DNA from: Rhodospirillaceae bacterium
Lineage (GTDB): Bacteria; Pseudomonadota; Alphaproteobacteria; Rhodospirillales; JABHCV01
Length of the DNA stretch: 24,000 nt
Reading direction: 5' to 3'
NCBI GenBank assembly: GCA_013204045.1
Contig: JABMOQ010000007.1
Location: 58,817-82,816 of the forward strand
Shown: positions 1 to 24,000 of the stretch, in pieces
How positions within the stretch are numbered: position 1 is the stretch's first letter
How the letters are laid out: the number at the start of each line of letters is the position of its first letter
The notes under the pieces: generated by a model
What the model saw: the letters and a program-made list of their open reading frames with translations, nothing else
The model's database searches: none
What the model was told of the DNA's origin: nothing
Position numbers and translations under genes: made by a program

Positions 1-525
1 GAACGGGTGCGCCGGATCGACGGCCAGCGGCGTCAACACCGGGAACACCTGCTCCATGAAATGGCCTTCCAGCCACAACATGTCTTCGTTGGACAACTCG
101 CCCGAGCCCAGCACAGAAATGCCGGCGTCCCGCAACTCCCCCAACAGGCCCTCCAGGCATATCTGTTGATCGGCCATCAGTTGCCCGGCCGATTGATGAA
201 TGGCCTGTAACTGTTCATCGGGTGTCAGGCCATCCTGGCTGGGCGTCTTGATGCCGGCGCGTACCTGCCCCTTCAAACCGGCGACGCGGACCATATAAAA
301 TTCATCCAGATTGACCGCCGAAATCGACAGGAAGCGCAGGCGCTCCAATAGCGGATGCGCCAAATTGCGGGCTTCCTCGAGGACACGGGTGTTGAACGCC
401 AGCCATGACAGCTCGCGGTTGATGAATCGCTCACTTTTTGAGGCGTCAATCGGTCCGCCCACTGGCAAAGGTTCTACCAGTTTGGCCACCGGGGGGATAT
501 TTATACTGCCGGGTTTCTTGCTCAT
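1..525 (-). CDS. ppk: polyphosphate kinase 1, N-terminal part (gene continues past the left window edge)
   Basis: This gene is absent from the ORF track because it runs off the window. My reverse-strand translation from the ATG at 525-523 reads [91 protein letters not shown]... and stays open to position 1 (175 codons). [18 protein letters not shown] and [21 protein letters not shown] are the conserved PPK1 N-domain signature as I recall it. Confidence 0.85.
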
Positions 526-658
526 GTGACTGATTCTACAGATAATTTATTGGAATGTCATGCTGTGCCTAATTTCGACAAATCTGGCAGAAGCCCGGCG
601 ACTTCCCGATTGAAACCCGCGATGAATACCAGGATTTAAAATAAGCATGCTGGCGAAG

Positions 659-1084
659 TCAGGCTGGCTTTGGCACAACGAGGACTTTTTCGGTGCGGTA
701 GCGTCCTTCACATTCATCAACAGATGTTTTAACGATGGCGGCCATCATCCCCAGATCATGTTTCAGCCAACGTTCTTTATAGTCATCGGGTATTTTTGCT
801 TCGGTTAATGACTCTGCAAGCAGGTTGTGACGAATCATGAAAACCTCTTCGGTAATATAAAGATGTTGATGGGCGCGCATGGGTAAGCGGCCGCAAAAAC
901 CCGCAGGTTTCTGACCGAATAAATCGGCCATGAAGTCGGTCTGTTGATCTTCCAGAACCCAACGCTCCACGCCGACAAAGAATCCTTTTAACCAGGGATG
1001 GGAAAGCAACTTGTCATAAAGAATTTTGTGCACCCGCTTGATGCAGTCTTTACCTCCAATTTCATCAATAAATGACAGCGGCAT
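659..1084 (-). CDS. truncated (2-on-2) hemoglobin-like globin
   Basis: The 141-aa ORF shows the trHb pattern: IGG near the N-terminus, V..ILYDKLL.HP.L..FF, Q.DF....G, and M..AH..L.IT...F followed by L..SL.EA.IP. AGGAG lies about 9 nt upstream of the ATG. It is the last gene of a same-strand cluster with the reductase and the CDGSH protein. Confidence 0.6.
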   Translation of the reverse strand: MPLSFIDEIGGKDCIKRVHKILYDKLLSHPWLKGFFVGVERWVLEDQQTDFMADLFGQKPAGFCGRLPMRAHQHLYITEEVFMIRHNLLAESLTEAKIPDDYKERWLKHDLGMMAAIVKTSVDECEGRYRTEKVLVVPKPA

Positions 1085-1115
1085 GCGACAATTCTCCTAA
1101 AGAAATCAGACTGCC

Positions 1116-2105
1116 CTAAGACCTGGGCTGTTTACGCAAATCTTTGAGCTCATACGGATCCGTATATATATCTACCACCTCGGCGCTTGCCGCCAATGCC
1201 CGGTCTTTGGCGCTGTTTACCATCGGCGGATACCCGCACAAAAATACGCGCCAGTCTTTCAAATCCGGCAGGTCGGAAAACGCAACGTCGTCCGCCCTGC
1301 CTTTACGGTATCCTTCAGGCTCGGCCTGGCGCGAAACACAGGGAATATAATGGAAATTATCATGGGCCGCTTGCAGGGCGCGCAGCGTGTCGCCCAGATA
1401 AAGCCCGGCCACTGTCTGGCTGCCGTGGTAGAGACGGACCCGTGCCGTATGTCCCGAAAAAAGCGCATCCCTTGCAATACCAATAAGTGGTGCAAGGCCG
1501 GTACCATTACCGATGAGAAGCATATTTTGATCGGCGCGGCCCGGTTGATAAAAACAATTACCCATTGGACCTTGCACACCCAGATGATCCCCTGGCTTCA
1601 GGTCATCCATGATCCAATTGCTCATCTGGCCTCGTTCAAGGCGCTTAATATGAAATTCAAGACGGCTATCCATTTTTGGCACACTGGCCAGTGAATAGCT
1701 GCGGGCCAACCCATCTTCGCGGCGCAAATTCATGAATTGGCCGGCGCGGTAATAGAGGGGGGTCGTCGGTTCCAGGAAAACCCGGCAGATATCTTGCTGC
1801 AGATATTCAATGTCCTGCACCACAGTCGGGCCGAACAAATCCTGCTGGTCTATATTGACGACGCGCATATCCGATGTTGGCTGGCATACACAAGGCAGGA
1901 AATGTCCCTGGGCCGCCATGGATTCCCGCAAACCATCCTGGGCGAGCGCTGGCACGTCGCCTTCCTCCACCCGCATGACGCAGGTTACGCAAACCCCCAT
2001 CTTGCAGGAATACGGGACGTCCTGCCCATTTTCGAGCAACACTTCAAGGACCGTTTGGCCGGCCCTGCAAGGAAAGACGCGGTTATAAAAGTGTAAGCTG
2101 ACCAT
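1116..2105 (-). CDS. 2Fe-2S ferredoxin / FNR-family NAD(P)H oxidoreductase fusion (reductase component)
   Basis: The N-terminus has a plant-type ferredoxin cysteine motif (SCKMGVCVTCV...PCVC). It is followed by the FAD-binding RSYSLAS motif and the NAD(P)-binding LIGNGTGLAPL motif. The ORF is 329 aa. Confidence 0.85.
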   Translation of the reverse strand: MVSLHFYNRVFPCRAGQTVLEVLLENGQDVPYSCKMGVCVTCVMRVEEGDVPALAQDGLRESMAAQGHFLPCVCQPTSDMRVVNIDQQDLFGPTVVQDIEYLQQDICRVFLEPTTPLYYRAGQFMNLRREDGLARSYSLASVPKMDSRLEFHIKRLERGQMSNWIMDDLKPGDHLGVQGPMGNCFYQPGRADQNMLLIGNGTGLAPLIGIARDALFSGHTARVRLYHGSQTVAGLYLGDTLRALQAAHDNFHYIPCVSRQAEPEGYRKGRADDVAFSDLPDLKDWRVFLCGYPPMVNSAKDRALAASAEVVDIYTDPYELKDLRKQPRS

Positions 2106-2123
2106 AATGGCGGATTGCAGGAT

Positions 2124-2369
2124 TTACAGGCTGTTATGGGTGCTGTCGCAAATGGCGCCGCGCTTGCTGGCCTTGCAGCCACAAAAGGATACCCTTTTGG
2201 TCGCTTCCGCCGTGTAGAGCACGGGTTTAATGCCGGTGCCTTCGTGGGAACCATCGCAAAAAGGCTGCGTCTTGCTGCGACCACAGGCACACCAATTATA
2301 GGTTTTGCCTTCTTCTACTTCCTCAAAATAGGGGAAGGGTTGGGCTACTACAGGATCGGTCATTGACAA
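2124..2369 (-). CDS. CDGSH iron-sulfur domain protein (two CDGSH-type motifs)
   Basis: The 81-aa ORF contains CACGRSKTQPFCDGSH and a second, degenerate copy, CGCKASKRGAICDSTH. An alternative ATG lies two codons in (2363). Confidence 0.85.
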   Translation of the reverse strand: MSMTDPVVAQPFPYFEEVEEGKTYNWCACGRSKTQPFCDGSHEGTGIKPVLYTAEATKRVSFCGCKASKRGAICDSTHNSL

Positions 2370-2738
2370 AACTCCATGTTTGAATGGTCAAAATACAAGT
2401 GTCGTCTGGTTGGCAAAAGAATAGAATCTATAAAGGTTTTCAAAGCATTAATGGACGATACGGGGAGCAGTAAAAATCGACAAAATCTAACTTGGGGGGT
2501 GGCCAGTCCACCTACAAGGTATGAATTAAGCAGCCCATGGAAATTCTGCCATCTGCGGTCTTTAAATGCCCGCCTTCCGCTCAAGAGCGGCCATCGTCAC
2601 CCGTTCCCGAAATTGGGTGAAATTCTATCCTCCCCGCAAAATTTTCCGGTTAAGGGCGAAATAAACCTTGAATTGGTGATGGATTCTACAATCTGACAAC
2701 TAGATGGAAATTCTTTTCTTCATTTCAAGGAGGTCTCG

Positions 2739-4241
2739 ATGCTCAAGAAAAGTCCCGTTGATGCTAAAATGTTTCAGCAAATGGTCGACAACATCCCGGT
2801 CAACGTCATGATCTGTGACCTCAAGGATTTCCGCATCACCTATATGAACCGGACCAGCCTGGACACCCTGCGCACCATTGAAAAGTTGCTACCGTGCCGG
2901 GCCGACGAAATGCTGGGTCAGTGCATCGATATTTTCCATAAAGCCCCCGAGCATCAGCGCCGCCTGCTGGCCGATCCCAGAAACCTGCCGTTCCAGTCCA
3001 ATATCAAGCTGGGTGATGAAACCCTTGATCTGCTGGTTACCGCCATTACCGACAGTGGCGGCAAGTATATTGCACCGATGCTGACGTGGAGCGTCATCAC
3101 CGACAAGATCAAGGCCGAAGAAGCAACCAACCGCCAGGAGCAAATGCTCGATCAGATGCCCATCAACGTCATGTTCCTGGAGCCGGAAAACTTCAACATC
3201 ACCTACGTCAACAAGACCAGTACTGATACCCTGAGGCCCCTGGAATCCCTGCTCCCCTGCAAAGTCGATAATCTGGTTGGCCAATGTGTCGATATCTTCC
3301 ATAAACACCCGGCCCATCAACGTGGTATTCTGTCGGACCCGGCAAATCTGCCCCATAACGCCAAGATCATGCTCGGTGAAGAAACCCTTGATCTGAGAGT
3401 CAACGCCATCAACAGCAAGGAAGGCAAATACATCGGCGCCATGCTGTCATGGTCGGTGGTTACCAGGCAGGTTAACATGGCCAATAACTTCGAGGCCAAT
3501 ATCAAGGGCGTCGTTAATTCTGTTTCGGCGGCCTCGACCCAGATGCAATCAACTGCCGAATCCATGGCCGCCACGGCCGAAGAAACCAACAATCAGGCTT
3601 CGGCCGTTGCCGCCGCGTCGGAACAGTTGGGCGCGTCGGTCAATGAAATCTCGCAACAGGTCAGCCGTTCGTCGACCATTGCCGCCACGGCCGTTGAAGA
3701 GGCCGACCGTTCCGACAAGATGATCCAGGGGTTGGCCGAAGCCGCCCAGCGGATCGGAGAGGTCGTCGGCTTGATCACCGACATCGCATCACAGACCAAC
3801 CTGCTGGCGCTTAACGCGACCATCGAGGCCGCCCGCGCCGGTGATGCCGGCAAGGGCTTCGCCGTGGTGGCAAGTGAAGTTAAAAACCTTGCCAGCCAAA
3901 CCGCCAAGGCGACGGACGAAATTTCCGGGCAGATCAACGCCATCCAGGGGGCAACGTCTGATGCGGTTTCTGCCATTCAGGGAATTTCCAAGACCATCAA
4001 TGAAATCAGCGAGATTTCAACCGCCATATCGGCGTCGGTCGAGGAACAAAGCGCGGCGACCCAGGAAGTGACCGGCAACATCACCGGCGTCACCACCGCA
4101 TCCGGCGAAACCGGGCAGGCCGCCAATCAGGTTCTGGAAGCGGCACGCGAACTGTCACAACAGGCTGAGCATCTGGGCGTACAGGTCGATGACTTCCTGG
4201 TCGAAATTCGCGAAGAGGGCGACTCCTCAAAAAAAAAGTAG
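2739..4241 (+). CDS. soluble methyl-accepting chemotaxis protein with two tandem PAS domains (Aer2-like PAS, no TM or HAMP region seen)
   Basis: AGGAGG lies upstream of the ATG. Two paralogous PAS modules share I/VDIFHK.P.HQR..L.DP.NLP.......LG.ETLDL.V.AI....GKYI..ML.WSV.T. The canonical MCP signalling hairpin [34 protein letters not shown] follows. No hydrophobic segment is present. The protein ends ...EEGDSSKKK*. Confidence 0.95.
4229..4238 (+). other. A9 homopolymer forming an in-frame A_AAA_AAG slippery heptamer directly before the MCP stop codon (candidate -1 recoding or transcriptional slippage site)
   Basis: Sequence 4227-4241 reads tca aaa aaa aag tag in the MCP frame. A_AAA_AAG (4232-4238) is the dnaX-type -1 frameshift heptamer. 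A GAGGG SD-like element lies at 4215-4219, 12 nt upstream. The presence of the motif is certain; its function is inference. Confidence 0.45.
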
Positions 4242-4750
4242 ATAAACCGGCCCCCGGGCCAACCGCGGGCGGTGACAAAGTTGTCACCGCTTCCGCGCCG
4301 CCCCCCAAACCCGCGCCGACCGCGACCAGCAGCGACGGACCATTCTCGGGCCGCCAGATCGAGGTTGTCAAAGGCACCTTTGCCAAGGTCCTTCCGATTG
4401 CCGATCAGGCTGCCGAACTTTTCTACAACAAGCTGTTCGAACTTGATCCCAATCTGCGTCCCTTGTTCAAAGGTGATATGACCGAACAGGGCCGCAAATT
4501 GATGACCATGATCAAGACTACCGTTAACGGCCTGGACAAGCTCGACACCATCCTTCCGGCGGTCGAGAGCCTGGGCAAACGCCATGGCGGTTACGGGGCC
4601 AAGGACGGCGACTACGATACCGTCGGTACGGCCCTGCTGTGGACATTGGGACAGGGGCTTGGAGCCGATTTCACCCCCGAAGCCGAAGACGCCTGGACCA
4701 GCGTCTACGGCACCATAGCGGCAACCATGAAGTATGCGGCAAAGGCCTGA
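4238..4750 (+). CDS. Pro/Ala-rich linker plus VHb/flavohemoglobin-type globin domain; this ORF has no start codon of its own and lies in the -1 frame relative to the MCP gene
   Basis: This frame is open from 4193 to the TGA at 4748-4750. My translation from 4238 reads [93 protein letters not shown]...[59 protein letters not shown]. It has B10 Tyr, E7 Gln, the proximal His in KRH, and the RPLF / LPAV / Y..VG..LL / DAW...Y pattern of VHb-like globins. No ATG, GTG or TTG occurs in frame before the TTG at 4463, which would remove helices A to C. Confidence 0.7.
4269..4290 (+). other. perfect 9-bp hairpin (GCGGTGACA-aagt-TGTCACCGC) inside the linker-coding region
   Basis: I checked the inverted repeat base by base. 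No U-tract follows it. It starts 30 nt after the slippery heptamer. Confidence 0.4.
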
Positions 4751-4888
4751 CCGCGGTCAGTTAAGCGGCACGATCTGGATATCCTTGGCGGCGGCGTAAT
4801 CGATGTGTTCGCCGTCGCCGGTAAGGTCAACGATCAGCCGTCCTGATGGGTGTTGAAAAAATTCCAGACGAAGCACACCGCTTGCTTA

Positions 4889-5668
4889 TCAAAATGTGCC
4901 CGGAAATCCGCCGCCATCGATCAGCAAATTCTGGCCGGTAATATACCCCGCCTGAGCTGAACAAATGAAGGCACATAGCTCGCCGAATTCAGACGGATCA
5001 CCGAAACGTCCGGCAGGATTTGACGCCATACGTTCGCTCCGCATGGCATCGATGCTTTTCCCCGCCGCCTTGGCCGATACTTCCAGGTTGGCGTTCAATC
5101 TATCCGTATCGAACGGTCCCGGCAGGATGTTGTTAATGGTGACATTATCACGCACCGTCTTGCGGGAAATTCCGGCAATGAACCCGGTCAGTCCGGACCT
5201 GGCCCCGTTGGAAAGCCCCAGAATATCGATCGGCGCCTTGACCGCACTCGACGTAATATTGACGATGCGCCCAAACTTGCGTTTCTGCATGCCGTCGACA
5301 GTCGCCTTGATCATAAAAATTGCGCTCAGCATGTTGGCATCGATGGCGGCGATCCAGTCGTCCCGATCCCAGTCGTGAAAATCGCCGGGCGGTGGGCCGC
5401 CGGCATTATTGATCAGAATGTCCGGCGACGAACACCGGGCCAGCACGGCGGCGCGGCCGTCTTCGGATGCGATGTCGGCGGCAACGGTGGTCACCGTCGC
5501 CCCCGTCTGCCTGCGGATATCCTCGGCCGTGGCCTCAAGCGTATCGGAAGTCCGCGCGACGATGGTCACCTCGGCCCCTTCGCGGGCCAGCGACATGGCG
5601 CATGCCCTTCCCAGACCCTTGCTGGCGGCGCATACAAGTGCCCTCTTACCGGCTATTCCCAAATCCAT
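4889..5668 (-). CDS. SDR-family oxidoreductase (3-oxoacyl-ACP reductase-like)
   Basis: The ORF has the N-terminal Rossmann motif GKRALVCAASKGLGRA, NNAG, and an SDR-like overall length of 259 aa. Confidence 0.9.
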   Translation of the reverse strand: MDLGIAGKRALVCAASKGLGRACAMSLAREGAEVTIVARTSDTLEATAEDIRRQTGATVTTVAADIASEDGRAAVLARCSSPDILINNAGGPPPGDFHDWDRDDWIAAIDANMLSAIFMIKATVDGMQKRKFGRIVNITSSAVKAPIDILGLSNGARSGLTGFIAGISRKTVRDNVTINNILPGPFDTDRLNANLEVSAKAAGKSIDAMRSERMASNPAGRFGDPSEFGELCAFICSAQAGYITGQNLLIDGGGFPGTF

Positions 5669-5671
5669 GAC

Positions 5672-6367
5672 TCAATCCTTCTCCAGAGTTTCCAGCACCC
5701 TGCGCAGCAACGGCACGGTGATATTCTTTTTTTCGGCCAGCGCCATCCGGTCGGCAGCCTCGACCAGTTGCCGAACCGCATCAAACGAGCGCTCCATGCG
5801 GGGCTGCACATAGGCGAGCACCTCATCATCGACCGCCAGTTGTCGATCGGCAAACTGCTTGACCAGAACGGCGGCGATCAAGGCATCGTCGGGCGCGCCA
5901 ATTTCGACCACGGCAGACGCCTTCAACCGCGAGGCCAGGTCGGCCAGCTTGATCGGCCACCGCGATGGCGGCGTTTTAGCGGTAACGAGCAGCCGCCGGC
6001 CACTTTCTCGGGCCGAGTTGTAAAGATGAAACAGGGCCTCCTCAAGCTTGCCGTTGCCGTCGCCGACAAAATTATCCATGTCATCAATCACCCATGCCGA
6101 GGCGTCACGCCCAGCCACTTCCAGGGGCGGCGCCATCAGGGCGGCACGATCAAGGACGGCGCCGCCGCTAAGGCCTAAAAAAACCTGCGCCAGATGGCTT
6201 TTGCCGCAGCCCGGTGGTCCGGCGACGACCACAACCGGCGACGGCCAGTCGGGCCAACGGTCAATCCAGGCAATCGCCGCGTCATTGCACGGCGCGACAA
6301 GGAAGTCTTCGCCGCCGAGAGCCGGACGATGATCAAATTCAAGGACGAGTTGCGAAGGCGCTTTCAA
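5672..6367 (-). CDS. hdaA: DnaA-related regulatory inactivator HdaA
   Basis: The 231-aa ORF starts QLVLEFDHRPALGGEDFLVAPCN..A..WIDRWPDWP, has the Walker A motif GPPGCGKSHLAQ, and has a DnaA domain III-like remainder. This layout is typical of alphaproteobacterial HdaA. Confidence 0.8.
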   Translation of the reverse strand: MKAPSQLVLEFDHRPALGGEDFLVAPCNDAAIAWIDRWPDWPSPVVVVAGPPGCGKSHLAQVFLGLSGGAVLDRAALMAPPLEVAGRDASAWVIDDMDNFVGDGNGKLEEALFHLYNSARESGRRLLVTAKTPPSRWPIKLADLASRLKASAVVEIGAPDDALIAAVLVKQFADRQLAVDDEVLAYVQPRMERSFDAVRQLVEAADRMALAEKKNITVPLLRRVLETLEKD

Positions 6368-6373
6368 AGTTTG

Positions 6374-7459
6374 TCAGCTGCCCTCGCCACCATAAAGGGG
6401 GCTTTCCAGATAGCGAGCCGTTGCGAAACGCACCAGAACGCCGATCACGGCGGTCACCGGAACCGCCAGCAATACACCGGTGAAACCGAACAGGGCGCCG
6501 CCGGCGAGAAGTGCAAAGACAATCCATACCGGATGCAACCCGACCCGGTCGCCAACCAGCTTGGGCGTCAGGAAATAACTTTCGGCCGTCTGACCGACGA
6601 AGAAGATGGCGGCGACGATGATCACGCTTGTGGTTTCGGGGAACTGGAATAACGCGATGCCGACCCCGGTCAGCATACCGATGCCGGCACCAACATATGG
6701 CACGAACGAAATAATCCCGGTGCCAAGCCCGACCAACAGGCCGAAATCCAGCCCGATAATGGTCAGGCCTGTCGCATAGAAAATGCCAAGGACAAAACAG
6801 ACACTGGCCTGACCGCGCACGAATGCGGCCAGGGTTGCATCAATGGCGGTCGCTTGTTCACGAATGGTCACGGCCGAGCGCCGCGGCAGCAACCCGTCAA
6901 AGTGGGCTACAATGCGGTCCCAATCGCGCAACAGATAAAATGCGACCAGCGGCGTGATGATCAGCAGCGACAGCAGATTAAAGAACGCCAGTCCGCCACT
7001 CCAGACATCCTGAAGCAACCCGCCGAGCCAGCCGAGGGCGTTGCCGGCATATGATCCTGCGGTCCCCTTAAGGTCTGATATCTGGCCACTGGAAAGACGT
7101 TCATTGAGAGTTTCAAGCAATGGTGCCGACTGTTCCCGGGCCGCATCTATCAGCTCTGGAATGTGGGCGATCAGCCCGACCACCTGGCCCTGCAACAACG
7201 GATAGATCAGTACCAGCAGGGCACCGGCAAGGGCCAGGAACCCGGCGATGACGACGGCAGCCGCCAACCCTCGCGAGACACCGGCTTTTTCCAGCCTGTC
7301 GGCGACCGGATCGAAGAAATAGGCGACCGCCAACCCGGCCACGAACGGCACCAACACACCGCTGAGCACGTAAAGCAGCAGGCCAAAGACGGCCAGCCCA
7401 AGAATCCAGAACAAGGCTCTTTTTTCCATACTGATTGATGGCCCTATCCGGTCGTTCAT
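6374..7459 (-). CDS. AI-2E family (PerM/YhhT-like) transporter
   Basis: The 361-aa ORF is a polytopic membrane protein. Its C-terminal motif region (ISFVPYVGAGIG...FFVGQ..E.Y.LTPKLVG....LHPV.I.FALL.GG.LFG..G..LA.P) is typical of the family. Confidence 0.85.
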   Translation of the reverse strand: MNDRIGPSISMEKRALFWILGLAVFGLLLYVLSGVLVPFVAGLAVAYFFDPVADRLEKAGVSRGLAAAVVIAGFLALAGALLVLIYPLLQGQVVGLIAHIPELIDAAREQSAPLLETLNERLSSGQISDLKGTAGSYAGNALGWLGGLLQDVWSGGLAFFNLLSLLIITPLVAFYLLRDWDRIVAHFDGLLPRRSAVTIREQATAIDATLAAFVRGQASVCFVLGIFYATGLTIIGLDFGLLVGLGTGIISFVPYVGAGIGMLTGVGIALFQFPETTSVIIVAAIFFVGQTAESYFLTPKLVGDRVGLHPVWIVFALLAGGALFGFTGVLLAVPVTAVIGVLVRFATARYLESPLYGGEGS

Positions 7460-8001
7460 TCCTTGTCCTCCATAGCGGTCGCTTTATTGGTCCATTTAAT
7501 GACGTAGAATGTACCCGATAGGAGCGTCGTTACGGCAACAATGACCACCATCATGTCCAAGAATACGCCCATGTCCACGTTAAATCCAAGGCCACCCAAA
7601 ACCAGAGCCGCCAGGACAATCTGTGCGAATGTATTGATCTTGCTGATTAACAACGGCTCCATGGACAATGACAGGGTTACCGTCTGAAACACCAGGGCGC
7701 CACCGATAATCAGGGCATCGCGGAAAACCACCAGAATAACCAGCCAACTGGCCAAATGCTCGCCAAGGCCGAGAGCAATGTAAATACATACCAGCAGCGC
7801 CTTGTCGGCCAACGGATCCAGATAGCGGCCGAGTTCGGTTTCCATATCAAACCGCTTGGCAATATATCCATCGATGGCATCGCTGACCCCGGCGGCCATG
7901 AACAGCCAGAATGCCGCCAGCATCCGGTCATTGAGTATCAACCAAACGGTTACGGGGACCGCCGCCATTCTGGCGATACTGATAAAATTAGGGATATTCA
8001 C
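7456..8001 (-). CDS. pgsA: CDP-alcohol phosphatidyltransferase (phosphatidylglycerophosphate synthase-like)
   Basis: The ORF has NIPNFISIARM and the CDP-alcohol motif DAIDGYIAKRFDMETELGRYLDPLADK. The ORF track starts it at 8031. I prefer the GTG at 8001-7999 because it forms a GTGA overlap with the upstream gene's stop codon (8000-7998). Confidence 0.85.
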   Translation of the reverse strand: MNIPNFISIARMAAVPVTVWLILNDRMLAAFWLFMAAGVSDAIDGYIAKRFDMETELGRYLDPLADKALLVCIYIALGLGEHLASWLVILVVFRDALIIGGALVFQTVTLSLSMEPLLISKINTFAQIVLAALVLGGLGFNVDMGVFLDMMVVIVAVTTLLSGTFYVIKWTNKATAMEDKE

Positions 8002-9110
8002 GGGCTGCCTGATTTCAGGACGAGCACCCAATCGTCGCCTTCCCGATTGATGGCAAGGTCCGCCTGCTCCAGGGCCAGGGCAAGTTGCTCAGGTTGGCCA
8101 ATGTAATTCAGATTCACCCGTGCTTCGTCCAATGACAAAATGACCAGGTCGGACTTGCGGATAACCGCGACACCGCCAAGGCGGCTCCGTATTTCCAACC
8201 AATCTTGCAATCCCTTGATCCTGATTTTCACGGCAATCACGGCCTGCCTGCCGAATTGCAGGACATTGTCACGCTTCCAGTTGTCTTGTATCTGGCGTGT
8301 CAATTCGATGGTCGCCCTAAGCAGCAACTCATCCAGACTTTCACCATCGGCCGAGGCAAAGCTTTTGACCGTGGTTTGCTCCTGCATGGCAGAGCCATAA
8401 CGGGTGACATAAACTTCCACCTCGGGGCGGATGCGGTCGGTGTTCAGGATCGCCTGGGCTACCAGCGTATCACCGGCGTCATAGCGCCCGGCGATTGCCG
8501 CCAAACGCTGCTCATCACCGGCCACCGCCTGCTCGGGTCCGATGGTGGCGATATCAGAGAGATCACCCTTGGGTAACAGCGTCGGCACCAGAGAAAACTG
8601 CGGTGGGTTTTTCTTCCACGCGTCCCGCCACGGGTTTGGTTCGTCCCAGAGCAAAAGGGCACCGGCAGCCTGAAAAACAGGCAACACCAGCACCGGCTTC
8701 GATGTGGTTTCGGCATACGGAATCGCCAGATCAATCATCAGGCGGCGCACATCGTCGGACTTGAAACGGTAATTCAGGGACGCCAGATAACGCACCGCCG
8801 AAGCCTTTTCCTCGGCAACCTCGAAATCCTGGACGAGGGCGGAAATCTGAACATTTCTGGAATCCGGCAACCGGTTGGCATCGACGCTGAGGGTCAGGCG
8901 CTCCAGCAAGCGGCGGAAGGCCGTTTGTTCGCCCTGCGCCAGCGCCTTGTCGCGGGCTTCTGCCGTCGATGCGGCGGTAACATCAACGGTGACGCCGCGG
9001 ACCTCGAAAACACGCTGATCTTCAGCCGCCAGCGAAACCGACGAAAGGACCTGAAAAACAGCCAAAATCGCTAAAACGCGTGTGGTCCGCCTCGGACGCT
9101 GATCGGTCAT
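7998..9110 (-). CDS. DUF2066-type secreted protein
   Basis: The 370-aa ORF has a signal-peptide-like N-terminus (RVLAILAVFQVLSSVSLAAE). FEVRGVTVDV...A..A...A......AF..LLERLT follows, which I associate with DUF2066 proteins found next to purM in Alphaproteobacteria. The assignment is from recollection and has not been searched. Confidence 0.65.
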   Translation of the reverse strand: MTDQRPRRTTRVLAILAVFQVLSSVSLAAEDQRVFEVRGVTVDVTAASTAEARDKALAQGEQTAFRRLLERLTLSVDANRLPDSRNVQISALVQDFEVAEEKASAVRYLASLNYRFKSDDVRRLMIDLAIPYAETTSKPVLVLPVFQAAGALLLWDEPNPWRDAWKKNPPQFSLVPTLLPKGDLSDIATIGPEQAVAGDEQRLAAIAGRYDAGDTLVAQAILNTDRIRPEVEVYVTRYGSAMQEQTTVKSFASADGESLDELLLRATIELTRQIQDNWKRDNVLQFGRQAVIAVKIRIKGLQDWLEIRSRLGGVAVIRKSDLVILSLDEARVNLNYIGQPEQLALALEQADLAINREGDDWVLVLKSGSP

Positions 9111-9115
9111 TGCAA

Positions 9116-9131
9116 ACAGCCCCAGATAAGT
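9116..9131 (+). repeat. left copy of the boundary direct repeat (att-like)
   Basis: The sequence is ACAGCCCCAGATAAGT, starting 6 nt beyond the DUF2066 start codon. It matches 11694-11710 except for one extra A. Confidence 0.6.
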
Positions 9132-9244
9132 TATTGTCGAATATATTTCATTATTTACAGTGAGTTATCAATTTATAATTAATGAAAACCATTCACACAT
9201 TTTTCACACAAGCACATGAAACAATGATGAATACACTTTACACT

Positions 9245-9263
9245 TTTACACATATTTCACACA
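9245..9263 (+). repeat. left copy of the internal 19-nt direct repeat TTTACACATATTTCACACA, within a cluster of TTYACAC motifs
   Basis: It matches TTTACACATATTTTACACA at 11620-11638 at 18 of 19 positions. Further TTCACAC / TTACAC copies lie at about 9192-9263. Confidence 0.55.
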
Positions 9264-9438
9264 AAAAAGGCCCTACCGAACTGCACAATGAGTTATCTGT
9301 TCTCCGCCAGCAACAGAACAAATTTCGTAATTAACTAAATCTGGAAATAATCTAAGCGGATGTTGGCCTTTATTCCATTAACTCGTTAAACTGCGCTTAC
9401 TTATCGTCTTCCTACCGCCGTAACAACAGGAGTGTAAT

Positions 9439-10197
9439 TTGAGTTGGTGCGATAAAATGGCTTCTACGCCAAGTGTTGGCTTCAAACTCGATCACCACTT
9501 TGCTACGGGTGATGCAATTTTTGACGCTCTTGATCCCATTCTGGATAAGTGGGTTGATGGTGAAAAACAATTGTTCACTGTAAAAAAACACGAATCATTT
9601 TCTGTATCATTCGATACAATTGACGGGTTCGTGTATGGAATAGAACCGTCGAAAGTCCATATTTCTTTCAGTCATAAAATGAAAGCAAAACCTGTGAGTG
9701 GTGGACCACCAATAATGGAAATGCTTTCTAGTCCATTACCGTTTACAGAATTGCTGCCTAATGTTTCGGAGCGACTATCTACTACGACCTTGCTTCTACC
9801 TGGCGCCAGCACCCGAAATATTCAACGTGTCGGAATTGTTACTAGTACGGCGGTCGCCGAAGATGAAGTTCCGCCCGGTATTGAGCGATTTATCAAATAC
9901 ATCGGCCGTCCATGGAATAGCTCTGCCGAATGTTTTTCGTTTAGCATCACCACTGAGGTCAATAGCACCTCGGATTGGTCAGACCGATGCATTCACACCT
10001 TAGTTAAACTCGAGGAGCCTGAAGAATTGCTTACCATTGTATTTGACTGGCAGAGGAAATTTACCTCTGGACGGCCAATAACCTCTAATTCATTGAAAGA
10101 GATTTTGGTGAAAGCTGAGAAAGATTCATTAGATTATTTTGAGGATGTTGCAGAAGGTAGCAGATTCGATGAAGACATCATCAACAGCACAACTTGA
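9439..10197 (+). CDS. hypothetical protein, islet gene A (no recognised domain)
   Basis: The ORF is 252 aa. AGGAG (9428-9432) lies 6 nt upstream of the TTG start at 9439; an alternative ATG is at 9457. It has low GC like the rest of the islet. It overlaps the next ORF. I see no nucleotide-binding, nuclease or TM motif. Confidence 0.6.
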   Translation: MSWCDKMASTPSVGFKLDHHFATGDAIFDALDPILDKWVDGEKQLFTVKKHESFSVSFDTIDGFVYGIEPSKVHISFSHKMKAKPVSGGPPIMEMLSSPLPFTELLPNVSERLSTTTLLLPGASTRNIQRVGIVTSTAVAEDEVPPGIERFIKYIGRPWNSSAECFSFSITTEVNSTSDWSDRCIHTLVKLEEPEELLTIVFDWQRKFTSGRPITSNSLKEILVKAEKDSLDYFEDVAEGSRFDEDIINSTT

Positions 10198-10648
10198 GTT
10201 CACGTATTCGGCCCCTGAACCTCTTTCCGGAAAAGAAGATGATTCTTTTGTGTCGAATTCTACGGGAACGGCAACTTCTAATGCGGGCAACGTATCCCAG
10301 TTTCCGAAATTTAGTGGCTATAGGGAAGTGTTGGCAACTACTTCCCGAATGGCTGGGCGGATCAACGCTGCCAGCGTTTCCGACCAAGAATGTCAAACCC
10401 TTCTAAGGGAACGCCAAGATCTCTTAGACAAAAACTTTGATGATACAATCACACGAAAAGAGAAGATCAGGCTTGAGTATATTCGATGGTCGCTCGACAG
10501 AATTGAAGACTCTAAATTTGGCCAGACACTTGATATGTTGGAAAATTCAGTCAGCAAGTATGAGCAATTCTTGTCAGATGTACGCAAGCTTGAAAACCAG
10601 CTGAAGCAGCACTTGAAGAAGTCGCGCTCGAAAAAGAAACTCAAATGA
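10169..10648 (+). CDS. hypothetical protein, islet gene B (Ser/Thr-rich N-terminus, predicted helical or coiled-coil C-terminus, basic tail)
   Basis: The ORF track starts it at 10139 (169 aa). An ATG at 10169 is preceded by AAGG (159 aa). It overlaps gene A by 29-59 nt. Its stop overlaps the gene C start as ATGA (10645-10648). The C-terminal half (QECQTLLRERQDLLDK...KYEQFLSDVRKLENQLKQHLKKSRSKKKLK) looks heptad-like. Confidence 0.55.
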   Translation: MKTSSTAQLEFTYSAPEPLSGKEDDSFVSNSTGTATSNAGNVSQFPKFSGYREVLATTSRMAGRINAASVSDQECQTLLRERQDLLDKNFDDTITRKEKIRLEYIRWSLDRIEDSKFGQTLDMLENSVSKYEQFLSDVRKLENQLKQHLKKSRSKKKLK

Positions 10649-11427
10649 CTAGCAGAAAGGAAAGTAACGGAAATAACCTTCCAGTCCCGGCGCCAGAATT
10701 AGACGAACCACTTGTAACGAGATCAAAAGTCCCTGTCGGCAAAGAATACGGAGAGTATAAGGAATATCTTCGGTATGACTTTTTCCACTCGTGTTCTTAT
10801 TGTACTATGTCAGAAGCTGAGGCTCAAGCAATACGGTTTGTTATCGACCATTACGAACCCCGTAAAGCTCGACCAGAATTGGTGCATGAATACGAAAATC
10901 TTATGTATTCATGCGACGAGTGCAACGTAAGGAAAGGTGATCGTTGTCCACCTGCTGAAGCCCGGGCAGACAATTATCGATTTTTCAGGCCAGACCGAGA
11001 CAAATATCGGGAGCACTTTCAGGGAGATGGCGTTCGACTAAAATCAAAAACCAATGTAGGCAAATACTCTATTCAGGCGTTAGACCTGAATCGATTAACT
11101 CTCCGTAGGCTTCGAGATATACGAAAACGCCTGACGAATTGTGACCGTCATGTGATAGAAGGCGTGTTGGGGCTTAGAAAGTTCCACATTGATCGATTGC
11201 CACCTAGCATAAAGGGCTCAGCTGCTAGAGCAATTCGGCAAGTGGTTGCTGTATCGAACGAACTCGCCGATGGTATCGATGATTTACTTCGAGACTGCGC
11301 CTCTTCTCCCTTAATCGATCCTGACCTAGACTCAAATTCGCGACTTCAAGAAAGAACCGCCAAATTGAAACAGTTAAAGGCTATTTATCCGGGAACCTGG
11401 AGAGCACCTAGAAAAAATCAGAGTTAA
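10645..11427 (+). CDS. HNH (beta-beta-alpha-Me) endonuclease with an uncharacterised C-terminal domain of about 160 aa, islet gene C
   Basis: The HNH core is complete: C50-x2-C53, D68-H69, N85, C90-x2-C93-N94 (HSCSYCTMSEAEAQAIRFVIDHYEPRKARPELVHEYENLMYSCDECNVRKGD, nt 10792-10941). It is translationally coupled to gene B. Confidence 0.85.
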   Translation: MTSRKESNGNNLPVPAPELDEPLVTRSKVPVGKEYGEYKEYLRYDFFHSCSYCTMSEAEAQAIRFVIDHYEPRKARPELVHEYENLMYSCDECNVRKGDRCPPAEARADNYRFFRPDRDKYREHFQGDGVRLKSKTNVGKYSIQALDLNRLTLRRLRDIRKRLTNCDRHVIEGVLGLRKFHIDRLPPSIKGSAARAIRQVVAVSNELADGIDDLLRDCASSPLIDPDLDSNSRLQERTAKLKQLKAIYPGTWRAPRKNQS

Positions 11428-11619
11428 TTGGCACTGGAAAAATGTTCTCTATTGACTAGACCCAAGCCTATGATACTCCACTTTTTTGTGTCTGATGCAG
11501 ATGACAAGCAGACGTATCTACTCGGAATCAGCATAGGTGCGAATCTAGAAGGGTGAAGATACATATGATTTGGTTCACACGCAAAAAATCCAAAAAGACT
11601 TATATTCCCTACACTTACG

Positions 11620-11639
11620 TTTACACATATTTTACACAC
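11620..11639 (+). repeat. right copy of the internal direct repeat (TTTACACATATTTTACACAC)
   Basis: See 9245-9263. It has the same orientation and lies 55 nt (11639 to 11694) inside the right boundary repeat. A TTCACAC copy is at 11573-11579. Confidence 0.55.
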
Positions 11640-11693
11640 GAATAAAAAGTGCTGAAAAAGTGTTTATTTTCAATATGTTTAGAAAAAATAGAC

Positions 11694-11710
11694 ACAGCCC
11701 CAGATAAAGT
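11694..11710 (+). repeat. right copy of the boundary direct repeat (att-like)
   Basis: The sequence is ACAGCCCCAGATAAAGT, 47 nt upstream of the purM ATG. Confidence 0.6.
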
Positions 11711-11756
11711 ATCTTCTGCTTTCGAATTTGAAACGGGAACTTAGCACACCTGACGG

Positions 11757-12824
11757 ATGGAGGAAGCCATTAACGGCCTCAGTTACAAGGATGCGGGCGT
11801 CGATATCGACGCAGGCGATGCCCTGGTCGAGGCCATCAAGCCGCTGGCCAAGTCAACGGCGCGTGACGGCGTGGCCTCCGGGCTCGGCGGATTCGGCGCC
11901 ATGTTTGATCTGAAAGCCGCCGGTTTCAAGGATCCGGTGCTGGTCGCCGGGACCGACGGCGTCGGCACCAAGCTGAAAGTCGCCATCGAAGCGGGCAAAC
12001 ATGACACCGTCGGCATCGATCTGGTCGCCATGTGCGTCAACGACCTGATTGTACAGGGCGCCGAGCCGCTTTTCTTCCTCGATTACTTCGCCACCGCCAA
12101 GCTTGACGTTGCCGCCGCAACGGCCATCGTTGCCGGCATCGCCGAAGGGTGCAAACAGGGCGGTTGCGCGCTGATCGGCGGCGAGACGGCGGAAATGCCC
12201 GGCATGTACGCCAAGGGCGACTATGACCTGGCCGGGTTCTGTGTCGGCGCCGTCGAACGCGCCGATATCCTGACCGGTGATAAAGTCGCCGCAGGCGACG
12301 TGATTCTTGGCCTGGCGTCGAGCGGCCTGCATTCCAACGGGTTTTCCCTGGTCCGCCGGGTGGTCGATATCAGCGGGCTTGATTACGCATCGGACGCCCC
12401 TTTCCGGCCCGCCACGTCGCTGGCCGATGCCCTGCTCGAGCCGACCCGAATTTATGTCAAAAGCTGCCTCGCCGCCATTGCTGCCGGCGGCGTCCATGGC
12501 CTCGCCCACATCACCGGCGGCGGTTTGGTTGAAAATATCCCGCGCGTGCTTCCCGAAAATCTTGATGCCGACCTGGACGCCGCCACATGGAAACTGCCGA
12601 CGGTGTTTTCGTGGCTCGCCAAAGCCGGCGGCATCGCGCCAGAGGAAATGGCCCGCACCTTCAACTGCGGTATCGGCATGGCCGTCATCGTCGATGCCAA
12701 ACGTGCCGTTGATCTGACAAAAATCCTGACCGACAACGGCGAAACCGTCTTCACCCTGGGCACCGTGGTCGCCCGCGGCGTGGGCGCGGTGACCATCGGG
12801 AATATCGACTCATGGCGCGGCTGA
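11757..12824 (+). CDS. purM: phosphoribosylformylglycinamidine cyclo-ligase (AIR synthetase)
   Basis: The 355-aa ORF starts [20 protein letters not shown] and contains GLGGFGA.F, DGVGTKL, and [21 protein letters not shown]. Confidence 0.97.
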
Positions 12825-13384
12825 AACTGGCGGTCCTGATTTCGGGCCGGGGCTCGAACCTGCAATCGCTGATCGATGCCTGTGCCGATCCTGAATTTCC
12901 CGCCGAGATCGTCAGCGTCATATCCAATGTGCCCGACGTTCAGGGGCTCGAACGGGCGGCCATGGCCGACATCAGCGCCGCCGTCATCGACCACCGGAAT
13001 TTCGACAGCCGGGAAGCCTTCGAAGCGACCCTCAATGCGGCCCTTGATGACAGCGGCGCCGACCTGGTCTGTCTGGCCGGGTTCATGCGGCTGCTGACCG
13101 CCGAATTTGTCAACCGCTGGCGCGACCGGCTGATCAACATCCACCCGTCCCTGCTGCCCGATTACAAGGGCCTGCACGTGCACGAACGGGTGATCGCCGC
13201 CGGTGAGGCGTTTTCCGGCTGCACGGTCCATTACGTGCGCCCCGACATGGACTCCGGCCCCATCATCACCCAGGCCAAAGTCCCGGTCGAACCCGGCGAT
13301 ACCGCCGATACCCTGGCCGCCCGGGTGCTCGCCCAGGAGCACATAATCTACCCCGAAGCGGTCAGGCAGATAGCCGAGGCCTAG
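12812..13384 (+). CDS. purN: phosphoribosylglycinamide formyltransferase
   Basis: The 190-aa ORF contains [25 protein letters not shown], and [13 protein letters not shown]. It overlaps the purM end by 13 nt. Confidence 0.95.
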
Positions 13385-13394
13385 GACAATATCC

Positions 13395-13422
13395 TTGACT
13401 TTGCCCGTTAAGGCTCTATATC
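13395..13422 (+). promoter_or_regulatory. candidate sigma-70 promoter for cspA (TTGACT-N16-TATATC), giving a 5' UTR of about 160 nt
   Basis: TTGACT lies at 13395-13400 and TATATC at 13417-13422. Long structured 5' UTRs are a known property of cspA-family genes. This is a motif match only. Confidence 0.35.
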
Positions 13423-13585
13423 AGGCCCGTTACTACGTTGTGCAGTCGTCTGCTTGCGCCCTGATTGATCCCCATACTAGGTGCGTTCGGCCAAGTTGCT
13501 TTCCTGACATTGTAAACGTTTGAACCGCGAGCCCGGCATAGTGTCGGCCCGCGCAATTTTTCTATGTATTAAGGAAACTAACACT

Positions 13586-13795
13586 ATGGCTAACGGTACC
13601 GTTAAATGGTTTAACGCCACCAAGGGCTTCGGCTTTATCGAACAGGAAGACGGCGGCAAAGACGCCTTCGTCCACATCTCCGCACTTGAGCAGGCTGGCA
13701 TCAGCACGCTTGCCGACGGCCAAAAGGTCAGCTTCGAGCTGGTCCCCGGCCGCGACGGCAAAGAAGCCGCGGAAAACATTCAGCTGCGCGACTAA
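13586..13795 (+). CDS. cspA: cold-shock protein (CspA family)
   Basis: The protein reads MANGTVKWFNATKGFGFIEQEDGGKDAFVHISAL and carries the RNP1/RNP2 motifs. AAGGAAA lies 8 nt upstream of the ATG at 13586. The upstream extension in the ORF track (from 13520) is not supported. Confidence 0.95.
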   Translation: MANGTVKWFNATKGFGFIEQEDGGKDAFVHISALEQAGISTLADGQKVSFELVPGRDGKEAAENIQLRD

Positions 13796-13807
13796 TCGCA
13801 CGGCTTT

Positions 13808-13836
13808 GGCGCGGAAGGCCTGAGGCCTTCCGCGCC
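13808..13836 (+). other. perfect 13-bp GC-rich hairpin between cspA and the helicase gene (attenuator or stabiliser; no U-tract)
   Basis: The hairpin is GGCGCGGAAGGCC-tga-GGCCTTCCGCGCC. It is followed by ATCAACC, not a T run. Confidence 0.35.
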
Positions 13837-13879
13837 ATCAACCATTCGCCACCAAAGTGGCGTGAAAAGAGACAAATAT

Positions 13880-15226
13880 ATGACTGATTTTTCCGGGCTC
13901 GAATTGATCGAGCCCTTGCGGCGGGCACTTTCCGCCGAGGGCTATACGGCGCCGACGCCGATCCAGGCCCAATCAATACCTCATTTGCTGGGGGCCCGAG
14001 ATCTTCTTGGCGTAGCGCAGACAGGCACCGGAAAAACCGCCGCCTTCGTTCTGCCCATGTTGCAGAACCTCACAGCTTCCTCCAAGGGCCGCGCCGCCCC
14101 GGGACGCCCCCGCGCCCTGATCCTGGCGCCGACCCGCGAACTGGCCGTCCAGATTGGCGACAGCGTGCAGGCCTACGGCAAATTCCTTAAAATTAACGCC
14201 ACCACCATTTTCGGTGGCGCTCCCATCGGCAAGCAAATCAGGGCCTTGAACAGCGGTGTCGATATCGTCATCGCCACCCCGGGCCGCCTGATGGACCTTC
14301 TCAACCAGAAAAAACTGCGCCTCGACGAGGTCAGCATTTTCGTTCTCGACGAAGGCGACCGTATGCTCGACATGGGCTTTATTCCCGATGTCCGGCGCAT
14401 CGCCAACCTGATCGCGGCGAGATGCCAGACCGTGCTGTTTTCGGCAACCATGCCGGAGGCCATCGCCAAGCTGGCTCAAGGGCTGCTCAACGACCCCGTC
14501 CGGGTCGATGTGGCACCCCAGTCAACCACGGCGGAACGCATCCATCAGCGGGTTCTGTTCGTCGACAAGCCGAAAAAACGGGCGCTGCTCAGCTCACTCC
14601 TCAAGGATGAAAGCATTTCCCGCGCCCTGGTCTTCTCGCGCACCAAGCACGGCGCCGACAAGATCGCCCGGCATCTTGAACAGGACAACGTACGAACCGG
14701 CGTCATTCACGGCAACAAGGCCCAGAATGCCCGCCAGAAGGCCTTGAACAGCTTCAAGACCGGCCAGGTTCGTATCCTGGTGGCCACCGATATCGCGGCC
14801 CGTGGCATCGATGTGGACGGCATTACCCATGTCATCAACTTCGACCTGCCCCAGGATCCGGAAACCTACGTTCACCGCATTGGCCGCACGGCCCGCGCCG
14901 GAGAAGCCGGACAGGCCATCTCGTTCTGTGATCATGAGGAACGCGATTTCCTGTATGACATCGAAAAGGTCACCCGCAAGACGGTCCCGGTCGATGCCGA
15001 TCACCCCTTCCACGCGGCCGATATCGCCGCCGCCGGACCCTCCATGGGTAAATCCCGCAGCGCCAATCCGGGCAACAAATCCCGGCGTGGCGGCAATGGT
15101 GGTGGTGGCCGCAACTTTGGCGGCGGCAAGCCGCAACACCCGTCGAAAGCCTCCAAGGGCTACAAGCCCCGCGGCCACAAGGGCAAGAGCCAGGGCAACA
15201 GAGGCGGCAGTTCCCGCGCCGCCTAA
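13880..15226 (+). CDS. rhlE: DEAD-box ATP-dependent RNA helicase (RhlE-like) with a Gly/Arg-rich C-terminal tail
   Basis: The ORF has a Q motif (PTPIQ), AQTGTGKTAAF, PTRELA, the DEAD variant VLDEGDRMLDMGF, SAT, and HRIGRTARAG. I prefer the ATG at 13880 (MTDFSGLEL...) over the GTG at 13862 used by the track. Confidence 0.93.
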   Translation: MTDFSGLELIEPLRRALSAEGYTAPTPIQAQSIPHLLGARDLLGVAQTGTGKTAAFVLPMLQNLTASSKGRAAPGRPRALILAPTRELAVQIGDSVQAYGKFLKINATTIFGGAPIGKQIRALNSGVDIVIATPGRLMDLLNQKKLRLDEVSIFVLDEGDRMLDMGFIPDVRRIANLIAARCQTVLFSATMPEAIAKLAQGLLNDPVRVDVAPQSTTAERIHQRVLFVDKPKKRALLSSLLKDESISRALVFSRTKHGADKIARHLEQDNVRTGVIHGNKAQNARQKALNSFKTGQVRILVATDIAARGIDVDGITHVINFDLPQDPETYVHRIGRTARAGEAGQAISFCDHEERDFLYDIEKVTRKTVPVDADHPFHAADIAAAGPSMGKSRSANPGNKSRRGGNGGGGRNFGGGKPQHPSKASKGYKPRGHKGKSQGNRGGSSRAA

Positions 15227-15250
15227 AGCAGCGGCCCCAAGATAACAAAA

Positions 15251-15283
15251 AGCCCCGCAGGCAAAACCTGCGGGGCTTTTTTT
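15251..15283. terminator. bidirectional rho-independent terminator between the convergent helicase and ndk genes
   Basis: The hairpin AGCCCCGCAGG-caaaa-CCTGCGGGGCT is flanked by an A run upstream and T7 downstream. Confidence 0.8.
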
Positions 15284-15303
15284 ATTCCGACTTCTCTCAG
15301 GCT

Positions 15304-15726
15304 TTAGCCGACGATTTCGGCGTCGGCGAAGAAGAAGCTGATTTCACGGGCGGCGCTTTCCGGGCTATCGGAGCCGTGCACCGAATTGGCCTGAACGTCG
15401 ACACCATAGGCCTTGCGAACGGTGCCTTCGTCGGCGTTGGCCGGGTTGGTGGCGCCCATCACGTCGCGGTGGGCGAGGATGGCGTTTTCGCCTTCCAGGA
15501 CCTGCAAGACCACCGGTCCGGAGATCATGTAGTCGACAAGTTCGCCGAAAAACGAGCGTTCATTGTGTTCGGCGTAAAAGGCTTCGGCCTGTTCGCGGGT
15601 CAGGCGCAGGCGGCGCTGGGCGATGATGCGCAAACCGGCACCCTCGAACATGGCGTTGATGTTGCCGGTGATGTTGCGTTCGGTAGCGTCCGGCTTGATG
15701 ATGGACAGGGTGCGTTCTATGGCCAT
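15304..15726 (-). CDS. ndk: nucleoside diphosphate kinase
   Basis: The 140-aa ORF contains [11 protein letters not shown], the NSVHGSDS active-site His region, and YFF. Confidence 0.97.
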
Positions 15727-15907
15727 TCCCCTTGGTCCCTCCGTTAATAATCTTGATTAAAGTGATAACCGGACAGAATGCCCTCCTAAGGGTCATTCCC
15801 CCTACGTCCGGGCTGAGGCCGCGGTTTATAACCCCATCCTCGCCTATTGGCAAGGGTTCGCTAATATACGTTTCCCCTGCCCGTCCGCCCATGCTACATG
15901 AGCGCCC

Positions 15908-17782
15908 ATGCTGCATATCAATGACCTGACATACCGCATCGGCGGGCGGACTCTGTTCGACAAAGCCTCGATCGCCATTCCGGCCGGTCACAAGGCCGGG
16001 CTGGTCGGCCGCAACGGTACCGGCAAGACCACATTGTTCCGGTTGATTCTGGGCGACCTGGCCGCCGACGATGGCAGCCTAAACGTACGCCCCAGGATGC
16101 GGATCGGCACCGTCGCCCAGGAAGCGCCGTCGGGCGCGCAAAGCCTGCTGGACAGCGTGCTGGCCGCCGATACGGAACGCTCGGGCCTGCTCATCGAGGC
16201 CGAAACCGCCCATGATCCGACCCGCATTGCCGATATACACACCCGCCTGGCCGATATTGACGCCCACACGGCCCCGGCCCGCGCCGCCGCCATTCTGGCC
16301 GGGCTTGGCTTCGACGACGCGGCGCAAGGACGACCCTGCTCGGAATTTTCCGGTGGCTGGCGTATGCGTGTGGCCCTTGCCGCGGTGCTGTTTTCGGCCC
16401 CCGACCTGTTGTTGCTGGATGAGCCGACCAACCACCTGGACCTGGAAGCCACCATGTGGCTGGAAAGCTATCTGGCAGCATGGCCTGGCACCCTGCTGGT
16501 GATCAGCCACGACCGCACCCTGCTGAATGTGGCGGTTGATGAAATCGTTCATTTGCAGGCGCAGAAGATGACCCGTTACGCCGGTGGCTATGATCGCTTC
16601 GAAAATACCCGACGCGAACGGCTGGCCAACGAATCCAAGATGCGCACCAAACAACTGGCTGAACAAAGCCGCATCCAGTCCTTCATCGACCGCTTCAAGG
16701 CCAAGGCGACAAAAGCCAAGCAGGCGCAAAGCCGGGTCAAGATGCTGGAAAAAATGAAACCCATCGCTTCGGTCATGGAAGAACGCACCGTCGAGTTCGA
16801 TTTTCCCACCCCCGACGCCCTGCCGCCGCCGCTGATCACCCTGGATGCCGCCGTCGCCGGCTACGAAGAAGGCAACCCCATATTGCAGGGCCTCAACCAG
16901 CGCATCGACATGGACGACCGCATCGCCCTGATCGGCGCCAACGGCAATGGCAAATCGACCCTGGTCAAGCTGCTCTCGGACCGCTTGCAACCCATGGCTG
17001 GTAAAATCATCAAGTCGTCAAAATTACGGGTCGGCTATTTTGCCCAGCACCAGACCGAAGAGCTCAACGTCGCCTCGACGCCCTTTCAGGAAATGGCCAG
17101 CCGCATGCCCAGCGCCCCCGAACACCGGGTCCGGGCGCAGTTGGGACGCTTCGCCTTCGGCTCGGATTTGGCCGACAATGCCATCGCAAAACTTTCCGGT
17201 GGCGAGAAGGCGCGGCTGTTGTTCGCGCTGATGACCATCGACAAGCCCCATATCCTGCTTCTCGACGAGCCGACCAACCATCTGGATGTGGATTCACGGG
17301 AAGCGCTGGTCCACGCGCTGAACGCCTACGAAGGCGCCGTTATCCTGGTCAGCCATGATCCGCACCTGGTCGAACTGGTGGCCGACCGGTTGTGGCTGGT
17401 CGATAAAGGCGGCTGCGCCCCCTTCGACGGGGATCTGGGAGATTATCGCCAATACCTGCTCGATGCCCGCCGCGGTGGGCGCGCCGAAAAGAACAAAAAC
17501 GGCGGCGGCAAGGTCAACCGCAAACAGGCCCGCAAGGAACGGGCCGAGGCGCGGGCCAATTCAACGGACCAGCGCGGCGCCGCCAAGGCGGCCGAAAAAA
17601 ATCTGGAAAAGCTGGAGAAAAAAAAGGCCGATCTGGAAGCAAAGCTCGCCGACCCGAAAGTCTATGAGGGCTCGACCGCCGGGCTGATGGAATTGCAGGT
17701 CAAACTCAGCGACATCAAAAGCCAACTGGCCAAGGCCGAGGAAGCGTGGCTGGCGGCCGAGGAAAAGATCGCCAAAGCATAG
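15908..17782 (+). CDS. ABC-F family ATPase (two ABC domains plus a charged C-terminal coiled coil)
   Basis: Two Walker A motifs (GRNGTGKTT, GANGNGKST) and two LSGG signatures (FSGGWRMR, LSGGEKAR) are present. There is an inter-domain linker and no TM segments. The ORF is 624 aa. Confidence 0.93.
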   Translation: MLHINDLTYRIGGRTLFDKASIAIPAGHKAGLVGRNGTGKTTLFRLILGDLAADDGSLNVRPRMRIGTVAQEAPSGAQSLLDSVLAADTERSGLLIEAETAHDPTRIADIHTRLADIDAHTAPARAAAILAGLGFDDAAQGRPCSEFSGGWRMRVALAAVLFSAPDLLLLDEPTNHLDLEATMWLESYLAAWPGTLLVISHDRTLLNVAVDEIVHLQAQKMTRYAGGYDRFENTRRERLANESKMRTKQLAEQSRIQSFIDRFKAKATKAKQAQSRVKMLEKMKPIASVMEERTVEFDFPTPDALPPPLITLDAAVAGYEEGNPILQGLNQRIDMDDRIALIGANGNGKSTLVKLLSDRLQPMAGKIIKSSKLRVGYFAQHQTEELNVASTPFQEMASRMPSAPEHRVRAQLGRFAFGSDLADNAIAKLSGGEKARLLFALMTIDKPHILLLDEPTNHLDVDSREALVHALNAYEGAVILVSHDPHLVELVADRLWLVDKGGCAPFDGDLGDYRQYLLDARRGGRAEKNKNGGGKVNRKQARKERAEARANSTDQRGAAKAAEKNLEKLEKKKADLEAKLADPKVYEGSTAGLMELQVKLSDIKSQLAKAEEAWLAAEEKIAKA

Positions 17783-17786
17783 CCAT

Positions 17787-17813
17787 AAAAAAGGCCCGCC
17801 CCGAAGGCGGACC
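17787..17813 (-). terminator. rho-independent terminator for the cupredoxin gene (read on the minus strand: GGTCCGCC-ttcgg-GGCGGGCC-TTTTTT)
   Basis: The stem is 8 bp with one mismatch. The T6 run lies on the minus strand. It sits between the convergent ABC-F and cupredoxin genes. Confidence 0.6.
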
Positions 17814-17841
17814 TTAAATATGCAGGAACTTCGAAAACCCA

Positions 17842-18357
17842 CTAGTTCATAATCATGATGTCGCCCTTCATGCCGCCTTCGTAGTGGCCGGGGACGTTGC
17901 AGGCAAACTCGATCATTCCGGAGCCGGCAAATTTCCAGGTCAGCTCCTTGGTTTCAAGTTCCCCAACGGAAACAGAGTTGGGCACGGCCATTTCCATGGA
18001 ATCGCCATGATCTGCCTGCATCGCCATCATCTTGCGATCGGCGGCCTGCATTTCAGCGGTGCCGAGGGTGAATTCATGCTCGGTTTCGTCCTTGTTGACG
18101 ATGATAAAACGGATGACCTCGCCATTCTTGACCTTCAGGTCTTTAAGGTCATAGGCCGAATCTTCAATGGTGACGGTGATGGTTCTGGACGCCATGGAGG
18201 CCATACCGGCTTCGCCGAAGGTGATTTCTTCTCCACCATGGCCGCCCATGTCCATGCCTTCCATGCCCCCCATATCGCCGTGTTCACCGCCTGAACAGGC
18301 GGCAACCACAAGCGACAGCGCCGCTGCCCCGAAAACCGATAAATATCTGCTGCTCAT
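17842..18357 (-). CDS. cupredoxin-fold copper-binding lipoprotein with a Met/His-rich segment (CopI-like)
   Basis: GGGAGGG lies about 8 nt upstream of the ATG at 18357. The track's upstream extension to 18402 lacks an SD. A lipobox is present (LVVAAC|SGG). The Met/His-rich stretch is GEHGDMGGMEGMDMGGHGGE. Type-1 Cu ligands are H (TEHEF) and C-x4-H-x4-M (CNVPGHYEGGM). Confidence 0.8.
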   Translation of the reverse strand: MSSRYLSVFGAAALSLVVAACSGGEHGDMGGMEGMDMGGHGGEEITFGEAGMASMASRTITVTIEDSAYDLKDLKVKNGEVIRFIIVNKDETEHEFTLGTAEMQAADRKMMAMQADHGDSMEMAVPNSVSVGELETKELTWKFAGSGMIEFACNVPGHYEGGMKGDIMIMN

Positions 18358-18462
18358 TAGTTCTTCCCTCCCGTGATTATACTGATGACGGGCATCGTGC
18401 ACCTTCCCGGTGCTGGAATGTCAAGGATTGAACCGACAGAAATCGCCCATTACGATTAATGG

Positions 18463-19191
18463 ATGATCGAAGTCAAAGCCCTGAAGAAGTCATTCCGTGC
18501 CATTACTGCCCTCGACGGTATTGATTTCGTCGCCCGCGACGGCCAGGTCACCGGCCTGATCGGCCCCAATGGGGCGGGCAAGACGACGGCGCTGCGCATC
18601 ATCTATTCGGTGATGCGCCCGAACGGCGGATCGGTGCATGTGGACGGATACGATGCCACCCGGGAACGCCGCCGGGTGCAGCAACGGATCGGCGTTTTGC
18701 CCGATGGCCGTGGCCTGTATCCGCGGTTGACGGCGCGGGAACACATTCGCTACTTCGGCCGCCTGCACGGCCTCGGCGGCAATGATCTTGAACAACGCAT
18801 GGGCCATCTCGCCGATGTCCTTGGCATGGAAGAATTTATCGACCGCCGGGCCAAGGGATTTTCCAAGGGCCAAACCCGCAAGGTGGCTCTGGCCCGGGCC
18901 CTGGTTCATGAACCCCACAACCTTTTGCTCGACGAGCCGACCAATGGACTCGACATCGACAGTTCGCGTTCGGTGCACCGGTTGATCCGATCCATCCGCG
19001 ATCAGGGCCGCTGCGTGCTGTTCTGTTCGCACATCATGTCCGAGGTCGCCAGGATATGTGACCGCATTGTGGTCATCGCCCACGGCCGTATCGCCGCCGA
19101 AGGTACGGTGCCTGAACTGATGGCGGCGACGGGGCAGGATAATCTGGAAGATGTGATGCTGGCGCTCACCGGCAGCAAAGAGGGGGCCTAG
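18463..19191 (+). CDS. ABC transporter ATP-binding protein (NatA/ABC-2 type)
   Basis: The 242-aa ORF has Walker A (GPNGAGKTT), an FSKGQTRKV signature variant, and Walker B (LLLDEPTNGLD). Confidence 0.9.
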   Translation: MIEVKALKKSFRAITALDGIDFVARDGQVTGLIGPNGAGKTTALRIIYSVMRPNGGSVHVDGYDATRERRRVQQRIGVLPDGRGLYPRLTAREHIRYFGRLHGLGGNDLEQRMGHLADVLGMEEFIDRRAKGFSKGQTRKVALARALVHEPHNLLLDEPTNGLDIDSSRSVHRLIRSIRDQGRCVLFCSHIMSEVARICDRIVVIAHGRIAAEGTVPELMAATGQDNLEDVMLALTGSKEGA

Positions 19192-19193
19192 AT

Positions 19194-20372
19194 ATGTGGC
19201 GGCGCATTTCCATCGTGCTTAATAAAGAAGTTATCGACAACGCCCGCGACCGCCGCTCGTTGCTGATGGCGCTGATCTATCCGCTGATGGGGCCTTTGCT
19301 TCTGGCGCTGATGATTTATGCCATCGACAAAGTCGTCGTCACCGGCGGGGCCGATAATTCACTCACCCTGCATATCCAGGGCGCAGAACACGCCCCTGAG
19401 TTGATCAATTGGCTCAGCGCCCACGGGCACACGGTCATCCCGGCCCCGGCCGACGCCGAGGCCGCGGTTCGTGACGGCGACATCGAGGTCGCCATCGTTA
19501 TCCCGGCAACTTTCGAAGATATGTTTGTGGCCGAAACAACCGCCCCGATTTCGGTCCTGGTCAACACGTCGCGGTTAACCGGCCTGATCACCATTAACCG
19601 GGTCGGCTCCATACTCAGCAGTTTCAATACGGAAATATGGGGCCAGCGTATTGCCCGTAAGGGTGTCGCTTTCCGCAGCCTGCAACCGCTAGACGTCAAT
19701 CATGTCAATGTCTCGTCGGGAACCCATATCGCCGACATCCTGCTGATCATGGTGCCGCCGCTTTTCATCTTTAACCTGTTCATGGGCGGCACCTACCTCG
19801 CCATCGACACCACCTCCGGCGAGCGCGAACGGGGGTCGCTGGAACCCCTGCTGATAAATCCCATCGAGCGATGGGAGCTGGTCGGCGGCAAGTTCCTGGC
19901 GGCGCTTTTTTATACCGCCATCGCCGTGTTGGTGCAGTTGCTGGCCCTCAAGGGGGCGTTCAGCCTTGGCGGTGGTGAGAATTTAAGTTTCAACCGCACC
20001 CTGAGCTGGCAGGCGATTTTCAACATCATGGTGTTGACCCTGCCGCTGATGATGGCCGCCGTTTCGGTGCAGTTCATCATCGCCACCATGACCCGCAGCT
20101 TCAAAGAGGCGCAGACCTATTTGGGATTGTTGCCGCTGGTGCCGGCGATCCCCGGCATGCTGCTGGTCTATGCGCCGGTCAAGGCCGAGGCCTGGATGAT
20201 GTCGATCCCGACCTTCTCGCAGACCTTGTTGTTGGGTGAAGTGCTGCGCGGTGATCCGCTGCCCATGCTCCACGTCGCCCTGTCCATGGCGACGACGCTG
20301 GCCCTGGCCATGGTGTTGCTGTTCATCGCCACGCGGCTGTATGAACGCGAGGAACTGATTTTCGGATCTTAG
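19194..20372 (+). CDS. ABC-2 family permease (NatB-like) with a large extracytoplasmic loop
   Basis: The 392-aa ORF has one N-terminal TM segment, a soluble loop of about 130 aa, then multiple TM segments. It starts 2 nt after the ATPase gene. Confidence 0.8.
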   Translation: MWRRISIVLNKEVIDNARDRRSLLMALIYPLMGPLLLALMIYAIDKVVVTGGADNSLTLHIQGAEHAPELINWLSAHGHTVIPAPADAEAAVRDGDIEVAIVIPATFEDMFVAETTAPISVLVNTSRLTGLITINRVGSILSSFNTEIWGQRIARKGVAFRSLQPLDVNHVNVSSGTHIADILLIMVPPLFIFNLFMGGTYLAIDTTSGERERGSLEPLLINPIERWELVGGKFLAALFYTAIAVLVQLLALKGAFSLGGGENLSFNRTLSWQAIFNIMVLTLPLMMAAVSVQFIIATMTRSFKEAQTYLGLLPLVPAIPGMLLVYAPVKAEAWMMSIPTFSQTLLLGEVLRGDPLPMLHVALSMATTLALAMVLLFIATRLYEREELIFGS

Positions 20373-20971
20373 ATAAACACCGGCACCAGCGACGCGACCA
20401 GCAACAGGGCCATCACATAATTGAAGATGCGTAAACTGTGCGGGTTATTGATGATGCGCTGCAACCCGTGGCCGAAGCCGACCCAGGTGCCGCTGGAGGC
20501 AACGCCCAATGTTCCGAACAGTGCCGCCGTCAACGCAACGTTAAAAGGGAACTGGGCGACCGCGCCGTAGGCCGATATGGCGCCGACGGCCATCATCCAG
20601 GCCTTGGGGTTGACCCATTGAAAGGCGGCGGCCTGCATAAACGTGATCGGTTTGCCATCCGCTGCCACGTCTGTCTTCAGGGGGCCGGCGTTGGCGATGC
20701 GCCACGCCAGATACAAAAGATAAGCCGCCCCGCCGTATTTCAAGATGGTGTATAGAACCGGCAGCGCCTCGAACACGGCACCAAGGCCCAGGCCCACACC
20801 CAGCACCATGACCGTGAAGCCAACGGCGACCCCGAACAAATGGGGAAGCGCCCGCCGGAACCCGAAGTTGAGGCCCGATGTCATTAACATAATATTGTTG
20901 GGGCCGGGCGTGAACAGGGTGACCACGCAAAAGGCGGCGAGCGCCAGCAAAAGATCCGATTCTGGAATCAT
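20369..20971 (-). CDS. LysE/RhtB family amino-acid exporter
   Basis: The 200-aa ORF has six-TM-like hydrophobicity and the N-terminal motif TPGPNN..L..SG. Its stop codon overlaps the stop of the convergent permease gene. Confidence 0.9.
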   Translation of the reverse strand: MIPESDLLLALAAFCVVTLFTPGPNNIMLMTSGLNFGFRRALPHLFGVAVGFTVMVLGVGLGLGAVFEALPVLYTILKYGGAAYLLYLAWRIANAGPLKTDVAADGKPITFMQAAAFQWVNPKAWMMAVGAISAYGAVAQFPFNVALTAALFGTLGVASSGTWVGFGHGLQRIINNPHSLRIFNYVMALLLVASLVPVFI

Positions 20972-20984
20972 CGATCAGACTCCC

Positions 20985-21440
20985 CTACCCGGCGACCATT
21001 TCCGACCAGCCGCCGGTTTCCGTCTGCTGCAGGTATTTAAGAGTGTGCCCGGCTTCCTTGTAGGCCGTCCAGCGCATCCGGGCGGCGGCCACTTGCGCCC
21101 CGTCGTTGCCGTCAAAAATTTCGAAGCAACGCTCGAATCCGGAAACGTCGGCCGCCGTCGCCCCATCTGTCAGAAATACGAAGTCGGCCTGGTTGGGGCT
21201 TTCATCGGTTGCCGTCAGCCACAGGGGTTGATCTTCAGGCCGCCCGTCCTTCTTTGTTCCGTGGGGCAGCCATGAGCCCTGATCGTAGGCCCACAACACG
21301 GCGGCCAGTTGCTCGGCGCGGGCGTCCGACCCGGTCATGACGACCGCCCGCTTGCCCGCCCCAAGGGTTTTTTCCAGCAGTTTCGGCAACGCCTTTTCAA
21401 GCGGCCAGTGCTGCAGGTGATAGAACGAAACCTGGGTCAC
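20985..21440 (-). CDS. holC: DNA polymerase III chi subunit
   Basis: The protein starts (V)TQVSFYHLQHWPLEKALPKLLEKTL..GKR.VV and is about 151 aa. The GTG at 21440-21438 forms a GTGA overlap with the pepA stop. The track's upstream extension to 21563 lies inside pepA and is Arg-rich. Confidence 0.85.
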   Translation of the reverse strand: MTQVSFYHLQHWPLEKALPKLLEKTLGAGKRAVVMTGSDARAEQLAAVLWAYDQGSWLPHGTKKDGRPEDQPLWLTATDESPNQADFVFLTDGATAADVSGFERCFEIFDGNDGAQVAAARMRWTAYKEAGHTLKYLQQTETGGWSEMVAG

Positions 21441-22936
21441 TTCTCGTAGTGATCGGCAACCAGCCGGTCGAGCAGACGCACACCGAAGGCGGTACCGCCC
21501 TTGGGCACGGTCGGTGCATCCTTGGCCGACCAGGTGACGCCGGCGATGTCCAGATGCGCCCACGGGGTCTTGCCCACATAGCGCTTCAGAAACTGCGCCG
21601 CGGTGGTCGATCCGGCGCCGCGCCCGTCACCGACATTTTTCATGTCGGCAACATCACAGTTGATCATCTTGTCATAAACGTCAGCCAGCGGCATCCGCCA
21701 CAGGCCCTCGCCGACGTCCTCGCCGGCCTTGAACAAACGGTTCGCCAGTAGGTCGTTGTTGGAAAACAGGCCGGCCTTTTCATGGCCCAGGCAGACGATG
21801 ATGGCGCCGGTCAGGGTCGCAAGATTGACCATGAATTTCGGCTTGAAACGTTCCTTGGTGTACCAAAGCGCATCGGCCAGAACCAGGCGGCCTTCGGCGT
21901 CCGTGTTGATGACTTCGATGGTCTGTCCCGACATGGATGTGACCACGTCGCCGGGCCGCTGGGCCGAACCGGAGGGCATGTTCTCGACCAGGCCGACGAC
22001 ACCGACCACATTGACCTTGGCCTTGCGTCCGGCCAGCGCCTTCATCAGACCGATGACCACGCCGGAGCCGGCCATGTCCCATTTCATATCTTCCATGCCG
22101 CCGGAGGGCTTGATGGAAATACCGCCGGTATCGAAGGTGACTCCCTTGCCGACGAAGGCGATGGGGGCTTCTTTCTTTTTCTTGGGGTTCCCGGTCCACT
22201 GCATGATCACCATTTTCGGCGACCGTACCGACCCCTGGGCGACGCCAAGCAGTGCGCCCATGCCGAGCTTGCGCATCTGCGCCTCGCTCAAGACCTCGAC
22301 CTTGACGCCCAACTTGCTTAAGCCCTGGGCCTGCTTGGCCAGGGTTTCCGGATAGATCACGTTGGCCGGTTCGGACACCAGGTTGCGGGTCATGAACACG
22401 CCATCGGCAACCTTGCCCATGGGCGCGTAGGCCTTCCGGGCGGCGGCGGAATTTTTGCACAAAATATTGATCGCCTTCAGGGTCGGCTTGTCGTGAGCCT
22501 TTTCCTTGGTCCGGTATTTGTCGAACCGGTAGGACCGAAGGACCGCGCCGAAAGCCAGTTCGGCCGCCATGTCGGTCGGCTTCATCTTGCACTTGTCGAT
22601 GCTGTCCATAAGCACCTGCACAGTGCCATGACCTTTTGTCGATAACGCCGCATAAATCAGACCGCCGACGGCCTGCATGCGCTTGGGCGTAATTTCACCG
22701 GGCTTGCCCAGGCCGACCAGCAGTAGCCGTTCATATTTGGTGCCGCCGGGGGCCAGCAGGGTCAGGGAGTGGCCCCGCGAGCCCTTGAAGCGGCTGGCCC
22801 GGATGGCGCGTTTCAGCCCGCCCTTGGTTGCCTTGTCGAGGGCCTTGGCGCTGTTGGAGAGAACGTTGCCATCAAGCACACCGACGACGGCGACTCCGGT
22901 TTTCGGCAAGGTGAGATTGGCGAAGGAAATTTTCAT
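21437..22936 (-). CDS. pepA: leucyl aminopeptidase (M17)
   Basis: The 499-aa ORF contains VGKGVTFDTGGISIKP and NTDAEGRLVLADAL. Confidence 0.97.
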   Translation of the reverse strand: MKISFANLTLPKTGVAVVGVLDGNVLSNSAKALDKATKGGLKRAIRASRFKGSRGHSLTLLAPGGTKYERLLLVGLGKPGEITPKRMQAVGGLIYAALSTKGHGTVQVLMDSIDKCKMKPTDMAAELAFGAVLRSYRFDKYRTKEKAHDKPTLKAINILCKNSAAARKAYAPMGKVADGVFMTRNLVSEPANVIYPETLAKQAQGLSKLGVKVEVLSEAQMRKLGMGALLGVAQGSVRSPKMVIMQWTGNPKKKKEAPIAFVGKGVTFDTGGISIKPSGGMEDMKWDMAGSGVVIGLMKALAGRKAKVNVVGVVGLVENMPSGSAQRPGDVVTSMSGQTIEVINTDAEGRLVLADALWYTKERFKPKFMVNLATLTGAIIVCLGHEKAGLFSNNDLLANRLFKAGEDVGEGLWRMPLADVYDKMINCDVADMKNVGDGRGAGSTTAAQFLKRYVGKTPWAHLDIAGVTWSAKDAPTVPKGGTAFGVRLLDRLVADHYEK

Positions 22937-22954
22937 GTCTCGGCTGTCCTTTAA

Positions 22955-23311
22955 TTACATACTTTTAAGATTGCTCATTCGGTTTTGCCAAATCTCAAGA
23001 TCTTCGATGTCGGCATCGACGTCGTTTTCGTCGATCATTTTCTGGTGCATGGCGATCTGCTCGCTGACGGCGTTACGCACCTCGTCCAATAGTTCTTCAG
23101 AAATATCCTGAATGGTCACCTTGCCATCGAACAGCATGTCGGCGCGGTCCATCATCGACAATTTTTCGATGCGGGCGTCTATTTCGCGCCACTGCTGATA
23201 CCACGAATCATACAGGGCGGATTCCGCCTTAAAGCCGGATTTTTCCATCTGTTCATCCAGATGGCCCATGATCGCCATGAATTCATTTACCGTTAGTGTC
23301 AGGGTGCTCAC
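22955..23311 (-). CDS. hypothetical small acidic protein
   Basis: The ORF is 118 aa with a GTG start preceded by GGAAGGAAAA. It is Asp/Glu-rich and looks predominantly helical. I recognise no motif. GC is somewhat lower than in its neighbours, by eye. Confidence 0.5.
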   Translation of the reverse strand: MSTLTLTVNEFMAIMGHLDEQMEKSGFKAESALYDSWYQQWREIDARIEKLSMMDRADMLFDGKVTIQDISEELLDEVRNAVSEQIAMHQKMIDENDVDADIEDLEIWQNRMSNLKSM

Positions 23312-23388
23312 CGGTTTTCCTTCCCGTTTTTGTCAATAATCAGTCGGCTTGATGTTGAATTTAGCGGCCACGGCCAAGAGAACAAGGA

Positions 23389-24000
23389 TTACTTCGCCTC
23401 GGCTTCAAGCGTGGCCTCCGCTTCGGCCTCCGTCGTCTCGATTGTCTGGATTTTCCTGTCCGAACTCAACAGCCATATAACCCCCCCGGGCAGGCCCATA
23501 ACAAGCCCCCACAGGCCGAACATCAGCGACAGCACCAGCGCCCCTTCGGCGGGTACCCCGATCAGCCCGAAGGCCGTCACCATGGCCCCCTCGCGGATAC
23601 CCCAGCCGGCGATGGATATGGGCAGGGTGGTGATCAGGATCACCGGCGGCACCAGAATCAGGCAATCGAGCCATGTCACATCAAGGCCCAGGGACAACGC
23701 CATCAGGTAAACGGCGAGGGTGATATTGGCATTGCCGACGATGGCCCAGAAAAGGACTTTGATCGTATGGACCGGTTGCAGGAAGACCCGCCGGGTATCG
23801 GCGGCCAGCAGCGCCAGCCCGTGCACGATGCGCCAATGACTGATGCGGGCCGGCAGCCGGTCGAGGAACATCAGCACCCCCAGCCCGGCGACCCCGACGA
23901 GGCCGATGGTGGTGACCGCCGGGGCGATCCAGGCGGCGTCCGCCGCGCCGACCCTTTCGATAAAGAAAGGCGTGGCACAGACCACCAGGATAATCAGGCC
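23389..24000 (-). CDS. flippase-like / lysylphosphatidylglycerol-synthase TM-region family membrane protein, C-terminal part (gene continues past the right edge)
   Basis: This is a polytopic hydrophobic ORF with LPISIAGWGIREGAMVTAFGLIGV, which resembles the P..pgG.G..E motif of the UPF0104/LPG_synthase_TM family. The frame remains open to the window end. Confidence 0.6.
   Translation of the reverse strand, partial: GLIILVVCATPFFIERVGAADAAWIAPAVTTIGLVGVAGLGVLMFLDRLPARISHWRIVHGLALLAADTRRVFLQPVHTIKVLFWAIVGNANITLAVYLMALSLGLDVTWLDCLILVPPVILITTLPISIAGWGIREGAMVTAFGLIGVPAEGALVLSLMFGLWGLVMGLPGGVIWLLSSDRKIQTIETTEAEAEATLEAEAK

What the first reader, a model, noticed from the sequence alone, without database searches (positions are those of the whole stretch)
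4193..4750. Start-less globin domain in the -1 frame behind the chemoreceptor gene, joined at an A9 / A_AAA_AAG slippery site
Seen in the sequence: the MCP frame ends tca aaa aaa aag tag, with an A9 run at 4229-4237. The -1 frame is open from 4193. After the A run it encodes a Pro/Ala/Thr linker ([35 protein letters not shown]) and then a full VHb/flavohemoglobin-type globin, with helix A onwards intact, Tyr B10, Gln E7 and the KRH proximal His. That frame has no ATG, GTG or TTG until the TTG at 4463, which lies inside the globin fold. Established knowledge: A_AAA_AAG is the dnaX -1 frameshift heptamer, and runs of 9 or more A residues support transcriptional slippage. A GAGGG element lies 12 nt upstream and GC-rich hairpins lie downstream (GGCC-cccg-GGCC at 4249-4260, and a perfect 9-bp stem at 4269-4290). 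Inference: a -1 shift or one extra A yields a protein of about 670 aa with PAS-PAS-MCP-linker-globin architecture. A C-terminal F-type globin on a chemoreceptor would be unusual, because known globin-coupled sensors carry an N-terminal sensor globin. Alternatives are a homopolymer sequencing error (true A10, a plain fusion), phase variation, or a recent inactivating frameshift.
Basis: partly seen in the sequence, partly recalled or inferred. Interest (0 to 1): 0.75.

Follow-up and report, generated by a model that had tools for sequence, protein, structure and literature searches.

The report
Slippery poly-A joins chemoreceptor to globin
A bacterial oxygen-sensing chemoreceptor gene and a start-less globin domain behind it are separated by one missing A in a run of nine, and relatives keep this run and its flanking stop codons frozen, so the run most likely acts as a programmed slippage site that makes the receptor with or without the globin.

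Summary
A 500-aa PAS-PAS-MCP gene (2739-4241) ends TCA AAA AAA AAG TAG. An intact globin with no start codon lies in the -1 frame up to 4750.

It is not an assembly error. The identical A9 junction was read in five further contigs from other metagenome assemblies, and the 500-aa product is recorded on 11 contigs. One of those assemblies (FLOH01) carries A10 in a relative.

In-frame PAS-PAS-MCP-globin fusions of 636-676 aa are common among relatives. Three other lineages, about 80% identical, are split at the same place (A9 or A11, then a stop). In each the globin is intact, has no start codon, and sits in the -1 frame.

Eleven of 12 lineages with KKK at the junction encode it as pure AAA AAA AAA. 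The next Val codon is the rare GTA in 9 of 9. Every alternative frame stops within 1-4 codons. All other conserved Lys and Val columns mix codons.

This matches the dnaX tau/gamma arrangement. Transcriptional slippage, possibly with -1 ribosomal frameshifting, most likely produces both a short receptor and a long receptor-globin isoform. DNA-level phase variation is not excluded, and no RNA or protein evidence exists.

The C-terminal globin on an Aer2-like heme-PAS chemoreceptor appears undescribed.

The parts
2739..4241 (+). Zero-frame ORF, the short isoform: a 500-aa soluble PAS-PAS-MCP chemoreceptor ending ...EEGDSSKKK*
   Evidence: MCPsignal PF00015 E=7e-33, PAS_8 E=1e-9. The exact protein is recorded on 11 contigs and named NQV46316.1, MAG Rhodospirillaceae bacterium.
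2775..3113 (+). PAS1, an Aer2-type (heme-binding) PAS domain
   Evidence: matches PDB 6ceq at 1e-14, 3vol at 2e-12 and 4hi4 at 4e-11. The motif DIFHKxPxHQR is present.
3138..3476 (+). PAS2, a duplicate of PAS1
   Evidence: 56% identical to PAS1 over 113 aa, E=5e-52.
3681..4160 (+). MCP signalling (kinase-control) domain
   Evidence: PF00015 covers residues 315-474.
4215..4219 (+). GAGGG, a Shine-Dalgarno-like element 12 nt upstream of the heptamer. It is also the Glu-Gly codons.
   Evidence: The same element at the same spacing occurs in L048 and L060, but it encodes the conserved E-G residues, so it is not independent evidence.
4229..4237 (+). A9 run: the slippery tract and the junction between the two frames
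   Evidence: The junction is identical in L043-L046 and L062. Runs of 9-11 A are kept in 11 of 12 lineages with KKK at the junction.
4232..4238 (+). A_AAA_AAG heptamer in the MCP frame (the dnaX-type -1 frameshift motif)
   Evidence: Read directly. The frame is set by the ATG at 2739.
4239..4241 (+). TAG stop of the short isoform, directly after the run. In the globin frame it is the TAG inside GTA GAT.
   Evidence: All 11 run lineages have a stop at this position in the 'one A fewer' frame.
4238..4342 (+). Pro/Ala/Thr-rich linker in the -1 frame (VDKPAPG...SSDGP, 35 aa). It holds no ATG, GTG or TTG.
   Evidence: It is about 20 aa longer than in relatives.
4249..4290 (+). GC-rich hairpins: GGCC-CCCG-GGCC at 4249-4260 and a 9-bp stem at 4269-4290
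   Evidence: z=-3.45. They are not conserved in sequence among relatives, and the strong stem starts 30 nt after the heptamer.
4343..4750 (+). Globin domain in the -1 frame, helix A to helix H, including the TGA stop at 4748-4750
   Evidence: PF00042 E=5e-14; 3wfw 6e-27, 3s1i 4e-25; Tyr B10, Gln E7 and His F8 aligned. dN/dS against relatives is 0.08-0.30.

Best explanation
The A run at the MCP/globin boundary is a conserved, selected slippery site. It lets one gene make two receptors.

- The short isoform is the PAS-PAS-MCP protein (500 aa).
- The long isoform carries a C-terminal heme globin (670 aa).

In this organism the DNA reads A9, so standard decoding gives the short receptor, which stops at the TAG right after the run. 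RNA polymerase slipping on the T9 template adds one A to a fraction of transcripts. Alternatively, or in addition, ribosomes shift -1 on A_AAA_AAG. Either event puts the globin in frame and gives ...[12 protein letters not shown]...globin.

In sister lineages the DNA encodes the fusion in frame (A10 after TCA/ACA, or A9 after CCC/TCT). There the same slippage yields the short form, because both alternative frames stop within 1-4 codons.

Over evolutionary time, one-base changes in the tract switch a lineage between 'long by default' and 'short by default' without loss of either product. This is the logic of dnaX tau/gamma.

Shown here:
- the anatomy of the junction;
- reproducibility of A9 across assemblies;
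- recurrence of the split in other lineages;
- frozen synonymous sites at the junction;
- intact, constrained globins.

Inferred:
- that slippage actually occurs;
- which polymerase or ribosome step dominates;
- that both isoforms function.
For: 1. A9 is real. The identical junction was read in L043-L046 and L062, contigs 99.1-99.97% identical to the window, from JGI samples 3300033274, 3300032736 and 3300033275, Logan run SRR28106042 and assembly FLOH01. All three sequence variants in the 90% cluster are 500 aa, on 11 contigs. Assembly FLOH01 also carries an A10 in-frame relative (L057) and an A9 in-frame relative (L053), so there is no systematic homopolymer collapse.
2. In-frame orthologues of 636-676 aa show that the fusion is the family architecture.
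3. Three further lineages are split at the same codon, each with the globin intact in the -1 frame.
   - L048-L051: TCA AAA AAA AAG TAG, identical in 4 runs from 2 projects.
   - L052: AGT + A11 + G TAG.
   - L060: TCA + A8 + C TAA.
4. No ATG, GTG or TTG lies upstream of helix A in any of the four split lineages. No + strand promoter or terminator lies between the MCP and the globin.
5. By MCP identity the split lineages are scattered among in-frame ones, which implies at least 3 independent switches.
6. Synonymous sites are frozen only at the junction.
   - 11 of 12 KKK lineages use AAA AAA AAA.
   - The 10 other invariant-Lys columns all mix AAA and AAG.
   - The next Val is GTA in 9 of 9. 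GTA is 8% of Val codons in these genes and never exceeds 2 of 11 in the 37 other conserved-Val columns.
7. In 11 of 11 run lineages the 'one A fewer' frame stops immediately (TAG, TAA or TGA). In the seven in-frame lineages the 'one A more' frame stops 2-4 codons later. This is the hallmark described for Thermus dnaX (PMC5009743).
8. Globin dN/dS is 0.10-0.13 in the four computable pairs of split lineages, with dS above 1.
9. Between the window and L062 (both A9, 0.8% diverged) the MCP has 17 SNPs. The linker plus globin has changes in only one codon and no indels.
10. The short isoform ends about where natural globin-less relatives end (P0232, P0175, P0191...FLVEVRAQ/QM). It is therefore a complete receptor.
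11. Runs of 9 A or T give efficient RNA polymerase slippage in bacteria, and additions predominate (PMC5009743). All four split lineages need exactly +1 A.
Against: - There are no RNA or protein data, so slippage and the fusion protein are inferred.
- Pairwise dN/dS integrates time spent in the in-frame state. The frameshift within each lineage could be young; divergence within lineages is 1% or less.
- The selected run and adjacent stops are equally expected for a DNA-level phase-variable switch.
- L052 and L060 each rest on a single contig, and L060 has about 2.7x coverage.
- The lineages used in the codon control were chosen for having the run. The unbiased counts are 11 of 12 for the run. 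The 9 of 9 GTA and 11 of 11 stop counts were not selected for.
- The downstream hairpins are not placed or conserved as classical -1 frameshift stimulators.
- From my own knowledge, alphaproteobacteria usually carry a tRNA-Lys(CUU), which should weaken shifting on AAG. No tRNA gene lies in the window to check this.
Confidence: 0.6

Rival explanations
1. DNA-level phase variation, that is, a contingency locus. Slipped-strand mispairing at the poly-A tract during replication heritably switches cells between globin-ON (A10) and globin-OFF (A9). The assembled A9 is merely the majority allele, and RNA-level slippage is irrelevant.
For: - The homopolymer of 9-11 nt lies inside a coding region, and its state differs among related lineages with at least 3 independent switches.
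- The tract is conserved at nucleotide level.
- A clean stop follows in the OFF frame.
- Poly-A/T tracts are recognised phase-variation signals (PMC3711429).
Against: - Within every lineage sampled more than once the state is fixed.
  - Window lineage: three protein variants, all 500 aa, on 11 contigs. The window and L062 are 0.8% diverged and both A9.
  - L048 lineage: four runs from two projects.
  - L054/L058, L047/L057, L063/L064 and L065/L066 agree within each pair.
- Exact-sequence look-ups found no opposite-state allele of eight lineages among about 15 billion proteins.
- Consensus assemblies hide minority alleles, so this evidence is not decisive.
- The two mechanisms are not exclusive.
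Confidence: 0.2
2. Recent inactivating frameshifts. The hypermutable A run lost one base independently in several lineages. The globin domain is simply no longer made and has not yet had time to decay.
For: - Homopolymers are deletion hot spots.
- All four split lineages are of the one-base-deletion type.
- Divergence within each lineage is small, 1% or less, so the events could be young.
- Globin-less relatives exist (P0232, P0175), so the short receptor is viable.
Against: - Four of about 12 run-bearing lineages are split, yet none shows a second lesion, a stop or a deletion in about 510 nt.
- In-frame lineages preserve the pure A run, the rare GTA codon and stops in both alternative frames against saturated synonymous change. 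A mere mutational liability would be expected to be interrupted by AAG, as happened in L068 and L059.
- Between two A9 strains the linker plus globin shows changes in one codon. The MCP shows 15 synonymous changes.
Confidence: 0.12
3. Homopolymer sequencing or assembly error. The true sequence is A10 and the gene is a plain in-frame fusion.
For: Homopolymers are the classic site of indel errors, and A10 would give exactly the junction seen in relatives (SKKKVD).
Against: - The same A9 was read in five further contigs from independent assemblies made by different pipelines (JGI, Logan, ENA/FLOH01), and the 500-aa product is recorded on 11 contigs.
- The FLOH01 assembly resolves A10 in a relative (L057).
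- A second lineage gives A9 in four independent read sets.
Confidence: 0.04
4. The globin is an independent downstream gene, translated by reinitiation or from a non-canonical start after the MCP stop.
For: - Gene callers annotate 90-117 aa globin fragments downstream.
- L060 has a GTG inside helix A, and L052 has one inside the fold, about 12 residues further in.
Against: - No ATG, GTG or TTG lies upstream of helix A in any split lineage.
- The first candidates in the window (TTG 4463) and in L048 lie after helix B, so the product would lack helices A and B, including Tyr B10.
- No promoter-like site was found on the + strand.
- The linker is homologous to the in-frame linker of the fused orthologues.
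Confidence: 0.04

Closest known systems
dnaX tau/gamma: E. coli -1 frameshift on A_AAA_AAG; Thermus thermophilus transcriptional slippage on A9; Chlorobi two-ORF dnaX with A7-A10
   Same: - Two products are made from one gene at a poly-A tract placed at a domain boundary.
- The short product ends at stops placed directly after the tract in the alternative frames.
- Orthologues differ in whether the long product is encoded in frame (Thermus) or needs the shift (Chlorobi) (PMC5009743; PMC3711429).
- The window carries the exact E. coli heptamer and an SD-like element 12 nt upstream.
   Different: - The protein family is different: a chemoreceptor, not a replication clamp-loader subunit.
- No conserved stem-loop lies 5-9 nt downstream.
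- The product ratio is unknown and there is no experimental evidence.
- The optional part here is a ligand-binding heme domain.
Shigella flexneri mxiE/spa genes, and endosymbiont (Buchnera, Blochmannia) poly(A) tracts rescued by RNA polymerase slippage
   Same: Runs of about 9-10 A or T in chromosomal genes. Slippage yields an extended product (mxiE) or restores frameshifted genes (PMC5009743).
   Different: - In the endosymbionts, as I recall it, the tracts are by-products of AT bias and drift. Here the genes are 51-57% GC, and the tract is the only frozen synonymous patch.
- There is no link to secretion systems.
Globin-coupled sensors such as HemAT
   Same: A heme globin and an MCP signalling domain sit in one soluble aerotaxis-type receptor.
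   Different: - Globin-coupled sensors have an N-terminal sensor globin (PMC13401364).
- Here the globin is C-terminal, beyond the end of the signalling domain. It belongs to the Methylacidiphilum HGb / neuroglobin / VHb lineage.
- The N-terminus carries two Aer2-type PAS domains.
Aer2 PAS-heme chemoreceptors (P. aeruginosa, V. cholerae, V. vulnificus)
   Same: The PAS domains match the solved Aer2 heme-PAS structures (6ceq, 3vol, 4hi4). The receptor is soluble and has multiple PAS domains.
   Different: - Pfam detects no HAMP domains.
- There are two tandem PAS domains, three in L060.
- There is an extra C-terminal globin.
Azospirillum Tlp1 and Aer with a C-terminal PilZ domain
   Same: This is a precedent for a small ligand-binding domain appended after the MCP signalling domain that modulates aerotaxis (PMC13401364).
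   Different: PilZ binds c-di-GMP, whereas here the domain is a heme globin. No recoding is involved in the Azospirillum proteins.
Methylacidiphilum infernorum HGb proteins, including HGbRL (globin fused to Roadblock/LC7; PDB 3wfw)
   Same: These are the closest solved relatives of the globin domain (E=6e-27 to 4e-25). Tyr B10, Gln E7 and His F8 are shared.
   Different: They are stand-alone or N-terminal globins and are not attached to chemoreceptors.

Membership tests
Programmed transcriptional slippage site (Thermus dnaX type) | Homopolymer of about 9 or more A or T in the coding strand at the frame junction | tested here: met
   A9 at 4229-4237. Runs of A9-A11 occur in 11 lineages.
Programmed transcriptional slippage site (Thermus dnaX type) | The tract is conserved at nucleotide level beyond what the protein sequence requires | tested here: met
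   11 of 12 KKK lineages use pure AAA. The 10 other invariant-Lys columns all mix AAA and AAG.
Programmed transcriptional slippage site (Thermus dnaX type) | Stop codons close by in the alternative frames, so that slipped transcripts give a defined short product | tested here: met
   An immediate stop follows in the 'one A fewer' frame in 11 of 11 run lineages. In the seven in-frame lineages a stop follows 2-4 codons into the 'one A more' frame. The rare GTA Val codon that creates the stop is present in 9 of 9.
Programmed transcriptional slippage site (Thermus dnaX type) | mRNA population heterogeneous in tract length, and two protein products | not testable with these tools
   No reads, transcriptomes or proteomes are available.
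-1 programmed ribosomal frameshift (E. coli dnaX / IS3 type) | X_XXY_YYZ heptamer in the zero frame | tested here: met
   A_AAA_AAG at 4232-4238. The same heptamer occurs in L048 and L052, and L060 has A_AAA_AAC.
-1 programmed ribosomal frameshift (E. coli dnaX / IS3 type) | Stimulatory stem-loop or pseudoknot about 5-9 nt downstream, conserved among orthologues | tested here: not met
   In the three A_AAA_AAG lineages the stable stems start 24-30 nt after the run, and about 13 nt in L060. They differ in sequence and have z from -0.9 to -4.2. Only a 4-bp GGCC hairpin lies at +10 in the window.
-1 programmed ribosomal frameshift (E. coli dnaX / IS3 type) | Upstream SD-like element 10-14 nt from the heptamer | tested here: inconclusive
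   GAGGG lies 12 nt upstream in the window, L048 and L060, but it encodes the conserved Glu-Gly residues. L052 has GAAGGAAG.
Phase-variable contingency locus | Tract length polymorphic among closely related strains or within populations | tested here: not met
   No length variation was seen within any of six lineages sampled two or more times. No opposite-state protein was found in exact look-ups. These are consensus-level data only, and read-level data are not available.
Globin fold (PF00042; HGb / neuroglobin / VHb / flavohemoglobin lineage) | Full-length match to the globin profile, with proximal His F8 and distal Tyr B10 / Gln E7 | tested here: met
   PF00042 E=5e-14. PDB 3wfw 6e-27, 3s1i 4e-25 and VHb 4e-12, with LFY, QGRKLM and KRH aligned.
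Globin-coupled sensor (HemAT-type) | N-terminal sensor globin upstream of the output domain | tested here: not met
   The globin lies C-terminal to the MCP domain. The closest solved relatives are HGb proteins and neuroglobin, not sensor globins. The N-terminal definition comes from PMC13401364.
Aer2-type PAS-heme chemoreceptor | PAS domain homologous to the Aer2 heme-binding PAS | tested here: met
   6ceq 1e-14, 3vol 2e-12 and 4hi4 4e-11. PAS2 is 56% identical to PAS1. Heme binding itself was not tested.
Aer2-type PAS-heme chemoreceptor | HAMP domains flanking the PAS domain | tested here: not met
   No HAMP hit in Pfam at E<=0.01.

The most novel reading that the evidence does not exclude
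The poly-A tract works as an isoform-ratio dial for a three-heme aerotaxis receptor. RNA polymerase slippage continuously produces a mix of globin-bearing and globin-less subunits, which co-assemble in the same cytoplasmic chemoreceptor dimers and arrays. The genomic tract length (A9, A10 or A11) sets the default ratio for each lineage. Conditions that alter transcription elongation, or ribosome shifting on A_AAA_AAG, could tune how much globin decorates the array. That would make domain composition of a sensory receptor a quantitatively regulated trait set by recoding, with repeated evolutionary resetting between 'long by default' and 'short by default'.
Probability: 0.25. Interest if true: 0.85.

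Novelty: new variant of a known kind. Interest (0 to 1): 0.72.

Why it matters
Recoding by slippage at poly-A is well known for dnaX, insertion sequences, phage tail genes and a few secretion genes. I found no report of it in a chemoreceptor, and no report of an MCP with a C-terminal globin.

If confirmed, it would give three things.

1. A conserved cellular recoding site outside the classic cases. Natural 'both polarity' orthologues, in-frame and split, would be ideal for measuring how tract length sets isoform ratios.
2. A new receptor architecture: two Aer2-type heme-PAS domains plus an optional high-affinity-type globin. This poses a direct question about how a domain beyond the signalling tip modulates aerotaxis.
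3. A practical warning. Gene callers split these genes into an 'MCP' and a truncated 'globin', so the family is mis-annotated in MAG catalogues.

The claim can be tested directly with existing metagenome and metatranscriptome reads and with simple reporters.

Tried and rejected
- **Independent globin gene.** Rejected. No canonical start codon lies before helix A in any split lineage. No + strand promoter or terminator lies between the ORFs.
- **One-off assembly error.** Rejected by five further contigs with the identical junction, and by A10 being resolved in the FLOH01 assembly.
- **Classical -1 frameshift stimulators.** The 75 nt downstream and 60 nt upstream were folded in 11 lineages. Structures are stronger in two split lineages (z -3.5 and -4.2) but are neither positioned nor conserved as stimulators. 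No upstream structure was found.
- **Opposite-state alleles as a sign of phase variation.** Exact look-ups of A10 versions of three split lineages and one-A-fewer versions of four in-frame lineages found nothing.
- **Selection after the frameshift.** Pairwise dN/dS is low but cannot date the frameshifts. The within-lineage SNP comparison is suggestive but has low power.
- **tRNA-Lys complement.** No tRNA genes lie in the window.
- **DNA for P0137** (junction SKKNK) could not be retrieved.
- **Literature.** Searches for a C-terminal-globin MCP or for recoding in chemoreceptors found nothing relevant. The GeneTack paper's main text does not mention chemotaxis or globin; its supplements were not searched.
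- **First genome-collection scan**. It returned mostly stand-alone globins, and the source species itself was not among the hits.
Full report
**1. What is in the window**

The + strand ORF 2739-4241 encodes a 500-aa soluble chemoreceptor. It has two tandem PAS domains that are 56% identical to each other. They match the solved heme-binding PAS domains of Aer2 receptors: 6ceq at 1e-14, 3vol and 4hi4. An MCP signalling domain follows (PF00015, E=7e-33).

The ORF ends GAC TCC TCA AAA AAA AAG TAG. The A9 run is 4229-4237, the heptamer A_AAA_AAG is 4232-4238, and the TAG is 4239-4241.

The -1 frame is open from 4193 to the TGA at 4748-4750. After the run it encodes a 35-aa Pro/Ala/Thr linker and a complete globin (PF00042, E=5e-14). 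The closest solved relatives of the globin are the Methylacidiphilum infernorum HGb proteins (3wfw 6e-27, 3s1i, 3ubc). Neuroglobin, Vitreoscilla Hb (4e-12) and flavohemoglobins (about 1e-9) follow. Tyr B10, Gln E7 and His F8 are aligned.

The first ATG, GTG or TTG in that frame is the TTG at 4463, inside the fold. No + strand promoter-like or terminator-like site separates the two ORFs.

**2. The frameshift is real DNA, not a one-off error**

The exact 500-aa protein is on record from several assemblies.
- Loci L043-L046 come from three JGI samples and one Logan run. L062 comes from FLOH01000281.1.
- They are 99.1-99.97% identical to the window and all read A9.
- The 90% cluster holds three sequence variants, all 500 aa, on 11 contigs. 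One is NQV46316.1, a MAG assigned to Rhodospirillaceae.
- The FLOH01 assembly also contains a relative with A10 in frame (L057) and one with A9 in frame (L053). The pipeline therefore does not systematically shorten such runs.

**3. The fusion is the family architecture**

A search with the conceptual 670-aa fusion found many full-length in-frame PAS-PAS-MCP-globin proteins.
- P0125, P0126, P0127, P0129 and P0131 are 649-657 aa and 77-79% identical, with 100% coverage.
- P0137 is 640 aa.
- P0159, P0161, P0162, P0163 and P0166 are 636-676 aa and about 65% identical.

Several lie at the same locus, between ppk and the SDR/Hda genes. Their junctions read ...DGEDSKKKVDNAAG......EDPKKKVTETEK... and so on. 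That is exactly what one extra A would give in the window (...[14 protein letters not shown]...).

The wider family is modular.
- Some members carry the same globin at the N-terminus (P0191, P0133, P0124, L002).
- Some carry a truncated hemoglobin at either end (P0189/L065 at the C-terminus; P0177, P0122 and others at the N-terminus).
- One carries two C-terminal globins (L003).

**4. The split recurs**

Three other lineages, whose MCP part is 80-81% identical to the window, are split at the same codon.

| Lineage | Junction DNA | Support |
|---|---|---|
| L048-L051 (P0173, 500 aa) | GGC TCA AAA AAA AAG TAG, the same 15-mer as the window in otherwise diverged DNA | identical in four sequencing runs from two projects |
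| L052 (P0179, 499 aa) | AGT + A11 + G TAG | one contig |
| L060 (P0128; three PAS, 621 aa) | TCA + A8 + C TAA | one contig at about 2.7x coverage |

In all three the globin is intact and in the -1 frame, so it needs one extra A. None has a canonical start codon upstream of helix A.

By MCP identity the split lineages are scattered among in-frame ones.
- L060 sits with L053, L055, L058 and L059.
- L048 and L052 sit with in-frame L057.
- The window stands alone.

This implies at least three independent changes of state.

**5. The tract and its surroundings are under nucleotide-level selection**

I read junction DNA for 16 lineages. Twelve have KKK at the junction. Eleven of those encode it as AAA AAA AAA (run length 9-11). 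Only L068 uses AAG AAA AAG.

The same genes use AAA for about half of their Lys codons. In an alignment of the 11 run lineages, the 10 other invariant-Lys columns all mix AAA and AAG. Those 11 lineages were picked for having the run, so 11 of 12 is the unbiased figure.

Two further features were not selected for.
- The codon after the run is Val in nine lineages and is GTA in all nine. GTA is 8% of Val codons in these genes. In the 37 other conserved-Val columns it never exceeds 2 of 11, and every column mixes codons.
- GTA followed by a purine (or CTG/CTA followed by A in the two Leu lineages) places a stop codon immediately after the run in the 'one A fewer' frame in 11 of 11 lineages. In the seven in-frame lineages the 'one A more' frame stops 2-4 codons later.

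Synonymous divergence between these lineages is saturated, with dS about 1-2. This patch is therefore frozen by selection, not by recency.

**6. The globin is constrained**

- dN/dS of the globin part is 0.10-0.13 in the four computable pairs of split lineages and 0.03-0.30 overall. The MCP part gives 0.03-0.14.
- These pairwise values include time spent in the in-frame state. They show the frame is functional in the family but cannot date the shifts.
- Within the window lineage, the window and L062 are both A9. They differ at 17 positions in the MCP (15 synonymous). In the 512-nt linker plus globin they differ in only one codon, with no indel. This is consistent with constraint while split, but the power is low.

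**7. Mechanism**

The arrangement matches dnaX. The poly-A tract sits at a domain boundary, stops lie close by in both alternative frames, and orthologues encode the long product either in frame (Thermus) or across two ORFs (Chlorobi) (PMC5009743; PMC3711429).

Bacterial RNA polymerase slips efficiently on runs of 9 A or T, and additions predominate. All four split lineages need exactly +1 A.

The window, L048 and L052 also carry the strongest known bacterial -1 heptamer, A_AAA_AAG. In the window, L048 and L060 an SD-like GAGGG lies 12 nt upstream. Four points argue against relying on the ribosomal route.
- GAGGG is simply the conserved Glu-Gly codons.
- L060 has A_AAA_AAC.
- In the three A_AAA_AAG lineages the stable downstream stems begin 24-30 nt past the run, and about 13 nt in L060. 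They are not conserved in sequence (z -3.45, -4.19, -1.47 and -0.87 in split lineages, against +1.4 to -3.0 in in-frame ones).
- From my own knowledge, alphaproteobacteria usually have a tRNA-Lys(CUU), which reduces shifting on AAG. This is the argument the review makes for Thermus.

I therefore favour transcriptional slippage as the common mechanism, with ribosomal -1 shifting as a possible contributor.

The short product ends about 10 residues beyond where globin-less relatives end naturally (P0232, P0175, P0191). It should be a complete receptor.

**8. Rivals**

- **DNA-level phase variation.** It would explain the conserved tract, the clean stop and the scattered states equally well. Against it, every lineage sampled more than once is fixed in one state, and no opposite-state protein exists among about 15 billion sequences. 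Consensus assemblies cannot exclude minority alleles. The two mechanisms can also coexist, since any such tract will slip occasionally in DNA and thereby reset the default isoform.
- **Repeated recent pseudogenisation.** This is hard to reconcile with the frozen tract, the frozen stops and the absence of any second lesion.
- **Assembly error and independent translation of the globin.** Both are rejected (sections 1 and 2).

**9. Comparison with known systems, and novelty**

The site works like dnaX and meets every computable criterion of a programmed slippage site. It fails the downstream-stimulator criterion of a classical -1 frameshift site.

The protein is not a globin-coupled sensor in the accepted sense, because those have an N-terminal sensor globin (PMC13401364). 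It is an Aer2-like heme-PAS receptor without detectable HAMP domains, carrying an optional C-terminal HGb/neuroglobin-like globin. A C-terminal modulatory domain on an aerotaxis receptor has a precedent in the PilZ domains of Azospirillum Tlp1 and Aer.

I found no paper on a C-terminal-globin MCP or on recoding in chemoreceptor genes. I rate it a new variant of a known kind. The mechanism is familiar. What is new is its use to toggle a sensory domain, together with an undescribed receptor architecture.

**10. Verdict**

The emphasis on frameshift stimulators is not supported.

What remains unproven is expression: slipped transcripts, the fusion protein and the isoform ratio. All of these can be tested directly with existing reads and simple reporters.

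Noticed in passing
window 659-2369 (- strand): Three small redox or heme-type genes lie between ppk and the chemoreceptor: a 141-aa protein weakly resembling truncated hemoglobin (PF01152 E=6e-4, just below the cut-off), a 329-aa 2Fe-2S/FAD/NAD(P) reductase, and an 81-aa CDGSH iron-sulfur protein. This trio is absent from the same position in L048 (a His_Phos_1 gene instead) and in L052 (nothing).
   Followed up: partly
window 2775-3476; L060 1537-3402: The PAS domains are Aer2-type heme PAS domains with the motif DIFHKxPxHQR, duplicated in tandem. L060 has three copies and more distant relatives up to five or six. With the globin, the long isoform would carry three heme sites.
   Followed up: partly
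L065 1501-3393 (P0189); L003 2319-3977; L002 4001-5926; P0177, P0122, P0191, P0133: The family shuffles heme domains. L065 has a truncated hemoglobin (PF01152) instead of the PF00042 globin at the C-terminus, behind the same TCT AAA AAA AAA GTA A junction. L003 has two tandem C-terminal globins. Other members carry either globin type at the N-terminus. The poly-A junction may mark a reusable module boundary.
   Followed up: partly
L048 about 4527-4566: In the L048 lineage the linker hairpin CCCGGTGT...ACACCGGG is followed by CCTTTTTCT (the Gly-Pro-Phe-Ser codons). This looks like an intrinsic terminator between the MCP stop and the globin. The GPFS codons give GGGCCNTTTTC in several relatives. 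No possible attenuator role was examined.
   Followed up: no
L002 4673-4675: In this Rhodospirillaceae MAG the globin-PAS-PAS-MCP gene is interrupted by an in-frame TAA inside the conserved PAS motif (FHKAP*HQRK). The reading frame continues unchanged. It is a nonsense mutation or a base error, unrelated to the poly-A site.
   Followed up: partly
P0001-P0040: The best-scoring relatives of the globin alone are proteins of about 290 aa, found in Polaribacter, Aquimarina and similar organisms. Their length and scores suggest two tandem globin domains. I know of no description of these, and their sequences were not examined.
   Followed up: no
window 4238-4342: The window lineage's linker is about 20 aa longer than in all relatives, with an extra [20 protein letters not shown] segment. 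The 9-bp perfect hairpin at 4269-4290 lies within this lineage-specific insertion.
   Followed up: no

Follow-up and report, generated by a model that had tools for sequence, protein, structure and literature searches.

The 24,000-nucleotide stretch of Rhodospirillaceae DNA analyzed here (the window) contains a 2,578-bp islet of low GC content, inserted into the intergenic spacer between purM and a gene of the DUF2066 family. The islet has hybrid junctions and two arms rich in short repeats, filled and empty alleles of the site occur in the same species, a sister element (L119) is found in another species, and no recombinase is encoded in the islet or in the 24-kb window. The islet is probably an integrative cassette that is non-autonomous and depends for its movement on a tyrosine integrase acting in trans; this chemistry and the helper that would supply the enzyme are what we infer. 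The features are as follows, in positions of the window.

7998 to 9110, minus strand: host DUF2066 gene (Pfam PF09839, E = 6e-22)
9116 to 9129, plus strand: predicted attL core, the left copy of the 14-bp repeat, with host sequence on its left and element sequence on its right
9130 to 9438, plus strand: left (P') arm, non-coding, 34-40% GC, first ~165 bp alignable with L119
9192 to 9262, plus strand: five co-oriented TTYACAC repeats starting at 9192, 9203, 9237, 9245 and 9256, candidate arm-type integrase-binding sites
9439 to 10197, plus strand: gene A, 252 aa, with a conserved N-terminus (MSWCDKLAS)
10145 to 10648, plus strand: gene B, ~160-169 aa, JGI gene call, start uncertain (10139, 10145 or 10169)
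10645 to 11427, plus strand: gene C, 260 aa, a PtuB-like HNH nuclease with intact CxxC...DH...N...CxxCN motifs
11428 to 11693, plus strand: right (P) arm, non-coding, 38-39% GC, 155 bp beside the core alignable with L119
11574 to 11637, plus strand: three co-oriented TTYACAC repeats starting at 11574, 11620 and 11631
11668 to 11680, plus strand: IHF-like motif TTTCAATATGTTT, 26 nt before the core, a match to a relaxed pattern and weak evidence
11694 to 11707, plus strand: predicted attR core, the right repeat copy, identical together with its following sequence to the empty site
11757 to 12824, plus strand: host purM (Pfam AIRS and AIRS_C)

The borders of the islet are sharp. The left repeat reads ACAGCCCCAGATAAGT at 9116-9131 and the right repeat ACAGCCCCAGATAAAGT at 11694-11710, exactly as a sequence-only reading of the window had reported. 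The exact 14-nt block common to both, ACAGCCCCAGATAA, is found in the 24-kb window only at 9116-9129 and 11694-11707, and still at just these two places when up to two mismatches are allowed (shuffle mean 0.07; 0 of 100 shuffles reach 2), so the repeat is not a common motif of this window. Measured in 300-nt windows, GC content is 0.59-0.61 as far as 9099 and drops to 0.34 at 9100-9399; the rest of the islet lies at 0.38-0.48, and from 11650 on the values are again 0.54-0.64. Overall, the islet has a GC content of 0.34-0.47 against ~0.60 in the flanks, and the drop coincides exactly with the repeats, as had been claimed. By this composition, the islet is foreign DNA. The non-coding arms measure 309 bp (9130-9438) and 266 bp (11428-11693), or 575 bp in total, close to the 570 bp estimated before. 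The sequence-only reading had also noted a weaker similarity that continues beyond the two cores. It is present (GT.AT..TC, TCGAAT) and statistically weak taken alone, but gains meaning because the imperfect repeat copies that flank L119 match at 19 of 23 positions.

The insertion lies 5 bp from the start codon of the DUF2066 gene, which heads an operon encoding DUF2066, a CDP-alcohol phosphatidyltransferase, an AI-2E permease and an HdaA-like protein (annotation from the empty-site contig L001), and leaves purM with only 63 bp of its native upstream sequence. The native region upstream of this operon, whose genes include the hdaA-like replication regulator, has been replaced in its entirety. 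A housekeeping operon thus comes under new promoter control, which the element has to provide or at least allow. Presumably the left arm holds the promoter of A-B-C, and presumably also an outward-facing promoter for the DUF2066-hdaA operon.

The corresponding empty site is present in 15 contigs from the same uncultured Rhodospirillaceae species, whose flanks are 99.1-99.98% identical to the window. Their DUF2066-purM spacer is 68 bp long and has a single copy of the repeat. In L001-L008 the DUF2066 protein is identical to that of the window, and the sole repeat copy equals the right-hand copy together with its right flank. The BLAST pieces of an empty-site contig overlap by precisely the 14-bp core, and comparison with the empty allele sets the length of the insertion at exactly 2,578 bp. 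Strains with and without the islet diverge at ~0.05% of flanking positions; for example, L002 differs from the window at 7 positions over 13.1 kb. L009, a filled contig that comes from a different sample, matches the window at 100% identity. No excised circle was seen, nor any sample with a mixture of both alleles. The left repeat copy is a hybrid that departs from the empty site right after the core while retaining partial similarity to it, which is predicted for an attL/attR pair and not for a target-site duplication. Of the two origins previously offered for the repeats, the attL/attR pair is thus supported over the target duplication. The conditions that the sequence-only reading had named as refuting it (no empty-site alleles, a common motif, no GC discontinuity) were all checked, with outcomes in its favor. 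The presence/absence polymorphism itself could also be maintained or spread by homologous recombination across the flanks instead of ongoing site-specific events.

No integrase, recombinase, transposase or tRNA is found in the islet or elsewhere in the 24-kb window, in agreement with the sequence-only reading. The products of A, B and C match no integrase, relaxase or T4SS profile. Neither the islet nor the 24-kb window encodes a cognate arm-binding integrase, no relative was found that combines these arms with an integrase, and the attL junction (core and P' arm) is absent from viral contigs.

The arms are distinguished by their repeats. All nine TTYACAC copies in the window are on the plus strand, and eight of these fall within the arms; the minus strand has none. 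The shorter YACAC occurs 11 times in the arms against 2.4 +/- 1.5 in shuffled sequence (0 of 2000 shuffles reach 11). The pair at 11620 and 11631, with a spacing of 11 bp, mirrors the pair at 9192 and 9203 in the opposite arm. Under the same relaxed pattern, L119 has an equivalent of the IHF-like motif at -26, and L054, a further islet described below, has one at -30. Judged from their geometry, the eight arm copies of TTYACAC would be integrase arm sites arranged around the core in an attP-like layout; alternatively, they may serve as operators or iterons or belong to an oriT. A lambda-type attP has a short core shared with attB, arm-type repeats in both arms at 60-140 bp from the core and an AT-rich bend site between arm and core, in about 300 bp overall. 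The islet likewise has a core shared with its target (an exact 14-bp block in the window; L119 matches at 19 of 23 positions), multiple putative arm-type repeats that are distinct from the core and lie in both arms 60-140 bp from it, and an AT-rich bend-site-like motif between arm and core, about 300 bp in total. It differs from a lambda-type attP in that neither int nor xis is adjacent and no known integrase has been matched with the putative arm site TTYACAC.

The sister islet L119 provides the most informative comparison. It comes from a Rhodospirillaceae MAG of another species, whose DUF2066 protein is 75% identical to that of the window, and occupies the same site as a 1,421-bp insertion of 38% GC in flanks of 55%. 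It carries only one gene, a 291-aa ORFan that is encoded on the opposite strand and is unrelated to A-B-C, and it has no integrase. Its arm sites lie at -72 and -61 on one side of the core and at +78, +89, +123, +130 and +141 on the other; those of the window lie at -72 and -61, and at +78, +89, +116, +123, +131 and +142. The arms of the two islets are 73% identical on the left (+1 to +165) and 66-69% on the right, whereas further inward identity drops to the level of shuffled sequence (48-55%), which points to selection on the arms. That two elements with homologous arms and unrelated cargo both lack an integrase suggests that the arms are the determinant of mobility and that the enzyme comes from elsewhere. 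Between the two fates previously proposed for the islet, mobilization in trans or decay, this favors the former and makes the latter less attractive. The arms are present in 13 of 13 contigs read of the L119 species (L119-L120, L123-L132), where the islet appears to be fixed; this is compatible with L119 being an immobile relic in its own species.

Across species, the empty state predominates. The attB sequence is conserved in the three empty-site species whose spacers were read (the window's own species, L121 and L133), and none of these spacers, 68 bp long in the window's species, bears any trace of the arms. According to gene tables, the site is also empty in L145 and L146, and altogether five of the six sampled species have no gene separating purM from DUF2066. 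An empty site in most species, with spacers free of arm traces, indicates that the empty state is ancestral and that the two filled lineages represent separate gains. No ICE, IME or prophage was seen at the purM-DUF2066 site in ~60 contigs of six species, which is still compatible with a helper of that kind. Integrase-less A-B-C islets are also found at other sites. In L054/L057, a 2,593-bp islet is bounded by a 17-bp repeat at the 3' end of a tRNA-Leu gene and has TACAC-type pairs at -81 and -68 and at +82 and +95, an arm layout similar to that of the window. In L025, a 2,334-bp islet is bounded by a 54-bp tRNA-Gly repeat and is without the TACAC arm motif, so more than one backbone has given rise to A-B-C islets that lack an integrase, a pattern that repeated decay could also explain.

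Under the mechanism we propose, the segment 9116-11707 would be a 2,578-bp cassette of three cargo genes and a split attP. It would have entered a conserved attB centered on ACAGCCCCAGATAA, within the 68 bp that separate the purM start codon from that of the DUF2066 operon. Conservative site-specific recombination would then have produced attL (9116-9129 and the P' arm) and attR (the P arm and 11694-11707). In the circular form the arms would join into an attP of ~330 bp, whose predicted junction, from P arm through core to P' arm, reads ...AAAAAATAGAC-ACAGCCCCAGATAA-GTTATTGTCGAAT... Such an attP would have paired TTYACAC sites flanking the core on each side at ~60-75 bp, further copies at +116 to +142 and the IHF-like motif at -26, a layout like that of the lambda-type (heterobivalent) tyrosine integrases. 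As the element encodes no recombinase, both integration and excision would need an integrase in trans, from a helper element or the host genome. The arms would be the conserved, selected part and the cargo would be exchangeable.

Islands of this kind have precedents, and our best reading is that the islet is a CIME-like or H47-like island. CIMEs are att-flanked islands without a recombinase of their own that are moved by outside functions; they are described as having decayed from ICEs or IMEs, and their movement takes place in cis once an ICE has inserted beside them (PMC6323972, PMC5704250). Like the CIMEs of streptococci and other bacteria, the islet has an intact attL and attR and is without genes for integration, excision or transfer, and it would likewise rely on the integrase of another element. 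It differs from them in its size of only 1.4-2.6 kb, in having arms conserved between species while the cargo is replaced, in the lack of any ICE or IME seen at the site in the contigs surveyed, and in targeting a promoter region instead of the 3' end of a gene. The microcin H47 island of E. coli was shown to need functions encoded elsewhere in the genome for its excision and integration, which has been called a 'parasitic strategy' (PMC3191183). It too is small, is flanked by imperfect direct repeats and has no recombination genes. However, it spans 13 kb, with long imperfect repeats, several crossover segments and microcin genes, whereas the islet has a short core and arm-type repeats; its mobility is experimental, whereas that of the islet we infer. 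Integron cassettes resemble the islet in their minimal cargo with a recombination site, the absence of a recombinase, interchangeable cargo and an integrase encoded elsewhere. The islet nevertheless has a split attP with arm repeats instead of a folded attC hairpin, and there is no intI/attI/Pc platform and no array, only single insertions at a housekeeping promoter or a tRNA gene. An integron cassette was rejected on finding no attC-like inverted repeat at the ends, no intI nearby and no Rfam match.

The absence of an integrase would also suit a decayed, immobile remnant, that is, an autonomous element that lost its integrase module by deletion and whose alleles are an old polymorphism shuffled by homologous recombination. 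CIMEs are by definition decay products of ICEs or IMEs (PMC6323972, PMC5704250), A-B-C adjoins integrases in other genomes (a Bradyrhizobium prophage, L013, and L011), and L119 looks fixed in its species. We nonetheless regard this as unlikely. Two members with unrelated cargo, neither with any remnant of an integrase, have both kept the two arms with site positions conserved to the base, and the arms are far more alike than the sequence just inside them. No ORF of the arms has detectable similarity to an integrase, the sole ORF of at least 60 aa wholly inside an arm being an implausible 71-aa reverse frame (11424-11639), and the filled and empty strains differ at very few flanking positions. 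It is less probable still that the site is a variable hotspot (a 'minimal mobile element') in which the arms are host sequence, cargo is swapped by homologous recombination and empty sites are deletions between the repeats. The same arms do enclose different cargo in two species, and their identity (66-73%) is of the same order as that of the flanking genes (72-78%, nucleotide). But the site is without a gene in most of the species sampled, the three empty spacers read are conserved and free of arm traces, GC in the arms is 34-40%, against 55-60% in the hosts, and a deletion between the repeats would still require precise recombination across 14 bp.

Direct repeats at both ends and the lack of a recombinase could also denote a transposon-like non-autonomous element, mobilized by a transposase in trans, with the 14-bp repeat as its target-site duplication, and non-autonomous transposable elements are common. 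We think this highly improbable, and a transposon or IS was rejected as a candidate: the repeat search returned no inverted pair at the ends, no transposase is present, and related elements use the same target in two species, with flanking copies in L119 that are imperfect (19 of 23) and not an exact duplication. In addition, the arm repeats share one orientation at both ends, the left copy leaves the empty site right after the core with partial similarity, as a copy derived from attP would, and at the other A-B-C islets the boundaries are stretches of 17 and 54 bp from the 3' ends of tRNA genes. To our knowledge, a duplication of 14 bp exceeds those of known transposon families. An integrated mini-replicon, a small circle whose iterons or DnaA-box-like sites would be the TTYACAC repeats, with A, B or C as its replication protein and with integration through short homology, is hardly more credible. 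Three of the repeats (9200, 9244, 11630) match a relaxed DnaA-box consensus, TTWTNCACA, and a circular form would gather the 22-nt repeat units in one AT-rich non-coding region. However, these matches are not conserved in L119, which has the same repeats and none of A, B and C, so that no cargo protein can be the cognate initiator. The predicted model of A lacks a Rep-like fold, searches of 72,556 plasmids and 50,697 phages returned no match to either the A protein or the islet DNA, and repeats on both sides of the crossover site are unexplained by chance homology.

Going beyond the trans-mobilized cassette, we tentatively raise the possibility, which we rate at well below even chances, that these islets represent a previously undescribed class of miniature 'attP cassettes' of 1.4-2.6 kb, each with a lambda-like split attP and exchangeable cargo and without a recombinase. 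Such cassettes may persist across species without ever encoding a recombinase, a shared host or helper integrase may insert and excise them at conserved promoters and tRNA genes, and they may amount to an integron-like cassette economy on a different recombination site; A-B-C may then be a new HNH-based defense system with a sensor protein of new fold. If the arms alone confer mobility, accessory and defense genes could travel as tiny units, hitch-hiking on the integrase of another element or of the host. Gene-based island finders look for an integrase, relaxase or transposase and would miss them. The locus offers a convenient test system, with a 68-bp attB conserved across Rhodospirillaceae, a ~330-bp attP with candidate binding sites, natural filled and empty alleles and a sister element for comparison.

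The cargo of the islet is of interest in its own right. A-B-C is a conserved three-gene operon, carried in other bacteria by prophages and tRNA-linked islets, and its predicted role is most likely that of an anti-phage or anti-plasmid system. Gene A matches nothing in Pfam, PADLOC, NCBIfam or PHROGs; 119 homologues were found, and its family has 425 representatives among 1.84 billion proteins. Its AlphaFold2 model is confident (pLDDT 91) and has no fold match in the PDB, the P-loop fold included. Gene B overlaps the end of A, its stop codon overlaps the ATG of C, and it sits between A and C in every related locus; it has no family match in the same four collections, and neither A nor B matches an ATPase. 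Gene C matches the Pfam HNH family (E = 1.3e-6) and the PADLOC PtuB profiles (E down to 2.9e-17 over residues 37-158), whereas its NCBIfam PtuB score of 27 bits is far below the cut-off of 150 and its TIGR02646 score is also below its cut-off. The cargo resembles Septu (PtuA-PtuB) and the retron-Eco7/Ec78 effectors in an HNH nuclease that scores best against PtuB families, in its obligate operon partners and in its location on mobile islands. The cargo differs from Septu in the lack of a PtuA-type ATPase, in the low NCBIfam score and in an additional C-terminal region of ~150 aa in C. Septu itself was rejected because no PtuA ATPase partner is present, A and B matching no ATPase or other family. 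The triad, which joins a confidently modeled protein lacking any known fold to a small partner without annotation and to a PtuB-like HNH nuclease, is a rare one. Its genes are always passed on together and occur on prophages and next to tRNA genes, and A-B-C is therefore a good candidate for a new anti-phage system.

The pair of direct repeats claimed by the sequence-only reading marks the ends of a compositional islet. ACAGCCCCAGATAAGT is found at 9116-9131 and ACAGCCCCAGATAAAGT at 11694-11710, and the block common to the two copies is 14 nt exact. The repeat is rare: with up to 2 mismatches it occurs nowhere in the 24 kb but at these two places, compared with a mean of 0.07 in shuffled sequence, and none of 100 shuffles reaches two. 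Measured in 300-nt windows, the G+C content is 0.59-0.61 up to the left copy and 0.34 just inside it, the switch that the same reading had described; it is 0.38-0.48 in the interior and returns to 0.54-0.64 just beyond the right copy. Three ORFs lie between the copies, all in the same direction, and the 309 bp and 266 bp beside them account for the claimed 570 bp or so of non-coding arms. On the host side, the left copy is 5 bp from the start codon of a minus-strand DUF2066 gene, and purM is the neighbour on the right.

Features of the islet
9116-9129, left copy of the 14-bp block (attL core)
9130-9438, left (P') arm, non-coding
9439-10197, ORF 1 (gene A), co-directional with the other two
about 10145-10648, ORF 2 (gene B), co-directional with the other two
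10645-11427, ORF 3 (gene C), co-directional with the other two
11428-11693, right (P) arm, non-coding
11694-11707, right copy of the 14-bp block (attR core)

An exact 16-nt direct repeat elsewhere in the window (7959-7974, at the start of a CDP-alcohol phosphatidyltransferase gene, and 16284-16299, in an ABC-F ATPase gene) is probably due to chance.

The host is an uncultured member of the Rhodospirillaceae, and the DUF2066 protein of the nearest other species in the database is only 75% identical. With the exact DUF2066 protein as the key, 15 contigs were retrieved from other samples, and these carry the empty site expected of an insertion: the purM-DUF2066 gap is 68 bp, with a single repeat copy. 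The empty spacer reads ...GGTCATTGCAA-ACAGCCCCAGATAA-AGTATCTTCTGCTTTCGAATT..., its downstream part as after the right-hand copy in the window, and the empty-allele junction is TGCAA-ACAGCCCCAGATAA-AGTATCTTCTGC. In their flanks, these contigs match the window at 99.1-99.98% identity; for one of them, L002, the differences amount to 7 positions over 13.1 kb. The alignment pieces of each empty-site contig overlap by exactly the 14-bp block, and the insertion is therefore 2,578 bp. The filled allele was found again in another sample, JGI 3300032524, on a 2.8-kb contig that spans both junctions at 100% identity. Because the empty spacer continues as the right-hand copy does, the left copy is a hybrid that joins host sequence on its left side to element sequence on its right. 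This is what an attL/attR pair predicts. An exact duplication of the target, next to element ends unrelated to it, does not predict such a hybrid. The islet ends form no terminal inverted repeat.

In the attP of a lambda-type tyrosine integrase, a short core is flanked on each side by arm repeats, with a bend site lying between core and arm. The islet shows a similar arrangement: a short core, repeats 60-140 bp from it on each side and a candidate bend site in between. The window has nine copies of TTYACAC, all of them on the plus strand, and eight of the nine lie inside the arms, at 9192, 9203, 9237, 9245 and 9256 in the left arm and 11574, 11620 and 11631 in the right arm. For the shorter YACAC, the 575 bp of arms contain 11 copies, whereas dinucleotide shuffles contain 2.4 +/- 1.5, and not one of 2000 shuffles has as many as 11. 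When the element is closed as a circle, pairs of sites fall on either side of the core, with a motif near the IHF consensus at -26. From this geometry, the arms look like the split attP of a lambda-type tyrosine integrase, and the junction of the excised circle would read GTTTAGAAAAAATAGAC-ACAGCCCCAGATAA-GTTATTGTCGAATATATTTC.

Arm-type sites in the circle form, given as the [TC]ACA[CT] core of each site counted from the core start
Window, pair on the P side: -72, -61
Window, pair on the P' side: +78, +89
Window, further sites: -118, -84, +116, +123, +131, +142
Window, motif near the IHF consensus: -26
Sister islet L119: -72, -61 and +78, +89, +123, +130, +141
Sister islet L119, IHF-like motif: -26

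Two other readings of the motif were rejected. As DnaA boxes, the TTYACAC repeats give three relaxed matches, which are not conserved in L119. A role as a regulatory feature of the A-B-C operon was rejected because, of some 60 A-B-C loci, only the window and L054, another A-B-C islet, have TACAC-type pairs on either side.

The purM-DUF2066 site was sampled in six species, including that of the window. Gene tables show it empty in four others, namely those of L121/L122, P0136 (16 contigs read, ten of them fetched as L133-L142), L145 and L146. The empty spacers of L121 and L133 and the empty allele of the window's species share a well-conserved ...TGCAAAC.G...CAGAT.AAGTATCTT.... In the remaining species, also of the Rhodospirillaceae, the site is filled in 13 of 13 contigs read (L119-L120 and L123-L132). 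This sister islet (L119 3603-5024) is 1,421 bp long, has a G+C content of 38% compared with 55% in its flanks, and is bounded by CAGTTCCAGA(A/T)CA, the extended copies agreeing at 19 of 23 positions. Its left arm is 73% identical to that of the window over +1 to +165, and its right arm 66-69% identical over the 85-155 bp adjacent to the core; over the 150 bp inward of the arms, identity is 48-55%, the level of shuffled sequence. For scale, one host divergent-promoter region compared between the same two species is 62% identical, and purM, DUF2066 and purN are 78%, 74% and 72% identical in nucleotide sequence. The predicted arm layout of L119 is that of the window almost to the base. Its cargo is a single ORF of 291 aa on the opposite strand (3937-4812), which is unrelated to A-B-C and is an ORFan, with no family match and no homologue beyond its own cluster. 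Since the arms are homologous while the cargo is unrelated, the arms are the conserved, and presumably the functional, part of both elements, and no cargo protein is their cognate recombinase. Five of the six species have an empty site, among them the window's own, in which the filled allele coexists; the filled state of two lineages is thus best accounted for by two separate insertions into a single conserved attB.

The absence of mobility genes noted from the sequence holds under database searches. The proteins A, B and C have no integrase, transposase, relaxase or replication-family match in Pfam, PADLOC, NCBIfam or PHROGs. When every larger ORF in the rest of the window was scanned with Pfam and compared with the annotation of the empty-site contig L001, only housekeeping genes came to light, so that no cognate integrase was found in the islet or the 24-kb window. 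No tRNA is present across the window, again as claimed. The arms have no Rfam match at E <= 1, and promoter and terminator scans of them gave no more matches than in shuffles. The attL junction and two conserved arm patterns had no match in IMG/VR; 13 IMG/VR matches to an arm 19-mer, TTTACACATATTTYACACA, were rejected as AT-rich chance matches that do not fit the arm profiles.

The islet is most likely an integrative cassette that is not autonomous and is made up of its cargo and a split attP. Recombination between the attP core and the conserved attB, which lies in the control region shared by purM and DUF2066, would be catalysed by a tyrosine integrase that acts in trans and comes from the host or a helper element; the islet may still be mobile. 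A decayed relic, a CIME (cis-mobilizable element) in the strict sense, is possible but less likely, given that both arms are intact in two members whose cargo differs and that neither has an integrase remnant. Transposition with a 14-bp target duplication would account for the direct repeats; three observations contradict it: the ends are not inverted, two species share one insertion site, and the extended repeat of L119 is imperfect. A host hotspot at which cargo is swapped by homologous recombination is contradicted by the low G+C content of the arms and by the finding, in five of the six species, of empty sites that have no arms. The arm repeats could also be read as the iterons of an integrated mini-replicon. 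The sister element does not carry A-B-C, which contradicts this view, as does the absence of plasmid or phage relatives: the islet DNA, the reconstructed attP and protein A had no match among 72,556 plasmids and 50,697 phage genomes.

Islands that are flanked by att sites and lack their own recombinase have precedents: CIMEs are one example (PMC6323972, PMC5704250), and the 13-kb microcin H47 island of E. coli, whose excision and integration have been shown to need functions encoded elsewhere, is a second (PMC3191183). In contrast to these, the non-autonomous cassettes proposed here are only 1.4-2.6 kb, keep a lambda-like arm architecture across species, exchange cargo on a constant arm pair and target a conserved housekeeping promoter.

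None of the 119 close homologues of protein A is annotated. With a profile, 425 representatives were recovered from 1.84 billion clusters; their lengths are all near 250 aa, and no member is a fusion with a further domain. When about 80 loci of A homologues were compared with the three islet proteins, the order A to B to C was found in every locus long enough to show it. The top matches of C are PtuB profiles (PADLOC E = 2.9e-17), far under the NCBIfam PtuB cut-off, and its HNH motif set, read from the sequence, is intact (C50xxC53, D68-H69, N85, C90xxC93-N94). Because no PtuA-like ATPase is found beside C, A-B-C is not Septu. The AlphaFold2 model of protein A is confident (pLDDT 91, pTM 0.86) and has no meaningful Foldseek match in the PDB (TM < 0.25), a PDB sequence search gave nothing useful, and the best BFVD match is an unnamed viral protein (TM 0.47). 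The N-terminus of protein A (9439-10197), S2-W3-C4-D5-K6-L7-A8-S9, is almost invariant, as H79, C184, H186, D203, R206 and Y233 are without exception. This conservation suggests an enzyme or a ligand-binding site.

The genomic contexts of A-B-C suggest a defence or conflict system. In Bradyrhizobium sp. ERR14, the cassette (L013 7001-8948) lies in a prophage between the tape-measure gene and the integrase-tRNA-Glu end, a typical place for accessory or defence genes. Other copies lie in a region rich in integrases and IS elements, on two IMG/VR contigs, and directly beside tRNA or tmRNA genes, which are classical integration hotspots. At L070, the cassette is between a tRNA gene (141-216) and the 3' end of a sequence (2553-2661) that by eye resembles a tmRNA (ssrA) gene. 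At L015/L016 (9528-10220), in Brevundimonas, it directly follows uvrB and precedes a second, separate HNH-domain gene. Gene A of one MAG (L023 8001-10899) appears to be interrupted by an insertion: the match covers residues 1-188 only and B starts about 1.1 kb further.

Two further kinds of A-B-C islet lack an integrase. One, of 2,593 bp (L054 2122-4731 and L057 1994-4603), has the final 17 nt of tRNA-Leu(TAA) as its boundary repeat and carries CGCTACA/GTTACAC pairs at -81, -68 and +82, +95, with an IHF-like motif at -30; the architecture and site distances are like those of the window, and the arm sequences cannot be aligned with it. The other, of 2,334 bp in a Phenylobacterium MAG (L025 7786-10173), lies between the two copies of a perfect 54-bp repeat, which corresponds to the 3' part of tRNA-Gly(CCC), and lacks the TACAC arm motif. 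Further significant flanking repeats at L033 and L097 were tied to IS fragments and one at L029 to host genes, so that none of them is an att site. Repeats of 10-11 nt that span about 2.5 kb (L017, L032, L050, L056) are no more than chance would give and were left out of the count.

With the crossover only 6-19 nt upstream of where DUF2066 starts (window 9111-9129), the filled allele has the whole native promoter region of the operon (DUF2066, phosphatidyltransferase, permease and hdaA-like genes) moved away by 2.6 kb, in line with the separation originally proposed. A sigma-70 scan of the left arm gave no convincing match. Since the native promoter is displaced, transcription of the operon in the filled allele must, on this prediction, start inside the left arm. 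The element sequence beside the core partly mimics the host sequence that it replaces (TAACTTATCTGGGG compared with TACTTTATCTGGGG; 9130-9200, minus strand).

Follow-up and report, generated by a model that had tools for sequence, protein, structure and literature searches.

A predicted PtuB-type HNH nuclease encoded with two small companion proteins in a conserved, probably mobile three-gene unit: a candidate anti-phage or addiction module

Three adjoining genes of foreign appearance, one of which codes for an HNH nuclease, lie at positions 9439-11427 of a 24,000-nt stretch of a Rhodospirillaceae bacterium genome (contig JABMOQ010000007.1; hereafter, the window). Their presence among genes of different composition raises the question of what this nuclease does and how its two companions bear on it. 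An initial annotation, made from the letters of the window, had put forward a candidate defence or abortive-infection module. Here, we conclude that the three genes most likely represent an undescribed anti-phage or addiction module.

Checking the ORFs of the window revealed genes A, B and C on the (+) strand, joined end to end by overlaps; all three are present as initially annotated, and their coordinates were confirmed. Gene A (9439-10197, 252 aa) opens with a TTG codon, a start that is fixed because the N-terminus MSWCDKLASTP is kept across 89 homologues, and the good Shine-Dalgarno sequence that had been noted before this gene is AGGAG at 9428-9432, 6 nt 5′ of gene A. For gene B, the mechanical ORF opens at 10139 (169 aa), but all homologues begin with MKTSS..., the Met of which is encoded at 10169, and we therefore assign B to 10169-10648 (159 aa), giving a 29-nt overlap with A. 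Of the earlier range of 29-59 nt for this overlap, the lower value thus stands, while the 169-aa start of B does not. The ATG of gene C (10645-11427, 260 aa) shares an ATGA with the stop codon of gene B, and the sequence bears out this earlier reading as well.

The composition of this region had been described as foreign to its surroundings, which agrees with a low GC content of 0.41-0.45 over 9001-11500 compared with about 0.57-0.64 in the flanks. A conspecific metagenome contig, 99.7% and 98.9% identical to the window's two flanks, represents the empty site, in which a 14-nt repeat is present as a single copy without the insert. In the window, this repeat (ACAGCCCCAGATAA) occurs as a left copy at 9116-9129, which may be an attL-like core or a target duplication, and as a right copy at 11694-11707, identified by repeat search and by the empty-site contig. 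The insert measures 2564 bp plus the 14-nt duplication, and the small foreign islet that had been proposed as the carrier of the three genes is delimited to the base by the empty site, with bounds at 9130-11707. Comparison with the empty site, combined with the ORF list, further established that the coding content of the insert comprises A, B and C only.

The genes are bordered by two non-coding arms on the (+) strand. The left arm (9130-9438) is AT-rich and contains, in addition to the AGGAG, two pairs of the motif T[TC]ACACA at 9193/9204 and 9246/9257 with a spacing of 11 nt, and the right arm (11428-11693) contains one such pair (11621/11632) in the same orientation. We found no Rfam family and no tRNA in the left arm, and no gene is called there on an identical JGI contig; an Rfam search at E up to 1 gave no RNA family match, and promoter and terminator consensus scans yielded nothing useful. 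The non-coding arms differ between loci and are not conserved. A second mini-island (L010) consists of a 2.28-kb insert with A, B and C alone between perfect 54-nt tRNA-Gly repeats, the flanking repeat being a copy of the tRNA-Gly 3′ half. The insert of the window itself fits the integrase-less (CIME-like) type of element, with repeats at its ends, a relative in which the site is empty and an interior that lacks a recombinase. Taken together, this precisely defined empty site and the tRNA-flanked twin illustrate cleanly how a defence-type cassette moves when it is all that an integrase-less mini-island carries.

A, B and C constitute one conserved unit. The order A-B-C holds in 13/13 genome loci extending past A, in every further locus with enough sequence and in three loci of a distant branch in which the identity of A is only 24-26%, and two look-ups started from C returned the same order. 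Genes A and B overlap in 9/9 gene calls, and B and C overlap or lie no more than 17 nt apart in 9/9 (with an alternative 42-nt call in one sequence). Across 21 loci, pairwise identity in any one of the three proteins tracks that in the others (r 0.74-0.79), with A being the most divergent (mean identity of 37.5% vs 48.7% for C). The conserved order and overlaps across loci uphold the earlier view of the three genes as one unit, and the question of whether A and B are co-conserved with the HNH gene is answered by the A-B-HNH order in all loci long enough. In other loci, the upstream spacers of the triad are only about 90-200 nt, and its spread is patchy, covering Alpha- and Betaproteobacteria and other metagenome-assembled genomes.

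The triad is foreign in origin, associated with mobile elements and probably itself horizontally mobile. It is prophage cargo in Bradyrhizobium, where it follows a tape measure gene and precedes HTH/integrase genes, and in Mesorhizobium, where it lies after a lysozyme gene and before an integrase gene. One locus adjoins a rolling-circle Rep and an integrase, an IMG/VR contig carries the triad next to a phage fibre gene and serine recombinases, and further loci have IS and integrase neighbours. In every locus, the module is lower in GC than one or, more often, both of its flanks, with a difference of up to about 20 points. Running PADLOC on 143 neighbour ORFs from 13 loci returned only scattered hits as raw counts, namely AriA-like (two), mad3 (two), mad8 (two), DpdF, MkoA and a kinase, and the same ORFs also include integrases, resolvases and many housekeeping genes. 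Two further triad loci have DUF4062 and SIR2_2 genes in their vicinity.

Sequence profiles and a predicted structure both place C among the PtuB-family HNH nucleases, at superfamily level. The complete HNH core attributed to C at the outset withstood comparison: its catalytic and zinc residues (C50-x2-C53, D68-H69, N85 and C90-x2-C93-N94; 10792-10926 on the (+) strand) form invariant columns in 48 homologues, and Pfam HNH matches C at E 1.3e-6. The best PADLOC matches of C are PtuB models (E 2.9e-17 to 1e-12), which align to about residue 160. In a Foldseek search of the PDB with the AF2 model of C (pLDDT 83), the top nine matches were all PtuB chains from Septu and retron Ec78/Ec83/I-A complexes (prob 1.0, TM 0.38-0.51), with alignments spanning 185-213 columns. 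The assertion that the stretch of about 160 aa following the HNH core is unrecognised does not wholly hold in view of these two spans, which indicate that this part is partly PtuB-like; the C-terminal helices of C are long, and its tail (WRAPRK) is basic. C scores under the NCBIfam cut-offs for PtuB (27.4 vs 150 bits) and TIGR02646 (29.3 vs 52.15 bits), the C family profile found no chain among PDB sequences, so that in sequence C lies far from the PtuB proteins of solved structure, and Pfam detected no NUMOD, AP2 or similar domains in C.

The product of gene A defines a new family: its homologues form 119 clusters at 90% identity and 428 at 50%, and all are stand-alone proteins of about 250 aa. 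Alignment of homologues revealed the invariant motifs PPG, RPW, DRCxH, DWQR and YFE, and the AF2 model (pLDDT 92.3) predicts an alpha/beta fold in two halves. We found no Pfam, NCBIfam, PHROGs or PADLOC match for A, no family match for 35 distant family members and nothing significant for the A profile against PDB sequences. No convincing PDB match emerged from Foldseek of the model (best TM <0.25, the START/SRPBCC-like hits being scattered noise), and a search of BFVD returned a single phage protein without a name, A0A515MGR4 (E 8e-8, TM 0.48/0.57). An internal duplication was rejected when hhalign of the two halves of A gave no signal, and a CHCH zinc site (C4, H79, C184 and H186) was rejected because C4 and H79 vary in the distant branch.

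The product of gene B begins with a short N-terminal motif, continues through a variable linker of low complexity (about 45 aa) into a conserved helical domain and ends in a basic tail; the helical domain, about 95 aa within 10169-10648 on the (+) strand, contains RLEYIRWSLDRIEDA... Searches of Pfam, NCBIfam, PHROGs and PADLOC gave no family match for B, its profile found nothing significant among PDB sequences, and comparison with the PADLOC PtuA models detected no sequence similarity. Marginal, sub-threshold matches link B to a small-terminase-like family (E 0.033). For homologues of A and B from five further diverse loci, too, there is no match to any named family, whether of defence, phage or general proteins, so that the earlier statement that A and B are free of recognised signatures applies to the window and beyond it. 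The related expectation that the module would match no named system is correct for A and B and wrong for C, which falls, at superfamily level, in the named effector family PtuB.

What, then, might the three proteins do together? We find somewhat better than even support for a nuclease module of the Septu kind, acting in defence or abortive infection, in which the ATPase has given way to two new proteins. C would be the effector which, once activated, cuts nucleic acid (by DNA nicking or degradation, or by cleavage of tRNA, an activity reportedly seen for retron-associated PtuB), and its cleavage would halt phage replication or the infected cell. By analogy with PtuA, B may stand in for the ATPase, with its helical domain of about 95 aa holding the long C-terminal helices of C and its flexible linker and N-terminal motif tying B to A. 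A, globular in its predicted fold and the fastest-evolving of the three, could act in sensing or regulation, silencing C until a phage cue appears. In the initial annotation's picture of a nuclease effector under two novel regulators, the unit, the islet and the novelty of A and B are now firm; the regulatory roles, like the A-B-C contacts, the sensing by A, the substrate and the anti-phage outcome, are inferred.

A bolder version, which we hold only tentatively, is that the triad founds a new anti-phage family in which a PtuB-type nuclease is controlled without an NTPase, A being a direct infection sensor whose fold is absent from solved structures and B a small helical adaptor replacing the docking helices of PtuA. 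If true, the PtuB effector would be a portable module, pluggable into unrelated sensors, and the triad would be small enough to be the only cargo of integrase-less mini-islands. New candidate defence systems are reported often; this one would add a new regulatory solution for the PtuB effector class together with two new families of proteins, of which one has a predicted fold with no match, and about 2 kb of coding sequence makes it a compact candidate.

The main rival to the defence reading is toxin-antitoxin-type addiction, in which a toxin-antitoxin(-chaperone) module stabilises its carrier, with C as the toxin, B as a labile antitoxin whose N-terminal half is disordered and A as a regulator or chaperone. 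In both the window insert and the L010 mini-island, A, B and C are all that lies between the att-like repeats, and a selfish stabilising function would explain why such elements persist. The tight translational coupling of the genes and the architecture of B, a variable low-complexity half followed by a compact helical domain, are consistent with such a role, and PtuAB is toxic when unrestrained (PMC12819146, PMC13376987). However, no component matches a toxin or antitoxin family in Pfam or NCBIfam, neither A nor B has an HTH or other signature of a DNA-binding autoregulator, and an order with the nuclease last behind a first gene of 252 aa is unusual for type II systems; we judge addiction rather unlikely. 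Many such modules also defend against phage, and this reading therefore overlaps with our main explanation. A three-subunit restriction system, either modification-dependent (type IV, McrA-like) or DNA-targeted and acting directly on incoming DNA, with A as the reader, B as the bridge and C as the cutter, appears to us improbable. The automatic JGI name of several C homologues is indeed "McrA", basic tails end both B and C, and the nearest plasmid HNH relatives of C adjoin an N6 DNA methylase and a histidine-kinase-like ATPase, from which it follows that this HNH clade is used in DNA-directed systems. Set against this are the lack of any known reader domain in A, B or C in Pfam and NCBIfam (SRA, EVE/PUA, winged helix and others for A and B), the lack of a PDB fold match for the model of A and the finding that none of the loci examined links a methylase to the triad.

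HNH nucleases act as homing enzymes elsewhere, and two independent mini-islands hold A, B and C alone with no integrase, as would be expected if the HNH protein, together with A and B, drove the insertion or homing of this 2.3-2.6-kb element. The perfect 54-nt tRNA-Gly copy at L010 instead points to integrase-type site-specific recombination and not to homing or transposition; elsewhere, the triad is ordinary cargo of prophages and islands with their own integrases, its non-coding arms are not kept between loci, A has no recombinase or transposase similarity, and C sits within the PtuB clade, which makes a selfish mobility cassette very unlikely. Assignment of C to the HNH homing endonucleases was likewise rejected, given that A and B always precede C, that the att duplications are of the integrase type and that NUMOD and AP2 are absent. 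We give even less credence to ordinary prophage genes, for example, a terminase-assisting HNH protein with two structural or accessory phage proteins, a case that the initial annotation had itself named as counting against a defence module. Some triad loci do lie within prophages, and the marginal matches of B are to a small-terminase-like family, but the majority of loci are outside prophages, and within them the triad is found near lysis, tail-end or integrase genes, i.e., cargo positions, and not beside the terminase. Moreover, neither A nor B has a PHROG family, and tblastn of A found no match among 50,697 phage genomes, nor among 72,556 plasmid records.

Returning to the preferred reading of a Septu-like module, we compared the triad with known systems. 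No described PtuB-type triad was found in the literature searched, which is an incomplete collection. As a vehicle, the insert resembles CIME-like integrative elements in its att-like direct repeats, its empty site in a sister strain, its repeated arm motifs and its lack of a recombinase; this comparison covers the vehicle and not the three genes, and mobilisation in trans is putative. Within PLSDB, the HNH proteins closest to C share 30-34% identity with it over the HNH half and belong to plasmid modules on Salipiger pTPRO7 and Bacillus pl192. On both plasmids, a small hypothetical gene precedes the HNH gene, with ends overlapping or adjacent, as in the triad, but the partners there are a large GHKL-type ATPase and an N6 DNA methylase. 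Kinship of A or B with the small plasmid protein before the HNH gene was rejected (hhalign probability <1%).

To our knowledge, PtuB nucleases have so far been seen solely in the company of the PtuA ATPase, namely in Septu and in type I-A retrons, where PtuB alone is inactive or unstable and docks onto the C-terminal helices of a PtuA dimer. The best structural matches of the C model are the PtuB chains of type I-A retrons (Ec78/Eco7 and Ec83), and the two would share the logic of extra components restraining a PtuB nuclease; in contrast to these retrons, the triad has no ncRNA, no PtuA and no reverse transcriptase, a domain that is absent from every ORF of the insert. From Septu, the triad differs in having three genes rather than two and no ABC/AAA ATPase, with two unrelated small proteins without Walker motifs in its place. 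The earlier remark that the PtuA partner known from Septu is absent is accurate, as the insert contains no PtuA ATPase, and A, B and their homologues from five loci match no PADLOC model and no Pfam or NCBIfam ATPase. C also differs from Septu PtuB in its length of 260 aa, its longer C-terminal helices and its score under the NCBIfam PtuB cut-off. Septu and the triad nevertheless have in common a compact operon with the nuclease gene last, a location on mobile DNA and an effector that is PtuB-like by HMM and predicted fold. PtuB needs PtuA for function (PMC12819146), and its docking on the partner runs through the PtuB C-terminal region (PMC13376987); by analogy, C would be expected to need partners that dock on its own C-terminal region (PMC13376987), a part that A and B may play here.

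ORF analysis placed the three genes on the plus strand of the window, with A at 9439–10197, B at 10169–10648 and C at 10645–11427, consistent with the three overlapping same-strand ORFs of the initial annotation; the B/C junction is an ATGA. A Shine-Dalgarno-type AGGAG, also recognized at that stage, lies 6 nt ahead of the TTG of gene A, and the TTG at 9439 is the right start, since homologues share a conserved MSWCDKLASTP N-terminus in the alignment. The ORF table gives B as 10139–10648, but all B homologues start at the Met encoded at 10169; B is therefore 159 aa long and overlaps A by 29 nt, so that the A/B overlap proposed earlier (29–59 nt) stands, but the longer form of B does not. Housekeeping genes flank the module. 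The minus-strand group, which ends at 9110, encodes a DUF2066 protein, a CDP-alcohol phosphatidyltransferase, an AI-2E transporter and Hda; on the other side, the plus-strand group starting at 11757 comprises purM, purN and genes for a DEAD-box helicase and an ABC-F protein. The foreign composition suspected from the outset is borne out by a GC content of 0.41–0.45 across 9001–11500 versus ~0.57–0.64 to both sides. A second lower-GC stretch (0.47–0.54) is present at 501–3500, and within or near it lie a ferredoxin-reductase-type gene (1116–2105, minus strand) and a PAS-MCP chemoreceptor (2739–4241).

A 14-nt direct repeat, ACAGCCCCAGATAA, occurs at window positions 9116 and 11694. The empty site was sought in metagenome contigs using the predicted uninterrupted-site junction, which matched nine contigs (L030–L038). 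One of these, L033 (FLOH01000281.1; 1–1558), is 99.7% identical to window 8786–9129 and 98.9% identical to 11694–12921, carries ACAGCCCCAGATAA as a single copy and has nothing between the flanks, positions 9130–11707 being absent. Because L033 is an exact empty site, the window contains a 2564-bp insertion plus a 14-nt duplication, with A, B and C as its sole gene content. The insertion lies 6–19 nt upstream of the DUF2066 start codon, within the divergent DUF2066/purM intergenic region, and thus probably cuts the DUF2066 gene off from its native promoter. Its target sits in a ~38-nt block, GATCGATCATTGCAAACAGCCCCAGATAAAGTATCTTCT (window 9100–9134 and 11694–11720), which is identical in the nine contigs and surrounded by far more divergent sequence (~75% identity in L038); the block resembles a conserved regulatory element lying ahead of both purM and the DUF2066 gene, and it matched no Rfam family. 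The non-coding arms of the insert host three T[TC]ACACA motif pairs with 11-nt spacing in one shared orientation (window 9193–9264 and 11621–11639); the left arm holds two of the pairs and the right arm the third. These pairs are candidate arm-type recombinase or regulator/operator sites and are not conserved at other triad loci; no Rfam family, tRNA or consensus terminator was found in the arms.

Gene A was found at 16 genome loci, and B and C homologues lie next to it in the same order at all 13 loci that reach past A; the other three were kept outside this count, as one is truncated at a contig end and the remaining two are decayed N-terminal remnants. The same A-B-C order was recovered by further look-ups in Bradyrhizobium, Brevundimonas, Mesorhizobium and metagenome contigs, and in a distant A branch (24–26% identity) A is followed by a B-like protein of 148–186 aa and then an HNH protein of 233–240 aa. 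Two look-ups begun from C homologues likewise revealed A and B upstream. The co-conservation of B-like and HNH genes beside A, a check proposed with the initial annotation, is thus supported. Gene junctions overlap or lie a few bases apart in all loci. Across 21 loci, the pairwise identity matrices of A, B and C correlate (r 0.74–0.79), with A the most divergent of the three (mean identity of 37.5% versus 48.7% for C). The constant order and correlated identities mark the triad as an old unit inherited together. The decayed remnants of A (22–35 codons) are located beside tRNA-Leu (L015, 8001–8398) and beside an integrase and an IS630-like transposase (L016, 6260–9264). In an Alphaproteobacteria MAG (L008, 8564–9502), a ~940-bp insertion, probably an IS element, splits A and has likely inactivated the triad there.

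In every locus the module is lower in GC than one flank at least, and usually than both, by up to ~20 points. The triad occurs as prophage cargo (flanked by a tape measure gene and HTH/integrase in one arrangement and by lysozyme and an integrase in another), in a small element that also encodes a rolling-circle Rep and an integrase, on an IMG/VR contig that carries two serine recombinases and a fibre gene, in regions rich in IS and integrases, and as solitary islets adjoining uvrB, aspS or tRNA genes. In one locus (L010, 7786–10200) a 2.28-kb insert contains the triad and nothing else, and its ends are formed by a perfect 54-nt direct repeat corresponding to the 3′ half of tRNA-Gly(CCC). A perfect tRNA 3′-half repeat at the ends of an insert is a hallmark of integrase-type insertion, and, with no integrase inside it, this insert is an integrative mini-island lacking an integrase. 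Two other loci (L013, 10014–10089; L014, 10153–10227) have a tRNA-Thr gene downstream of C, at distances of 64 nt and 183 nt. In Brevundimonas (L020, 12058–13220), a second HNH gene (230 aa) follows the triad by ~570 nt, after a 72-aa ORF, and may represent a further small nuclease module of this islet. The 143 neighbouring ORFs scanned include a few PADLOC-type genes and several recombinases among many housekeeping genes, a mixture that neither shows nor excludes defence-island enrichment of the triad. The triad flanks in a "Flavobacteriaceae" MAG (L006) have 59–63% GC, odd for that family; this contig may be mis-binned, which calls for caution about taxonomic breadth outside Proteobacteria.

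The complete HNH core initially described in C is invariant across 48 aligned homologues, and C matches Pfam HNH. In PADLOC, PtuB models score best against it (E 2.9e-17 and weaker), and the NCBIfam TIGR02646 and PtuB models also hit it, though at scores far under their cut-offs. The nine top PDB fold matches of its AF2 model (pLDDT 83) are PtuB chains only, from Septu and retron Ec78/Ec83/I-A complexes (prob 1.0, TM 0.38–0.51), with Cas9 HNH domains far below them, while the family profile matched no solved structure by sequence alone. Taken together, the core, the PADLOC hits and the fold matches, coupled with the lack of a sequence match to solved structures, place C in the PtuB-type nuclease superfamily, as a divergent member. 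The protein comprises a disordered N-terminal stretch, three long C-terminal helices (151–247) and a basic tail; its C-terminal part, previously regarded as unrecognized, is not wholly so, as the PtuB fold matches span 185–213 aligned columns.

The other two proteins carry no recognized signature, as had been claimed. B consists of a short N-terminal motif, a ~45-aa variable low-complexity linker, a ~95-aa conserved helical domain and a basic tail, and matched no structure and no family in Pfam, NCBIfam, PHROGs or PADLOC. The same four collections contain nothing for A, even when 35 distant members were scanned singly, nor did A match any PDB sequence or any entry in phage or plasmid collections. 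Its family (119 clusters at 90% identity, 428 at 50% identity) consists of unnamed, stand-alone proteins, all of ~250 aa. The confident AF2 model of A (pLDDT 92.3, pTM 0.88) is built of two halves, in each of which one short and one long helix pack against a beta-sheet, and Foldseek returned no convincing match to it in the PDB. Residues invariant in both A-family branches include PPG, RPW, C184-x-H186 and D203-W-Q-R206; C184/H186 and D203/Q205 fall on neighbouring strands in the model and could form a putative polar site. The sole convincing structural relative is an unnamed 202-aa phage protein, A0A515MGR4 (BFVD; Foldseek E 8e-8, TM 0.48/0.57, 12% identity), which, on this model comparison, could be a phage-borne homologue or decoy.

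In Septu and type I-A retrons, PtuB function requires PtuA, and the pair is reported to nick DNA or, in cells, to target tRNA-Tyr (PMC12819146; PMC13376987); the literature on these systems describes PtuB by itself as unstable. The triad, by comparison, lacks the ATPase and always includes two new proteins. We lean, by a narrow preference, towards a Septu-like reading, the most economical one, in which the helical domain of B would take the docking role, A, the fastest-evolving component, would act as a sensor or regulator, and C would be an effector released or activated upon infection. Starting from the observed identity of C, its linkage and its mobile context, we infer the contacts, trigger, substrate and outcome of such a system.

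Chief among the rivals is an addiction (toxin-antitoxin-like) role, which overlaps with defence and is favoured by two mini-islands that carry nothing besides the triad; we rate it as rather unlikely. A multi-subunit restriction enzyme, in which the three proteins would act as subunits, is more doubtful again. That the triad element is self-mobile seems very improbable, and that A, B and C are ordinary phage genes, for all their occurrence as prophage cargo, slightly more so.

Among plasmids, the HNH domain of C has its nearest relatives in a four-gene module conserved on plasmids of Salipiger and Bacillus (L041, 973–6161; L042, 761–6135), which encodes a sensor-histidine-kinase-like protein/ATPase (~770–840 aa), a hypothetical protein (~215–227 aa), an HNH endonuclease (~195–205 aa) and an N6 DNA methylase. 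The small hypothetical protein of this module is unrelated to A or B, and the presence of HNH relatives in yet another module supports the idea of this HNH clade as a portable effector. No description of the triad was found in PADLOC-DB 2.0, Pfam (2025), NCBIfam 20.0 or the literature searched, which does not in itself prove that it is unpublished. As to whether a named system accounts for it, A and B match no named family, and only C matches one, through the PtuB effector superfamily. The triad differs from type I-A retrons in having neither RT nor ncRNA, and from Septu in having no PtuA at the locus, in keeping with the earlier remark that the partners of known HNH systems are absent here; its likeness to Septu lies at the effector end, where C is of the PtuB type.
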